Source of the DNA: Chloroflexota bacterium
GTDB lineage: Bacteria; Chloroflexota; UBA11872; VXNJ01
DNA: 64,000 nt
Assembly: GCA_965261345.1 (NCBI GenBank)
Contig: OZ253449.1
Location: 224,001 to 288,000 of the forward strand
Direction of reading: 5' to 3'
The notes beneath the pieces are model-generated. The model was given only the letters and a program-made list of their open reading frames with translations, searched no databases and was not told the DNA's origin. The position numbers and the translations under genes are program-made. This document shows positions 1-64,000 of this stretch, one piece after another. Each line of letters starts with the position of its first letter. Positions within the stretch are counted from its first letter, which is position 1.

Positions 1-279
1 GCGGACCTGATCGTCATCGACGACATCGGGCTGCTGCCGGTAGGCCAGGAGACCGCCGAGGCGTTCTTCCGGGTAGTTGACGCCGCCTACGAACGGCGCT
101 CGGTGGCCGTCTCCTCGAACTTGCATCCGTCGGGCTTTGACGAGATCCTGCCCAAATCACTGGCCAATGCGACCGTGGACAGACTACTCCACCACGCCCA
201 TGCCCACCCGACCTCGGGTGAGAGCATTCGCTTAACCCAGGCGATGGCCGGGCAAGGAGTGGCGCCGCTGACCGGATAA
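1..279 (+). CDS. istB: IS21 helper ATPase IstB, 3' part
   Basis: Reads ADLIVIDDIGLLP (Walker B)...VDRLLHHA...APLTG*, the same as the end of 14117-14884. Confidence 0.93.
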   Translation, partial: ADLIVIDDIGLLPVGQETAEAFFRVVDAAYERRSVAVSSNLHPSGFDEILPKSLANATVDRLLHHAHAHPTSGESIRLTQAMAGQGVAPLTG

Positions 280-799
280 CCCTTGCCCGAAGTGATGAAA
301 TGCTCGTCGCGGTAACGATTGCAGCGGCCCCGTCCAATACCGGATCCGGGCCGCTGCCGTGCATGCGGGCAAATTGGACGGTCTGCGCCACGGCAGGCCG
401 CCTCAACCTGCCCGCCCGGAAATCGAATGCGGGAAAAGCGCCCCCGCCGCTGCGGGCCGATTGACGCCATGCGGCCCCCAATTCAGTCGATATAGACAAC
501 ATCTGCAAAAAGCATGGCCGCCAGGAGGCCCATACAGCGGTTCTGACGGGCGGTTGTGACCCCGGACCCTTGGCGCAAACCGGTTTGTGGCGGGCAGCTT
601 TGGCCAAAATCGGGGTAGGAACAACTGACGCCGCCGCCGGAGAGGAGGTGTTCGGATCAGCCTGCGGCAGGGCGTCCAATTAGAGAAATCAGGCCGGTCG
701 CGGCGCCTTCAACAAACTGCCCACGCATGGGCAGTTTGTTGGCCACCTATGTGCAGAGATACATGTCCGCCGGCGGGCACTTCTCAATGTCCGCGAACA
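1..799 (+). mobile_element. IS21-family element, right part (runs off the window start); near-identical to 14606-15404
   Basis: Matches 14606-15404 except one substitution noticed (catccgtcg vs catccatcg). Ends in ...AATGTCCGCGAACA, after which the two copies diverge. Confidence 0.93.
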
Positions 800-1745
800 G
801 CGAGACACTCCCGGCATTAAGCATGTGCCGGGAGCTTGTCAACGCGGAACTGTCGCCGATTTCACTGAGCGTTTATTCGCAGGACATCATCGACGACCTG
901 AGCAAGTTCAAGGAGCGGGCGCCACCACTCACGTGTTAGGCGTCCTGCCCAAGATGCTGCTTAAGGCCCCGGGATTGAAACGCAAGGCCCGCAGCATCGA
1001 TACTCTCCTGGATCGGGTCTTGAGCGTCCATACCCCTGCCCAGCGGGCGGGCTGCCCGCGGGATCTTGCCGACGACCGGCTCAGCCTGCACGCGAGCGAT
1101 CCGCAGTTCCTGCCGGGATCGAACCGGCGATTTGCGCTTTCGGCGCCGCTGATTGCCAGTGTTTACCTTGGCGATGCCCTCAAATTCGCCGTATACAACA
1201 TGGCGTCGCGGCCAGAGATTTATGAACGAATCCAGGCTGAGGCCGATGCCCTGTTCGATGGCGGCGATCCGGATCGCGACGAATTTACCCCGTCCGCAAA
1301 TGACGTTACGCACCGGTTCCTCATGGAATCGATGCGTATGTACCCAATCGTCCCGATGTCGGTCCGCAACGTGATGAATGCCTGCGTGGTTGAGGACTTC
1401 GTACTCGATGTCGGGTCGCGAAGCCACATCGCCCAGACACTCTCGCATTACATGCAGGAAGAATTCGCCGAACCATTCAAATTCGATATCGATCGTTTCC
1501 TTCCACCGCGCCAGGAGCATCGGGGCCCCGGTTACGCACCGTACGGACTGGGAACGCACACATGCTTGGGCACCCAGTGGATGGAATTGCAGCTGGCGAT
1601 CAACGTGCTAATGCTCACCCACTACTTTGAGATCATGGTGTCACCCGAAAACTTCAAGCTGAAAATCAACCCCTATCCGTCGCTGTCACCGAGCAAGCAG
1701 CTCAATTACCACCTGGCCGCTCGCAGGCGTGAAATACCGGCCTAA
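800..1745 (+). pseudogene. Cytochrome P450, 5'-truncated by IS21, frameshift near 920
   Basis: ExxR (ESMR), FAEPFKFDIDRF and heme motif PYGLGTHTCLG. Coding sequence starts directly at the IS end and changes frame near 920. Confidence 0.85.
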
Positions 1746-1877
1746 GACGCTTTCGCTGAATTAGCCCTCGGCTCGTCTGCCGTTTGCTACCCAACCTTCG
1801 ACCAGGACCTGGTCGCATATGGCAGGGAATCTCTGGGGCGCGGCCGCCGATAACTTCACCGCGGCACCGTTAGCCGC

Positions 1878-4349
1878 TTAAGTTGAGGCTTGTCCCTGAT
1901 CGTGACGCCTGTGAACTTCGTCGATCGCCACGTCGAGATCAGCCCACAGGCGATCCACCATTGAACGCAGCCGCATGTTCTGGTAGGCGCCCCAAACGGT
2001 CATCGCCGGCGGCACCACCAGGATCGAGAAGAGAAGCGAATAGAAGATCGTGATCGCCGCCGTAAGGCCAAACTGCTGTGAGGCGGCCAGCGGCGCAAGC
2101 GCCAACATCCCGAGCCCGAGCGCGGTCGTTAAGCCTGAACCCAGCAACGCCGACCCGGTGATCGATAGTGTCCGCACCGCGGCGGTCTCCGGATTGCGGG
2201 TTTTTGCAAATTCCTCCCGGTAGCGGTGAATGACATGAATCGTGTAGTCGATCCCAATCCCAATAGAAAGCGCGGTGATGATCGAGGTGATAAGCGTATA
2301 CGGGATCCCCAGCAGCGCCATGGTGCCCAGGACCGAGATAAGCACCAGCACGATAGGTCCGACCGCAACGATCGAGAGCATCGGCTGGCGCAGCGTCACC
2401 CAGAAGAAAACGGCCAGGATCGTTATGGCCGCCGCAATGGTGGTGGCTATCGACTCGGTTTGCCGCTCGGTGATCGAATCGGTGACCGTGATCGAGATGA
2501 CGCCGTTAGAAGTTGCCGTAACGGAGTCATCGTCACCCAACCAGAGTACTTCGATTTCCTCTTGGAGAACCTGCGCTTGCCCGGGATTGTCTGAGTAGGT
2601 CGGGAACTGCAGCAGGATTGCATCGATGCCGTCCGGGTTGTTTACCAGCAGTCGCCCAAGGGCGGGGTCCTTGGCCCCCAGCTGGTCCAACAACTCCTGC
2701 ATCAGTCCCTGGTCAACATCCACCCCGGCGGAAGCCCCACGGAGTAGGGCGGCCAATTCCGGGTCGTACTTGTCGCCCGGTTCGCCGCTATCGCTGGTCC
2801 AATCGCGCACAAGCAATTCATACGTTGCCAGAATCGGTCCCGCTGCCGCCCCCGGCCGGGCCGATTCTTGTCCGAATGCGGTAGTTAGATCTCGCAGGTT
2901 CAATAGCGTGCGGGTCTCGGTGGCCTCGGCCCTGATCAGCACCGTTGCCAACTCGGTCGACCCGCCGACGGCCTCATTGAGGGTGTCCATGTCCTCGAGC
3001 ACGCTTCCGTCACGCGGCAGGATGTCACGGATACTAAATTCCGACTCGATCCCGGTTGCCGCAATCCCCAGCGCTATGGTCACCGCAAGCACGCCCAGAA
3101 GATACGGCGCCGGCCGGTTGGTAACGCTCCGACCCAGCAACTCCGCCGCGCGTTCAATTCCCGGTAGAGCCTGCGAGACCGGGCGCGGCGTGGCCAACGT
3201 CCCGCGCGCTTCGCGCCGCCGGTCGATGATCATCCGGCCGGCTGGGAGGAGCGTTAGCATCACGATTAGGCTCAAGCCCACGCCCAGGCCCGCTATGACG
3301 CCAAAGTCGCCGACGATGCCGATTGGGGAAAACTTGCTCGCAAACAAGCTGACCATGGTTGTTATGGCGGCCAGTATCAGCGGGACGATAACGATACGCA
3401 GTCCGATGCGGACCGATTCCACCACCGGCTCACCGGCGCTGCGCTGTTCGCGGTAGTGCGTAACGATCTGGATCGCATAGTCCACCGAGAGGCCGATTAT
3501 GATGATCGGCACCAACGTCGTTAGCGAATTTGGAGGACCGGTTAGCCCAAGCGCATTCGGTCCGAGAAAGCCCTCCACGCCGATGATCCAGACCAGCGCC
3601 ATAACCAATCCGGCCAAGGTGAGCAGGACATCTGCGGCGGTGCGCAGGAATAGAACCAGCAGGGCTACGATCAGCAGCAGCGCCAACCCCGTCACCGGCA
3701 ACATCCCCACCTCGGTGGCTTCCTGGTATTCGTCCTCGATTACCGTGGGTGAAATGCTGCTCGCCCGCAGCGGCCCTGCGTCTGCGACCGCGAGTGCGTT
3801 TATGTGGCGTTCGGCCTCGGCAACCCGCTCGTCGCCGGTCTCGCGCAGCCGGATTGTGGCAATCGCGACTGGGACTTCATCGGCGTCGGTACCGGTCAGC
3901 GCATCAAGCGCCACCCCGATCGGCGGAACACCGCGGACCGAGTCGATATCAGCTTGCGTGACCGAATCAAGAGCGTCAACCTGTAGCACGGCTTGAACCA
4001 GCAATGAGGGCGCGATGATCGCATCGTCAGCCACCAGGAGTTCGGCAACGCTCGGCTCGCCTGAGATCTGCTCTATCAGAGCGGCCATCTGCGCCAGACC
4101 GGCGGGAGTGAGCGCTTCGCCGCGGAAGAGGAGCGTTACGACGCTGGCCTCGCCGGAATCTCCGAATAGCCGATCAACCGCGTCGAGTGTTTCTCGAACG
4201 GGGCCCCTGGGAAGCATTGCCTCGGGCGATGGCGGCGGTGCGCGCAACCCCGCCCCGGCGGCCAGCGCAAAGGTAATTACGACCAGGACTGCGATGTTCA
4301 GCCACGGGCGGGCCGTAACTAGCCGACTAAAAATACCCAGCAGAATCAT
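1878..4349 (-). CDS. MMPL/RND-family transporter
   Basis: 823 aa with two repeats of 1+5 TM helices and GLSVDYAIQ / GIGIDYTIH motifs. Confidence 0.88.
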   Translation of the reverse strand: MILLGIFSRLVTARPWLNIAVLVVITFALAAGAGLRAPPPSPEAMLPRGPVRETLDAVDRLFGDSGEASVVTLLFRGEALTPAGLAQMAALIEQISGEPSVAELLVADDAIIAPSLLVQAVLQVDALDSVTQADIDSVRGVPPIGVALDALTGTDADEVPVAIATIRLRETGDERVAEAERHINALAVADAGPLRASSISPTVIEDEYQEATEVGMLPVTGLALLLIVALLVLFLRTAADVLLTLAGLVMALVWIIGVEGFLGPNALGLTGPPNSLTTLVPIIIIGLSVDYAIQIVTHYREQRSAGEPVVESVRIGLRIVIVPLILAAITTMVSLFASKFSPIGIVGDFGVIAGLGVGLSLIVMLTLLPAGRMIIDRRREARGTLATPRPVSQALPGIERAAELLGRSVTNRPAPYLLGVLAVTIALGIAATGIESEFSIRDILPRDGSVLEDMDTLNEAVGGSTELATVLIRAEATETRTLLNLRDLTTAFGQESARPGAAAGPILATYELLVRDWTSDSGEPGDKYDPELAALLRGASAGVDVDQGLMQELLDQLGAKDPALGRLLVNNPDGIDAILLQFPTYSDNPGQAQVLQEEIEVLWLGDDDSVTATSNGVISITVTDSITERQTESIATTIAAAITILAVFFWVTLRQPMLSIVAVGPIVLVLISVLGTMALLGIPYTLITSIITALSIGIGIDYTIHVIHRYREEFAKTRNPETAAVRTLSITGSALLGSGLTTALGLGMLALAPLAASQQFGLTAAITIFYSLLFSILVVPPAMTVWGAYQNMRLRSMVDRLWADLDVAIDEVHRRHDQGQAST

Positions 4350-5415
4350 GGCGATTCATTCTAATTTGGCAGCTCCCGCCCGCTGGCCGCCGCACTCTGC
4401 GGGCAGAAGCCTTGGGGGCCGGCGCCAGGCGTTCCGGATGCGCCGGTCGGCTGCCCGCGATCGGGTTGTGCCAATACGAATGCACCGATCAATTCGTTTC
4501 TCGCCACTGTCTGCCGGTCTTTCCCGGGCTCAAGCCCGGCAGACAGCAAAGGTACCGGCCATTGCCCGCCGGAAACAGAACGAATTCGCAGTCTAGAAGC
4601 GCGGCGTTTGTTGGCAAAACGATCCCGATGACGAGGCTACGCGTGTAAGGAGGGCACCGCCGCTGGCGGACTCGACCCTGGCGGAGATGTTGGGGCGTTG
4701 ACTGTGGCCAGAGTTTGGATTTCCCAACCGCGCCAGGCTGCAGGCGCATGGACTGTTCGGACCGACGTCGATCTTAATTGTTCCTGGCCAGGAAGGCGTT
4801 GGTTCCCGCGACCGCGATCGCCCTGGGCCCGGTTTCCCATCCCGATGGCCTCAAGATTGTCATCGCGATCGGTGCAAGATTGGTCTTCTTGCTGTTTTTC
4901 CTTTAAAAGAACTACGGACTTTGTGGAGTCAGAAATGCCGTTAAGTTATGACTTCTCATACAGGAGTACGCGTAGGGAGATCGATACGTCGTGCCGTCGA
5001 CGCAGGTTATTTCTGGATATGCAGGTTTAGGTTGACAGCTTGGTGTCCAATCTTTCGCCAGCCAACGGAAAACGGCCCTTTTGCAATCGACCTGCCGTTC
5101 GATCGACCGTAGTTAACGTTTTTTGGTGTTACCCGGTGGCAATGATCGTCTCGGGTGCCCAGGCCCAACAAACTCAATTCAAGTTGCGTTGAATTCCCTC
5201 TTATCTATCTACGGTGGCGATTGCCAAGTCCAACTACGGTGCCAGGTTGGCAGCGGGAGGGCGCGCCCGAGCATTGACGGGCAGTCCGGCGGAGGCGAAT
5301 GCGTTGGGCCAGATTTGGACATAGCGGGAAATCTCGCCCATTAAATGGTTGCCGGCAACTCGTATGGATGTGGCCAAAACAATTGCCGCAAATACCCGAC
5401 GAGTAAACTCTGCCC

Positions 5416-5835
5416 ATGTCGAACCATGAACACGCCGATCCAACCGTTACGGTGGTCCGCGACGTCGAGCGAGAAGTAGAGGTTCGCTCGGGCGCTATGA
5501 CGCGCATGGCGGGGGTGTCAGAGACGCTTACGGGGGCCAAGGGCATTCACCTTGCTGAGGCCACTTTGCCGCCCGGCCGCTGTTCGTCGCCGCACTACCA
5601 CACCAACTGCGAGTCAGCGATATATGTAGCTGCGGGCAATGGGGTCATGCTGTCGGGAGATGGTCTTTCTACTGAGGTGGTGATCGGCCCTGGAGACATG
5701 ATTTACATTCCGCCGGGCGCCGCCCACCAGCCGGTAAACACAAGCGACATAGAACCCTTGCGGCTCATCGTCGCACGCAATACACGGGTGGAGTTGGTTG
5801 TCGAAATGGGTGATGTCGGCCGCAAGGACTGCTAA
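5416..5835 (+). CDS. Cupin-domain protein
   Basis: Cupin motifs PHYHTNCESAIYV and GDMIYIPPGAAHQP. Confidence 0.88.
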   Translation: MSNHEHADPTVTVVRDVEREVEVRSGAMTRMAGVSETLTGAKGIHLAEATLPPGRCSSPHYHTNCESAIYVAAGNGVMLSGDGLSTEVVIGPGDMIYIPPGAAHQPVNTSDIEPLRLIVARNTRVELVVEMGDVGRKDC

Positions 5836-6178
5836 TTGCCCGCACAATAGCCTGGTCACCGGCGGCAGGAAACCATTGGCGCTTGCGCCGTACCGTCAGT
5901 GGCCAATAAGCGGGCCGTAGCGGGCAAGGCCAACGATTGATCGAATCTGGCGTTGCGACTTGCACTTAGGCTCCATCCGTCCGGCGAACACTGGCAGTTC
6001 GGAATCAGGATCGTTAAAAAAGACCCCTTAAACAACCGATAGAGCCCGGGTCGTGGAAGGTTTGCAATTAGCCATGTTATTTCCAGCGGAGCCAGTCGGA
6101 CTGCCAGCGCCTTGGGCATGTATTGGCCTAAGCCGGCCTCGCCCTTAGACTTTTCCCAGACTGGGGGAGGATGATGCG

Positions 6179-7348
6179 GTGGCAGTTAAAGACATTAACG
6201 CTCCGAAATATCGGCCGCTGGCCGAAGTCCGGAAAGAGTTTCGCGTCAAATGGTACCGGTGCCCGATCGAACACCGGGTCCTGCGTGAGCTGTCGCAGCG
6301 GAGCAATCTGCAAGGCTTCATCCAGGCGGTCGGCCACCTCGGGTTGTTTGCCATCACTGGCATGTTGGCCTATTTCTTGTGGGCGCAGCACATCTGGGCC
6401 GGGTTTGCTTTCGCGTTGTTCCTGCACGGGACGGTAGGGAGCTTCTGGGTCAGAGTTGCCGGACACGAGCTTTCACACGGTTCGGTTTTTCGAACAAAGC
6501 AGCTAAATAAATTTTTCCTTTATTTATTTAGCACTCTTAGCTGGTGGGATCCGTTCGAATACGCCGCCAGTCACACCTATCACCACCGCTATACCCTTCA
6601 CCCTGAGGGCGACCGGGAAGTCCTCCTACCCTTGAAGCCGACAGTCGGCAAGACGTTTCTGCTCCAGTTATTTACCATAAATGTCTTCACTCAACGCGGA
6701 CGTACGTTGAGCCGGGGCGGTCTCCCCTCGTCCGTGGCGATCACTCTAAAGACGGCCTTGGGCCCAGCTGGATCCGTCGTGTTTCCCAACAATGAATGGG
6801 TGTCGTCGCTTCACACTGACCAACCGGACCAGTTTCGCCGCGCGATGTGGTGGGCGCGCTGGCAATTGGCGTTCCACTCAGCAGTGATTGTGGTGGCAAT
6901 TTTCACCGGGCAATGGGTGTTGCCATTTCTGCTAACCATCTTCCCTTTTATCGGGAACTGGGCTCACTATTCGGTCACGTTGCCCCAACACTGCGGCCTA
7001 ATCGATAACGTTCAGGACTTTCGTAAGAGCGTGCGGTCGATGACCCTCATCCCGATCCTTGAATTCCTCTATTGGCGCATGAACTGGCACTGCGAGCACC
7101 ACATGTATGCAGGCGTACCGTGCTACAACTTGAAAAAACTTCACCGGGCGCTCGCTCACGACATGCCCAAGCCGCGCACCTTGATCGGTGCCTGGAAGGA
7201 AATGCTGGCAACCTGGGATCGCCAGCAGGATGATCCAGACTATCAGTACGACACTCCTCTTCCGCCAGGTGCCAGCTCCGTTCGCAGCGACCAACCACAC
7301 GAACTAGAAAGCTCTATCGGAGATCTGGCACCCAGGGAAATTCGGTAA
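6179..7348 (+). CDS. Fatty acid desaturase-family membrane di-iron enzyme
   Basis: Three His boxes (HELSH, HTYHH, HCEHH), TM segments, and GGGGAGG upstream. Confidence 0.88.
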   Translation: MAVKDINAPKYRPLAEVRKEFRVKWYRCPIEHRVLRELSQRSNLQGFIQAVGHLGLFAITGMLAYFLWAQHIWAGFAFALFLHGTVGSFWVRVAGHELSHGSVFRTKQLNKFFLYLFSTLSWWDPFEYAASHTYHHRYTLHPEGDREVLLPLKPTVGKTFLLQLFTINVFTQRGRTLSRGGLPSSVAITLKTALGPAGSVVFPNNEWVSSLHTDQPDQFRRAMWWARWQLAFHSAVIVVAIFTGQWVLPFLLTIFPFIGNWAHYSVTLPQHCGLIDNVQDFRKSVRSMTLIPILEFLYWRMNWHCEHHMYAGVPCYNLKKLHRALAHDMPKPRTLIGAWKEMLATWDRQQDDPDYQYDTPLPPGASSVRSDQPHELESSIGDLAPREIR

Positions 7349-9194
7349 CTTAGAGCCCTTTAGGCAAGACTGCGCCGAGCGAACACCGGCGGGACTGGTG
7401 GGCATCTCTGATGACCGGATATAAATTGGGCGCCCTTGGAGTTGTTTTACGAAGCCCGGCGGCCAACTGCTCGATTCCGCGATTGCTGCAATCATGGCAG
7501 CAGCCGAATTCGGCTTCCCTTTTTGGCACGAGCCGCAGTAACAACGACGCCGCATGCATCGAGCATCAAATGCTCCTGCGGCCGCCATAGGACTGATTTC
7601 TTCCGTGGTGGGCGGCCCCGCAATCGCGCCAATTGGCCAGCCCAGCTCTGCAAAATGGATCGGTTACCGGGCGAACGTAAGACAAACGCCGATACGCAGG
7701 AGACCTGGAACGAGCCTGACGCTTCCAATGCCACCCAACAGATACCCGCGTAAAAGCATCGGTCCGGGATCTGCGTTTGAGGTCAACTACCCAGCCTGGA
7801 TGGCAGTTTCGGCTGTTGCCGCACTTCCACCGCTGCCCTTGGCCTTGATGTTGAAGCGTCCAGGTTGTGTCCCAATAGTTATGCAAAAAGCAGGCCCGTA
7901 AAAAGAAGCGGGCCACGGCGTCTCCTTAAATTCTTGAGTTAGCACAACTCGGAGCCTTAAGGGAGGCAACCAGTGACCCGATTGAAGAATAACCACAACG
8001 CTATTGACTGGCGCCAAGAGCTCAAAAGTGATCCCGAGCTCTTCCGCGGCATCATCCACCAGACCGTCCAGGAGATCGGAGGAAGCCGAGATGGACGAGG
8101 CGTTGGGAGCCGGTAAGAGTGAGCGTACCGCTGGCCGTCGCGGCTACCGGAGCGGCTACTACGGCCGCGGACTTATCACCCGGGTGGGCAAGATCAGACT
8201 CAGGGTGCTGACAGGACCGCCAGGGACGCTTTAGCACCGAGATCTTTAAAGCGCTACCAGCGCAGTGAAAAAGCCTTGGTGAGCGCCCTGGCTAAAGATG
8301 TACGTCCAGGGGGTATCGACCAGGAAAGTCAAGGCCATTACCGAAGAGCTGTGTGGTCACGCATTCTGAAGCCTCCAACATCTCCCGGATTAACAAGCAG
8401 CTAGATGCCGCTCTGGAAATTGCCCGAGCGCCCACTGGAGGCCAACTATCCCTACCTGATCCTTGATGCCCGCTACGAAAAGGTACGCGAGGAGGGAGTC
8501 ATCCGGTCCCAGGCGGTCCAGATCGCCATCGGCATCAACTGGGAGGGCAGACGCTCGGTACTGGCAGTCGAGCTGGTAAACCGTGAGAGTAAGAGCAGCT
8601 GGCGCGACTTTCTGTCCCGGATGCGCGATCGCGGCCTCAGCGCCGTGCAGTTTGTCGTTACCGATAACCACGCCGGACTAAAGCAGGCGATCGCCGAGTA
8701 CTTACCCGAAGCCATCTGGCAACGCTGCTATGTCCACTTCCTGCGCAATGCGCGCGACTACCTGCCGCGAAGGGCCGATGACGACTGTCTCCAAGAACTT
8801 CGCTGGCTCTACGATCGGCGCGATCTCTCCGAGGCCCGTCGGGACCTCTTAGCCTGGCTGGGCAAATGGCAGGGCCGCTATCCCAGGCTCTGCGACTGGG
8901 TAGAGAGCGGCATTGAGGAGACTTTCAGCTTTTACCGTCTGCCGCGGCAGCACTACAAGCACCTTAAATCCACCAACATGCTGGAGCGGTTAAACGAGGA
9001 GATAAAGCGCCGGACGCACGTGGTGCGGATCTTTCTTGGGTCGTGCGAGTTGCCTGCGCTTGGTCAGGGCGCTTGCGGTCGAACAGCACGAGAACTGGTG
9101 TTCGACGGCAGTTACTTTTGCAGAACTGACGACAGTTACTTTTGCAGCCCTATTGATATGACTGATTGGAGATCTCCCGACTGGAGACGCCGAT

Positions 9195-10685
9195 TTGGTC
9201 ACCGATCGACAAGTCACACTACTGAGGCTGCAACTGATGCAAGGCAAGAAGATGGCCACCGCCGCGGCGGTGGCCGGGATGAGCGCGCGCTCGGGCCATA
9301 ACTGGCGCGAAGGGAAGCTCCCGTCCGATAGCAAAAGGCAAGATCGCCACTGGCGCACCCACCCCGATCCCTTCGGAGGGGTATGGGAAGAGGAGGTCGT
9401 GCCGCTCCTGCAAAGCGACCGCAACGGGGTACTGCAGGCCACCACCATCCTGGAGCGGCTCTGCGGCAAGTACCCGGATCGGTTCTCGTCAGCACAACTG
9501 CGCACCCTGCAGCGCCGGGTCCGCGATTGGCGGGCGCTCTCAGGCCCCGACCGGGAGGTCTACTTCCCCCAGGTCCATCCGCCGGGAAGGGAGGCGCAGC
9601 TGGACTTCACCAGCGCCAGCAAGCTGGAGGTGACGATCGCCGGGACGCCCTTCCCGCATCTCCTGTTCGAGTTCGTGCTCTCCCACTCCGGCTGGCGCTA
9701 CGTCGAGCTTTCCTCGACCGAGAGCTTCATGTCCCTCAAGTCGGGATTGCAGCACGCTCTCTACGAGCTGGGCGGGACCCCGCAGATCATCCGTTCCGAC
9801 AACCTCTCGGCGGTCACCCACGAGCTGCGGAAGACCGGCGGCCGGACCCTGAACCGGACCTATCGCCAGCTTCTGGAGCACTACGGCTTAAAGTCAACTC
9901 GCACCAATCCGCGCAAGGCGCACGAGAACGGGGTCGTGGAGCAGGCCCACCGGCGGATGAAGAATCTTTTGCGGCAGGAGCTGCTGCTGCGCGGGAGTTC
10001 GGACTTTTACTGCGTCGGCGACTACCGGGACTTCGTGCTGGCGATAGTCGACAAAAAGAACCGGGCGGCAGCGGCCAGGACGGAGATTGAGCGCTCACAC
10101 CTTCGGCCCCTACCGCCGACTCCCCTGCCCGATTACGTCACGTACCAGGCTCGGGTGCGCAAATGGAGCACCATCAGGGTCTCCAATCGCACCTACACGG
10201 TACCACCGCGCCTGATCGGGCAAAAGGTGGAAGCCCGTCTCTACCCCGAGCACCTGGACGTCTACTACAAGGGAAGTTTCATCGAGCGCATCGAGCGCGT
10301 CAGCGGCGCCCGGCGCGCCCGCGTCAATTACCGCCACGTAATCGCCTCGCTGGTTAGGAAACCGGGCGCATTTGCCCGCTACCGCTGGCGCGACCAGCTC
10401 TTTCCCACCCTTACCTTCCGCCGCGCCTACGATGCGCTCCTGGGGTGGCGCGGCCGGCACAGCGCCGACGTCAATTACCTGCGCATCCTGCAACTGGCGG
10501 CCACAACCATGGAGGCCGACGTGGCCAGGGCCCTGGCCGGACTCCTGGATAAGGGCGAGCGCTTCGACTGTCAGGACGTGCGCGATCTGGTCGCGCCGCG
10601 CTCGCCGTCGATACCCGAGCTGGCATCCCTGGCAACACCCGACCTGGCAATCTACGATCGTTTGCTTACCGGGGCCCGACGATGA
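9195..10685 (+). CDS. istA: IS21 transposase IstA
   Basis: 496 aa with DDE motifs AQLDFT, RSDNL and ENGVVE; overlaps istB (ATGA). Confidence 0.95.
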   Translation: MVTDRQVTLLRLQLMQGKKMATAAAVAGMSARSGHNWREGKLPSDSKRQDRHWRTHPDPFGGVWEEEVVPLLQSDRNGVLQATTILERLCGKYPDRFSSAQLRTLQRRVRDWRALSGPDREVYFPQVHPPGREAQLDFTSASKLEVTIAGTPFPHLLFEFVLSHSGWRYVELSSTESFMSLKSGLQHALYELGGTPQIIRSDNLSAVTHELRKTGGRTLNRTYRQLLEHYGLKSTRTNPRKAHENGVVEQAHRRMKNLLRQELLLRGSSDFYCVGDYRDFVLAIVDKKNRAAAARTEIERSHLRPLPPTPLPDYVTYQARVRKWSTIRVSNRTYTVPPRLIGQKVEARLYPEHLDVYYKGSFIERIERVSGARRARVNYRHVIASLVRKPGAFARYRWRDQLFPTLTFRRAYDALLGWRGRHSADVNYLRILQLAATTMEADVARALAGLLDKGERFDCQDVRDLVAPRSPSIPELASLATPDLAIYDRLLTGARR

Positions 10686-11455
10686 CCGCGCCATCCGTTG
10701 CCGCCCGGCAGATAAAGCTCATGTGCAAGGAGCTGCGGCTGCCCACGATCGGGACCGAGGCGGTTGAGCGCTTCGTAGATGCCGGTCATGTCGACGCGCT
10801 CGATACCCTGCTCGAAGTCTTCTGCCAGGAGATGGACGATCGGCGCCAGCGCCGGGTGGACCGGCTGCGCAAGTCCTCCAAGCTCCCGCCGGGGAAGACC
10901 TGGGACAACTTCGATCGCCAGAACCTGCCGCCGCCGCTCAGCGCCCAGCTCCAGGACCTGCTCGAGGGTCAGTTCCTGGACGGGGCCGTCAACGTCCTGG
11001 CCTTCGGCCTGCCCGGGACCGGCAAGACCCATGCCCTGTGTGCGATCGGACACAAGCTGGTCGAGAACGGCCGATCGGTGCTGTTTGCACCCGCCTACCG
11101 GCTGGTGCAGGAACTTCTGGCGGCCAAGCGCGACCTGGAACTGCCCCGGCTGTTGCGCAAGCTCGACTACATCGACCTGATCATCATCGACGATCTGGGT
11201 TACCTGCCGCAGGGGACCGATGAGGCCGAGGTGCTGTTTACGTTGATCGCCGAGCGCTACGAGCGGCGCTCGATTGGGATCACCTCGAACCTGGTCTTTA
11301 GCGAATGGGGCAAGATCTTTCCCAACCCGATGGCCACCGCGGCGGCGGCCGACCGAATCGTCCATCACGCCGTGGTGCTTGAATTTGACGTACCCAGTTA
11401 CCGGACTGGGCTAGAGAAGGAGGAAATAATCCGGGAGAAAACTCTGCAAAAGTAA
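10682..11455 (+). CDS. istB: IS21 ATPase IstB
   Basis: Walker A GLPGTGKT, Walker B IIIDDLGY, TSN and DRIVHH. Confidence 0.95.
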   Translation: MTAPSVAARQIKLMCKELRLPTIGTEAVERFVDAGHVDALDTLLEVFCQEMDDRRQRRVDRLRKSSKLPPGKTWDNFDRQNLPPPLSAQLQDLLEGQFLDGAVNVLAFGLPGTGKTHALCAIGHKLVENGRSVLFAPAYRLVQELLAAKRDLELPRLLRKLDYIDLIIIDDLGYLPQGTDEAEVLFTLIAERYERRSIGITSNLVFSEWGKIFPNPMATAAAADRIVHHAVVLEFDVPSYRTGLEKEEIIREKTLQK

Positions 11456-11692
11456 CTGACGTTCCCTGCAGAAGTAACCGGCGTTGTTCAACTGGATTGA
11501 GGCCAGCCGCTACCTGAACATGGCATTCCTGAAAGAGCAACGCAGAGAACTGGAGTTGATCGTTACCGCCTAAATTTCAGCGAACAATCAAGCTAAATTC
11601 GATAAGGTGACGCCAAAGCTAATTGCAGAACTTTCGGCACATAACTAGCGTCCAAACCTTGGTGGGTTCAAGATGCTTTCAGGCGTGAAGGG

Positions 11693-12283
11693 ATGAGGCC
11701 CGCTCTCGATCAACCCACGGTCGGAGTCTTCGTCTTCGAAAAATCATGGCGTTTGTGGGATAAAGGCGATCTCGCCCGAAAGTGTTTGACCCTGGCCGCA
11801 TGCGGCGTGAATCGGTTCATGACGGAGACCTGGTTACCCGACCAAACCCTAATTGATACCGTTCACGATTACGGCATGGAATTTTGGACAAGCGTGTCAT
11901 GTTTCTCAGATCACGCAAATCCGCTCCGACCGTCGCGTTCCGAGTTGACGCCAATCACCCCGGCGGGAACCCCACGCGAGCAACAGGAGTGGTACGTCGG
12001 GCTCATTCCTACCGATGACGTCTACAACTCCTTCCTGGTGCGACGCTGTGAACACGTCGCCGCCGCATACAACGTCGACGGATTCGGACTTGACTTTATG
12101 AGATGGCCAATCCACTGGGAACTGGAATTTCGTCCGGGCCGTTCCCCTATCGACAGCTCCTTCGACCGCACATCACTGCAGAAATTTTGCCGGTTCGATC
12201 CTGGGATGCGAGATGATTTGGTTGGTGCGGAGGCAGCAGCGCACATTCTGACGGAGCGGTTGGGGAGTTGGATAGCCTTCAAA
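11693..12283 (+). pseudogene. Glycoside hydrolase-like TIM-barrel protein (GHL10/DUF187-like), 5' half
   Basis: DGFGLDFMRWP motif. Ends WIAFK at the IS21 target duplication and continues in frame at 19243. Confidence 0.65.
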
Positions 12284-12629
12284 TGATCAACGACAACTAT
12301 TCTGTCCGGTTCCCGTTGCCTCACCAAAAAATGTAACCGAAATTTGGGACCGTTTATTTGACTCCGATTGGCGCGATTTCACGTATGATTTCGGCGTTCT
12401 CAACTGTGGGCGGACACGAAAGATCGCCCATTGGCGGCCACGGAATTGCCCGCCCTAACGATCCTGCGGCCACGTAAAACTGCCCAAAAGCGACCACGAA
12501 GGAACCGTTAATCGACCTGATTTCTCGCTGATCTAGTAACCCGCCGGAAACCCTGACGGGCCCCCGGCGGAGGCTGCCCCGGTTTGACTTAGCTGGTTTC
12601 TCAACTCCAGCGGCAACCGGAATCGCCAT

Positions 12630-14120
12630 ATGAAATCTTCGGAGGAAGTAATGCGGATTCTCAAGGTCTACGATCGCACCCTTTCACTTAGGGCCACGGC
12701 CCAAGAATGCGGCTGCTCGCACCACACCGTGGCCAGCTACGTGCAAAAGCGCGCGCTGGGCCAATTGGGAGAACCGGTGCGCCGGCCCCGGTTATCGCTC
12801 ATCGACCCCCACCGCCCCCTTATCGACGACCTGGTGCAACAATCGCGCGGCCGGATAAGGGCCGACAAGTGCCACCAACGACTCATGAAGCTGGGTTACA
12901 CGGGCTCTGAACGCACCACCCGCCGGGCGGTGGCAAAAACCAAGCAGGCCTACAAAAAGCAAAACCGCCGGGTATTTCGGCCCTGGATAACCGAACCGGG
13001 CAAGTGGGCGCAGTGGGACTGGGCCAAGGGGCCGCCGGTAAACAGGGAGGCGAGCAACCTCTTCTGCGTCTGGCTGTCCTGGTCAAGGTACCGGGTGGTA
13101 CTGCCGACCCGGGACCGCCGACTGGAGACCCTGATCGGCTGCCTCGCCGAGGCCCAGTCCTGGTTCGGCGGCGTGCCCTCCAACTGGCTCACCGACAACG
13201 AGAAGACCGTCTCCAAAGAATTCGTGGCCAGCATCGCCGTCAGACACCCGCTGATGGTCAAGTTCGGGCGCTTCCACGGCTGCGCGATCGCCACCTGCCA
13301 GATAGCGGATCCGGCCACGAAGGGCGGTTCCGAGGCGACCGTGAAAATCGCCAAGGCCGATCTTGTCCCCACCGATCACAACCTGTTGCCGGAGTACTCG
13401 TCCTGGAACGAGCTGGCCGACGCCTGCGATGAATTCATGCGGCGCGTTAACACCCGTGAGCACTCGATCACCAAACGCCCCCCGATGGAAATGCTCGCAA
13501 TCGAACGTGATTCCCTGCACCCTCTGCCCAACCGCGTCTTCAGCGTCGCCCTGGGCAAGACCCGCACCGTCTCCGACACCTCCCTGGTGGCCTGGCGATC
13601 GGCCTGGTACTCGGTGCCGCACATCTATAGCGAGGAGATCGTCTGGGTGCGCGAACGCGGCGCTATGGTGATCGTGAGCGCCGAGACCGATCACGGCGTC
13701 ATCGAGGTGGCCCGACACCGGAAGGTCGGCCGCGGGCAGCGGGTAGTTGTCGATAGCCATTATCCGAAGACTCCGTCGGGACCGCTGGCACGCCGGCCAA
13801 GGCCGCGCAACCAGGTAGAGAAGGAGTTCCTGGCCATCGGCCCCGGCGCGGCGGTATGGCTCAGGGCCGCCTGCGCGGCCGGTGCCGCCCGGCTGAAGGA
13901 GAAGCTCGAGGAGATAGTCGAACTCTCGCGCCTTGACGGCTGTGAGGCAATCGATGCCGCCCTGGGGGTGGCGTCGGAGGTGGGGCGCTTCGGCTTCGGC
14001 GACATCGCCTCCATCGCCGCCGCCTCGAGCGGACCGCTGTACCAGGCGTCCGAGGACTCGTTCCTGCAGGACGGCACCGGCCGCTGGCAGGACTTCGGCG
14101 CAACCGGAGGCGACCGATGA
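12630..14120 (+). CDS. istA: IS21 transposase IstA
   Basis: 496 aa with N-terminal HTH and motifs AQWDWA, LTDNEK and TKGGSE. Confidence 0.94.
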   Translation: MKSSEEVMRILKVYDRTLSLRATAQECGCSHHTVASYVQKRALGQLGEPVRRPRLSLIDPHRPLIDDLVQQSRGRIRADKCHQRLMKLGYTGSERTTRRAVAKTKQAYKKQNRRVFRPWITEPGKWAQWDWAKGPPVNREASNLFCVWLSWSRYRVVLPTRDRRLETLIGCLAEAQSWFGGVPSNWLTDNEKTVSKEFVASIAVRHPLMVKFGRFHGCAIATCQIADPATKGGSEATVKIAKADLVPTDHNLLPEYSSWNELADACDEFMRRVNTREHSITKRPPMEMLAIERDSLHPLPNRVFSVALGKTRTVSDTSLVAWRSAWYSVPHIYSEEIVWVRERGAMVIVSAETDHGVIEVARHRKVGRGQRVVVDSHYPKTPSGPLARRPRPRNQVEKEFLAIGPGAAVWLRAACAAGAARLKEKLEEIVELSRLDGCEAIDAALGVASEVGRFGFGDIASIAAASSGPLYQASEDSFLQDGTGRWQDFGATGGDR

Positions 14121-14884
14121 GGCCCCCACAGGTAATCGACGAGGTGGTGGGCCAGCTGCGCACCCTGCGCCTGCCGCACATGCGAAAGGCCGCCCCGGAG
14201 CTGCTTAGGACCGCAAAGTCGCAGCGCTGGGATCCGGCCGAGGCGCTGAAGGCGCTCCTGGACGAGGAGATCGCCGGGAGGGCGGCCTCGTCGCGGGAGC
14301 TGCGCCGCAAGGCGGCCGGGTTTCCCTCAGGGAAGACGCTTGACAGCTGGGACGGCGAGCTCTCCTCGATCCCCGAACCCACCCGGCGATCGCTTATGAC
14401 CCTGGAATGGATAGAACGCAAAGAGAACGTGGTCCTATACGGTCCGTCCGGTACCGGCAAGTCCCATTTCCTGGAGGCTCTCGGCCAACTGGCGGTAGAG
14501 CGCGGCTACCGGGTGTCCTGGTTCGCGCTGGAAGAGCTGGGACAGCTGGTCAAGCGCCACCGGGTCGATGACTCGGTCGGCAGGGCGGTAAGAAAGCTTT
14601 TGAAGGCGGACCTGATCGTCATCGACGACATCGGGCTGCTGCCGGTAGGCCAGGAGACCGCCGAGGCGTTCTTCCGGGTAGTTGACGCCGCCTACGAACG
14701 GCGCTCGGTGGCCGTCTCCTCGAACTTGCATCCATCGGGCTTTGACGAGATCCTGCCCAAATCACTGGCCAATGCGACCGTGGACAGACTACTCCACCAC
14801 GCCCATGCCCACCCGACCTCGGGTGAGAGCATTCGCTTAACCCAGGCGATGGCCGGGCAAGGAGTGGCGCCGCTGACCGGATAA
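14117..14884 (+). CDS. istB: IS21 ATPase IstB
   Basis: Walker A GPSGTGKS and Walker B IVIDDIG. Confidence 0.95.
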   Translation: MRPPQVIDEVVGQLRTLRLPHMRKAAPELLRTAKSQRWDPAEALKALLDEEIAGRAASSRELRRKAAGFPSGKTLDSWDGELSSIPEPTRRSLMTLEWIERKENVVLYGPSGTGKSHFLEALGQLAVERGYRVSWFALEELGQLVKRHRVDDSVGRAVRKLLKADLIVIDDIGLLPVGQETAEAFFRVVDAAYERRSVAVSSNLHPSGFDEILPKSLANATVDRLLHHAHAHPTSGESIRLTQAMAGQGVAPLTG

Positions 14885-17000
14885 CCCTTGCCCGAAGTGA
14901 TGAAATGCTCGTCGCGGTAACGATTGCAGCGGCCCCGTCCAATACCGGATCCGGGCCGCTGCCGTGCATGCGGGCAAATTGGACGGTCTGCGCCACGGCA
15001 GGCCGCCTCAACCTGCCCGCCCGGAAATCGAATGCGGGAAAAGCGCCCCCGCCGCTGCGGGCCGATTGACGCCATGCGGCCCCCAATTCAGTCGATATAG
15101 ACAACATCTGCAAAAAGCATGGCCGCCAGGAGGCCCATACAGCGGTTCTGACGGGCGGTTGTGACCCCGGACCCTTGGCGCAAACCGGTTTGTGGCGGGC
15201 AGCTTTGGCCAAAATCGGGGTAGGAACAACTGACGCCGCCGCCGGAGAGGAGGTGTTCGGATCAGCCTGCGGCAGGGCGTCCAATTAGAGAAATCAGGCC
15301 GGTCGCGGCGCCTTCAACAAACTGCCCACGCATGGGCAGTTTGTTGGCCACCTATGTGCAGAGATACATGTCCGCCGGCGGGCACTTCTCAATGTCCGCG
15401 AACACTCAACCGCACCATCAGCACCGTTTACCACTCCGTATACAAGCTCTTTGGCCATCACCGACCGCCATTGCTTGAGCCTTCGCTGCAACGTCCGCAG
15501 CTGCTTGGGCCCGACGGCGTCGGGGTGATCACGCATGAGCACTTTCAGGATCTGCATGCCGCTGGCGTCGGGATGATCCTGCAGGTAGGTAAGCGCCGCG
15601 GGCCAGACGTGCTCTAGGGGGTCGGGGCAAGTCCGCCACCACCTGCGGCGCTTTCGTTTTGGACGGCGGGTCGGATTTGCATCGCCCTCGCGCCACAGAT
15701 GAGAGAGCTTGGCTAAGGAACTGCGACAGATCATCCTTTTGCACCTTGCTTCTTTCCTCGGGCGATGCCAATGTGGCCAGGGCCGACTGGGCCTGGCGGA
15801 TCTCGCTAAGGAGGAAGAGCGGATCCAGTTTGGAGCGGGATGCGCGCAACCGCTCCTTGACCTTTTCGGCAACGGCGGGGTGATCGAGCAGGCGCTGGCA
15901 GGGAGTTAGCGGACGGTCGTAGCGCTTTTGGGTTCTGGCTCCATAGCGCTGCTTGGAGATCAGTTTGAAAGACGGTTGGAAGAAATTGGTGTAGAGACCG
16001 ACTAAGGCAAAGAGTCGGGCCAGGGTCTGTCCGGCGATGAAGCCGGCAAAGCGTTCGTAACCGGCGAAGCGGCGTATTACGGCGCCGTTCTTCTGTTCGA
16101 TGTAGGCCTGATCGTTGGAGCGGTAGGCGCGTGAGCGGGTGAACTCGATTTCACGCTGCTGGCAGTAGTCAATCAGGGTCTGGGAGATAAAGGCGCTGTC
16201 GTTGTCAGTATCGATTCCAAGTATTGGCACCGGTACCCGCCCGGCTATCACCTCAAGCGCCTCGGTCACCAGCGTCTGCTCGCGGGCCAGCAGTGGAACC
16301 GCCTCCACCCAGCCCGAGGAAACATCGGTAACCGACAGGGACTGGATGAAGCTCCCGGCCATGTTGCCACCACAGTGGGCCACCAGATCTATTTCCAGGT
16401 AGCCGGGGTCGGGGCCATGCCAATCGGCAAACGTCCGGATCGGGACCTTGGCGTGATGACGGTTGCGGCGGCGGGGGTGACGCCGTCGACTGCTGCCGGC
16501 GGTCTTGCGGACTGGTTTGAGGAGGCGATCGATCGATGCCGGGCTGATCGCGAAGAGCTTGCTTTTAAGGTCCAGATCAAGCTGCAGGTGGCCATGCCCT
16601 TCCAGCGATTCGATCAGGCTGGGCAATATCGCTTGCAACCGTTTGCCGCAGATCCGATCGGCCGCTTCCCAGAGGATGATCAAAGACTCCCTGACGGCCT
16701 CGTCGTAGATGCGGTATGAGGACTTGGTGGGCGGTGCCGGAGCAGGGCTTGCAGCATTGCCCAGCAATCGGGTTGCGTATTTGCGGTTGTGGCCAGATAG
16801 AGCCACGAACTCGTTAAGGATTCCGCCCTTGTCGATCTTGGACGCCCTCGCATAGCGGCCCCTTAAGGCCGCTAGCAGCTCCTTCCGCACCGCCCGGCTC
16901 AGCTTCTTTCCTCGCATCGGTTGCCTCCCTGTGGATTTGGGTTACAAATCTAGTGAGGCAACGGCCCTGTTTGGGTTACAAAAACAGTGAGTCAATGCGC

Positions 17001-18428
17001 ACCGCCGCGGCGGTGGCGGGAATGAGCGAACGCAGCGGCCGCCGCTGGCGCAAAGGCGAGCTACCGTCGGATAAGAAAAAGCACCGGCGCCGCTGGCGCA
17101 CCCGTCCAGATCCCTTCAAGGGAGTCTGGGAAGAGCAAATCGAACCGCTGCTGAGAGTCGACAAGGATGCCGTGCTCTCGGCCAACACCATCCTGGAGTG
17201 GCTTGACCGCCAAGACCCGGGAAGGTTTGCTGCATCGCAGCTTAGGACCCTGCAACGCCGGATGCGCGACTGGCGGGCCTTAAACGGTCCCGACAAAGAG
17301 GTCTACTTCCCTTAAGGTTCCCCCGGGAAGGGAAGCGCAGCTGGACTTTACCAACGCCGGCAAGCTGGCGGTCACCATTACCGGCCAGGACTTCCCCCAT
17401 CTCCTGCTGAAAGTTCGTACTCTCCTTCTCTGGCTGGCGCTACGTTGAGATCGCTGATAGTGAGACCTTCTTAGCGCTAAAGCAGGGACTGCAGGGAGCG
17501 CTCTGGGAATTGGGCGGCTGCCCGCAGATCATCCGCTCCGACAACCTCTCGGCCGCCACCTACGAACTGCGAACTAGCGGCGGCAGGGACCTGAACCGGT
17601 CCTACCGTCAGTTGCTAGATCACTACGGACTGGGATCGACCCGCACCAATCGGGCAGCAGCGCACGAGAACGGGGTGGTCGAGCAGGCCCACCGCCGCAT
17701 CAAGGACGCCATTGCCCAGGAACTGATCCTGCGCGGCAGCTGCGACTTTACATCGCGCGAGGACTACTACGAATTTGTCAGGGAGGTTGTCGCGCGCAAG
17801 AACCGGCTGGCGGAGCCGAAGTCAGAGATTGAGCGCCCGCACCTCCGACCACTGCCGGCGGCGGCGATTCCCGATTACGTAAATTACCAGGCTCAGGTGC
17901 GCAAATGGAGCACGATCCGAGTGTTAAGCCGCACCTACACGGTACCACCGCGCCTGATCGGACAGAAGGTGGAGGTCCGTCTCTACGCCGACCACCTGGA
18001 CGTGTACTACAAGAGCCGATTGGTCGAGCGCCTAGAGCGCGCCACCGGTCCCCAAAGGGCCCGCGTCAATTACCGCCACGTGATCGGATCGCTGGTGCTT
18101 GGAGCCGGGCGCCTTTACCCGCTACCGCTGATGCGAACAGCTTTTTCCCACCCCTACCTTCCGCCGCGCCTACGATGCGCTACAGGGGTGGCGCAGCCGG
18201 CACTCGGCCGACGTCAACTACCTGCGCATCCTGCAATTGGCGGCCACTACCATGGAGGCCGATGTCGATAAGGCCCTGTCCAAACTCTTGGACCAGGGGA
18301 AGCGCTTTGACTGTCAGGACGTGCGTGATCTGGTCGCGCCGCGCTCGCCGTCGATACCCGAGCTAGCATCCTTGGCCACACCCGACCTGGCTGTCTACGA
18401 TCGCCTGCTCTTGCGGGTGAACCGATGA
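17001..18428 (+). pseudogene. istA: IstA, 5'-deleted and frameshifted
   Basis: Fragments in several frames are homologous to 9195-10685. The first ~20 codons are missing at the ISNCY junction. Confidence 0.9.
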
Positions 18429-19183
18429 CCGCGCCGTCAGTTGTCGCCAAACAAATGCAGCTAATGTGCAAGGATCTGCGGCTGCCCACGATCGGGACCG
18501 AGGCGGTAGAGCGCTTCGTTGACGCCGGACATGTTGATGCGCTGCCCACCCTGCTCGAAGTCTTCCGGCAGGAAATGGACGATCGGCGCCAGCGAAGGGT
18601 GGATAGGCTGCGCAAGTCCTCGCGCCTCCCGCCGGGGAAGACCTGGGATAACTTCGAGCAGCAGAAACTGCCGCCGCCGCTCAGGGCCCAACTGCAGGAC
18701 CTGCTTGAGGGCCAGTTCTTAGATCGTGCCGTCAACGTCCTGGCCTTTGGTCTGCCCGGCACCGCCAAGACCCATGCTCTGTGCGCGATCGGACACAAGC
18801 TGGTCGAATCTGGTAGATCGGTGCTGTTTGCTCCGGCCTATCGGTTGGTGCAGGAACTATTGGCGGCCAAGCGCGACCTGGATCTGCCCCGACTCTTGCG
18901 CAAGCTCGACTACATCGACTTGATCATCATCGATGACCTGGGTTACCTGCCGCAGGGGACCGATGAGGCCGAGGTGCTCTTTACCCTGATCGCCGAGCGC
19001 TATGAGCGGCGCTCGATCGGGATCTCATCAAACCTGGTCTTCTCCGAATGGGGCAAGATCTTTCCCAATCCGATGGCCACCGCGGCGGCGGCGGACCGAA
19101 TCGTCCATCACGCCGTAGTACTTGAATTTGACGTGCCCAGTTACCGGACCGGGCTTGAAAAGGAGGAGTTAAAGTCGGATTGA
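18425..19183 (+). CDS. istB: IS21 ATPase IstB with Walker A variant GTAKT
   Basis: Close paralog of 10682-11455. Confidence 0.92.
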   Translation: MTAPSVVAKQMQLMCKDLRLPTIGTEAVERFVDAGHVDALPTLLEVFRQEMDDRRQRRVDRLRKSSRLPPGKTWDNFEQQKLPPPLRAQLQDLLEGQFLDRAVNVLAFGLPGTAKTHALCAIGHKLVESGRSVLFAPAYRLVQELLAAKRDLDLPRLLRKLDYIDLIIIDDLGYLPQGTDEAEVLFTLIAERYERRSIGISSNLVFSEWGKIFPNPMATAAAADRIVHHAVVLEFDVPSYRTGLEKEELKSD

Positions 19184-19242
19184 AACCGGCCAAAATAATT
19201 GACGCACACCCGGCCAGAGTAATAGGCGTTCTTCACTTCAAA

Positions 19243-19719
19243 TCCCATGCCATTTCAACACTCACTGTCCGGTTGCAAAAGGCCATTAGCGCGAAAAGGC
19301 CGCAGGTCAGAACGGGAGTCTTCGTAGTCCCGGGGAATGACTTGGAGCGCAAGCGATTCGCGGGACAAGATGTCTGCGCGCTGGGCGCGATCGTCGACGA
19401 ACTGTTTCCAATGACGTATCACCGAATCGTTGAGCAAGACCTCCACTGGATCGGAGACACGGTGCGCGTTATCCGCTCAAAGACGGCGGCGCGGGTTACA
19501 CCGGTGATACAAATTAGCGCCGACGCGGCGTTTGCCGGCGGGGCCGACTGGGGCGCATCGATGAACCCCGACGATGCTTACGCGGCCCTTGAAGCCGGAA
19601 TTTCCGGCAGTGGTGGTGGCATCATCGTATTCCCTGGCGAGGCGCTGCTACTGGGTCCTAATGGTGACGCTTTGCAGGCCGTTGTGCGCCGGGTAAGAGC
19701 CAATTCAACCGTGGGTTGA
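19243..19719 (+). pseudogene. Glycoside hydrolase-like protein, 3' half
   Basis: Reads FK|SHAISTLTVRL...VDELFPMTYH, in frame with 11693-12283 across the target duplication. Confidence 0.65.
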
Positions 19720-20098
19720 ATTGGCGCAACTGGAAATCTAAGCGGTGCACCCGATTTTTAATCGGTCGACGACCGCTCATTTGTAGCTGGCCAGCTAAAG
19801 AGCTGGCAGGGTGGGTGGGATTCCAAGTTGACCACCGGCAAAACGGGGTTCTTGGTCATCAGTCGTATCGCCCGCAAGAACCTGAAGGAGCACTGGGGCA
19901 ACCATCTGGAAGCGGGCAAGCGGGCGCGCCATACGATGAAGCTGGCGAAGGTTTTCGGCCACCGCGATCGGAGAAGGATTTCGGCGCCGATTAGCAGAAC
20001 CCGTTTGGCGCAAAGTCTTGCGCTTGCCATTTCTTGGCTAACGCTCAACCGCACAGTCGAGTTCGCCCATGCCCCACCTTGGCCTCAGAACTCTGCAA

Positions 20099-20893
20099 TC
20101 AGAGCAGGGCCGCAACCGCCAGGGTTTTCCATACGCCCTGCTGCTGGCTAACCAGCAGCGCCATTTTGCAAGGTTTTTGTTCCCGGGCAATTGACAGCGC
20201 AATTAGCACGCCAGTTTCGCCCGCTGCGATCACTTCAACGCTGAACCGTTTCGGCGACGGCAAGTTAATCCAATGACCGAATTTTGCTCGCAGCTCGCCG
20301 GGATTAGCGGGCACCTCTACCAGCCCAGGTCCGGATACGATCGCGACCGGGAAATGAAAGCACGCCAGCCAATCCTCGACCCTGCCGGAGTTCATTGCCG
20401 CCATGGCCGATTCGACGGACGATGTGGCAGCTACCACGTTAGCGCTCCGACCCTTGCCCTCGACCAGACTGTCCAGGCCGAATCGAGCTTGGATGCCCCA
20501 GCCGCTTGCAAACTGGGTGCACGTGTAAAGCACCCGGTTGGAGATGATCGCCGTGTCATCGGCGCGCAGACGAGTCCAACCGCCGGCCAATAACACCTGG
20601 TCATCGGCCTCGAAAACGCGGCGTGGATCATCGCCTTGAGTGCGGACCCAACCGGTTGCCTCAAATCGCTCCCAACCCATCAGATCGGCGGTCGCGGCAT
20701 AGTCCTTCAGAGTCGGATAGAGGCGTGCAACCGTCTGCTGGCTAAAAAAGCGGCTGTTTTGGGCTGCAGCGCCGCCGGCCGAGACTCGCACGTGTGGATA
20801 TGACATCACGCCAGCCCAGCCGTCGGTATCCTTGGCGTTGAACCGGTCGAAGAAGTCCCAATAAGCAGATTCGGGAGATTCATGATGACCCAT
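20099..20893 (-). CDS. Hypothetical protein, possibly tandem NTF2/SnoaL-like domains
   Basis: Two similar halves (FFDRFNAKD..WAGVMSYP and MAAMNSGRVEDWLACFHFP); GGAGG lies before ATG 20893. Confidence 0.6.
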   Translation of the reverse strand: MGHHESPESAYWDFFDRFNAKDTDGWAGVMSYPHVRVSAGGAAAQNSRFFSQQTVARLYPTLKDYAATADLMGWERFEATGWVRTQGDDPRRVFEADDQVLLAGGWTRLRADDTAIISNRVLYTCTQFASGWGIQARFGLDSLVEGKGRSANVVAATSSVESAMAAMNSGRVEDWLACFHFPVAIVSGPGLVEVPANPGELRAKFGHWINLPSPKRFSVEVIAAGETGVLIALSIAREQKPCKMALLVSQQQGVWKTLAVAALL

Positions 20894-21001
20894 GCTCAAT
20901 CCTCCCGGCAACATCGCCGAGGTAGCTGCGCCGAGTTGGGAAAGTGCTCCAGGATTTCCATCCAGACGGTCAGCAAATCTCGGGGGTTCGCGATTTTTTG
21001 T

Positions 21002-21223
21002 TCACCCAAGCCAACGGTGGCCGCTATTTCTTCGCGATCGATGGATCCAATATAAATCCAGGGCAACGATGGCCGCAGATATTACCCACATTAAGGTTCC
21101 AAGTTGCGGGTCCACCTGCAGCCCCAAGAACAATCCAACGTAAAAGACCACGATCGCCAGCAGGAATAGCAATATTTGACCGATGATCCTGGCCCACTGG
21201 GCAAATGGCCGAGTCCCCTTCAT
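21002..21223 (-). CDS. Small two-helix membrane protein
   Basis: Two hydrophobic helices, AAGGA upstream, co-oriented with its neighbours. Confidence 0.55.
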   Translation of the reverse strand: MKGTRPFAQWARIIGQILLFLLAIVVFYVGLFLGLQVDPQLGTLMWVISAAIVALDLYWIHRSRRNSGHRWLG

Positions 21224-21323
21224 ATCCAATCCTTGTAGTTCGATGTTTTCTCAATCGCCTGGGGGCAAGCGAAACGCGTAGTTGACCCGCCCCAAGTCCG
21301 GGCGGGAACAAGCTTTAGCGACT

Positions 21324-22082
21324 TTACAAGGCCACATAACCGCCGTCGACCACCATGGGGTGTCCGGTAACGAACGAGGCTGCTTCGGATGAGAGCCACA
21401 CGACCGCCGCGGCCACCTCGTGGGGTTCGCCAAGACGCCCAATCGGTTCCTTGGCAATCATGCGCTCGAGTCTTTCAGGGTCAACCCAACGGTGTCGGGT
21501 CATTGATGTTTTCACATATCCGGGACAGACGCAATTGACCCGAATGCCATCCGCGGCGTACTCGATCGCAGCCGTCTTGGTCAGCCCGACAACCCCGTGT
21601 TTGGAGGCCGTGTACGCAGACAGGCCGTGCACACCAACCAGGCCGCCGCCGGACGCCATGTTGACAATTGAGCCGGAACCTTGGGCCAGCATCTGTCGAA
21701 TCTGGCGCCTCATGCAAAGCCACACGCCCTTTAGGTTCACGTTCATAACAAAGTCGTAGTCAGCCTCCGGTGTCTCGTGAGTCCGAACCCCACCGGAGTT
21801 GGATACACCAGCGTTATTTACGGCGCAGTCCAGACGCCCAAACAGGTCCACCGTCTCATTTATGAGGGCGTCCACGCTGTGGGTGTCTGTTACGTCGGAA
21901 CATAGGAATGCGCCGCTGCCGATTTTGCGGATGCGATTCGCGGTCTCGTTGCCGCCCTCGCTATCGATGTCGGAGACGACTACGGCGGCTCCTTCCCTTG
22001 CCATTGCCAATGCAGTGGCCCTGCCGATACCTGAAGCGCCACCTGTTACGAGGGCAACCTTGTCAGTTAGTAGGCCGCTCAC
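21324..22082 (-). CDS. SDR oxidoreductase
   Basis: TGGASGIG, NNAG and YTASK. Confidence 0.93.
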   Translation of the reverse strand: MSGLLTDKVALVTGGASGIGRATALAMAREGAAVVVSDIDSEGGNETANRIRKIGSGAFLCSDVTDTHSVDALINETVDLFGRLDCAVNNAGVSNSGGVRTHETPEADYDFVMNVNLKGVWLCMRRQIRQMLAQGSGSIVNMASGGGLVGVHGLSAYTASKHGVVGLTKTAAIEYAADGIRVNCVCPGYVKTSMTRHRWVDPERLERMIAKEPIGRLGEPHEVAAAVVWLSSEAASFVTGHPMVVDGGYVAL

Positions 22083-22544
22083 CGATCACCTTCGAACTTC
22101 TGACGTTCAACAATAGTTCGACCGGGAGAATGCGCCCCCGGTTAACCCGTTGGCTTGCCAATCCAGCCGGTCAATTCGATCCTAGGGCTAGCCGTACCCG
22201 CTTGGCCGGCCGCTAGCGCCCAAACCCTACCCTATCGCCATTTTCATGGAATCTGGCCCCCGTGGAAATCGCGGCGCAGCAATTTACCAACTACTGCGAC
22301 GCAATTACGAGCCTTGGTGCGTGAATGCCGGCGGGTCGTTGCCCATTTGATTTTTCAACACGTTCAACTTCCCCATAGTCGCGATCTCCAAGCGCGGCCT
22401 CAACAACGGATCTTCCTCTTTCCCAGGGATTGATTGCTCAAAATCTGTTCGCTTTTATGTACACCCCTGAGATGGTGGCGGTGCCCGCGACTTTAGGGAA
22501 ATTGAGCAAATGCCGGGATGGTCAGCCACCGCTCCAGGTGGTGA

Positions 22545-23561
22545 TTGCGGCGACCGGTAGACTGCCAGACAGACGCCGCACAGGAGAGGAACCTTTTGGA
22601 AATTACGCCAATCGACATTAGTAGTCGGCTCGATGAAGAGCACCGCAGAGTGTTCGATGCCCTCCCCAAAACTCCGCGCGATTGGTCCGATATCCCCGCC
22701 CTGCGAAAGCGGACCGCGGCCGCACGGCCGACCAAACCTAAGCCGGCGGCATCGGTTGCAATAACTGAACGATGGGTTCCCGGTCCGGCGAATTCGCCGG
22801 ACCTGAAATTGCGTATCTACCGTCCAAACGATCTGCCGCAACCGGCGGCAGCGCTCTACTGGATCCATGGCGGGGGCACGGTGCTGGGCGACGCGACGAT
22901 GAACGACTGTTACTGCGCCAACATTGCCGACCAACTCGCAATTCTCGTTACGTCGATCGAATACCGAAGGGCGCCCGAACACCCGTTCCCTACCCCGCTT
23001 GAGGATTGCTACGCGGGATTTAAGTGGATGGCTACCGCCGGCGGCGATCTTGGGGTTGACCCAGACCGGATCGCGGTTGGTGGAATCAGCGCCGGCGGCT
23101 TGCTGTCGGCGGCGCTCGCGCTCCTGGCGCGTGACCGCGCTGAATTCCGGCCGTGCTTTCAGTTATTGGATGCGCCGATGCTCGATGATCGCGCTGATAC
23201 TCCCAGCAGCTACATGGTCACCGATCCGCGCACCTGGGATCGGAAATCGAACCTGCAGGGGTGGAATGCCTATCTACAAGGCAACGCCGGTGGAGAGGAT
23301 GTATCGCCCTACGCCGCTCCTGGACGCGCCGTTGCTCTTGCCGGCTTGCCCCCGGCCTACATCAACGTCGGAGACCTCGACGGCCTGCTTGATGAGGACG
23401 TGGCTTATGCCGGCGGGTTGGCCCATGCCGGGGTACCGGTGGAGCTGCACGTCTACCCCGGCGCCTACCATGGTTCAGCCATAAGCGTGTCCGGTACCAA
23501 ACTCTCGCAGCGCTGGATTGCCGACGAGCTGGCGGCGCTGGCGCGGGCATTAAAAAGCTAG
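22545..23561 (+). CDS. HSL-family alpha/beta hydrolase (esterase); true start probably downstream
   Basis: HGGG oxyanion motif, GISAG nucleophile and GAYH. Confidence 0.9.
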   Translation: MRRPVDCQTDAAQERNLLEITPIDISSRLDEEHRRVFDALPKTPRDWSDIPALRKRTAAARPTKPKPAASVAITERWVPGPANSPDLKLRIYRPNDLPQPAAALYWIHGGGTVLGDATMNDCYCANIADQLAILVTSIEYRRAPEHPFPTPLEDCYAGFKWMATAGGDLGVDPDRIAVGGISAGGLLSAALALLARDRAEFRPCFQLLDAPMLDDRADTPSSYMVTDPRTWDRKSNLQGWNAYLQGNAGGEDVSPYAAPGRAVALAGLPPAYINVGDLDGLLDEDVAYAGGLAHAGVPVELHVYPGAYHGSAISVSGTKLSQRWIADELAALARALKS

Positions 23562-23850
23562 CTCGTAAGTTTTCGATCGGCCCGCCGGCCGACCCCCGTG
23601 TGGCGGCGATTTGGACCGCAGGCCCGATATCCGCACCGATTGGATTTTTGCCAAAATTGCGATCGCGAACATTTCGAGATTTACAGCATGACCACGTCAC
23701 ACCGTGCTCGTTTAGGCGTTTTGCCAACGATCGGGCGGCGGTAAGAATTGATCAGGCGGCGATCGGCAATAACCGCCGGCTGCCCCGCGAATTCTGGCGC
23801 GCAAACCCGGACAAACCAGCAATTAAAGCAATTGGATAAAGGAACCTGAC

Positions 23851-24669
23851 GTGGATTTTGGGCTCACCGGCAAAAAGGCATTTGTGGCCGGCGGCGGCCG
23901 GGGCATCGGCAAGGCTATTGCCCGGGTTCTGGCCCGCGAAGGCTGCGACGTTGTTGTGGCCGCTCGCACCCGGGAACAGCTCGAGGCGTCGGCGCGGGAA
24001 ATCGCTGCTATCAGCGGCCGCAAGGTCATTCCACTGGTAATGGACGCGACCAAAACCGACCAAGTTGACCGGGTGGTAGCGGAAGCAGCAGATAGATTGG
24101 GCGGTTTGCACATCGTGGTCAACAGCGCCTCCCATCCCGGCGGCGCCGCCGATGCCGTCGGTTACATTGAGACCGTCAACGAAGGTTCCTTACTCAACGA
24201 TTTCGACATCAAGTACGTCGGCGCCCTGCGGATCGCGCGGGCCGCAATTCCACCGCTAAAGCAGCAGGGTTGGGGACGGATCATCAACATCAGCGGCGGC
24301 AACGCCCGGAACGCTGGGAACCTCAGTGGGGGTGCGCGCAATGTCTCCCTGGTGCACATGACTAAGACTTTGTCGCTAAGCCTGGGACAATTCGGCATTA
24401 CCGTCAACTGCATCCACCCCGGCCCTACCCGTACTGAGAGGACGGCCGGCATGCTCGCGGCCCAGGCGGACGCGCGCGGCATAAGTCCGCAAGAAGTTGA
24501 GCGCCAGGATTTTGCCCCTGATCTGGGTGCGCGCAACGCGATCGGCCGCATGGTTGAAGCCGAGGAACTCGGGTACCTGGCCGCTTTCCTGGCCTCGAGC
24601 AAGGCCGCGGCCATTACCGGCGAAGTAATCGCTTCCGGCGGCGGCGAAGGCACCGCCGTCTTTTACTAG
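23851..24669 (+). CDS. Atypical SDR oxidoreductase
   Basis: AGGGRGIG Rossmann motif; YxxxK is replaced by GGARN. Confidence 0.87.
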   Translation: MDFGLTGKKAFVAGGGRGIGKAIARVLAREGCDVVVAARTREQLEASAREIAAISGRKVIPLVMDATKTDQVDRVVAEAADRLGGLHIVVNSASHPGGAADAVGYIETVNEGSLLNDFDIKYVGALRIARAAIPPLKQQGWGRIINISGGNARNAGNLSGGARNVSLVHMTKTLSLSLGQFGITVNCIHPGPTRTERTAGMLAAQADARGISPQEVERQDFAPDLGARNAIGRMVEAEELGYLAAFLASSKAAAITGEVIASGGGEGTAVFY

Positions 24670-24886
24670 CCGACGGTATGCATCCGCGCGCAATGACTGC
24701 CGTGCCGCAGTCGCAGGATCGGCGCGGCATGGCTACGAAACCCGCCCCGGGCAGGGGCTGATTCGGACAGCAACGGGGCCTGAGGATTCCGATCACAGAG
24801 CCAATCGCGGTTGATCTGCAATCGAAAACGCGACCGGGAGGATCCCGCTTGCTTGGGCCCGCGGGCAAATCCAAACCGAACTGACC

Positions 24887-26236
24887 TCATCTGAGCGTGA
24901 TCTGAAAAGAATGCGCGGGCGAACTCGGAAGGGGCGCGGAAAGACTGATGGTTAGCCGGCCGCTGTCGCAATGGGCGACCGCCGGAGTTGATTGGCCTAG
25001 GACCGACACTTTGACCTTGCCAAAACCGGGGCCCAAATCAAACGTGAGCCCGTTTGGATCAGGTTGGCCCAGCACGATCGCGTAAATTTCACCATTTTTT
25101 GCCGTGAATCGAACCGGGATGCCGTCGGCGGTTTCGCTACTGGCGCGAACCCAGGGCCGGGTGCCAAAGATCGCCTCCCCGTTTCGATCCAACCAGGCCC
25201 CGAGCGCGTGGAGCCGGCTCGCTTGAATTTCAGGGATGGCGCCGTCCGCCATCGGGCCAACGTTGAGTAGCAAGTTCCCGTTTTTGCTCACGACATCGAC
25301 TAGGAGATGGATCAGTTCCGCTTCTCCGATGGTGTGCTCGTCGGTTTCTTGCCGGTTGTAACCAAATGAGTAACCCAGTCCCCGGCACGTCTCCCACTTG
25401 AACTTGGTGATATCGTCCATCTGGGAATATTCGGGGGTTTTGAAGTCATGATGCCGCGGGGGCGCCCCCTCCTTGCAGATCTCAAATCGGTTGTTGATCA
25501 CTCCGTTGGGATTGACGTTGTAGAAATCCGCCACGATAGCGGCCAGATCGCCCTGTTCGGGATAGCCGATGTCGTTCCAGAGGATGGTCGGATCGTACCT
25601 ACGAATCAATTCGCGCCAGTGTGAGTCGGCATACTCTGCAAATTCCAGGGTGTGATTGATGGTGTCCCGGACATCCTGGTGGGTGTGTATCGGTCGCTGG
25701 TTAAAGCTCCAGTCGAGTCCGCCCGAGTAGTAGAGACCCATTCGCATCCCGGAAGCTTTGACTGCCGCGGTCAACTCGCCAACTACGTCGCGCGGGCACG
25801 ATGTGCGATTTGCAGGCAAATGGGGGTTCGCAACAGCGCTCGGCCACAGGGTGAAGCCGTCATGATGCTTGGTCGTGAGCACGACATAGCGGGCATTGGC
25901 GTCTGCGAAAAGCGAGGCCATCGCGCAAGGATCCCACGACTTGACCGCCTGATTGAATTTGGGGGCAAAATCCATGTAGCCGAAATTTACGCCATAGGCT
26001 CGACGGTGCTCATGGTAGGTGGGCGACCCTTCGATACGCAGGGTGTTGAGGTACCACTCCGAATACGGATTGTTGGCAAACCACCGCCCCCAGTCGACTG
26101 TACCAAAACTCCCTACCGGGGTTGCCCACCCCGGGACCGAGAAGAGCCCCCAGTGGATGAAGATTCCGAGCTTGGCATCATCGAACCACGCCGGGACCTG
26201 GTGCTTGCGGATCGATTCCCAATTGGGTTCAAACAT
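24887..26236 (-). CDS. Alpha-L-fucosidase (GH29)
   Basis: WFDDAKLGIFIHWG, TTKHHDGF, LWND nucleophile and GNLLLNVGP. Confidence 0.95.
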   Translation of the reverse strand: MFEPNWESIRKHQVPAWFDDAKLGIFIHWGLFSVPGWATPVGSFGTVDWGRWFANNPYSEWYLNTLRIEGSPTYHEHRRAYGVNFGYMDFAPKFNQAVKSWDPCAMASLFADANARYVVLTTKHHDGFTLWPSAVANPHLPANRTSCPRDVVGELTAAVKASGMRMGLYYSGGLDWSFNQRPIHTHQDVRDTINHTLEFAEYADSHWRELIRRYDPTILWNDIGYPEQGDLAAIVADFYNVNPNGVINNRFEICKEGAPPRHHDFKTPEYSQMDDITKFKWETCRGLGYSFGYNRQETDEHTIGEAELIHLLVDVVSKNGNLLLNVGPMADGAIPEIQASRLHALGAWLDRNGEAIFGTRPWVRASSETADGIPVRFTAKNGEIYAIVLGQPDPNGLTFDLGPGFGKVKVSVLGQSTPAVAHCDSGRLTISLSAPLPSSPAHSFQITLR

Positions 26237-26760
26237 TCGCGCCTCTCAAAGGGGTACATTTCGGCGCTGACCGGTTAGGAAAGTGCGGCCAGACCGTTAA
26301 CACTGCCCAGTTCGAGCATGTAGTGATCTTCGCTTAGATATCGGCGGCCCTCAGCCCCGGCCGACGGGGCCGCGCTCTCAGCCGGTGAGGCCCGCCGCGA
26401 TTGATAGTTTCCTCCGCTGCCGTTCAGCCTCGCAGCGCGCCAGCGATCGCCGGCCGGCCGTTCAGTGCAAATCAACCGCCGGTTTCCACAGATCCGGATC
26501 TGTGACTGTGCAATCGCTCGCAATCATTTCGCGTTTTTTGCGCCATTGGTGCATTAGCGCCCCGCCGGCATTGCCTGCTTAGCCACCCGTATACCGTGGC
26601 CGGGTCCAGCTCAATTGACCCGGCAGGATCTGGCCGAGATGGTGCGAAGGGACCCGATTGAGGAGGACTTGCGGCTTCCCGGGTATCGTAAAAACACCCG
26701 GCTGTCCAAGTGGATCCGGCGTGAATTAAACCAATTACCAAAGATCGAATCGGGCCCATC

Positions 26761-28245
26761 TTGGCAAGCAGTAATCCGCTTAATCCCAACATCATCTTTA
26801 TCCTCAGCGACGATCAAGGCGCGTGGGCAATGGGGTGCGCCGGCAACGATGAGCTGCGCACACCCAATCTGGATCGGATCGCATCGACCGGAATTAGATT
26901 CGAGAATTTCTTCTGCGCCTCGCCCGTCTGTTCACCGGCCCGTGCTTCGATCCTTACCGGACAGATCCCTTCCCAGCACGGGATCCAGGACTTCCTTCGC
27001 AAAGGAAATTACCGGGACAATAAAAACGATGGTGTTGAGATCGAATACCTGCGCGGACAAAAGTCCTACATCGAAACGCTGGCCGAGCACGGGTATGGTT
27101 GCGGACTAAGCGGGAAGTGGCACCTTGGTCGTTCCGCTTTGCCGCAATTGGGCTTTGAATTCTGGAACGTCCACGCATCCGGCGCCGGACCCTACTACCA
27201 GCCGCCCATGTTCGTAGATGGACAGATCTACGAAGCGGACGGTTATGTCAGCGACATTGTCACTGACAACGCGCTCGAATTCCTTGACCGGCAGTTGGAA
27301 TCGGAAGCGCCGTTTTCCCTAAACGTTCACTACACCGCACCGCATGCGCCCTGGGGTCGCGAACATCATCCGGTTGAGGTGTTTAACCATTACTACGATG
27401 ATTGCGCCTTTGACTCGGCCCCCTGCGAGGCGGTCAACCCCAACCAGATTGCCAAAGCGCCAAACTCGGGAACGATTGGCAACACTCCCGAGAACCGCCG
27501 CTTGGCGTTGAGCGGATACTACGCGGCGATCGACGAAATGGACCGGAACATCGGACGGCTGCTCGACTGGCTGGAGGCTCAGGGTCTTAGGGAAAACACC
27601 CTGGTGGTTTTCAACGCCGACAACGGTATGAACATGGGGCACCACGGCATCTGGGGCAAGGGCAACGGAACCTATCCGCTAAACCTGTTCGACACCGCGG
27701 TGAAGGTGCCGATGCTGGCCTCGCGACCCGGGCACGTTCCCCAGGGCCTGGTTTGCGACCAGCTGCTAAGCCAATACGATTTCGCCCCGACCCTGCTTGG
27801 CTACATCGGCTTCGCAATGGATTCAGATCGCCCGTTGCCCGGTCGGGATTTTTCAGCGGTGCTGCGGGGCGAGTCGATGGACGGCGACGCACCGGTCTTC
27901 GTGCTTGACGAATACGGCCCCAACCGCATGATTCGCACCCGCAGCTGGAAGTACATCCACCGTTACGCCGACGGCCCCGGCGAACTCTACGACCTAGTCA
28001 ACGACCCGCTTGAGACCCGCAACCTGGCCGATGAAGCCCGGCACTCCGGCCGGGTCGGCGCACTTAGAGCCGACCTGGAAGCTTGGTATCAAATTTATGT
28101 CGATCCGAGGGTGGACGGATTGCGCAGCAAGGTCACCGGAATGGGCCAGGTCGGACTGGTCGGTTCGCCAGACTACGGTAAGCCCTTTGAAGATGACGTG
28201 ATCCTGTTTCATGACTCGCCGGTGCCCAATTTCAGCCCGGTTTAA
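26761..28245 (+). CDS. Sulfatase (Cys-type formylglycine)
   Basis: PNIIFILSDD, CSPARASILTG and GKWHLG. Confidence 0.95.
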   Translation: MASSNPLNPNIIFILSDDQGAWAMGCAGNDELRTPNLDRIASTGIRFENFFCASPVCSPARASILTGQIPSQHGIQDFLRKGNYRDNKNDGVEIEYLRGQKSYIETLAEHGYGCGLSGKWHLGRSALPQLGFEFWNVHASGAGPYYQPPMFVDGQIYEADGYVSDIVTDNALEFLDRQLESEAPFSLNVHYTAPHAPWGREHHPVEVFNHYYDDCAFDSAPCEAVNPNQIAKAPNSGTIGNTPENRRLALSGYYAAIDEMDRNIGRLLDWLEAQGLRENTLVVFNADNGMNMGHHGIWGKGNGTYPLNLFDTAVKVPMLASRPGHVPQGLVCDQLLSQYDFAPTLLGYIGFAMDSDRPLPGRDFSAVLRGESMDGDAPVFVLDEYGPNRMIRTRSWKYIHRYADGPGELYDLVNDPLETRNLADEARHSGRVGALRADLEAWYQIYVDPRVDGLRSKVTGMGQVGLVGSPDYGKPFEDDVILFHDSPVPNFSPV

Positions 28246-28387
28246 CCGGCCATCAAAATCTGTTGGCTAAGCTGCCGGCGGGCGCGACAATATCTGGGAA
28301 GCGACCTGGATCGACCGCAATCCGGGCATTTTCGGCTGAGGGACCGGGCAGCGGCGCTCCCCTACGGCCGGTTGCGGATGGATTGAT

Positions 28388-29455
28388 ATGACCAAAGCGC
28401 GAATGGGCGTTATCGGCGCCGGCTGGTGGGCCACCCAATTCCATATCCCCAGCCTCAAGACGTACAAAAACGCCAAACTGGTTGGAATCTGCGACGTAAA
28501 GGCCGACAAGCTGGCCCGTGCGGCCGACTATTACGACATCCCGGGCCGTTTTCTTGACCACCACGAACTGCTGGCCGCCGGGGTCGACGGCGTGGTCGTG
28601 GCCGTACAGCACGCCTATCACTATCAGGTCGCCCGTGACGCCCTCGACGCCGGGGTCAGCGTATTGGTGGAAAAACCAATGACCCTGCGGTCAGCCGAGG
28701 CTTGGGACCTGGTTGAGCGGGCTGAGAAAAACGACCTCCATCTCATGGTCGGTTACACCTTCCATTTCACCCGGCACGCCCAGGCGGCGCGGGAAATAGT
28801 CCAGTCGGGCCAGCTCGGGGATATTCAGTTCGTCTCCGGCATTTTTGCAACCATCGTGGAGTCGTACCTGCGTGGGGATCCCGACGACTACGCCAGCATG
28901 TTTGAGTTTCCAGTTACCGGGCCCGAGCCCTCGACCTATTCGGACCCGGCTATCGCCGGCGGCGGTCAGGGCGTGTTGCAGGTCACCCATCCCATGGGCA
29001 TGGCGCTCTGGGTCACCGGACTCTGCGCGGTCGCAGTGTCCGGATTCATGGAGAACTACGATCTGGCAGTTGACCTGGTCGATGCATTCAGTTACCGGCT
29101 AGACAATGGAGCGGTGGGGGTGATGGGATCGACCGGCGGAATGCGGCCAAACCAGGCGCCGATCCAGGCCAACGACTATTTCGGGACCAATGGTTTCATG
29201 CGCCAGGACCTGGCCAATGGAAAGTTGAGTGCCCACTTCCATGACGGAACTTCCAACGTGTTCCCCGACCTCCCAAAAGAGGATGCTTACCCTCAGCACC
29301 TCCCCTCACGGGCGCTGGCCGACCTGATCAACGGCGGCGGAGAAAACCGGGCTCCCGGACGTCTCGGGGCACGGGTGGTTGAGTTTCTCGAGGCCGGATA
29401 CCAGGCGGCCCAGAACGGCGAAACCGTCCAGATAAATCCGCGGCGCGGCGCCTGA
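28388..29455 (+). CDS. Gfo/Idh/MocA oxidoreductase
   Basis: GVIGAGWWA and VLVEKP. Confidence 0.92.
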   Translation: MTKARMGVIGAGWWATQFHIPSLKTYKNAKLVGICDVKADKLARAADYYDIPGRFLDHHELLAAGVDGVVVAVQHAYHYQVARDALDAGVSVLVEKPMTLRSAEAWDLVERAEKNDLHLMVGYTFHFTRHAQAAREIVQSGQLGDIQFVSGIFATIVESYLRGDPDDYASMFEFPVTGPEPSTYSDPAIAGGGQGVLQVTHPMGMALWVTGLCAVAVSGFMENYDLAVDLVDAFSYRLDNGAVGVMGSTGGMRPNQAPIQANDYFGTNGFMRQDLANGKLSAHFHDGTSNVFPDLPKEDAYPQHLPSRALADLINGGGENRAPGRLGARVVEFLEAGYQAAQNGETVQINPRRGA

Positions 29456-29468
29456 GCTAGCTAGGGGA

Positions 29469-29789
29469 ATGGAGCGCGTTGGATTCCTGCTCAAGGTCCG
29501 CAAGGATCGCCTGGGCGAGTACAAACAGCACCACGAAGCCGTATGGCCGGAGATGCTGGCCGCGCTGCGGCGGCACGGCTGGCACAACTATTCGCTTTTC
29601 CTGGCCGAGGACGGTACGCTTTTTGGCTACTTCGAAGCCGCCGACAGCCTCCAGGCCAGCTTGGAGGGGATGGGATCGGAAGAGGTGAACGCGCGTTGGC
29701 AGGCATTCATGGCCGAGTTTTTCGAAGGTCTGGAGGGGCACGCCGACCAGGGCATGGTCAAGCTGGAACAGGTGTTCTATTTGGAGTAG
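29469..29789 (+). CDS. L-rhamnose mutarotase (RhaM)-family protein
   Basis: EYKQHHEAVWPEML...NYSLFL, with GGGGA RBS. Confidence 0.9.
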   Translation: MERVGFLLKVRKDRLGEYKQHHEAVWPEMLAALRRHGWHNYSLFLAEDGTLFGYFEAADSLQASLEGMGSEEVNARWQAFMAEFFEGLEGHADQGMVKLEQVFYLE

Positions 29790-30034
29790 CGGGCCGGCAT
29801 CCGGCGGTTGCAGCAAGTCGCGCAAATACCCGACGGGCAGGCGATCTGCGGCCAATTTGCGAACCAACTTGACCGATTTAGCCCGATTGGGTTCGGTGGC
29901 GCCGGCAACTGGTCGCAATCGCGCCAGCGGCGCGTCGATTCCAAGGTTGGATCTGCCTGGCGGCCGCAACCGATTGACGGCCGGCAGTGGGGGCAGAATT
30001 TCTAAGACACTTGGAGCGAAGAGATGAATTGGTC

Positions 30035-30907
30035 ATGAACAAGCCGGCGTTCGTCGACAGCCACGTCCACTTCTACGATATGCAGCATCCGGAACTGGTG
30101 TACAAACACTGGGCGCCGGATGTTGAGCATCCAACCCTGGGCACACGGATGCGCAAACTCGGCCAACACAATTTCCTGGCCGAAGATTTCATTGCGATCT
30201 CGCGGCCCTTAAATGTTGCCAAAGCCGTCCATGTCCAGGCCGCGATCGGCTCGCCCGATCCGGTAACCGAGACCGAGTGGCTCCAGGCGGCGGCCGACCG
30301 GACGGGTTTCCCCCACGGAATCATCGCTTTTGCCGACTTGTCCGCGCCCGATGCGGAGGAAACCCTCATTCGCCATTGCGCATTCGCGAACATGCGCGGC
30401 ATTCGCGATTTCGATGCGGCCGACCACCTTACCGACCCCGAATTTGTGCGCGGATTCGGGTTGCTGCAAAAATACGACCTGGCTGCGAGCATGAACGTGA
30501 CCTGGCAGCACCTGGCGACCGTTCGCCATCTGGCCGAACAGCATCCCAAGCTGCGGATCGTCATCGACCACACCGGCGCGCCCCGCGAGCGCGGTCCCGA
30601 ATACATTGCCAACTGGCGGCGCGCGATGGCCCTAGTTGCCGGCGCACCAAACGTCTGGTGCAAGATATCCGGTCTCGGCATGACCGACCATGCTTGGACT
30701 GTCGACTCGATCCGACCCTTTGTCCTGTACTGCATCGAGGCATTCGGGGTTGAGCGATGCTTCTTTGGGACGAACTGGCCGGTCGATAGCCTCTGGAGCG
30801 GGTATGGCGGTATCGTTGACGCCTATACCGAGATCATTGGGGATTTCACTCCCGATGAACGCGAGCGGCTGTTTGTAACCAACGCCGAGACGCTGTACCG
30901 GATCTAA
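30035..30907 (+). CDS. Amidohydrolase_2-family protein (sugar lactonase-like)
   Basis: VDSHVHF, VIDHTG, KISG and FGTNWP. Confidence 0.88.
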   Translation: MNKPAFVDSHVHFYDMQHPELVYKHWAPDVEHPTLGTRMRKLGQHNFLAEDFIAISRPLNVAKAVHVQAAIGSPDPVTETEWLQAAADRTGFPHGIIAFADLSAPDAEETLIRHCAFANMRGIRDFDAADHLTDPEFVRGFGLLQKYDLAASMNVTWQHLATVRHLAEQHPKLRIVIDHTGAPRERGPEYIANWRRAMALVAGAPNVWCKISGLGMTDHAWTVDSIRPFVLYCIEAFGVERCFFGTNWPVDSLWSGYGGIVDAYTEIIGDFTPDERERLFVTNAETLYRI

Positions 30908-32044
30908 TTGCCGGACCGCGAACTCCGGCGGTTGTTTACCGGCGGGGCAACTGAAACTGGACGGCCAAGGCCCCGGCTGGAGGCGTGCGGACCCCCTAGC
31001 CCGCATTTTGCACCAGCCCAGCCGATCAACCCGATTTAGGGCCGATTGGACTTGATCGGGTCTGATATGCGGTCGGAGCCGTCCATTTCTGTCTATTTTG
31101 CGACCGTTACCGGCCCCAGACTCTCCCGCAACAGCACATCCAGCCCATTTGCGGCGCCAATTGCCTGCATTGGACCCAGCGCGGCCGGGACCCTGCCTTC
31201 ACGGCGTCTTTAAGAGCGCCGGGTACTACCCCGGCGCCAGCCGGTAATGGGGAATCTTTAACAGATTTGCCAGGGCCCTGGCAAATTCCTCCTGCCAGGG
31301 AAAGGCCGTAGGCAATGCGAGCCAGATGCGGCGGTGGGTTAGCTTGATGCGGGCGGCGATCTTGAGCAGACGCAGACGCAGGGTATCACAGCGCAGATTG
31401 GCATTGGCGGTTCCCTTTAGCCCCAGCCGCCTTAAGGCCGCAAGCAATACGTAGGCAAACCCCGAGAAATACAGCCGCAGCTGATTGGAGCGCATGGCCC
31501 TGGAGGAGGTGCGGTCGGCGAACAGCCCCAGTTGCATCTCTTTCACCCTGTTCTCCATCTCGCCACGGGCGCAATAGAGCTTCTCGTAAAGGCCCTGCTT
31601 GCCGATACGCGATGAGGGCAGGTTGGTTACCACGAACCTGGGATTGGGACCCTTGCGCAGGTGCTCGGCTTTGGCCACCACCCGCCGCCGCCTCGACCAT
31701 GACTTAAAGGTCCGGTAGTAGAACCCCCGAAAGCGCCGGGACGGGGAACCGGTGGCGGCAGAGCGCCGCCGCGACTTTGCCAGCGCCTTGCCCAGCTTCT
31801 GCTGCAGGCGGGGGTTGCGGGCCAGTCCGAAGACGTAGTAGAGACCCTCTTGCTCACACCAGGTCATGGTCGCATCGCGGGCAAAACCCGAGTCGGCGCG
31901 CAGGATGATCTCGGTAGCCGGCCAGGCCTTCCTGATCCGGGCGATGAGCGGGGAGAGTTCTTCCGCCATCCCCGCTCCGGGATCGCGGCTGGCGCCTTTT
32001 AGACGGCAGAGCAGCAGGTGATCCGCGACAGTTACTTTGTCCGG

Positions 32045-33728
32045 TTCCCGTTGCCTCACCAAAAAATGTAACCGAAATTTGGGACCGTTTATTTGACTCC
32101 GATTGGCGCGATTTCACGTATGATTTCGGCGTTCTCAACCGCACCATCAGCACCGTTTACAACCCCGTATACGAGCTCTTTGGCCATCACCGACCGCCAT
32201 TGCTTGAGCCTTCGCTGCAACGTCCGCAGCTGCTTGGGCCCGACGGCGTCGGGGTGATCACGCATGAGCACTTTCAAGATCTGCATGCCGTTGGCGTCGG
32301 GATGATCCTGCAGGTAGCTAAGCACCTCGGGCCAGACGTGCTCTAGGGGATCAGGGCATGTCCGCCACCACCTGCGGCGCTTTCGTTTTGGACGGCGGGT
32401 CGGATTTGCATCGCCCTCGCGCCACAGATGAGAGAGCCTGGCCAGGAACTGCGACAGATCATCCTTTTGCACCTTGCTTCTTTCCTCGGGCGATGCCAAT
32501 GTGGCCAGGGCCGACTGGGCCGCTCGGATCTCGCTAAGGAGCAAGAGCGGATCCAGTTGCAAGCGCGTAGCGCGCAACCCCTCCTTGACCTTTTCGGCAA
32601 CGGCGGGGTGATCGAGCAGGCGCTGGCAGGGAGTTAGCGGACGGTCGTAGCGCTTTTGGGTTCTGGCTCCATAGCGCTGCTTGGAGATCAGTTTGAAAGA
32701 CGGTTGGAAGAAATTGGTGTAGAGACCAACTAAGGCAAAGAGTCGGGCCAGGGTCTGTCCGGCGATGAGGCCGGCAAAGCGCTCGTAACCGGCAAAGCGT
32801 CTGATTACGGCGCCGTTCTTCTGTTCGATGTAGGCCTGATCGTTGGAGCGGTAGGCGCGTGAGCGGGTGAACTCGATTTCACGCTCTTGGCAGTAATCGA
32901 TAAGGGTCTGGGAGATAAAGGCGCTGTCGTTATCCGAGTCAATGCCGAGCACTGGAATCGGTACCCGCCCGGCTATCACGCCAAGTGCCTCGGTCACAAG
33001 CGTTTGCTCGCGGGCCAGCAGCGGGACTGCCTCCACCCAGCCCGAGCACACATCGGTAACCGACAGGGACTGGATGAAGCTCCCGGCCATGTTGCCACCA
33101 CAGTGGGCCACCAGGTCTATTTCCAGGTAACCGGGGTCGGGGCCATGCCAATCGGCAAACGTCCGGATCGGGACTTTGGCGTGATGGCGATTGCGGCGGC
33201 GGGGATTACGCCTGCGACTGCTGCCGGCGGTCTTGCGCACTGGTTTGAGCATCCGATCGATCGATGCCGGGCTGATTGCGAAGAGCTTGCTTTTAAGGTC
33301 CAGATCAAGCTGCAGGTGGCCATGCCCTTCCAGTGATTCGATCAGGCTGGGCAATATCGCTTGCAACCGTTTGCCGCAGATCCGATCGGCCGCCTCCCAA
33401 AGGACGATCAAAGACTCCTTGACGACCTCGTCGTAGATGCGGTATGTGGACTTGGTGGGCGGTGCCGGAGCAGGGCTTGCAGCATTGCCCAGAATTCGGG
33501 TTGCGTATTTGCGGTTGTAGCCGCTAAGGGCTACGAACTCGTTCAGAATCGCGCCCTTCTCGTTCTTGCTCGCCCGCGCGTAGCGGCCCCTTAAGGCCGC
33601 TAGCAGCTCCTTCCGCACCGCCCGGCTCAGCTTCTTTCCTCGCATCGGTTGCCTCCCTATGGATTTGGGTTACAAATCTAGTGAGGCAACGGCCCTGTTT
33701 GGGTTACAAAAACAGTGAGTCAATGCGC
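32045..33728 (-). mobile_element. ISNCY-like element, copy 2, intact, bracketed by two 26-bp IS21-type IRs (32019-32044 and 33729-33754)
   Basis: Boundaries come from comparison with copy 1. One subterminal repeat at the left end and two inverted copies at the right end. Confidence 0.88.
32089..33645 (-). CDS. ISNCY-like DDE transposase with C-terminal IstA-like HTH domain
   Basis: 518 aa; DDE core LEIDLVAH, GIDSDND, AYIEQKN; C-terminal WRTCPDP...QLRTLQRR..W; GGGAGG RBS. Confidence 0.88.
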   Translation of the reverse strand: MRGKKLSRAVRKELLAALRGRYARASKNEKGAILNEFVALSGYNRKYATRILGNAASPAPAPPTKSTYRIYDEVVKESLIVLWEAADRICGKRLQAILPSLIESLEGHGHLQLDLDLKSKLFAISPASIDRMLKPVRKTAGSSRRRNPRRRNRHHAKVPIRTFADWHGPDPGYLEIDLVAHCGGNMAGSFIQSLSVTDVCSGWVEAVPLLAREQTLVTEALGVIAGRVPIPVLGIDSDNDSAFISQTLIDYCQEREIEFTRSRAYRSNDQAYIEQKNGAVIRRFAGYERFAGLIAGQTLARLFALVGLYTNFFQPSFKLISKQRYGARTQKRYDRPLTPCQRLLDHPAVAEKVKEGLRATRLQLDPLLLLSEIRAAQSALATLASPEERSKVQKDDLSQFLARLSHLWREGDANPTRRPKRKRRRWWRTCPDPLEHVWPEVLSYLQDHPDANGMQILKVLMRDHPDAVGPKQLRTLQRRLKQWRSVMAKELVYGVVNGADGAVENAEIIREIAPIGVK

Positions 33729-34513
33729 CCGGCCAGAATAACTGTCGCTGTTCAGACGGTCCTTGCCGGTCAAATCATCCTTGCCCGCCATCAGCGCCAG
33801 CAGTGGATCGGCGCGCAGGACATCGTGATCGTTTAAGTCCTCATAGCCCATTGCCAGGGCCAGGATGCGCTGGGCTACCAGCTCACCGGGTAAGTGCTCA
33901 ATCCGGTGGGGTTGGCGAAAGTCCGCAAAGCAGGATGGGAGACGGGAGAGCAGGCCGATGCGCTTGTCCACCTCGCGCAGGAGCAGGGCGCCGCCGTCGG
34001 AGGTGAGGTGTCCGCCGTCAAAGCTGGCCGTTACCTTACGGCGGCCAACGTTTGAGAATTCGAGCTGGGTCGGATTAGAATCTGCCATCATGGTTCGCCG
34101 TCTTTGCGGGTTGATTTGTAAGACCTTCAATTATCGCTTGGCGGCGACCTGATTTAAGGAGTGGACAGGGATTTCGGACCCCTTCAGGGCCCGATTTGGA
34201 CATGCCCTGAGACTGGCTTAATGAAGCAGTCCGGGACGTCGATGAGCACTCACTTACCTGGGTGCCCCGCGAGCTGTTGCCAAGCACGAGAATCAGCTTC
34301 TTGCAGCCGGTTACACACTGTCATTGCCGATCGGGCGTCAATGAGCGTTGAATAAGGCCCTTCCGAATCAGTGATCAACCGCGGATGGGTGCCTGGCGGC
34401 GGGCGGCTGATGAAATATCCGGGCTAGTTCGGATGTCTGTAGAAGCCCAAGCGGCGGGTCAAGGTGAAATGCCAGTCCAATTTGGTGGGCCAACTACCGA
34501 TCAAATTTACCGG

Positions 34514-35779
34514 CTACCCCGACCGCACCGGGACGGCAACCGAACCCTGATAGATGCGGCGCAGACTGGCCACCGTCAGGCTGGCAATCACCACAAAAAC
34601 GAACCCCGAGCCCAGGACCAGTAGCACATTCGGTGCCCCGAAGGCATCCGCGGCAAACCCATTGCCCAGGTTCACCAGTGCCATGGCCCCGCCAACGTGT
34701 ATCTGTTCCAGTCCGGAGATCCTTCCGCGCATGCCGTCGGGGGCGAGCGATTGCACCATCGCACCACCGATCGCCATGAATGCCGCCTGCGAACCGCCCA
34801 TCGCCGCAGCGCCGATGAGCGCCACCGCGACACTGTCTGAGAGCGCCAGCACCAGCATCGATACCCCGCTAAAAAATCCGGTAATTAAAAGTAGTCGCCC
34901 GCGGCCAATCGCGCTCTGCAGGCCGGCGATCCCGGTTACCCCAAACAGCGCGCCGGTCCCGACCCCCATCATCAGAAAACTGACGCTGGCATCGGCACTG
35001 TTTAACGAATCACGCGCAATTACGGGCAACATCGACTCAAATGACATCGTCATCGCGCAATGTAGCGCAATGAATATGAAAAGCACCCTCAGTTGCGAAT
35101 TGGACCAAACGTAGAGCGCCGCCACCCAGAGACTCGCCCCCAGCCGGGCACCGATCCTGAGTTCGCCGGTGGACCGAGTCTGAACCGCGAGGACACTTGC
35201 GATTCCAACGATGTAAAAGCTGGCGCTGGCCAGAAAGGCGGCTTTGGGGCCGTAGAGCAACAACAGCGGAGCGATCAGGCCGGGCCCGACCAGCCGCGAC
35301 CCCTGTATCGCCAGCTGGTTCAAAGCGATGGCGTTGAGCCAATGCTCACGCGGCACGAGGTTCGGAATCAGGGTCTGGGTCGCCGTTATCTGAAACGTAC
35401 GGAACCCACCATCGAGCAACGATAGCGAAACGATGTGCCAGATCGCGACCGTTTCGGTAAAGGCGAGCAGCGCCAGCAGGATCGCGGTGCAAAACTGGGA
35501 TCCGTAAGATGCGGCGAGCACCGCCCGCCGGTCAAAGCGGTCCGCCATATACCCGGCCAGCGGCGGCATGACGAAGCGGGGCGCCATCGCTGCGAATGTC
35601 GTCAATCCAACCAGGGTCGAAGATTCGGTCAGTGCCAGCACCAGCACCCCGCGGGCGACTATGAGCGCCCAGTAGGCCGATTGCCCGCCCAGGCTGCCGA
35701 GCACGACCCAGCGGAAATCCCGATATTGAAGCGCGACCGCGTACCGGTCAAAAATAGCCTTGGCGGTGGTAGAGCTCAT
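34514..35779 (-). CDS. MFS transporter
   Basis: About 12 TM helices and motif A GYMADRFDRR. Confidence 0.92.
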   Translation of the reverse strand: MSSTTAKAIFDRYAVALQYRDFRWVVLGSLGGQSAYWALIVARGVLVLALTESSTLVGLTTFAAMAPRFVMPPLAGYMADRFDRRAVLAASYGSQFCTAILLALLAFTETVAIWHIVSLSLLDGGFRTFQITATQTLIPNLVPREHWLNAIALNQLAIQGSRLVGPGLIAPLLLLYGPKAAFLASASFYIVGIASVLAVQTRSTGELRIGARLGASLWVAALYVWSNSQLRVLFIFIALHCAMTMSFESMLPVIARDSLNSADASVSFLMMGVGTGALFGVTGIAGLQSAIGRGRLLLITGFFSGVSMLVLALSDSVAVALIGAAAMGGSQAAFMAIGGAMVQSLAPDGMRGRISGLEQIHVGGAMALVNLGNGFAADAFGAPNVLLVLGSGFVFVVIASLTVASLRRIYQGSVAVPVRSG

Positions 35780-36396
35780 CCGACCGGGTCAACCGGTGCG
35801 AATCGGCGCGCGCCATCTCTCACCGCTTGCTCCCCCTACGTCGGCTCTTGCCTACGTGCTGGCTAAATGCCCCACGTTGGTACATCCAGACTTGATGTTA
35901 TGGCTCGGGCGCGCGCCAATGGCCGTTTGGAACCTGACGTCCCAACCTCCATCTTCATGAGTACCAGCATCTGGCAGATTCAGCCAGCATCGTCGGTCGC
36001 GCAGAAATTGTTCGCGTCCACGACCGCTAAGATTCGGCCCCATCAGATGCCCGAACGCCGCCAGCTGCGCGGTGGCGTCCGTGCCCGGCCAGGGATTTGA
36101 TAACAACCTCGATGTGGCTTGGAAATTTCCGGCCGCTTTTGCATTGAGGTCCCACCGCGGCGGAATTGGCTCGGTCGCCGGCCGCGCTGCGCCGGTCTGT
36201 CTCCGGTTCAAACCAAAAGAGGGTTGGTCGCACCGCTTGCGCGATTGCCGGGCGATCGACATTGCCGCCAAATGGGTTCGGCGATACAGTTGTCCGTCGA
36301 TCAGCGGGCGGTTAGACCATGTCCGACCGCCAGATAGCGTCCCTTCCCACGGCACGTCGGCACGGATGCAATAGCGAGCCGAAAATCGCTTGACCC

Positions 36397-37763
36397 GTGG
36401 CCGCGCGCAGCGACCAACAAAGGCGAACGGCCTACCGACCGCTGGGAACAGCGCATGCAAGCCGAAATGCACCCGGCCGGGAGGCGCCACCGGCCGTGGT
36501 AACCGCCGTTGTCATTTTTGGGATCTCCGACGGCCTCATCGCCGCGGGGCGCATTCCACCTGTGCTGGTCGCGTTCATGGGGGCGACCGCGATGGTCTTT
36601 GCGGGAATAATTGGCGAGCACGAGGCATTGGCGCACGTGGATCTTCAGGTGATCCTGTTGTTGGCCGCCATGATGTCGCTGGCCAACGTGATAAGCCGGA
36701 CCGGGGTGTTCGACTGGGCGGCGATCAAGGGCGCTCAGCTGGTCGGCGGCAGTGGTTTCCTAACGCTTTGTCTCATGTCTGCCCTCGCGGCCGTGGCATC
36801 GGCGTTTCTCGGCAACGTAACTGTTGTCGTGCTGGCGGTGCCGATCACGCTTTCAATCTGCCGGACGCTGGGCGTTGCTCCGGTGCCATTCTTGCTGGCG
36901 CAGATATTTGCCTCCAACGTCGGCGGCGCCTCCACGATCATCGCCGACCCGTCGAACATCATAATCGCGGCGGCGGCCGACATCGGGTTCGTCGAATTCA
37001 TGCTCAACGTAGCACCGGCAAGCGTCATATCGATGGGCGTGCTCTTCGCCGTACTTTTCCTGTGGTTCCGGCACAAAGTTACACCCTGGGCCGAGAACCG
37101 CGCGGCCGTAATGCAGCAGGACGCCGCCAGCGCGATAAAGGACCGGAGCCTGCTGATAAAGAGCTCGGTGGTGTTCGCACTGACGATGACCGGATTTCTC
37201 ATTCACGACATCCTGGGGGTTAGTCCGGCGATCGTGGCCGCCACCGGGGCAACGGCGCTGGTGCTGCTATCGCGAATAGATCCGCAAGAAATTGCCCAAC
37301 ACGTGGAGTGGACGACCTGGCGTTCTTTGTCGGGTTGTTCATCCTGGTCGGCGGGCTGATAGAGACTGGCGTGACGCTGGCGATCCAGGAATTTTTGGTA
37401 GACCTGTCCGGTGGCGATGAAATGGTGCTGGCGTTCCTTCTCGTGTGGTTTGGCGGGGTCATCTCGCCCATCATTGACAACATCCCATTTACGGCCATGA
37501 TGGTGCAGGTGGTCAAGGGGTTTGGGGGCACCTCTGCCGCCGGCTCCTCACCGCTGTGGTGGGCGATCGCCCTGGGGGCCGATCTCGGCGGAAATGCAAC
37601 CATCGTTGGGGCCTCTGCCAACGTCGTTGCCATCAACCTAGCCCGTTCCAGCGTACACCCCATAAGCTTCATGCAGATCTTCCGTTACGGCGTCGTTATC
37701 AGCGCCCTGACTTTGTTCGTATCCACCGGATACCTTTGGCTGCGTAACTATCGACCCCTGTGA
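36397..37763 (+). pseudogene. SLC13/ArsB/NhaD-family permease, frameshift near 37315; start uncertain
   Basis: SAFLGNVT and ASNVGG in the first frame; IIDNIPF and GADLGGNATIVGASAN in the second. Confidence 0.82.
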
Positions 37764-38284
37764 TCGGGCGGTTCACCATGCGGGCGGGCAGGGTTCCAGA
37801 AAAACCCTAATCAGCAAGTCCATTGGGCAGGGGTCGTGCTTGGTGGTTCCGCATCGCAAATTTCCAATTGGCCCAGAGCGTACAGCCGGCGCCGGATCGT
37901 CCAGCAAAGGCCAATTTGATCGACCAAATGGCGCGGGTTCAATAGCCATTACACCGGATCGATTTTTCGGGTGTCTACAAATCTTCGCCCCGCCAGTGCG
38001 CGGTACCCATTCAATCGCCGCGCTCAGAATCAGTTTGATAAATGGCCTCAACGATTATCTTTTTGGCCGCTCCCGTCACCGTTGCACGAACAATCTGGGC
38101 GCCGATAGCGATGCCCACGACCGGCGACGAGATTTGTATTACAAACTACTTTGTGCCATAATCCATGGTCGCCAACAGAGGCGCAACTCAGATTGGGAAT
38201 TGGTTTGGAGCAGCGCTGCAACGCGCGCTCGTCCTACCGGTCGATCGAGCTGCGACCAAATGCAGTTTCAAGGGAGGAACTTAA

Positions 38285-38920
38285 ATGAGCAATCCGGACG
38301 CTGAATCAGGGGGCCTCGCACCTGATGCGAGTTGGCGCGACATCCACGAGACGATGGACAAGACGCGGAGCTCGATGTACGTCGCCGGTTCGGCGACGAT
38401 CCTGCTACTTTGGTCCGCGATAGCATCGCTGGGTGTCGGCTCGCAGTACGCCATCCTTACGCTCGCATCCGAATTCGCGGAGCGCAGCCCGTGGATTTAC
38501 GCGGTGCTGTGGGGCATCCTGATGGTGCCAGGAATGGTGGGAAGCGGATTCATCGGACGGCGCGCCGGCAGGAGGATCGCAGTCGGCGACGCCGCTCGCA
38601 AAGCTGGCATCCGGGTGTTCCTCTTCTGGCTCGCGGTGGTTGTGGGGGTGTTCCTCATTCCGGCGGCATCGGGAATGTGGAATGCAGAATCGGGGGACAA
38701 GATACCCGGCGTCGCGATTGGTATTGTGTCGCTGGCATACATTCTGTTCGGCATCATGCACCGCCCGGTATTGGCGGCGGTGGGCGCGGGACTGGCAGCA
38801 GCGTTCTACATCCCCAACCACCTCGTGGACGGAGATTTGGCCATGTTGGTGTCGGCGGCATCGATGCTGGCAGTGGCAGTCTTAGGTGCGTGGTGGATAC
38901 GCAAGAGCGGCGCGATGTGA
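38285..38920 (+). CDS. Membrane protein of unknown function
   Basis: 211 aa, about 6 TM helices, GGGAGG RBS; overlaps the following regulator. Confidence 0.75.
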   Translation: MSNPDAESGGLAPDASWRDIHETMDKTRSSMYVAGSATILLLWSAIASLGVGSQYAILTLASEFAERSPWIYAVLWGILMVPGMVGSGFIGRRAGRRIAVGDAARKAGIRVFLFWLAVVVGVFLIPAASGMWNAESGDKIPGVAIGIVSLAYILFGIMHRPVLAAVGAGLAAAFYIPNHLVDGDLAMLVSAASMLAVAVLGAWWIRKSGAM

Positions 38921-39231
38921 CCGAGAAGGCAATAAACCTCAACGAAATCATCCATCAATCAACCCGCCTGCAAATCATGACCATGCTGGCGTCCCAGCCC
39001 GAAGCGGACAGGCTCGCCTACGGCTTCATGCAGAAGACGCTTGCCCTTACCGGCGGCAACCTGACCACCCACCTGCGAAGACTGGAAAGCGCGGGTTACT
39101 TGGCGATTACCAAAGAATTTCTAGACCAAAAGCCCCGCACGTGGGTTCGGGCAACCCCCGTGGGGCGAAGGGCGTTTGCCGAGTACCTCGCCAACTTGCA
39201 AACTCTCCTGGGGGCGTCGCCGCGGGCGTGA
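38917..39231 (+). CDS. Winged-helix transcriptional regulator
   Basis: IIHQSTRLQIM..LTGGNLTTHLRRLESAGYL..KPRTW; the GTG start overlaps the upstream TGA. Confidence 0.88.
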   Translation: MTEKAINLNEIIHQSTRLQIMTMLASQPEADRLAYGFMQKTLALTGGNLTTHLRRLESAGYLAITKEFLDQKPRTWVRATPVGRRAFAEYLANLQTLLGASPRA

Positions 39232-39433
39232 TCGTGTGCGCCTGGCCAGTAAACCAAACGGGCGGTGTGAGCCAAATTGAGCAACGCCGGTATTGGTCAT
39301 ACGACGATCCCGTTCCACTGGGGCCATGCCGGCCAACTCCGGACACGCCGACTCCTCGCTGGATCCGGTGGCTCGCGATCGCCACTGGCGATTGATTAGC
39401 ATTTGACTTTATGTCACCTAGTGATCGCGGGAG

Positions 39434-40231
39434 ATGGACATGGAACTGGAATTGGGCGGCAAAGTTGCAATTGTGACCGGTGGCAGCGGAGGCATCGGCA
39501 AGGCGATTGCGTTGGAGCTTGCCCGCGAGGGAGTCGACATTGCCATAGCGGCGCGATCTAGTGAAAACGTGGACTTGACCGCAACCGCGATCGCGGCCGA
39601 GACCGGCCAGCGGGTGATCGGGATTCCAACCGACACAACCAACTGGGATGACGTCCAGCGGATGGTGAGTACCACGATTGCCGAGTTGGGCAGCGTCGAT
39701 ATCCTGGTCAACTCTGCGGCAATGGTCGGTGGGCAGGTTCGCGGCAGCCTCGAAGAAGCGCGGGAAGAGGATCTCACCGAAGACCTCGATACCAAGGTCG
39801 TTGGGTACTTCCGCTGCATCAAGGCGGTGGCACCGCACATGCGGGCCCAAAAGTGGGGGCGAATCATTAGCATCGGTGGCCTGTCGGCCCGCAGCGCCAC
39901 CATCTACGGCCTGCGCAACGCGGCAGTCGTCCACATGACCAAGACGCTCTCCGACCAGCTCGGGGCAGACGGAATCACCCTAAACGTGGTTCATCCCGGC
40001 CTGACCCTTACGGCTGCGGTGGCGCAGCGGCTGGAGAGCCAGGCACGCAAGCCGGGTCAATCGCGCAGCGCGGCATACCGGTCGGCATCAGAGAGCGTGG
40101 CCATCGGACGGATAGTAAATCCCCGCGAATTGGCCTGGCTGACAGCCTATCTGGCCTCGCCGAAAGCCGAGTGCATTACCGGCGAGGCGATTGCGGCCGG
40201 CGGCGGCGCCAAAGGTAGCGTACACCAGTAG
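39434..40231 (+). CDS. Atypical SDR oxidoreductase
   Basis: TGGSGGIG; YGLRN in place of YxxxK; resembles 23851-24669. Confidence 0.88.
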   Translation: MDMELELGGKVAIVTGGSGGIGKAIALELAREGVDIAIAARSSENVDLTATAIAAETGQRVIGIPTDTTNWDDVQRMVSTTIAELGSVDILVNSAAMVGGQVRGSLEEAREEDLTEDLDTKVVGYFRCIKAVAPHMRAQKWGRIISIGGLSARSATIYGLRNAAVVHMTKTLSDQLGADGITLNVVHPGLTLTAAVAQRLESQARKPGQSRSAAYRSASESVAIGRIVNPRELAWLTAYLASPKAECITGEAIAAGGGAKGSVHQ

Positions 40232-40603
40232 GGTCTGGCCGGTTGCGCAGGACCGGGCCTGGCAGTCGCGCAATCGTCTTGATCGCAGCAAACCAAATTT
40301 AGTTCCGGCGTTAACGGGACACTTCCCCCGGCGAGGGGCGTCTTGCGCGTTTGGATGAACCGCAGGGCACGCACCCGGTAAATCCGTTGTCGGCAACCAG
40401 CGAACGCTGATTGCAACCGACGCGCCTGCGCCGCGCACCCTGGTAACCGCCTGGCGGGAGATGCTGGCGGTATGGTCGCGACAACAGGTAGATCCCGGTT
40501 GCCAAGTCGACACTCCGCTGCCGTCGGGCGCAGGTCGCATCCGCGATGATGGGACGTGTCCCACGGTGTGGTGTAACTAAGCCGTCCTCTACGTTTAGGG
40601 GTT

Positions 40604-40637
40604 CGGCAGCTGCAACTCTACAGAGTTGCAGCTGCCG
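40604..40637. repeat. Perfect 16-bp inverted repeat
   Basis: CGGCAGCTGCAACTCT-AC-AGAGTTGCAGCTGCCG. Confidence 0.9.
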
Positions 40638-40948
40638 GCAGGGCCGGCAGATGGTTGCTGGGGCTTGCTGGGGGAGTTTCGAGTCCTTGGCTGTGACGGC
40701 GACTGCCGGTAAGGCGTCCATCATTTTGCCAGTTGCGACCATGGCGCGGTCGTGGTCATATGGGCTTCCATGGGTCCGAAGGCCGGCCCCGGCCCGTAAC
40801 GGCTCGCATTCGGGCTCACCGGGCCGGGTTTGTTGGGAAAGTCGGCCCAATTCGACGCTAGTGATCCTTATTTAGGCCCAGCTAGCGCCCAGCCGGGCGC
40901 ACGACCTTCTATTTCCCTGGAGGGCGCTACGGCCCCCGGCGGCGGTTG

Positions 40949-42182
40949 CTACCCCGCCGGCAATGCCAGCGGGGACTGCCTCTCTCCCGGAGATGGGGGT
41001 TGGCCGATTAAGGCCATCGAGTGCCTGGACATATAGCGGCGCTCGGATGCGAGCCATTCGTCGTTCTGCTCAATTAGGACCGCTCCGATAAGGCGCAGGA
41101 CCGAGTCATCGTCAGGGAAGAGCTGTACTACCCGGGTGCGGCGCTTTAGCTCGCCCATAACGCGCTCTAGGGGATTGGTGGACCAGATCTTGCGCCAGTG
41201 CGAAGGCGGGAAGGCGGTGTAGGCAGTCAGGGCGATCTCGGAGTCCTCGAGGATCGTGGACAGTTCCGGATACTTGCGCTCTAAGCGATCGGCGAAATCT
41301 CCGAAGGCGTCCATGGCGCTCTGCTTGTCAGCCTGCCCAAACAGCGACGCCAGTCCGGCTGCCACCAGCCCGCGGTCGCCGCTTCTGACCCTTGGCAGAA
41401 GATTGCGCCCAAAGTGTGTCCTGCACGTCTGCCAGGCGGCCTCGGGAATAAGCTTTGTCACCGCGTTGCCGATGGCTTGGTTCCCATCGGAGATCACCAG
41501 CCGCACGCCGGATAGACCGCGCGTTACCAGGGAGGCGATCAAGTCCTCCCAGAAGCCCTGCGCTTCGCTGTGGCCGATTGCAAGCCCCAGCAGCTCGCGA
41601 TGGCCGTTCTCGTTTATGGCCATTGCTATGCCCACCGCCCGCGACCTTACCGCATGCGCGTTTCGGGCTTTTACGTAGGTGGCGTCGAGATAGAGGTACG
41701 GGAAGGTCGTATGCGCGAGATCGCGTTCGCGGAAGGCATTGACCAGCTCGTCGATGCCTTTGCAGATCCTTGACACCTCGGACCTGGAGATCCCGGCGTT
41801 TACTCCCATCGCCTCCACCAGCTTGTCGACCTTGCGGGTGGAGACGCCCTTGCTGTAGGCGGTCATGATGACGCCGTAGAGGGCCTGGTCGATGCGGCGC
41901 CGCCGCTCCAAGAACTCGGGGTAGTAGCTGCCTTGGCGCAGCTTGGGCAGGGCAATCTCGATGTCGCCCGCCCGGGTGGAGAGGGTGCGCTTGCGCGAGC
42001 CATCAAAGCCGATTGCGACGCTCGCCGTTGCGCTCGTGCGGTTTGGCGCCGATGTTTTCGGCCAGGCCGGCGTCAATAAGTTCCTGGTAGGCGTGCCGTA
42101 CGGCGCTGCGGACGAATTCGCTGCTGTCAAACCCTTGCTTGGCGATAAGGGCAAGCAAGGTCTGATAATCAAGTTGGGCCAT
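40949..42182 (-). pseudogene. IS256 transposase, frameshift near 42010
   Basis: Start MAQLDYQ at 42182 is in a different frame from PKLRQGSY, YLYLDATY, LVISDG and STNPLER. Confidence 0.88.
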
Positions 42183-42478
42183 CGATGGTTCCTCGACGAA
42201 GTAAGTGAATTGACTCCGTAGAGGTTTACACGATGGCCCTTTGTCATCGCGTTGGCTTAGTTGATCAAGCGGGTGCTCTTACACCACTCCAGGGGACGTG
42301 ATCGATGATGATTCGGATGAGCTTGAAAGTTCGATCGGGGGCCTGGCCCCGGAGGGATTGCGGTAAGCCGAATGTTCGGCTCGGACAAAGGTCCGGGAAA
42401 CCTGCCCGCCCGGCGACTAGCATAAGTGCGAACTGCTGCAGTAGCTATACCCCAAATAAGCACCAATTCCGGTCCACC

Positions 42479-43597
42479 GTGAAAATAACTCGGGTTGAAG
42501 CCCTATATCTCCGCCTGCCGCAAATCAAAGCCCTGACCGACAGCGGACAGGATGCGCTCATCGTCCGGATTGAGACCGATGCCGGAGTGCACGGCATCGG
42601 TGAGGTGGACTCGGCCCCCATGGCTGTCAAAGGAGTCATCGAGGGGCCCTACTCTCATCCCTTAATCAGCGGTCTGGGAGAGCTTCTCATCGGTGAGGAT
42701 CCCATGCAGACCGAGTATCTCTGGCACAAGTTGTACCGACAGAACATCTACGCTGGAAGAAGCGGAATCGGGGTCCACGCGATGAGCGGGATCGACATCG
42801 CCCTCTGGGACATTAAGGGCAAGGTGCTGGGACTTCCCATCTGGAAGCTGTTGGGAGGTGGCTTCCACCAGCGGATTCGAGCCTATGCCAGTTCGCTGTT
42901 CGGAGCCACTCCCTATGAGACCGGCGAACGCGCCCGCCGCTTCCGGGACCGGGGATTTTCAGCCGTCAAATTCGGATGGGAGCCGATGGGACGGGATGCG
43001 GCCACCGACATCGCACTGGTGCGCGAGGCGCGGGCCGGGTTGGGCGACGACGGTGACCTGCTCATCGACGCCGGCATGGTCTGGGATGCCAAGACCGCCA
43101 TCAAGCGGGCCCGCGCCTTTGGTGAATTTGATATCTACTGGCTCGAGGAACCGCTTCATCCCGACGATTACGAAGGCTACAGTCGACTTTCAGCCGCAAC
43201 CGATATCCCGATCGCGGCCGGCGAGGAGGAGAGCGCGCGCCGGTCCTACATCGATCTCATGGATAGAGGAAAGATCGACATAGTCCAGGTGGACCTGACC
43301 CGCTGCGGGGGATTTACCGAGGCGGTCAAGATTGCCAGTCTGGCCGCCGACCGCGGGCTGCGCTGCGTCAATCACGGCTTTACTACCTACATCAACGTCG
43401 CGGCGGCGCTGCACTTCCTCAACGCCATCCCCAATTCCTTCATCACCGAATTCGTGGTTGAGGAGGGCACCGGGCTGCGCGAGGAAATCACTCGCCAGCG
43501 CCTCGTTGCCAAGGATGGGTACCTTGGCATTCCACAGGAGCCAGGATTGGGGATCGAACTGGATCCCGCGGGGGTCGAGAAATACCGGGTGGCCTGA
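42479..43597 (+). CDS. Mandelate racemase/muconate lactonizing enzyme-family protein (sugar-acid dehydratase-like)
   Basis: SGIDIALWDIKGK, LLIDAG, WLEEP and AGEE; GTG start inferred. Confidence 0.92.
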   Translation: MKITRVEALYLRLPQIKALTDSGQDALIVRIETDAGVHGIGEVDSAPMAVKGVIEGPYSHPLISGLGELLIGEDPMQTEYLWHKLYRQNIYAGRSGIGVHAMSGIDIALWDIKGKVLGLPIWKLLGGGFHQRIRAYASSLFGATPYETGERARRFRDRGFSAVKFGWEPMGRDAATDIALVREARAGLGDDGDLLIDAGMVWDAKTAIKRARAFGEFDIYWLEEPLHPDDYEGYSRLSAATDIPIAAGEEESARRSYIDLMDRGKIDIVQVDLTRCGGFTEAVKIASLAADRGLRCVNHGFTTYINVAAALHFLNAIPNSFITEFVVEEGTGLREEITRQRLVAKDGYLGIPQEPGLGIELDPAGVEKYRVA

Positions 43598-43945
43598 ATC
43601 CGGCAGTCCCCGAGACCGGGTCCAGCGAACACCGGGCGGATCCGAAGCCAAAACCAAACTTCGATCGCGCATTTGAAGCTGCCAGGCAATCGCCGGTCGC
43701 ACCGAGGCGCCCCCAATCGGGCCAGATCATGCCGCCACCTTGGGCCCAACGCCAACCGCCAATTGCGGATCGGCGGCCGTGGCCAAATCCGATCTGCATT
43801 CCGTTCATACAAAAAGGGGGCGGTCGCCATTGCTCCATGTGGCCGGACACGACTGCAATTGATGACGACTGCGGTAATTTCAGATTTGTCGCCATCACCT
43901 GGCCAAAATCACGATGCGGCACGATCTTTGACTAGAACGGCAACC

Positions 43946-44248
43946 ATGACCGGGACCCTCGACACAATTCGGGCCAAACGAAAAACCGGCTGCGAACCCA
44001 TCCGCCGTCCCGGGAATCGGGGCGATGTCGGAACTCTGCTCGGGTTCTGGCAGTGGGCCGGATCCGACCTTGTCGGCAACACCATGCGGGGCTGGCTTGC
44101 CGAATACCTGGTGGCTCTGGATCTAGGAATCGCCGACGGGGCGCGAACTGAATGGGCCCCACATGACCTGACAATGGCTGACCGTACGCGGGTCGAGGTC
44201 AAGACCTCGGCCTACGTCCAGAGCTGGTCCCAGAAAGGGCATCCCCCC
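43946..44248 (+). pseudogene. PD-(D/E)xK nuclease-like protein, 5' half
   Basis: FWQWAGSDL..RGWLAEYLVA..HDL..RVEVKTSAYVQSW; broken at a C-run by IS110-A. Confidence 0.65.
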
Positions 44249-44264
44249 TGTACCTTGTATGTTC

Positions 44265-44430
44265 CAAATGGGAAGTCCCGGGTGCGGTAGGGCGCCTGTA
44301 CCTTGGTCCATTGAGACCGTTTTAAAGCACGCTCGCCGCACCCGGATCTCCCGGCGCATAGACCCCGAACAATTGCTCGGTGGGCTCTAGACCCCGTATT
44401 CGCAAGGAAGGGCGTAGCGTCGGGAGTAAC
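44265..44430 (+). ncRNA. IS110-B bridge RNA (ends approximate)
   Basis: Two stem/internal-loop modules. Guides CCTGTACCT (44295-44303), TAAAG (44323-44327), ACAATTGCT (44369-44377) and GCAAG (44402-44406) match the target and donor junctions. Confidence 0.85.
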
Positions 44431-44435
44431 TATAG

Positions 44436-47216
<2,781 letters not shown>

Positions 47217-47517
47217 GTAAGCCAAAAAAGGTGGCCCTGACAGCCTGCATGAGAAAGCTGCTGGTGATCCTGAACGCGATGCTGAGGAACGGCGAGTATT
47301 GGCGCGAGGAGTCCGCCTCGGGCTGAACGCCGGGCAGGTCCGATCGCTCTTGCGGGCAAGGTCCCTGGCGAAGCCATGCCCGGGATCGGGCTATTGCGGC
47401 GATTACGCATCCGGTTATCGCCTGTCGATCGGGCTGCGGTCACTATGAACCGCGGTCGGGGCGCTGGATCTATCCTCCCCTTTCTCCTGGACCCCTCTGA
47501 CCCCACCTCTGCCGGAA

Positions 47518-47523
47518 TTGACA
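47518..47523 (+). promoter_or_regulatory. -35 half of the IS110-B circle-junction promoter (-10 TATGTT at 44258-44263)
   Basis: TTGACA, 17-bp spacer across the CT core, then TATGTT once the ends are joined. Confidence 0.8.
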
Positions 47524-47544
47524 ATCAAGACAATTGCTTTAGGT

Positions 47545-47760
47545 AGCTTCATCTGACTAAGCAATTGGGCATGCGCGATGCTCTGCTCAGCCTGGATGAA
47601 GTCAAGGTCAGCGGCCGGGAGTAACCAATCGCCCCTTGTGTCTTTTGAGCACCGTGGGGGGGACCCGTGCCCCGGTGCAGCTGGCCGCGGCAGATGCCCC
47701 GTGGAGAGTTTGCGTCTTAGAACGCCGGTACAGGGATTGGCAGGTGTCGTGGCGGACCTT
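47545..47760 (+). ncRNA. IS110-A bridge RNA (ends approximate)
   Basis: 5' hairpin CTTCATC/GATGAAG. Target guides AATCGCCCC (47627-47635) and G7 (47656-47662). Donor guides GGAGAGTTT (47703-47711) and GGTACAGG (47727-47734). Confidence 0.75.
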
Positions 47761-47803
47761 CAATGCGATCAATACCATCGCGCACCACACATGGGGAAGG
47801 ACC

Positions 47804-49045
47804 GTGAAAGAACACACTTCCTGGTACGCCGGTATCGACTGGGCCATCGCCGAGCACCAGGTCTGCATCATCGACGCTGACGGCAACGAACATGGTCAGC
47901 GTAATTTCCCGCATCGTGGATCCGGATTGGCGGCCATGGCCGCCTGGATCCTGTCCCGCACCGGAACCGACCCCGAAGATATCGCCATCGCCATTGAGGT
48001 GCCGCATGGACCGGTGGTCGAGAGCCTGCTCGATCGCGGGTTTAAAGTGCATGCCATCAACCCCAAGCAACTCGATCGCTTCCGTGATCGCTTCTTCCCA
48101 GCCGGCGCCAAGGACGACCGCCGCGATGCCAGGGTCCTGGCCGATGCCCTGCGCACCGATCCGCAGGTGCTGCGGCAGCTGGCATCGCCAGATCCCTTGA
48201 CCGTGGAGCTAAGAGAGTTCTCACGTTTGGCTGAGGAGCTCACCAAGGAGCGCACCCGCCTTAGCAACCGGGTGCGACAACAACTCTGGCGCTACTATCC
48301 GCAGGTCCTGGAGATCAGCAACAACGTCACCGAGCCATGGATCCTGGATCTGTGGCAGATGGCTCCCACACCGGAGAGGGGGCGGCGATTGAGTCGAGGC
48401 CGGGTAACCCGCTTGCTAAAACGCCATCGCATCCGTCGCATTGATGCGACAGGCGTGCTCTCGATGCTGCGCCAGGAAGCGATAAAGGTGTCTCCGGGCA
48501 CAACCGAGGCTGCCGTCGCGACGATCACCCTGGTCGCCGAACGTCTAAAGCTCATACAGCGTCAACTGCTCGAGGTCAACACCCAGATCGACCGCTTAAC
48601 CGATGCCATCGCCAACGATGCACTGGGTGAGAGCGGGCAGCGCGACGTGGCCATCCTCTCATCTCTTCCCGGAGTCGGAAGGACGGTCCTCGCCACACTG
48701 CTCACCGAGGCGCATGATCCTCTTATGCGGAGAGACTATCGCGCCCTGCGCTCATTATGCGGAGTTGCGCCGATAACCAAGCGATCGGGCAAGAGCATGA
48801 TCGTTGTCCGACGCCATGCCGTCCATCGTCGACTCGCCAATGCCATGTACCACTGGGCCCGGGTGGCGGTTCAGCATGATCCGGTCAGCCGACGCAAATA
48901 CGACGCATTACGCCTTCGAGGCCATCGGCATGCAAGGGCGTTGCGATCGGTAGCTGACCGTTTGTTGGCGGTGGTCTGCGCTATGCTGCGTAACCAGACC
49001 CTTTATCAGCCAGAACTGCTCCGGAGTGATGCCGCAGCGGCTTGA
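47804..49045 (+). CDS. IS110-A recombinase
   Basis: GIDWA, AIEVPHG, KDDRRDA and KRSGK; GGAAGGA before the GTG start. Confidence 0.93.
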   Translation: MKEHTSWYAGIDWAIAEHQVCIIDADGNEHGQRNFPHRGSGLAAMAAWILSRTGTDPEDIAIAIEVPHGPVVESLLDRGFKVHAINPKQLDRFRDRFFPAGAKDDRRDARVLADALRTDPQVLRQLASPDPLTVELREFSRLAEELTKERTRLSNRVRQQLWRYYPQVLEISNNVTEPWILDLWQMAPTPERGRRLSRGRVTRLLKRHRIRRIDATGVLSMLRQEAIKVSPGTTEAAVATITLVAERLKLIQRQLLEVNTQIDRLTDAIANDALGESGQRDVAILSSLPGVGRTVLATLLTEAHDPLMRRDYRALRSLCGVAPITKRSGKSMIVVRRHAVHRRLANAMYHWARVAVQHDPVSRRKYDALRLRGHRHARALRSVADRLLAVVCAMLRNQTLYQPELLRSDAAAA

Positions 49046-49047
49046 CA
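49042..49047 (+). promoter_or_regulatory. -35 half of the IS110-A circle-junction promoter (-10 TACCTT from 44251)
   Basis: TTGACA + 13 nt + CC + TG gives a 17-bp spacer to TACCTT. Confidence 0.72.
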
Positions 49048-49062
49048 AATGGTAGAGAGTCC

Positions 49063-49364
49063 CCCCCTTCTCAATTCGCCCGGCAATTGGGTGGTCCCCC
49101 AAAGGCGGTTTTTCCGCAAATCCGCCGGAAAGGTCTTCTGACGTCTACGTTTTCTGTCTGCACAAGCATCGCGATCAAGCAACCATCTGTCCCCTCGATG
49201 GCGCCCAGTGGAATTTCTTCGTCGTTCCCACCAAAGTGATTGACGCAAGGCTCGGCAACCAGAAGACCGTCGGAATATCTACGCTTTGCGACGTCGGGGC
49301 GAGGCAGTCACCTTTTGGCGAAATCAAAAAAACGATTTCCACCGTCCTGGGCGGGATGGGTTAG
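49063..49364 (+). pseudogene. PD-(D/E)xK nuclease-like protein, 3' half
   Basis: Open frame from 49068: FSIRPAIGW..SSDVYVFCL..PLDGAQWNFFVVPT..QKTVGI..*; absent from the ORF track. Confidence 0.65.
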
Positions 49365-49444
49365 TCGGAGAGGGCGCTCAGCCGGCCGGCTGAGCGGTAT
49401 TCCGGTCAATTGCCACGCAATCTCAGCCAAGCCTTAAGTGGAGG

Positions 49445-50350
49445 CTAATCGGTGGGTGCTGGCACCTGTCCGATTGCGGCAAGCCTAGTCTTGGCCTCAG
49501 CGTAGACGGAAGCTTCCAGCGGACCGCGCATGACGGCGGCAACGTTTTCCCGCAGGTGCGCTGCGCGGGTGGTGGCGGCAATGATCGTATGGATATCTGG
49601 ATGCGATAGAGTGTAGCGAAGCACGAACGCCGATCGGCTCTCATCGGGTTCGCGCAGGTCGTCTAAGCCCGCCTTCGCGAACTGCCCCCACTTTGCGTCA
49701 CCGTCGCGAGAGGAACCCTCGCCCTGTGCCACGCCGCCGCGAACAATGATTCCGACGCCGGCTTGAGCAGCCTTGCTGATCCAGTCCTCGTGCTCGCGTT
49801 CGAGGGCAGAGTAGGGGATCTGCATCGTCTCAAACACACCCCACTCTAGAAATGTCGGCAGATCCGGCAGGGTTGTCGAAATCCCGATGTGGCCCACCTT
49901 GCCGGCATCGCGCATTTCGATCAGAGCTTCGAGCAATCTGCCCTCCTCGAACTCGGCAACGGTCGGATTGTGGGGTTGGATGATGTCCACACTGTCGCGA
50001 CCCAGCCGTTCAAGGCTGATGTCGATGTTTCTTAGCAGGTTTTCGCGAGTCCAGAGGTGGCCGGAGTTGTTTTCGCCGGGCAAGTCGTCGGTGCACCCAC
50101 ACTTGGTCGCCAACCGGAATTCGCCGTAGCGATCGTTCAGGCTTCTGCCGATCCATTCCTCGGCAAACTTATAGTCGTAGGCCGTATCGACAAAATCGAT
50201 GCCGGCATCGAGCACCGTGTTGTAAAGCTCCGCTGCCGCCTGTTCGGTCCAATGGTGTCTTTCGGGCCGCCAGAGGGCGGTGCCATACCCAAGTCGCGTT
50301 ACTTCGATGCCGGTCTTACCCAGTACCGCGGTCGGCAGTCGATCGCTCAT
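49445..50350 (-). CDS. Aldo/keto reductase
   Basis: LGKTGIEVTRLGYG, DTAYDY, ATK and GKVGHIGIS; GGAGG before ATG 50350. Confidence 0.92.
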   Translation of the reverse strand: MSDRLPTAVLGKTGIEVTRLGYGTALWRPERHHWTEQAAAELYNTVLDAGIDFVDTAYDYKFAEEWIGRSLNDRYGEFRLATKCGCTDDLPGENNSGHLWTRENLLRNIDISLERLGRDSVDIIQPHNPTVAEFEEGRLLEALIEMRDAGKVGHIGISTTLPDLPTFLEWGVFETMQIPYSALEREHEDWISKAAQAGVGIIVRGGVAQGEGSSRDGDAKWGQFAKAGLDDLREPDESRSAFVLRYTLSHPDIHTIIAATTRAAHLRENVAAVMRGPLEASVYAEAKTRLAAIGQVPAPTD

Positions 50351-50803
50351 GTCCCAATATCCTCCACATTTTTCCAACCCCTGCAAGGATCGAATCCTAT
50401 CACGCTTGGACTCGCTGAAGCCGCCGCTTGAGGCCGAGATTTGCTTGCCGCTGCCTAGATTGCAGCCCAAGCAAAGTTTGCCCGCCTGGCACAGCATGGC
50501 TTCGGAGGGTCGATACAAAACATCACTGGCCTTGCGCTCATGATTGCGCACGGCAGGGCCGGTGATTGCGACAGGCTGCGCCAAGATTGCGCCGATTGAG
50601 CGGACCTGGTAGAGCGCATGCTAAAACAGAATCAGAAGATCGACAACCCTCCTATTTCCGGCCAGCCGCGCTGCCTGGTAAATCGGCGTCCCTTGGGACT
50701 GCTTGGAAGAACTTCAGGCAAACCCCGGGATGGCGGGCGCAAGACTTTCCGCTTAAGCCCGCTGGGTGCAAATTCCGCGTCGCAAAAATGCAAGGATGCA
50801 AGG

Positions 50804-51328
50804 ATGCAAATGCTAAATCGAATGCTGGGCGCCGCCCGGCTCAGCGTCAAAACTTTCGAAGACGTCGAAAATGACCGCAGTGCGACCCTGCAGGCGCTGG
50901 CGGTTGTGGTAATCGTTGCCATCGCCAGCGGTGTTGGCGGGCTCTTTACTGGCGAGGTTGACGTGACCAGGGGCCTACTATTTGGGGCAATCCGCGGAGT
51001 CGTGTCCTGGGCAGCGTGGGCGCTGGTGGCCTGGCTGGTAGGTGCCTATTTGCTAAAGACGCCAGAGACCAACGCCGACTGGGGGCAGCTGGCTCGTGGA
51101 ACAGGGTTTGCCCAGACGCCGGGCATCGCCAACGCGTTAGTGTTCATACCTTGGGTCGGTGGCACAATCGCTGTCCTGGCGTTCTTCTGGCAGCTGGCGG
51201 CCATGGTTGTTGCGGTGCGGCAGTGCCTAGATTACAAATCGACTTTGCGCGCGTTCTTCGTGATTCTCATTTCCGCTATCCCAGTCGGAATCATCAACGG
51301 CATTATCTTTGGGGTTGCGCAGATTTAG
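50804..51328 (+). CDS. YIP1-family membrane protein
   Basis: MLNRMLGAARL..FEDVEND..TLQA..RGTGFAQTPG; multiple TM helices. Confidence 0.75.
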   Translation: MQMLNRMLGAARLSVKTFEDVENDRSATLQALAVVVIVAIASGVGGLFTGEVDVTRGLLFGAIRGVVSWAAWALVAWLVGAYLLKTPETNADWGQLARGTGFAQTPGIANALVFIPWVGGTIAVLAFFWQLAAMVVAVRQCLDYKSTLRAFFVILISAIPVGIINGIIFGVAQI

Positions 51329-51652
51329 CAAAGTACGGCAGTCGGGCGGGTTTCCGCTGCGCAGTTATTTCGCCCAAATGATCCTTCCGGATCAGCCTAA
51401 CCCGGGATGGACCCGCTAAACCGGGGCCGATGTCGTTGCGATCCCTTTACCTGATCGGATCATGACCCTCCGCCTGGGATAAGGCAGGAAAGGATCAATC
51501 TGGAAGGGCCACATCAAGAGCGCGGCCGACTCTCCCGTCAGCAAGACGACTGCAGCCCTCGATGATGGACTCCGCCAGGTTTCCCAGCCATCTAACCGAG
51601 TCATGATCGCCCGGCGTTGGACTGTTGCTTTTTGGGAGAGGCCCTTTCCGGG

Positions 51653-53566
51653 CTAGGCCGGAAGATCCAAGGCCGGATTGGAATGGAAGAAGCCATCCGG
51701 CTTGAGCATGAAACCGATTCGGTGAACTGGCATTACCGGCCAATCCTCGGGCCGCGGTATGTGGGTATGACCAAACGTGTACCAGACCACCAGATCGGTA
51801 TCGGCGATTTCCCGGTTGGCCTTAGTCCATGAAGGCAGCCCATCGCCACCTGGGCGCTGGTTGGGGAAATCGCCGGCGGCATATCGTTCATCGGGCCGGT
51901 AGGGCGTCACCCACAGGTGCTTATTTAAAAAACCGGCCCGGCGGATCACCGCGGCGTTTTCGTCAGCAAAGGGCAACGCGTTTTCGGCGGGCACGAGCCG
52001 ATACCCGACCGATTCACCCATCCGGTTTTTAACCGACCGGTTTACCACTTTCCAGTAGCGGCCCGATGGCATATTGCAGAGTCTCTGCGCGTCGGCCTCG
52101 CGCTCAAGCAGCGTGTGCTCGGCCACAAAGGCATTGCCGTGGGGATTCTCGCTGCTCCGCGGTACGGCCTTGCCGTTTACCTCATAGACGGAGTTGAGCG
52201 GGCCGTCCACACACATGTCCAGTCGAGCATTGAAGATGTGTTGATGGTAGGGGGCGCAGAGTTGCGGCGCCACCTCGGTTCCGTGCCGAGGTTTGTGACC
52301 GGGCTCAAGAGCGCAGGAATTGGCAATTCCGGTCAACTTGACGTCTAACCCCAGCGATCCGTCCAAGTAGAAATTCCAGTAGAAGGCGTAGTCGTATATG
52401 CCGACAGTGGCGATGAAGGAAGCCACCAACCGGCGCGAGCGCCGAACCTCGACCTCCCCGCTGCGCCAATCGGTGTGCTTCCAGAGGATCCCGTCGTCTT
52501 CCTCGTGCAGACAGATGGCGTTTTTGATCGTGAACGGCCCGCCCCGGCTGGTGACAAAGTGGGCGTCGAAGTAGCGGATCTGGCCCAGGCAGTCGCATCC
52601 CAGCTCGAGTGAATTGGCCAGCTGGCCTATCCCGTATTCACCGATGTCGAACGCGTTCTTGCGGTAACTGGTCACGCTCGGATCGCCGTAGGGAACGACC
52701 ATTTCCGAGAGCGAGGCGCGATGGATGATTGGACGCATCTTCCCGTTGTCGGCGTATCCGATTGTGTGAAGGACGAGACCTTCGCGGGCGGTGAACCCGA
52801 TTCGGAACCGCCAGTTCTGCCAATGGATTTCATGGCCGTCGATCCTAAAACTCGGACCCTCGCGCTGGACTATTTCCAGCGGCCGCAGGCCTTCCCGTGT
52901 TGCATTTATGTAATTCCGGGTCCAATTGCCAGCCTCGGGCGGCAGTGGCACCGCCCCGAAATCTTCGACCCGCAACACCTCCATCGAATTGAGATCAATA
53001 ACCGCCAATAAACCCTCGAGCGGGTTTGCATAGCCGTTGTCACGCGGTTCCGAACGAACGTAGGAAATCGCGCGCACCAAACGCCGGTCGCGCTCCGCCT
53101 CAGGTTCGTTCCCGTATGCCCCGGCCGACCAGGGGTCAACCATTACCAGGTCGGGGTCGGTTACACCACGTTTTCGCAATGCGGCGACAAATTCCGGTGA
53201 GCGCTTCAGCGCCGCCTCGCTTTCAACGATCTCATCGAGCATGATCGCCGGTTGCACGCCGCAGCGCCGATTCCAGAATTTAACGACCCGCTGGGTCAGC
53301 GAAACGACCGCTTCGATGCATTGTCCGGATTCGTTATCGAGCAGGGTAAGTTCGACTGCGCGGTCGACTTGGTCACCCGGTTCAAATTCAAGGACTTCGT
53401 TTTTTGGCGGCTCGCAAAGGGCGACACTGACAAAACGAGTGGTTCGCGTGGCCCGGGAATCTGCGCGCACGATGTCCACTGCGCTTAAGGCTTCGGCACC
53501 CGAGAGTGGTTCAAGCGGATGTGCGCCCAGGCGATTCGCCGAATAATGCGTGGCCGACTGCACCAT
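51653..53566 (-). CDS. tynA: Copper-containing primary amine oxidase
   Basis: HPLEPL, KNAFDIGEYG, LGCDCLG, HQH and HIPRPEDWPVMP; the TPQ motif reads IYDY. Confidence 0.92.
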   Translation of the reverse strand: MVQSATHYSANRLGAHPLEPLSGAEALSAVDIVRADSRATRTTRFVSVALCEPPKNEVLEFEPGDQVDRAVELTLLDNESGQCIEAVVSLTQRVVKFWNRRCGVQPAIMLDEIVESEAALKRSPEFVAALRKRGVTDPDLVMVDPWSAGAYGNEPEAERDRRLVRAISYVRSEPRDNGYANPLEGLLAVIDLNSMEVLRVEDFGAVPLPPEAGNWTRNYINATREGLRPLEIVQREGPSFRIDGHEIHWQNWRFRIGFTAREGLVLHTIGYADNGKMRPIIHRASLSEMVVPYGDPSVTSYRKNAFDIGEYGIGQLANSLELGCDCLGQIRYFDAHFVTSRGGPFTIKNAICLHEEDDGILWKHTDWRSGEVEVRRSRRLVASFIATVGIYDYAFYWNFYLDGSLGLDVKLTGIANSCALEPGHKPRHGTEVAPQLCAPYHQHIFNARLDMCVDGPLNSVYEVNGKAVPRSSENPHGNAFVAEHTLLEREADAQRLCNMPSGRYWKVVNRSVKNRMGESVGYRLVPAENALPFADENAAVIRRAGFLNKHLWVTPYRPDERYAAGDFPNQRPGGDGLPSWTKANREIADTDLVVWYTFGHTHIPRPEDWPVMPVHRIGFMLKPDGFFHSNPALDLPA

Positions 53567-53619
53567 GTTTGCTCCTACCGGTTGTCCAGATGATCCAATT
53601 TAAGCGAGCCTCGTCCTAG

Positions 53620-55813
53620 AAGCCCGGCCGAAAAGCCCCTGTACAAAGGGCTAATCCGTCATCAAACATATAAAATATCAACAGGCATCTTGCGGAGCCT
53701 TTCCATTGATAAAAACATAGCATTGCCGGGTGGTGGAGACATGCTGGGGACCCATGCCCAAAAGGGCTTCTTCCAGACCGACGGCCTGCACCTTGACTAC
53801 GTAGGACGCGATACCTTCTACGGCCGCCTGGCGGGCATGCGGGGAGAGCTGTTCAAAGACGAAGATTTCGCCGATCTCTACTGCGCCGACAACGGCCGCC
53901 CCAGCGTGGCGCCCTCGCTGCTGGCCACCGTTCTCCTGCTGCAGGCCCACGATAAGGTCTCTGACAACGAGGCCAAGCAGCGGGCCGACTACGACCTGCG
54001 CTGGAAGGTGGCGCTGGGGACCGAGCTGGAAGAACGCGCGTTCGCCAAGTCCACATTGCAGCTGTTTCGCTCGCAGCTGATCGTTCACGGCAGGGCGCGG
54101 GGGATATTTCGCCGCTCCCTGCAGCACGCCCGCAAAAAGGGCTTCTTCAAGGGCCAGAGCATGAAGCTGGCGATCGATACCACCGCCATCCTGGGCAGGG
54201 GCGCGGTGCGGGACGCCTACAACCTGATCGGGGACGGCTGCCGCCTGCTGGTCGGCGCCCTGGCCGAACAGGATGGCCAAGACCCCAAAGAGTGGGCCCG
54301 CCAACACGGCTACAACCTGCATGCCGGCAAGAGCCTGAAGGGCGCTGTCGCCATCGACTGGTCGGACCGTAAACAGCGCCGCCGGTTCCTGGGGCGGATC
54401 GTCAGAGACGCCGACTCGCTGCTGGCAAGGGCCCGCAGCGCGCTTGAATCCCCTGCTCCCGACAATAAGCGCGCCGATAAGATCCTGGCCTGCTCGCAGC
54501 TGCTGTCGCAGATCCTGCTCCAGGACGTAAAACGCGTCCCCGCGGAACCGGCAAAACCGGTTCCCGACGACCGCGATCGGCTGCTGCTGCCGGCGGGAAC
54601 CGACGCCGGCGAGGTCGATCCCGCCCCGGTGGCGGTCAGAGACAGGGGTGTCGCGGCCAGGGATTCGGCCGACGGCGCAGATGGCGAGGAAGTGGAGATC
54701 GTCCGGGGCGGACGCGACCGGATCATATCGGCGCACGATCCGCAGATGCGCCATGGACGCAAGAGCTCGACCAACCGCTTTGCCGGCCACAAGGCCGCCA
54801 TCGCCGTAGATTTGTCAACCGGCCTGGTAACCGCGGTAGACGTGATCCCGGGCAACGCCCCCGACAACTGCGGCGCCCTGGCGCTGGTGCGGGAGGCCGA
54901 AGAGAACGCCGCCGCCAAAGTCGAGATCGTCATCGGCGACTGCGCCTACGGGGCTGGCGACACCCGCAAGGACTTCGCCGACGCCGGGTACGACCTCTTC
55001 GCCAGGGCGCCGGGTAAACCAGCCAGCCGCTACTTTAGTAAAGCAGGACTTTGCCATCGATCTGGAAAAGGGAACCTGCACCTGCCCGGCCGGGCAGATA
55101 ACTTCCGATTACCGCCGCTCGCGCTCCCGGCGCAGCGCCAAGACACGCGCCGGCCTCTTCCACTTCGCTAAAGAGCAGTGCTCGGCCTGTCCGCTCAAGA
55201 GATCCTGCATACGCTCTGCGACCAAACCCAACCGCCGCATCAGCGTCCATCCCCAGGAACGCCTGCTGCAGCAGGCCCGCATCCGCCAGCGCAGTAAGGA
55301 AGGCTTAAAGATCGCGCGCCTTAGAACCCGCGTCGAGCACCGCCTGGCCAGGCTCTGCCAGCTGGGCGTGCGCCAGTCGCGGTTCTTTGGCAGGCAACTT
55401 GCCGGGTTCCAGCTGCTGATGGCGGCCACGGTGGCCAACCTAACGCTTGCCGAAGGGGAGTCGTGGAAAAGGAAACCCTCGGGAACCGACCCGGGCCGGG
55501 AAGCCGGGCTGACCGCGGCCGCCGCAAACGGCCGGGAGGCGGCGCAGATGGCGATGGAGGGCAATCGGAACGGGGTCGCCGAAGGCCGGGAAGTAGCTTC
55601 TGCGCCGGTAATGGAAGGACCTGCGAATCGGGATTTGGCGCGGGGTCTTAAAAATGCGGTTGCCGCCGGCGCGATCGTTGCATGGGCCCAGAATTCCCAC
55701 GAAATATCGATCCAGAGTGTCCTAAATCGGTTTGGCGGCCTCAGGGAGGTCTTCGAGGTCATTGCTAATCTGTTTGAGCCCCGACGCGCGTTTTGGGCTT
55801 TTCGGCCTGGTTT
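53620..55813 (+). mobile_element. IS1182-like element
   Basis: IRs AAGCCCGGCCGAAAAGCCC / rc AAACCAGGCCGAAAAGCCC, flanked by CTAG at 53616-53619 and 55814-55817. Confidence 0.85.
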
Positions 55814-55817
55814 CTAG
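53741..55817 (+). pseudogene. IS1182-like transposase, frameshift near 55045
   Basis: GRPSVAP, AIDTT and GDCAYG; after the shift CTCPAG, CSACPLK..C and RTRVEHR. Confidence 0.82.
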
Positions 55818-56528
55818 GGTCCGCCCGCGATCACAATGGAGGCGGCGGCATCGCTGGTCGGTGCGAGCAACATTGCCGATCACGCCGGTAGCGGCGTGAT
55901 CGCTCGCTGGCAACATTAGGCGGCACGCCAACCATAGCGACCTGCATTTTTACGGCCTGGCGCCGCCCGTTGGAAAGAGGACGCGGCACCGCCGGTTCGC
56001 AGCGGCCGGCGGCGGGAGCGTCCGATAGATCTCCGCCAGCATTACCGGACAGATATAACCGGATGAAAGCATATGACGTTACCAAATGCCGTCCGGGCAT
56101 GCCCGATCCGGGCCCGTCGGGGCGTCCAAGGTTGGCTCGTCAATAAAAGATTCTCTGGTTGCCGGGCGACCTAAGCAGTAAGCAGCGGGTCGCAATAACT
56201 TGCCACTCGTCAAGGTGCCTGCGACCGAGTATCGGCACAAGATAGGCGTTGGCAACTCAAGCGATTGCCGGCCGGAAGGTGGCCGCAGCCAATCTGAAAT
56301 TGACACAATCACGTCTTTTTTTCAGGTCGAATCGGAAACCGCAATCGCAACGGCGGCGCGACGTTGGCAGACGATGTCAACCGAAATTCTTATCGGGTCG
56401 CCAGCGGTTCAGTCGAAGGACAGCGACCCGGGCGCAGCGGTAAACATCGGCAACCCCGACCTCGACACAGCCCGGAGTCGCGTTGAAGGTCGCCCACCGC
56501 TGCGGTACGCCGCATCCGAAAACCGCCG

Positions 56529-57218
56529 TTACCGACCGTCCTTCTTGGGCAGGAAGGGAATGATCTTGTCCGCTAGCGACGCCAGATTTCGGGATTGGAT
56601 CCACACATGGCCGCTGCCGCGAAATTTCATGACCAGGCCTTCACCACCCCCGACCAGGGAGCGCAGTCCGCCCGCCTTACCGATCGAGTATTCGACGTCA
56701 TCGGTGAACGCGACCAGGTGTCCGGTGTCAACCACCAGTTCCTTCCCTGGCTCCACCGGCAACTGTTTGATGGCCCCGTAGGAGTTGTAGAAAACCTTGC
56801 CGGATCCACTTTCGGTAAACGCCCGCAGGAAGAACAGGCTTTCGCCACCAAGGACTCCGCGGAATCCCTGGAAATCGGCATCGGTTTCAACGTTGTCGGT
56901 GCAGGCCAGAAAGGATCCGGACTGAATGAACAGGTTCTGTCCCGGGGCAAGCGGAAAATCACCGATGTCGCCCGGAGTCGAAGGCGCCAGATACACTTTT
57001 CCGCCGCCGCCGGCGGCGGTGAAAGTGTTGATAAAAAACGATTCGCCGCCGAGCATCCGCTTGAATCCGCCGAGAAGCCCCCTGCCGCGAGAGTCGGTCG
57101 TTAATTCGACGTCCTGTTGGGCCACCATCGCCCCCGGCTCGGCCTTGATGCTCTCACCAGGCGCCAGATCAACCAACAACATGGCGTAGCTGGCATTGAA
57201 CTCGATTGTGGTGTTCAT
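56529..57218 (-). CDS. TIGR00266/AIM24-family protein
   Basis: AEPGAMV, GGESFF, VVDTGHLVAF, GGEGLV and WIQSRN. Confidence 0.9.
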   Translation of the reverse strand: MNTTIEFNASYAMLLVDLAPGESIKAEPGAMVAQQDVELTTDSRGRGLLGGFKRMLGGESFFINTFTAAGGGGKVYLAPSTPGDIGDFPLAPGQNLFIQSGSFLACTDNVETDADFQGFRGVLGGESLFFLRAFTESGSGKVFYNSYGAIKQLPVEPGKELVVDTGHLVAFTDDVEYSIGKAGGLRSLVGGGEGLVMKFRGSGHVWIQSRNLASLADKIIPFLPKKDGR

Positions 57219-57555
57219 CAATCACTCCCCAATTGGCATATCCAAGATTGCAAGGGAAAAGTCGGCCGGTTCAATTGCCCACCGGACCCCGTCCGCTTAG
57301 CTCCCACGATCGGCGACCGCTCCACCGGACTGCCGCCGTCTAATTTCAACCTAAACTCGCCGACAAATTTCCACTTTCCCTGCGGAAAACATTTGAGCTC
57401 AACGGTGGTGTAACGTGGGCCGATCCGTCCTCAGTGAGTGCGTCCGAAAATTCGTAATCTTCGCGCCATTGCCAACCAAATGCGGTAAAGAACGCGAACG
57501 CGGTTGGCTGCAAAGCCGAAAATTAGCGAGGATCGACCTCGACATAGCAGCGACG

Positions 57556-58854
57556 ATGCAATCAGTTCGACTTTGCATTGGCTCCCTCCGGGCCTCAATT
57601 CGACGATCCATAAACCCTCGGACCGGGCGGCGGGTAGAGATTCTCTTCGTTGTGGTCTCCCTACTGAGCATGGCCGCTGGTTGCGATGCCTTTTCGCGGG
57701 AACAATCCACAACTCCCTTAAAGATTGGCCTGCTGCTTAATTTCAGCGGGTCGCCTGAGGCCTCAGGCGACCGAATGCGGGCATTTGATCTGGCGCTAAA
57801 GCACATCAACGATGGCGGCGGAGTGCTCGGGCTGCCGGTGGAAGGCATCGCCGCCGATGCGACGGCAGATCCTTCAGCCGCAGTCGAGGCGGCCCGGCGC
57901 CTGGTCGAAATCGAAGGCGTTCACGCAATCGTTGGGCCGAACGCCAGCTCGGCCGCGCTGCGGGTTGCCCGACAAGTTTCTTTCGAGCTCGAAATCCCAA
58001 CTATTAGCCCCTCGGCCACCTCGCCTCAACTTAGCGGTGTTGAAGACAACGATTTCTTTTTCCGCACGGCCCTCTCCGATGCCGCCCAGGGGCCGGTCTT
58101 GGCCGACCTTGCGCGCGACCGCGAATTCGACAACGTTGGCCTCATTTACCAGGACGATGCCTACGGCCACGGCTTGGCCACGGCCTTTGAGGAGTCCTGG
58201 AACGGTACGCTACAGACTGTCTCAGTCGATACCGAGCAGACAGACTTTTCCAGGGAATTAGGGCAGAGCGCGAATTTGGGCGCCCAGGCATTGATCGTGA
58301 TTGCCTTCGAGGGCCAGGCGCAATCGATCGTTCAACAGGCCCTTGACGAAGCCATCTACGACCGGTTCGTCTTCGGCGACGCGGCCAAGCGAATCAGCCT
58401 CGTTAAGGCCGTTGGCGGCGACCGGCTCGGCGGGATGTTTGGAACCGCCGGGGCGTCCGCCCCAGACAACGCCGCATCCGCCGGCTGGGAGGCTTCGTTC
58501 ATCGCCGAGTACGGCGAACTACCCGTCCTGGCATACGTAAAAGAAACCTACGATGCCACGGTTGCCATAGCATTTGCGGCCCAAGCTGCCGGAGGCGTTG
58601 AGGGGGCAATCATCCGCGAGCATCTGCGGTCAATCGCCAGGCCTCCAGGCGAGATCGTTGCCGCAACCCCGACCGGGGTGGCCGCCGGCCTGTCCCTGCT
58701 CGATGAAGGAAGGCAGATCAATTTCGAAGGCGCCGCCAGTACGCTGGACTGGGATGGCGAAGGCGACCTCGGTCGGGGCCACATCGGGATCTGGCGCTTT
58801 ACTCTCGACGAACAAATCGAGGATGTCGGCACGATCTATTACGATAAATCGTGA
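57556..58854 (+). CDS. ABC transporter substrate-binding protein (branched-chain amino acid type); start uncertain
   Basis: Lipobox-like AAGC, KIGLLL, INDGGGVLG, ISPSATS and FFRT. Confidence 0.88.
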   Translation: MQSVRLCIGSLRASIRRSINPRTGRRVEILFVVVSLLSMAAGCDAFSREQSTTPLKIGLLLNFSGSPEASGDRMRAFDLALKHINDGGGVLGLPVEGIAADATADPSAAVEAARRLVEIEGVHAIVGPNASSAALRVARQVSFELEIPTISPSATSPQLSGVEDNDFFFRTALSDAAQGPVLADLARDREFDNVGLIYQDDAYGHGLATAFEESWNGTLQTVSVDTEQTDFSRELGQSANLGAQALIVIAFEGQAQSIVQQALDEAIYDRFVFGDAAKRISLVKAVGGDRLGGMFGTAGASAPDNAASAGWEASFIAEYGELPVLAYVKETYDATVAIAFAAQAAGGVEGAIIREHLRSIARPPGEIVAATPTGVAAGLSLLDEGRQINFEGAASTLDWDGEGDLGRGHIGIWRFTLDEQIEDVGTIYYDKS

Positions 58855-58877
58855 TCACGTTTGGCCGCCAACCTGCT

Positions 58878-59948
58878 CTATTGCAACGCCCCCGCCGCGG
58901 TGATCGGCCACTCCTCGACGATCTCGCCATTTCGGATGGCATGGATTTTCCGGTGCAGCAACACGGTGCTGTCGGAATAGTGCGGAATCATTTCGAATCG
59001 ATCACCGGGGCGCAGCCGGTTACCGCCATCCCTTACCAAGTACGTATGTTCGGCGCTGAGTCGTGCGCACCGCCAGCCTTCCGGCTTAACGATCATTGGC
59101 AGGCCGGTGTGCCGGCCAGTGGTCTTCCAGCCCGCATCGCCGGTAGCCCGTACGGGGTCGGTTGCAGATATTGCCTGGCAGAGCAGACTGAGCGCTCGTT
59201 TATGACCCTCAACGCCCATGAGTTCATATGACAGGTCCATGAGCGCCGCGCCGCCGGCTTGGAGCTCGGTGAGGACCGATTGCCTTAAGACATAGCGGTA
59301 ATTGCCGCTGCCGCCGCCCGAGAGCACCGTGATTTGATGGCCTTGCTCCGCGCACAGCCGCTTGGCCCGCCTCAGGATGGCAGCCGATGCTGAGGTCTCG
59401 CGTTCTTTTTCCGGGTCGGACATATTCATCACGTGGCCCTCGTACCCCATCAACCCACGCAGACGGACACCCGGCAGTTTGGTTGCGAGCGCGCAGAGCG
59501 CCGGCGCCGCCGCGGGAGGAACGCCGCAGCGGTGAAGATTGACATCGATATCGACCAAAAGGTCTATTTCAACGCCGGCCCGGTCGGCCGCCGCCGCAAT
59601 CTCGCGGATGTTTTCCGCATCATCAACCGCAACGCACAGCCTGGCCAATTTCGCCACCTGGGTCAAGCGCTCAATCTTGGTCTTACCGACAACCTCGTTG
59701 GCGATCAAGATGTCGTTAACGCCGCCATTTGCCAGCGCCAGCGCCTCCGAAGACTTTGCACAGGTGATCCCGACCGCGCCCGCCTCGATCAACCGCAACG
59801 CTATCGCGGGGGATTTTGAGGCTTTAACATGCGGACGCCAGGCAATGCCGGCAGCTCTGGCCCGCTTGGCCATCAACTGCGCATTGTGCTCAAAAGCGTC
59901 AAGATCCAGCAGCAGCGCCGGAGTGTCCAATTCGTTGGCAAAGTTCAT
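58878..59948 (-). CDS. DSD1/D-threonine aldolase-family PLP enzyme
   Basis: LDTPALLLD, RPHVK (PLP lysine), HRCGV, GLMGYEGH and ELQAG. Confidence 0.88.
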   Translation of the reverse strand: MNFANELDTPALLLDLDAFEHNAQLMAKRARAAGIAWRPHVKASKSPAIALRLIEAGAVGITCAKSSEALALANGGVNDILIANEVVGKTKIERLTQVAKLARLCVAVDDAENIREIAAAADRAGVEIDLLVDIDVNLHRCGVPPAAAPALCALATKLPGVRLRGLMGYEGHVMNMSDPEKERETSASAAILRRAKRLCAEQGHQITVLSGGGSGNYRYVLRQSVLTELQAGGAALMDLSYELMGVEGHKRALSLLCQAISATDPVRATGDAGWKTTGRHTGLPMIVKPEGWRCARLSAEHTYLVRDGGNRLRPGDRFEMIPHYSDSTVLLHRKIHAIRNGEIVEEWPITAAGALQ

Positions 59949-60332
59949 TTGGTCCGCCTGATTTCGAAATCGTACCGGCTGATCGGGCGCCGTCAACCGT
60001 TCCGGTTAACCCAATGATGCGGCCTCCGATCCCACCCGGTCCAATACAAATCAATCGGTCGCCATCCTGCCGACTTTCGGCAACTTCGCGAGTGCAACGC
60101 CTCAGCATGTATGTCAGTGGACGGCAACGGTGCGTTTTCTCAGCGCCTGCCCGCCTCCCATCTCACCTTCAGCGACCGCCTAGCGGGAGAAGGCCCTCTC
60201 TGAAAAGGAGAACCCCGGGTGGTCGAAACGCAGCTTCTGGTCATTGCTGATCGCTCTGTGCCGTACTTGTCCGCGTGCTGCCGCGCGGGTGAGTGATAGT
60301 ATCTTTACCGGTTGATATGGAAGGTACCGGGC

Positions 60333-61091
60333 GTGAAGGATTCCATTTGCATCGTTACGGGCGCAGGGAGCGGAATCGGTGAGGCGACATCGCTCCTGCT
60401 TGCCCAAAGGGGCGCTCGGATCGTGCTCGTGGGACGGACGCTTTCGAAGCTCGAACGGGTCCGCCGGATAATCGAAGCCCGAGGAGGGGCCGCGGACGTT
60501 CAGCCCTGCGACCTTGCCGACGTGGCTGCCGTCCGGGGCATGGCCGCGGGAGTGCTCCGCGATCATGGCCGTGTCGACGTGCTGGTCAACAACGCTGGCA
60601 TGGCCACCCGCAACCGCACGACGTTGACCATGACGCCGGCGGAGGCCGAGGTGGTGATGCGGGTCAACCTGCTAGGGCCATTCTTCCTGGCGCAAGCAGT
60701 GCTGCCGGGAATGCTCGCGCGGAGGGAAGGCACGATCGTGAACATATCGTCGCTGGCCGCCACGAGACCAGGCCCAGTGGCCGGGCCCATCTACAGCGCA
60801 TCTAAGGCGGGGTTGCTCAACTTCACCCGGTACCTGAACACCGAGCTGCAGAACTCCGGCATCCGCGCCTGCTGCATCCTACCGGGGGAGGTTGACACCC
60901 CCATATTGGACATGCGGCCGGTCGTGCCCGACGATGACGCCAGGGCCACGATGCTGACCGCCGAGGACGTGGCGGAAACCGTGCTGCTGGCCGTAGCCAG
61001 CCCGCAACGGGCCCTGGTGAGTGAGATATCGGTGCTGCCCAGCTTCAGGCGGGATCTCTCGCAAGACCTGATGGATCCGCTCGCCGGCTGA
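60333..61091 (+). CDS. SDR oxidoreductase
   Basis: TGAGSGIG, NNAG and YSASK. Confidence 0.92.
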   Translation: MKDSICIVTGAGSGIGEATSLLLAQRGARIVLVGRTLSKLERVRRIIEARGGAADVQPCDLADVAAVRGMAAGVLRDHGRVDVLVNNAGMATRNRTTLTMTPAEAEVVMRVNLLGPFFLAQAVLPGMLARREGTIVNISSLAATRPGPVAGPIYSASKAGLLNFTRYLNTELQNSGIRACCILPGEVDTPILDMRPVVPDDDARATMLTAEDVAETVLLAVASPQRALVSEISVLPSFRRDLSQDLMDPLAG

Positions 61092-61689
61092 CCCTTGGGG
61101 GGCAACCACCAGGCCGGAGCCGCCGGCAGTTTCGGTCCCATGGCGCGAATCGGTGTTTCCGGGTGTTAAAGATGGTCAAGCACCGGTTTTTGCACATGGC
61201 ACCTCCCGGCCCGCGTCGACGATTTTGGCCAATCCATCGACAGCATACTGCTCACCGACCCTGACCGAGATGCCGAAGAGCTGTTCGTGAAGCGGGGATT
61301 TCTCATTCCGGTCGGACCACCAAATAACCACTATCCTCCGGGCCGGTGCAAAAGACGGACGGCAGCTAAAGTCTTTGGGCGCTTTGCGGGGCGCGGAGGA
61401 TCCTCCCCGGGAAAAGCAATTGAGGATTCGGTTCCAAGCGCGCTTTAGGCGGCCACGGCGGGTCGGTATCACCGGGCAGGAATCTTGCGCATGCGGCCCC
61501 GGCGCGTTAGCCGGACCAGGTGCAACCCGGTCGCATTCGCAGGTGCTGATCGGGAATCGGGGCAGCATGGAAAATGGCGCGCTCACGATCGCGGCAGTGC
61601 TGCCGGGCAAGACCGGCAACCTGCATTCGCGGCGGGCCCATCCGGGTAACTTCCGCCTCGCCCCGATCGCCATCCGGTGGCGTAGTTGA

Positions 61690-63123
61690 ATGGATTTCGA
61701 CAAATATGAATTCGACCCCGCGATCTACGACGAGATGTTTGAGGCTCCCTACCAACCGCGGGGGCACAGCCGCAATCTCCACCAGGCACTGCAGGCGGTT
61801 TCGCCGCAGGAGCTAGCTACGGTCCAGGAAGAGGTGACGCGTTCGTTTTCGACCGAAGGCATTACGTTCACCGTCTACGGTGCCGATGAGGCCAGCGAAC
61901 GGATCATCCCGGTCGACTGTCTTCCGCGGATTCTCCCGGGATCGGATTGGGAATTCCTGCACAAGGGCCTATCGCAACGGCTGGCAGCCATCAATTTATT
62001 TCTGGGTGATGTCTACTCCGACGGGCGGATCATCGCCGACGGGGTGATCCCGGTAGACATGGTGCGAGGGTGCCCGCAATACCGCACCGAGTTGCGTGGT
62101 TTCGCGCCCCCGCACGGGACCTGGGTGGCGGTCTGCGGCACCGATCTGGTTCGCACCGACGACGGCTTCCATGTGCTCGAGGACAATCTGCGGGTCCCGT
62201 CCGGTGTCTCGTACATGATCGCCAACCGCAAGGCGGTAAAGACCAACCTGCGGCGCCTGTACCGAAGCTATCGGGTGCGCGAAGTCGAACATTACGGCGC
62301 CATCCTTCGCACCACCCTGCTCGAATTGGCGCCGGATGGAAGGCAAGATCCCACCATAGCCTTACTGACCCCGGGCGTGTACAACTCCGCCTTCTATGAA
62401 CACATGTTTCTTGCGGGCGAGATTGGGGCCGAGCTGGTTGAGGGCCGCGACCTGGTGATAGATGGCGGCTTCGTCTACGCTCGCACCACCACCGGACTGC
62501 TTCGAATTGACGTGATCTACCGCCGGGTCGATGACGATTTTCTTGACCCGTCGGTGTTCCGCCCGGACTCGCTTTTGGGCGTACCCGGTCTCATGCACGC
62601 CTGCAAACTCGGCAACGTAACCCTGGCCAATGCCCCCGGCACCGGCGTGGCCGATGACAAGAGCGTCTACGCCTTCTTGCCGGAAATGATCCGCTACTAC
62701 CTCGGCGAGGAACCGATCCTGGCAAATGTGGAAACGTATCTCTGCCGCCGCCCGGAAGACCTTGAATTCACGCTCGACAATCTCGACAAATTGGTGGTCA
62801 AGCGCGTCGGTGAATCGGGCGGCTACGGGATGTTGGTCGGTCCACACGCAACTGCGTAGGAGCGGGCGAGTTACGCCCGCCAAGTGAGGGCCGATCCGAA
62901 CCAATTCGTGGCGCAGCCGACGCTGGCCCTTTCGCGCTCACCCTGTCTAGTCGACGGCCAGTTCGAACCCCGACACGTTGATCTGCGTCCGTTCGTGCTG
63001 CACGGCCGCAAGACCCGCATTGTCCCTGGCGCCTTCTGCCGCGTGGCGCTGCGCGCCGGCAGCCTGGTGGTCAATTCCAGTCAGGGCGGTGGCGGCAAGG
63101 ACGTCTGGGTGCTAGATAACTAA
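61690..63123 (+). pseudogene. Circularly permuted type 2 ATP-grasp protein with an in-frame TAG at 62857-62859
   Basis: LEDNLRVPSGVSY, YRRVDDDFLDP and SGGYGM. After the stop, the same frame gives PRHVDLRPF..NSSQGGGGKD. Confidence 0.9.
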
Positions 63124-63256
63124 ATGTCTACGCGCTTACCCGGACGCAGCCTCGTCCCAACCAAACGCGGTCGCACACGGTCAAACAGGGAATCGCGTCC
63201 GCGGCTACTTTGCCCGCATCCCGGCCCGGGTCCCGATACGGCCGATAAGGGCGCCT

Positions 63257-64000
63257 ATGCTCGCGCGCAGTGCCCAGGGACTTTACTGGATGAGCCGCTA
63301 CCTGGAGCGCGCCGAGCAATTGGCTCGAATGCTCCGGATGCAGACCGAGGCTCTGGTGGACCGTCCCGTCCGCGAAATTCACATCGGCTGGACCCGAATT
63401 TACGGCAGCCTCGGCCGCCAACTACCATGGGGCGAATTGGAGCTGCTAGATGATGATGACTTCACCCTGGCCGATTCCTACACCCTGGCCGACGACCTTA
63501 CCTTTGAGCAGGAAATTCCGGGTTCGGTATGGGCCTGCTTTGCCCTTGGGCGCGAAAACGCACGCCAGATGCGCCAGTGCATCAGCGCCGAAATGTGGAC
63601 CAGCCTAAACCGGGCCTACCTGACCATCCAGAGATCGACCATTGAAGACTTCTGGAGACTCTCGCCCGAACGCTTCTACGCCCAGACCGCAACATCGATT
63701 AACACGTTTGCGGGGGTTGCGGCGACGACGATGTACCGCGGCGAAGGCTGGAATTTCATGCAGCTCGGACACTTTGTCGAGCGTGCCCAGGCCCTCTCGG
63801 GCCTGCTGTTGGCGCAAATTTCGGCCGCGGGCTTAATCGATGATTCGTCCGAAGTGGATTGGACAAGCCTGCTGCGATTGCAACACGCATTCGAGCCTTA
63901 CAGCCGACGGTTTAGCGTGCGCATCGATCCCGGGCAGGTGCTTGACATCCTTACAACCGATCCGCTCCTGCCGGGTTCGCTCCGCCGCTCGCTCGATGGG
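63257..64000 (+). CDS. Alpha-E domain protein (DUF403), runs off the window end
   Basis: MLARSAQGLYWMSRYLERAE..RENARQMRQCISAEMW; the usual partner of this ATP-grasp family. Confidence 0.9.
   Translation, partial: MLARSAQGLYWMSRYLERAEQLARMLRMQTEALVDRPVREIHIGWTRIYGSLGRQLPWGELELLDDDDFTLADSYTLADDLTFEQEIPGSVWACFALGRENARQMRQCISAEMWTSLNRAYLTIQRSTIEDFWRLSPERFYAQTATSINTFAGVAATTMYRGEGWNFMQLGHFVERAQALSGLLLAQISAAGLIDDSSEVDWTSLLRLQHAFEPYSRRFSVRIDPGQVLDILTTDPLLPGSLRRSLDG

Follow-up and report, generated by a model that had tools for sequence, protein, structure and literature searches.

DDE transposases usually choose their sites loosely, or leave the choice to separate proteins or RNAs. With Tn7 (TnsD/attTn7) and in the tethering of retrotransposon integrases, a module that recognizes DNA or protein directs the DDE enzyme to a safe position lying at a fixed offset. 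Partridge and Hall reportedly described in 2003 an insertion sequence that homes into the terminal repeats of another transposon family. The ISNCY group, to which elements of the kind analysed below have been assigned, is a holding class of ISfinder, a bin and not a natural family.

We analysed a 64,000-nucleotide stretch of a Chloroflexota genome (the window), in which a one-gene insertion sequence (the core) encoding an rve-type DDE transposase lies between two 26-bp repeats of IS21 type at 32019-33754. In Tn7 and in tethering, steering is the task of a separate protein or host factor, whereas the module proposed at this locus would be fused to the enzyme and derived from another transposase. 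The locus resembles the IS4321-like elements of IS1111/IS110, insertion sequences that target one constant position within the terminal repeats of another transposon family. In these, however, a non-coding seekRNA guides a DEDD transposase (according to excerpts of PMC11187229), whereas the enzyme here is an rve DDE transposase and not a DEDD one, the selector that we propose is a protein domain which the victim's transposase also has, and the invaded ends become the tips of a new mobile composite. The IS1202 family (ISAjo2 relatives), formerly in ISNCY, likewise inserts at a constant distance from a site bound by protein, dif/pdif, but its target is a Xer recombination site and not a transposon tip; this comparison is by description only, and the excerpts of PMC10132070 on which it draws mention no domain common to the element and the target's binding protein. 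With IS21 itself, the locus shares a transposase tail homologous to the linker and HTH-2 of IstA, flanking repeats in which ~10 AT-rich bp separate two GC-rich boxes (excerpts of PMC10122671), and composite duplications of 5-8 bp, as against 5-7 bp for the IS21 copies here. It differs from IS21 in having one gene, no istB and no beta-barrel by Pfam, and in carrying the DNA-reading module at the C-terminus instead of the N-terminus. In the open-access literature searched, we found no prior description of ISNCY-type or y4rL elements at IS21 terminal repeats.

Results

A one-gene core between IS21-type repeats

The composite at 32019-33754 (Table 1) splits an IS1380-family transposase gene, of which profile positions 93-169 are absent between the two flanks; reading these flanks, we found no target duplication around the composite. 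The high-side boundary of the core is identical across 14 genome copies, and the low-side end is the same kind of repeat (GTTGCCTCAC-N6-TGTAACC type) at which tail-less relatives also end. The TT that separates this end from the repeat probably represents IS21 nt 27-28, since TTTT continues after the 26-mer in intact IS21 copies. Both 26-mers are the exact L1 and R1 of an IS21/core chimera at 1.035-1.037 Mb of the genome: the low-side one equals the left tip of the chimera at 1.037 Mb, and the high-side one equals the right tip of an IS21 remnant (1035115-1035140), which runs on into the IS21 interior. The structure is best explained as an IS21-family element in which the core has taken the place of the interior between the outermost repeats, L1 and R1, a reading that we hold to be reasonably probable.

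Table 1. Coordinates of the composite, its flanks and the IS21 elements of the window.
Feature	Position	Strand	Remarks
Intact IS21, A type	9099..11490	+	istA 9195-10685, istB 10682-11455; 5-bp duplication ACTGG
L1 of second IS21 (A' type), invaded by the other window core copy	12284..12309	+	7-bp duplication pairs with right end 19210-19235
Second core copy	12312..16999	-	Frameshifted; split by other-type IS21 at 12405-15404
Rest of invaded IS21 A'	17001..19235	+	~istA codon 21 to right end; R2 19186-19209, R1 19210-19235
IS1380-family transposase gene, 3' part, outer flank	31226..32018	-	NF033539 222.5 bits, profile positions 170-418
IS21-type terminal repeat, L1 type, 26 bp	32019..32044	+	Low side of core; 25.5 bits by PWM vs genome 99.9th percentile 8.9
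TT spacer	32045..32046	+	Read as IS21 nt 27-28
Core insertion sequence, ~1.68 kb	32047..33728 (end 33727/8)	-	Own inverted ends, one gene
Core low-side end	32047..32072	+	Terminal inverted repeat and one subterminal repeat, GTTGCCTCAC-N6-TGTAACC type
Transposase gene, 518 aa	32089..33645	-	rve DDE core
Tail-coding stretch, residues 402-486	32188..32442	-	Homologous to IstA residues 31-115; Pfam PF27155 Y4rL_C
Core high-side end	33668..33727	-	Two subterminal repeat copies, terminal ...CAATGCG
IS21-type terminal repeat, R1 type, 26 bp	33729..33754	-	PWM 28.2 bits
Same IS1380-family gene, 5' part	33755..34130	-	NF033539 profile positions 2-92

The transposase ends in a domain homologous to part of IstA

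The rve domain spans transposase residues 172-267 (Pfam, E 6.6e-9), and D177, D238 and E274 are invariant among 24 homologues. The first-pass annotation had aligned the C-terminal end of the protein with the N-terminal region of IstA, and this alignment proved sound: the tail matches the IstA encoded at 9195..10685 at 39/90 positions (43% identity, pairwise BLASTP E 2e-13), IstA frames in a sister genome (44% identity) and the IstA of an invaded Caballeronia IS21 (38%). On the IstA domain map, taken from excerpts of PMC10122671, the equivalent of the tail is the end of HTH-1, the basic linker and HTH-2; these excerpts have HTH-2 reading CS1 and the linker reading the AT-rich middle of each terminal repeat. 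The tail is conserved in the aligned homologues, with the basic linker and a QLRTLQRR stretch among the best conserved columns, and the precomputed annotation places PF27155 on 119/120 of the best homologues and on the 95%-identical cluster. In a tree, 8 IstA modules split from 78 tails with support 97/91, so the sharing of the domain is old and not recent. A sequence search of solved structures gave no match for the tail; the same search with the window IstA matched IS5376 IstA only via its catalytic and barrel part (residues 129-366). An exhaustive search with the tail alone returned mainly short fragments.

Regarding classification, an rve core followed by Y4rL_C places the enzyme in the rve + PF27155 class. 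Its full-length homologues (46% identity), on rhizobial and Novosphingobium plasmids, link it to ISNCY: among the 25 homologue records listed, 4 are labelled 'ISNCY family transposase' and 10 'DDE-type integrase/transposase/recombinase'. The NCBIfam ISNCY models did not match the transposase. Membership of IS21 is contradicted by the single gene in 32019-33754, where tblastn found no IstB match, and by the IS21 equivalog model NF033546 (16.5 bits vs a cut-off of 160); the IS481 model NF033577 also stayed below its threshold (39.3 bits vs 224). The two 26-mers do score as IS21 tips (25.5 and 28.2 bits) and begin with TG, and we read them as remnants of the invaded IS21.

The flanking repeats match the tips of resident IS21 elements

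A consensus of the two flanking 26-mers, allowing up to 3 mismatches, matched the window at exactly 12284-12309 (+), 32019-32044 (+) and 33729-33754 (-), and nothing in 100 shuffles of the window (0.00 matches expected). For the whole genome, a loose regular expression gave 622 matches and was too unspecific to use; a repeat matrix (PWM) was built from 16 IS21 repeats not adjoining a core.

It had been claimed that 12284-12309 is a real IS21 end with a 7-bp duplication, and indeed CTTCAAA at 12277-12283 recurs at 19236-19242, just beyond the IS21 right end at 19210-19235. Altogether, three chimeras have a duplication that pairs the low-side 26-mer with an IS21 right end (7 bp, 6 bp and 5 bp). 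The intact IS21 at 9099..11490, whose IstA scores 192 bits with NF033546 (cut-off 160), has two repeats per end of the same family as the 26-mers. A sister genome (one contig, without the transposase) contains four IS21 with open 504-aa istA frames; the three of these that were read share a left end whose 26-bp L1 is 23/26 identical to the window type, and this L1 is 26/26 identical to the repeat adjoining a core fragment in another sister genome (G003). The first-pass annotation had further noted that the repeats differ while the core stays the same: the two window cores are 94-96% identical and their low-side 26-mers differ at 6/26, and more generally repeats differing at 6-9/26 flank cores that are 94-96% identical, yet match resident IS21 tips identically. 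Since the duplications pair the 26-mers with IS21 right ends and intact IS21 copies end in the same way, these comparisons support the 26-mers as genuine IS21-type terminal repeats. The opposite order of events, in which IS21 inserted beside a core, was rejected: the core lies within the IS21 duplications, and where no core is present the IS21 right end is intact.

Core ends adjoin the inner edge of the repeats

Adjacency to a repeat, claimed for three of the four window junctions at nt 26, holds at these three, but the exact position does not: the junction falls at nt 26-28, with a spacer of 0, 1 or 2 T between 26-mer and core end (TT in both window copies, three T in one fragment). At the fourth junction, 16999/17000, the core is joined directly to ~codon 21 of a truncated istA with no 26-mer, and ~120 nt of IS21 A' are missing between nt 28 and istA codon ~21 as compared with the length of intact sister-genome IS21. 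The IS21 at 12405-15404, inside this second core, has its own CTCAAC duplication. All five A' IS21 remnants of the genome lack the 5' part, and 4/5 are truncated at a core end.

Scored with the matrix, the low ends of the core (transposase 3' side) lay above the 99.9th percentile of the genome background in 9/10 cases in this genome and 10/10 in two sister genomes. The flanks are not random, since 19/20 low ends lie 0-2 nt from the inner edge of a repeat where 0.1% would be expected per end; 13 different 26-mers occur among these 19. High ends passed the same threshold in 4/14 cases in this genome and 4/7 in the two sister genomes. The same junction geometry was found in another phylum and in metagenomes. 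In this genus and in Burkholderiaceae, the core thus lands at the inner edge of IstA-type repeats, either 26-28 nt from the IS21 tip or beside the second repeat.

A survey of relatives with and without the tail, suggested by the first-pass annotation, used 369-429 aa frames from 11/301 Patescibacteria genomes as the tail-less set and 9 bits as the flank threshold. No tail-less flank exceeded 9 bits (0/10 upstream, 0/11 downstream), as compared with 27/69 upstream and 22/81 downstream flanks of tail-bearing relatives; adjacency thus goes with the tail (49/150 vs 0/21), although tail and host are confounded in this comparison because the tail-less set comes from one AT-rich phylum. By this correlation, the tail would select the target.

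Both the core and the composite are mobile

The core is an insertion sequence of its own that moves alone, with duplications of 3-5 bp. A copy at genome 2060458-2062139 has no 26-mer on either side, its site is empty in three sister genomes and it is flanked by a 3-4 bp duplication. On Caballeronia pSBC2-5, the core interrupts the right end of an IS21 that is otherwise intact and flanked by a TSD, splitting an inverted repeat pair at its central CCGG. Three related IS21 copies, including that of a Paraburkholderia relative, have this repeat pair unbroken; in this comparison of filled and empty sites, both flanking repeats belonged to IS21 before the core arrived. These two cases show that the 26-mers are not the element's own termini in all copies; the first-pass annotation had named the opposite outcome as fatal to its proposal. 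A clean, simple insertion into an IS21 end was seen only once (L163); most other insertions lack 30-2100 nt of target on one side. Several core copies have unmatched flanks. For the copy at 1.60 Mb, the empty-site comparison identified one flank as another repeated element and the other as unique to this genome.

The repeat-core-repeat composite also transposes as a unit, with the repeats as its tips and duplications of 5-8 bp. Most metagenome relatives examined have such repeats at both core ends: a crude motif found the repeat at 51/71 and 41/61 core ends (vs 14.7% of random windows), and with the matrix 34/63 and 15/26 core ends exceeded the 99th percentile. Composite tips of the form TG...CA with 5-7 bp duplications were seen in 6/64 loci, and for a Mesorhizobium composite with an 8-bp duplication, a related IS66 provides the empty site. 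By eye, the repeat type goes with the core lineage among the metagenome relatives. IstB lies beside only 2/80 metagenome loci, so most composites are not in full IS21 copies. The proposal of an IS21-targeting element is thus upheld in that the repeats are genuine IS21 ones and the core lands at their inner edge, but it is incomplete, as it foresaw neither repeats at both ends nor mobile composites. Because the composite itself is mobile, the tail may serve end recognition instead of, or besides, target choice: the repeats play two roles, as targets of the core and as working termini of the composite, and the tail could act in one or the other.

Discussion

In the mechanism that we propose, the tail would bind repeats in target DNA and direct integration to their inner edge, being a homologue of the IstA linker and HTH-2, with which IstA reads the outer half of each terminal repeat. 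On the promoter-side end of the core, target DNA may then be lost, trimming the invaded IS21 to L1-core-R1, a shell that could be moved by IstA/IstB in trans or by its own enzyme via the tail. Taken as a whole, the best explanation, which we favour with some confidence, is that the core targets IS21 repeats via its IstA-like tail and that the composites then move. A more elaborate version, which we put forward tentatively as having somewhat less than an even chance, sees the family as an IS21 hyperparasite that acquired the IstA repeat-reading module long ago, integrates at the inner edge of repeats, deletes inwards, wears the outermost repeats of its victim and is moved like IS21.

It could be argued that the 26-mers are the family's own terminal inverted repeats, so that the true insertion sequence is the 1.74-kb unit, the tail recognizes its ends and the likeness to IS21 reflects shared ancestry of domain and site, with no targeting and with core-only and IS21-embedded copies as accidents. 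The repeats on both sides in most metagenome relatives, the TG...CA tips with duplications, the Mesorhizobium composite with its empty site, the apparent pairing of repeat type with core lineage and the family-wide conservation of the tail would all fit. Yet both repeats pre-exist in the IS21 of the empty/filled pair, the core-only copy has its own duplication and empty site, and divergent repeats beside nearly identical cores match resident IS21 tips; moreover, three duplications join a repeat to an IS21 right end and the repeat-core spacing is not constant (0 to 2 nt), which makes this account unlikely in our view.

Still less probable is that the tail, as a copy of IstA HTH-2, reads no DNA and brings the enzyme to IS21 ends by docking on the IstA bound there. 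All invaded elements examined are IS21 copies with the homologous module in their IstA, and excerpts of PMC10122671 describe HTH-2/HTH-2 and HTH-2/DDE contacts in the IstA tetramer; but IstA meets IstB via its beta-barrel and not via HTH domains (excerpts of PMC11208146), a barrel that the transposase lacks by Pfam. In addition, the columns aligned with the DNA-binding region of IstA are among the best conserved, and the invaded IS21 copies of this genome are dead while the junctions remain precise. As for a mere pile-up of insertion sequences with junctions left over from recombination, the genome is indeed rich in them (the window composite splits an IS1380-family gene, and an IS21 has inserted into the other copy) and several copies have unmatched flanks, but the constant edge position of 19/20 low ends and the recurrence of this geometry in another phylum and in metagenomes leave such an absence of specificity with only a very slim chance.

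If targeting through the tail is true, a one-gene element owes its precise targeting to an end-reading domain from another transposase, which would be a natural case of the design that engineers attempt, a DDE transposase retargeted by a fused, borrowed DNA-binding domain. It would also be a transposon that preys on one transposon family and then reuses the tips of its victim; in this genome, the IS21 subtype concerned is disabled, with 5/5 copies truncated. The family is large (at least 5254 proteins) and almost unannotated, its members being labelled 'transposase family protein', 'hypothetical protein' or 'ISNCY'; as core and composite each have a real boundary of their own, a rule for this nested structure would improve the annotation of insertion sequences.

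The element and its core

The element at positions 32019-33754 of the window is built of two nested mobile units: a core of ~1.68 kb (32047-33727/8), bounded by its own inverted ends with a single gene inside, and a composite in which 26-bp repeats (26-mers) flank that core. IstA-type repeats receive the core at their inner edge, and target DNA on the core's high side, opposite the transposase 3' side, is lost repeatedly. The only Pfam match in the transposase is the rve integrase core (residues 172-267), with D177, D238 and E274 invariant across an alignment of 24 homologues; no NCBIfam transposase model reached its cut-off for the 518-aa protein (IS481 39.3/224, IS3 26.1/160, IS21 16.5/160). 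Both 26-mers of this copy lie outside the core and are inverted relative to each other. On the outside this copy is flanked by an IS1380-family transposase gene in two pieces, covering profile positions 170-418 and 2-92, so that ~77 residues are absent, and no target duplication was found around it. The window (G000:C1:224001-288000) lies within a 2.39-Mb one-contig genome whose relatives are Chloroflexota MAGs.

Coordinates of the features discussed (window positions unless marked as contig positions)
Feature	Position	Description
Transposase gene	33645..32089, minus strand	single gene in 32019-33754, 518 aa
GTTGCCTCAC-N6-TGTAACC type repeat of core, low-coordinate end (transposase 3' side)		1
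GTTGCCTCAC-N6-TGTAACC type repeat of core, high end		2
IS21 A' (targeted subtype)	12284-19235	
CTTCAAA duplication	12277-12283; 19236-19242	second copy immediately outside IS21 right end
Host gene halves (ORFs)	11693-12286; 19180-19719	no NCBIfam match; join marked by 7-bp duplication
Second transposase gene copy	15294-16917	frameshifted, 462-aa + 192-aa ORFs, tail out of frame; PF27155 missing from precomputed Pfam list of 462-aa product
IS21 of other type	12405-15404	IstA at 12630-14120
Other-type IS21, copy ending at window start	1-300	compare 14606-14905
Intact A-type IS21	9099-11490	IstA at 9195..10685; left end (9099) within ORF 8405-9301
298-aa ORF	8405-9301	presumably a Mutator/IS256-type transposase look-alike
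A' breakpoint, window copy		~istA codon 21
A' breakpoint, 0.16 Mb copy		start of tblastn match to IstA, residue 230
A' breakpoint, 1.035 Mb copy		start of tblastn match to IstB, residue 161
Right tip of 1.035 Mb remnant	contig 1035115-1035140	
Repeat-less core copy	contig 2060458-2062139	intact 519-codon frame, 26-mer on neither side
Inverted repeat pair	contig 75796-75843 (outside window)	48 bp

The 26-mers match IS21 ends

Judged by sequence, the 26-mers are IS21 terminal repeats. The first-pass annotation had placed them at three core junctions, and their consensus matches those three places only, with none expected by chance. Its reading of the first as a real IS21 end with a 7-bp duplication was also confirmed: CTTCAAA is duplicated outside both tips, and A' is therefore one IS21 interrupting a host gene. 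The left 26 bp of A' are cut off from the remainder by a second core copy, itself interrupted by an IS21 of another type, and at the fourth junction the core is joined directly to a truncated istA.

BLAST found about a dozen core copies or fragments in the genome. In three of them the low end adjoins a 26-mer and the high end joins A' interior, each at a different breakpoint. A separate duplication (7 bp; 6 bp, GGCGTG; 5 bp, CTTGG) encloses each of these chimeras, linking its 26-mer to the right end of the IS21. A fourth remnant, at 1.299 Mb, adjoins a core fragment; the 5' part is absent from 5/5 A' remnants, four of which end at a core end. On its high side, the window copy carries a 26-mer identical (26/26) to the right tip of the 1.035 Mb remnant, which runs on into IS21 interior; the 26-mer on its low side is L1, the outer left repeat, of that same chimera.

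In G006, a one-contig genome of the same genus, the DNA search with the core gave no match and the protein search only matches of the tail to IstA. This genome holds four IS21 in which istA is an open frame of 504 aa; the three that were read have a common left end amid different flanks, with a 26-bp L1 followed directly by the second repeat, L2. A core fragment in the sister genome G003 adjoins a repeat identical (26/26) to the G006 L1, which matches the window A' type at 23/26.

The other-type IS21 is present in four copies genome-wide (99.8-100% identical), one ending at the window start and one having hit the second core copy. Its IstA has no likeness to the tail, and no core end was seen beside it in the listed core flanks.

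Junctions are precise on the low side

Core ends were scored with a 21-column matrix from 16 IS21 repeats, none adjoining a core; these few repeats came from the window, the genome, G006 and two Burkholderiaceae plasmids, and the threshold (8.9 bits) was the score exceeded by 0.1% of 300,000 positions drawn at random from the genome. Low ends lay above it in 9/10 cases in the own genome, the sole exception being the repeat-less copy, and in 10/10 in the sister genomes G002 and G003; for high ends the counts were 4/14 and 4/7, these kin genomes not being independent of each other. The gap between repeat and core was 0-2 nt at scored ends, except in one poorly aligned case, and 13 different 26-mers occurred at 19 low ends while the cores were 77-95% identical. 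The 0-2 T between repeat and core agree with the stretch of T next to L1 in intact IS21, which points to several separate junction events. High ends that lack a repeat all stop at exactly the same core nucleotide and continue into the inner part of an IS21, into that of another core copy (G003:2336903) or into unrelated DNA. Several junctions, and all duplications outside the 64-locus metagenome scan, were read by eye.

At G003:C1:2335363-2338591 (L124, L126), a core high end is fused to position 141 of a second copy, which retains its own high-side repeat. The low junction is precise and target DNA is lost, as with IS21, the victim here being the family's own composite.

Core and composite each move

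The insertion site of the repeat-less copy is uninterrupted in three same-genus genomes, with a flank overlap of 3-4 bp (ACG or CACG), and the core alone therefore inserted with a 3-4 bp duplication. On plasmid pSBC2-5 of Caballeronia sp. SBC2, an intact IS21 whose istA and istB are both annotated is followed by a core homologue (47% identity), and a 6-bp duplication, CCGAAT, encloses the pair. The Paraburkholderia pOLGA1 IS21 (89% identical) and two further relatives are uninterrupted at the core position, which is the central CCGG of an inverted IstA-type repeat pair just inside R1 (the outer right repeat), and the core duplication is 4-5 bp. These sites form a clean empty/filled pair for core insertion into an IS21 end, and they come from a different phylum. 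Strain SBC2 has another copy, encoding an identical transposase, in an IS21 of 90% identity; the low end of this copy lies at the R1 inner edge and ~70 nt of target are gone. The IS21 right ends on Burkholderiaceae plasmids (L163-L166) bear a third, inverted IstA-type repeat over the istB stop codon, forming a palindrome with the second right repeat, R2.

Of 8000 candidates scored, at least 5254 are related to the transposase at E <= 1e-5; these relatives are ~510 aa long, and 119/120 of the best carry PF00665 plus PF27155 (Pfam name Y4rL_C). We examined the best 80 of 580 confirmed metagenome loci (45-56% identity) and 16 genome loci, in which IS21-like repeats usually lie on both sides of the core, sometimes as a tandem pair on the high side. 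In the metagenome loci a crude motif was present in 51/71 flanks on the high side and 41/61 on the low side, compared with 14.7% of windows chosen at random; 34/63 high and 15/26 low flanks exceeded the 99th percentile of the matrix, whose training set covered just two lineages and which overlooks repeat types that have diverged. IstB adjoins 2/80 metagenome loci. Duplications of 5-7 bp outside TG...CA repeat tips were seen at 6/64 loci with both core boundaries, many with too little flank, and on Mesorhizobium amorphae pM0123d a repeat-core-repeat unit sits inside an IS66 with an 8-bp duplication, at a position uninterrupted in the M. huakuii IS66. These outer duplications and the empty IS66 site show that the composite is also a mobile unit. 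The counter-case named in the first-pass annotation, that the 26-mers are the element's own termini, holds for many copies but not for all. One Rhizobiales contig (L006, 1628 bp) is one entire core and starts exactly at the core high-side terminus, a break expected in assembly if that genome's copies have a common core and different immediate flanks.

The tail and IstA

The likeness of the tail (residues 402-486) to IstA, first noticed by eye, was borne out by alignment with the A-type IstA (90 residues, 43% identity, E 2e-13). W..G, WRT..DP..W and LRTLQR..WR are invariant or nearly so in 23 tails and IstA, and in some homologues the likeness reaches IstA residue 1 (tblastn). For the IstA of IS5376, PMC10122671 describes HTH-1 (residues 1-39), HTH-2 (55-104) and a minor-groove linker between them; in every repeat HTH-2 reads the GC-rich box on the outer side and HTH-1 the inner one, and two repeats per end are required in vitro. 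Because the window IstA aligns with it from residue 129 onward only, the tail was mapped as 'linker plus HTH-2' by position and domain order. The domain had been proposed to be shared or captured. In a tree of the shared module, one branch (support 97/91) splits 8 IstA (Chloroflexota, Burkholderiaceae) from 78 tails, so that the sharing is old and single, and not a recent capture from a resident IS21. In Caballeronia, the tail and the IstA of the IS21 that houses it share 38% identity.

Tail-less relatives (379-381 aa proteins in L010, L012 and L014; 369-429 aa frames in 11/301 Patescibacteria genomes) stop a few residues past the last shared helix. The core-type repeat forms the terminus of their elements, and duplications of 3-5 bp around them were read by eye. 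IS21-end adjacency was predicted to track with the tail, and it did: no tail-less flank exceeded 9 bits by the matrix (0/10 upstream, 0/11 downstream), as opposed to 27/69 upstream and 22/81 downstream at tail-bearing loci, a comparison confounded with phylum and base composition.

A model for targeting

We propose that the tail would bind the target repeat in the manner of IstA, with the inner edge left free for the catalytic core. An invaded IS21 could be pared to L1-core-R1 by deletions running inward, or by a further targeted hit on the opposite tip, and the window copy may represent the last stage of the series observed at 1.035 Mb. Such a shell would retain IS21-type tips and move with IS21-like variable duplications. 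Shell duplications are indeed variable (5-8 bp, vs 3-5 bp for the core), and because they are IS21-like they hint that the shell may be moved by IstA/IstB in trans. IstA-IstB contact runs via the IstA beta-barrel, according to PMC11208146; Pfam detects no beta-barrel in the core transposase.

Within the open-access papers searched, neither a DDE element guided by a domain that its victim's transposase also has nor the nested core/composite structure of this family was described; ISfinder and supplements may hold relevant entries. IS4321 and IS5075 likewise target the terminal repeats of a different transposon (Tn21-family), but are RNA-guided DEDD elements (PMC11187229); IS1202-family elements insert beside Xer sites (PMC10132070).

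Elsewhere in the genome, the inverted IstA-type repeat pair at 75796-75843 has a common central CCGG, nothing between and no duplication, with the geometry of the IS21 right-end palindrome invaded by the core in Caballeronia. It could be the empty shell of a departed core, or an unused target.

Follow-up and report, generated by a model that had tools for sequence, protein, structure and literature searches.

When one RNA-guided mobile element is found inside the very tip of another, it is natural to ask whether that position was chosen, and what becomes of the element that was hit. The locus described here raises both questions. It lies in a window of 64,000 nucleotides (G000:C1:224001-288000), which is the whole stretch of DNA that we analysed, and it contains two IS110 elements, designated A and B, of which B interrupts A seven bases from its left end. 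The original prediction, made from the letters of this DNA, was that B keeps the donor end and -10 box of A and redirects them to its own RNA. We have compared the locus with the other copies of A and B in the same genome, with sister genomes, and with published IS110 systems.

Results

Nested Architecture of the Locus

The window contains a nest of four levels: a host gene is split by A within a poly-C tract, A is split by B, and the recombinase gene of B is split by a group II intron (Table 1). The copies of A and B present here are called A5 and B5. The right end of A runs as ...GGTAGAGAGT to 49060 and is followed by its core CC at 49061-49062. No match to the host gene was found in five genomes of the genus, and pre-insertion sites were not recovered, the left-flank match of a second copy, A6, stopping short of the insertion point; the assignment of A's core therefore rests on a comparison of flanks. 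With CC as the core, the pre-insertion tract of the host gene (44243-44248 plus 49061-49067) comes to 11 C, so that the halves of the gene do not share a reading frame, as they would with 9 or 12 C, and either the poly-C tract has slipped or the gene was already off frame. An IS256-type (Mutator family) transposase gene is located 1.7 kb upstream of the host gene (40949-42247, minus strand), and the other neighbors of the locus are ordinary metabolic and transport genes.

Table 1. Positions of the nested features, numbered from the first letter of the window
Feature	Position	Strand	Remark
Host gene, 5' part	43946-44246	+	No Pfam family; ends in a poly-C tract, the target of A
A core dinucleotide CC, left copy	44247-44248	+	Flanks of A-family copies compared
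A left-end stub TGTACCT, 7 bp	44249-44255	+	Intact ends in relatives; last two bases, CT, are B's target core
A -10-like hexamer TACCTT	44251-44256	+	Sixth base is B's first base
IS110 element B (copy B5), TGTATGTT...ACAATTGCT	44256-47538	+	3283 bp with intron, 1352 bp without
B -10 TATGTT	44258-44263	+	17 nt from B -35 in predicted B circle
B bridge-RNA target-binding stem-loop	44277-44345	+	Fold; guide/flank covariation
B left target guide CCTGTACCT	44295-44303	+	In target-binding stem-loop
B inner hairpin of target-binding stem-loop	44304-44319	+	
B right target guide TTTTAAAG	44320-44327	+	In target-binding stem-loop
B bridge-RNA donor-binding stem-loop	44348-44425	+	Fold
B left donor guide ACAATTGCT	44369-44377	+	Identical to B right end plus core
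B GCAAG	44402-44406	+	Pairs with CT+TG
B recombinase gene, N-terminal part	44448-45285	+	DEDD_Tnp_IS110 and Transposase_20
Group II intron, 1931 nt	45286-47216	-	Antisense to B recombinase gene; Rfam, RVT_1
Intron RT ORF	45358-47067	-	RVT_1 E=9e-40
B recombinase gene, C-terminal part	47217-47327	+	
B -35 TTGACA in right end	47518-47523	+	
IS110 element A body (copy A5), TTAGGTAGC... to ...GAGAGT plus core CC	47539-49062	+	
A bridge-RNA gene	47546-47800	+	Guides listed separately
A left target guide AATCGCCCC	47627-47635	+	Within bridge-RNA gene
A right target guide GGGGGGG	47656-47662	+	Within bridge-RNA gene
A left donor guide GGAGAGT	47703-47709	+	Within bridge-RNA gene
A right donor guide GGTACAGG	47727-47734	+	Within bridge-RNA gene
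A recombinase gene, 413 aa, intact	47804-49045	+	
A -35 TTGACA	49042-49047	+	Overlaps recombinase stop codon
Host gene, 3' part, and right target (CCCCC)	49063-49364	+	

Ends, Guides, and Cores of the Two Elements

The recombinase of A matches PF01548 (DEDD_Tnp_IS110, E=9e-36) and PF02371 (Transposase_20, E=5e-15), and that of B matches the same two domains (E=7e-24 and E=5e-21, respectively). On the strength of these domains, the RNA encoded at the left end, the match of guides to flanks, and the shared core, we assign both elements to the IS110 group of the IS110 family, with a predicted promoter in the circle. Each element is flanked on either side by an identical dinucleotide core, and the duplication extends no further (CC^A^..CC and CT^B^..CT, where a caret marks a joint). 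A diverged member of the A family has the flanks ..aatCC^TGTACCT and ..AGAAAGTCC^accgaaaa, the right side with its core being ^CCaccgaaaa. In the sister genome G018 there are five copies of A, 1530 bp long and 99% identical, each preceded by ..CC^ and followed by ^CC and a further five or more C; the run of seven G in A's RNA (47656-47662) fits CC+CCCCC. The uninterrupted left end in that genome reads CC^TGTACCTTTAGGTAGC, and the left end of A is given as CCTGTACCTTTAGG.

The donor guide GGTACAGG of A is complementary to CCTGTACC (44247-44254). Three relatives of A with the left end TATACC or CATACC carry the guide GTATAGG, a compensatory change that supports this pairing. The guide segments of A are conserved and covary across nine relatives; folded as a single sequence, its leader does no better than shuffled sequences (z=-0.40). 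When the right end, CC, and the left end are joined, TTGACA (49042) and TACCTT are separated by 17 nt, just as had been proposed, and the junction GAGAGT-CC-TGTACC that had been assumed is backed by the family flanks, the copies in G018, the seven-G guide, and the parallel geometry of B's own junction (TTGACA, 13 nt, CT, TG, TATGTT). TACCTT is nevertheless a weak -10, which matches TATAAT at 3/6 positions and would fall below the scan tool's own threshold, and the promoter at A's circle junction that B is said to disrupt is a predicted, still unproven one. A scan for sigma-70-like promoters found none upstream of either RNA gene in the integrated state. We also considered a hybrid promoter made of B's outward -35 and the TAGGTA of A, and discarded it: its -10 matches at only 2/6 positions by eye, and the scan is empty there.

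Two stem-loops form in the fold of B's leader (z=-2.26), and their internal loops hold the guides. In the first, the internal loop consists of CCUGUACCU (44295-44303), the inner hairpin, and UUUUAAAG. The left target guide CCUGUACCU equals the A core CC, TGTAC, and CT, that is, the core of A and its first seven bases, and the right guide UUUUAAAG pairs with CT+TTAAA-like sequence just inside A. The second stem-loop carries ACAAUUGCU, which is the right end of B with its core CT. A search of Rfam returned no bridge-RNA match; its sole hit was a sub-threshold match to the Xanthomonadaceae sRNA sX15 (44269-44431, minus strand; 32.5 bits, gathering 55, E=0.015), antisense to the bridge-RNA gene of B. 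The sX15 family may derive from an IS110 leader.

What B's Insertion Leaves of A

The insertion point that had been proposed for B, TACCT^T, is proved by the A-family left ends examined in three sister genomes (G018, G013, and G017), 12/12 of which read CC^TGTACCTTT... without B. B's first base is a T, and it supplies the sixth base of a regenerated TACCTT. A restored T alone would be a 1-in-4 chance event; the insertion site is not a matter of chance, since B occupies one and the same position in 5/5 A-family left ends of this genome. CC-TGTACC, which A's donor guide was said to read, is indeed intact, and its pairing with GGTACAGG covaries in relatives. The displacement of A's RNA gene, originally put at about 3.3 kb, measures 3283 bp, of which 1931 bp are the group II intron inside B, absent from that account. 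The bridge RNA of B starts ~20 nt behind the -10-like hexamer, again as anticipated.

B is thus inserted between base 7 and base 8 of A, at a CT core, and the guide-RNA and recombinase genes of A have been pushed 1352 bp from the junction promoter (3283 bp in the B5 copy). Judged from the nucleotide order, those genes are cut off from the predicted promoter of the circle junction, where the guide RNA of B now stands instead. The donor half-site of A and five-sixths of its -10 are kept because B's guide covers those bases and B cuts just 3' of them. Their survival is accordingly a geometric by-product of the position of B's guide, for which selection is not needed. The anatomy of two IS110 elements set out in the original prediction stands; what it overlooked is that the placement of B is dictated by its own guide and is not a sparing of A, and, in its functional detail for B5, that the recombinase gene of this copy is broken by the intron.

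Occupancy of A-Family Ends

The genome (G000) has seven full-length copies of B. B is found in the context ..CC(T)[G/A]TACCT^B^TT.. at all five A-family left ends, those of A5, A6, and three others; a sixth A-family member has no left end and stands outside this count. The left target guide matches the flank at 9/9 positions at four of these sites and at 8/9 at one. The occupied ends span four diverged A subfamilies, the three further hosts being only 65-81% identical to A5/A6, and B1-B4 and B6 differ from one another in 4-13 of ~1352 columns. The hosts have diverged by 19-35%, and these B copies differ by at most 1%. There must have been at least four independent insertions of B. The 9-mer CCTGTACCT occurs 15 more times in the genome, with no match on the right side and with no B inserted. 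What looked like a free target at C1:494064 (CCCCTGTACCTTAGTT) turned out to be an ordinary gene upstream region and not an A end. The A-family element that hosts B2, A' (G000:C1:22058-25115), has ~50 nt between its left end and its recombinase start, with no guide-RNA region, and ~1.8 kb of other DNA separates the parts of its recombinase gene.

Only this genome, out of 98 from the class, has a contiguous B^A junction. A 17-mer across the A^B junction has 23 hits in unrelated taxa, about what chance would give by a rough estimate, and 27-mer and 28-mer junction patterns gave 0 hits in a set of metagenome contigs from which this genome's own records may be missing. In the sequencing runs, a contig of run X5, from another study, crosses the B^A junction (47246-48175), and a contig of run X10 has A with an intact left end, so that both occupied and free states of A exist in other samples.

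Guide Change among Relatives of B

The only close relative of B in G018 (L044, 87% identical) has the guides ATTCCCCT / TAATGAAG and is located at TCCCCT^TCATTGG. Throughout the B lineage, the guide matches the left flank plus CT, as is the case for CCTGTACCT, ATTCCCCT, AACCCCGCT (at ..CCCGCT^), AATCCCCT (at AATCCCCT^), and TTTTGACCT (at TTGACCT^). Between B and its nearest sibling, 7/17 guide positions differ, compared to 25/211 of the other leader columns (Fisher p=0.004). Given the guide CCTGTACCT, the occupancy of 5/5 ends, and the presence of other guides in the closest relatives, we consider it probable (roughly 80%) that B is a retargeted IS110 element, its target loop now directed at the ~14 bp that open the left end of another IS110 lineage, A. 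The guide of B would pair with the left tip of A, recombination at the CT core would place B between A's bases 7 and 8, and B would have entered each A-type end independently.

Other members of the lineage show how variable the relation between guide and location can be. Two B copies, B1 (C1:14041-15392) and B7 (C1:875274-876606), have the A-directed guide and are found at ..TCCCCT^TCATTGG and ..TCCCCT^TTCGTTGG, respectively. Their sites lie inside an inverted-repeat unit and fit the sibling guide (that of the fragment at C1:142528 and of L044 in G018); with the A-directed guide, the TCCCCT^T.. sites match at 4/9 left positions, counted from the flanks. Hence the location of an element is not always set by the guide that it now carries, and either guide RNAs act in trans on the circles of other copies or the leader was converted later. 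A more distant B-like element at C1 ~148475 (minus strand) carries the guide AATCCCCT, and in front of it lies an incomplete duplicate of its left end, broken off precisely where the guide-coding segment ends. It seems that the element entered a sister copy in the DNA that codes for the guide, since this DNA mimics its target. L045 (G017:C1:16207-17524), a 1318-bp relative of B that is 78% identical and carries the guides TTTTGACCT / TAAGTCAG, lies in inverted orientation within an A-type element, 76 nt from the end of that element, and divides its guide-RNA gene in two. Members of the B lineage therefore do not as a rule spare the element that they enter.

Intron and Mosaic Patch in B5

The intron scores 164.5 bits with RF02005 (gathering 49), and its domain V/VI scores 36.6 bits with RF00029, below the gathering threshold of 40. 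Nine further full-length or near-full-length copies have defined ends. One copy, 96% identical (G000:C1:819310-821234), occupies the equivalent codon in a B-like element of only 73% identity. Two copies in the sense orientation (C1:44535 and C1:110171) lie between the two C of the core at A-family right ends (..GTAGAGAGTC^intron^CACCGA..), which makes the A-family right ends, too, a recurrent target of another mobile element. The recombinase frame of B5 ends inside the intron, and five other copies of B have an intact frame of 315 aa. Five substitutions within ~30 bp of the intron site are seen in B5 and in no other B copy, and might be the result of co-conversion during homing.

B5 also contains a mosaic patch (~44486-44820, 333 columns), situated in the N-terminal part of its recombinase gene, where it departs from all other B copies at ~65 positions. 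The closest match of the patch (90%) is the 73%-identical B-like lineage, and no identical donor was found in the genome; in run X1 its depth is ~2, versus ~53 for the rest of B. The 458-bp segment after the patch is identical to B2. When the patch and the intron-adjacent changes are set aside, three sites distinguish B5 from B6 and two distinguish it from B2, and B5 and B6 have no unique derived base in common. The distance between B5 and B6 (3 in ~1000, with the patch and the intron-adjacent changes excluded) is not significantly greater than that between A5 and A6 (2 in 1524 bases, 99.87% identical), and a sister relation of B5 and B6 is not demonstrable. From the lack of shared derived bases and the mosaicism, we infer that B entered A5 and A6 independently.

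Fate of the A+B Composite

It is very improbable that a single ancestral fusion of B and A gave rise to all of today's pairs. The constant position and orientation of B would agree with such an origin, but the divergence of the A-type hosts (19-35%) against the near identity of B1-B4 and B6 (1% or less), the B-free A-family ends in three sister genomes, and the occurrence of B-type elements alone lead us to reject it. A more serious proposal, and the one made originally, is that B rides on A: A's machinery would excise or copy A+B as a whole, and A's junction promoter would transcribe the bridge RNA and recombinase of B. We regard this as rather unlikely. Its structural part stands, including the intact half-site (CC+TGTACC), right end, and 17-nt spacing of -35 and -10, the regenerated hexamer, and the RNA of B ~20 nt behind it; movement of the composite is unsupported by the comparison of B5 and B6. 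A5 and A6 both have intact recombinase (413 aa) and guide-RNA genes, and there is no terminator-like site on the plus strand between the recombinase stop of B and the RNA gene of A. Published IS621 work has found that 22 bp suffice for a donor when the RNA is supplied in trans, recognition by the donor arm is all that excision requires according to a preprint, cargo-bearing IS110s below ~20 kb are described as moving as whole units in another (10.64898/2026.08.14.744561), and ISPpu9 co-circularizes a passenger RNA gene (PMC12288879). The search for A+B at a different locus, suggested as a check, did turn up a second composite (C1:813500-816386), with an A that is 99.87% identical, but this has no power to decide the question: B inserts on its own into every A-type left end of the genome, and two occupied copies of A need no composite move.

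Several further observations speak against such riding. B5 and B6 share no unique derived base, B5 has a patch and an intron that are absent from B6, and its post-patch segment follows B2; no B^A composite occurs in 97 other genomes of the class; L045 lies within an A-type guide-RNA gene; and no B-free A is left in this genome to supply a junction-driven enzyme. Probes for the A+B and B circle junctions, built from the coordinates, had 0 matches in the assembly, and contigs of four runs contained five kinds of joints, none of them 49062-44249 or 47538-44256; contigs cannot show rare circles, and this last result weighs neither for nor against riding. One may instead suppose that B purely disables A, whose guide RNA and recombinase would be separated from the junction promoter and which would be immobilized, the composites being dead ends; this is conceivable, if doubtful. 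G000 has only two intact copies of A, both occupied, along with decayed relatives (A' is missing its RNA region, an intron has entered the right-end core of A'' and A4, and only a fragment remains of A'''), G018, which lacks an A-directed guide, has five free copies that are 99% identical, and no promoter-like site precedes the RNA gene of A. However, the comparison is based on one genome pair, read-through from B is possible, and A5 and A6 are still intact and nearly identical, so that any inactivation would be recent. The probability that remains beside riding and disabling falls to mixed or neutral outcomes. We think it unlikely that B is a dedicated hyperparasite and a hitchhiker at once, reading the bases of A's donor guide while A still copies A+B and the junction promoter of A fires B first; if true, this would be a case of an RNA-guided element using another RNA-guided element as target, vehicle, and switch. 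For B as a retargeted IS110, the reading that we prefer, the main effect on A would be the loss of junction-promoter drive, with occasional mobilization of the whole composite by A's enzyme possible and secondary.

Discussion

Programmable recombinases are being developed from bridge-RNA elements, whose natural choices of target have yet to be fully catalogued. The B lineage provides a natural retargeting of a bridge RNA between close relatives, in which the guide positions account for a disproportionate share of the changes. In one genome every available copy of A was taken by B, and in the sister genomes none was, which makes for a clean natural system in which to ask how much of its left end an IS110 needs for mobility, how important the junction promoter is, and how mobile elements compete with or exploit one another through RNA guides. 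The presence of B1 and B7 in the target sites of a sibling may hint that guide RNAs are shared in trans between copies in nature. A search of the literature on nested and hyperparasitic IS110 elements, in which preprint supplements and most subscription journals were outside the search, found no description of an IS110 guided to the donor end of another.

IS621 and the IS110 group have been described by Durrant et al. 2024 (PMC11208160) and Hiraizumi et al. 2024 and 2026 (PMC13626964). The two elements resemble IS621 in having a DEDD recombinase, a left-end guide RNA with a target loop and a donor loop, and a core on both sides (PMC11208160), and B has the core CT. A right-end -35 and a left-end -10, predicted here to form a promoter only in the circle, are another likeness, the hexamers and their 17-nt spacing being present in the sequence. 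They differ from IS621 in that the core of A is CC and A targets poly-C runs, and in that the target of B is the donor end of another IS110, not a host repeat. Expanded, cargo-bearing IS110 loci are reported to grow by insertion into occupied loci and to move as units, without target immunity (Hu et al. 2026, 10.64898/2026.08.14.744561); in the main text of that study the cargo lies downstream of the recombinase and in tandem modules, with no second IS110 at the left tip. The enzyme of ISPpu9 circularizes the ssr9 module as a passenger, together with the element or apart from it, a form of selfish hitchhiking (Pares-Guillen et al. 2025, PMC12288879). In contrast to ssr9, a small RNA gene without a recombinase, B brings both a guide and an enzyme as a complete IS110, and it selected its insertion site itself.

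That elements of the IS110 superfamily can specialize on the ends of other transposons is already known. IS4321/IS5075 reportedly insert into Tn21-family repeats, and are thus members of the same superfamily specialized on the ends of another transposon. They belong to the IS1111 group, not the IS110 group, and their host element is a Tn3-family transposon, which entails no shared recombination chemistry or junction promoter. Another case involves IS1384, a member of an unrelated IS family with inverted repeats that are read by a protein. The IS110-family element IS1383, like B, takes an end of a different insertion sequence as its specific target, and reportedly inserts into IS1384 at these repeats (Muller, Lauf and Hermann 2001, as cited in PMC11208160). 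The target of B, in contrast, lies in another bridge-RNA element and comprises its RNA-read donor half-site, its -10, and its transcription start region. This choice of target is what is new here, and it was apparently reached by a guide change that can still be seen between close relatives.
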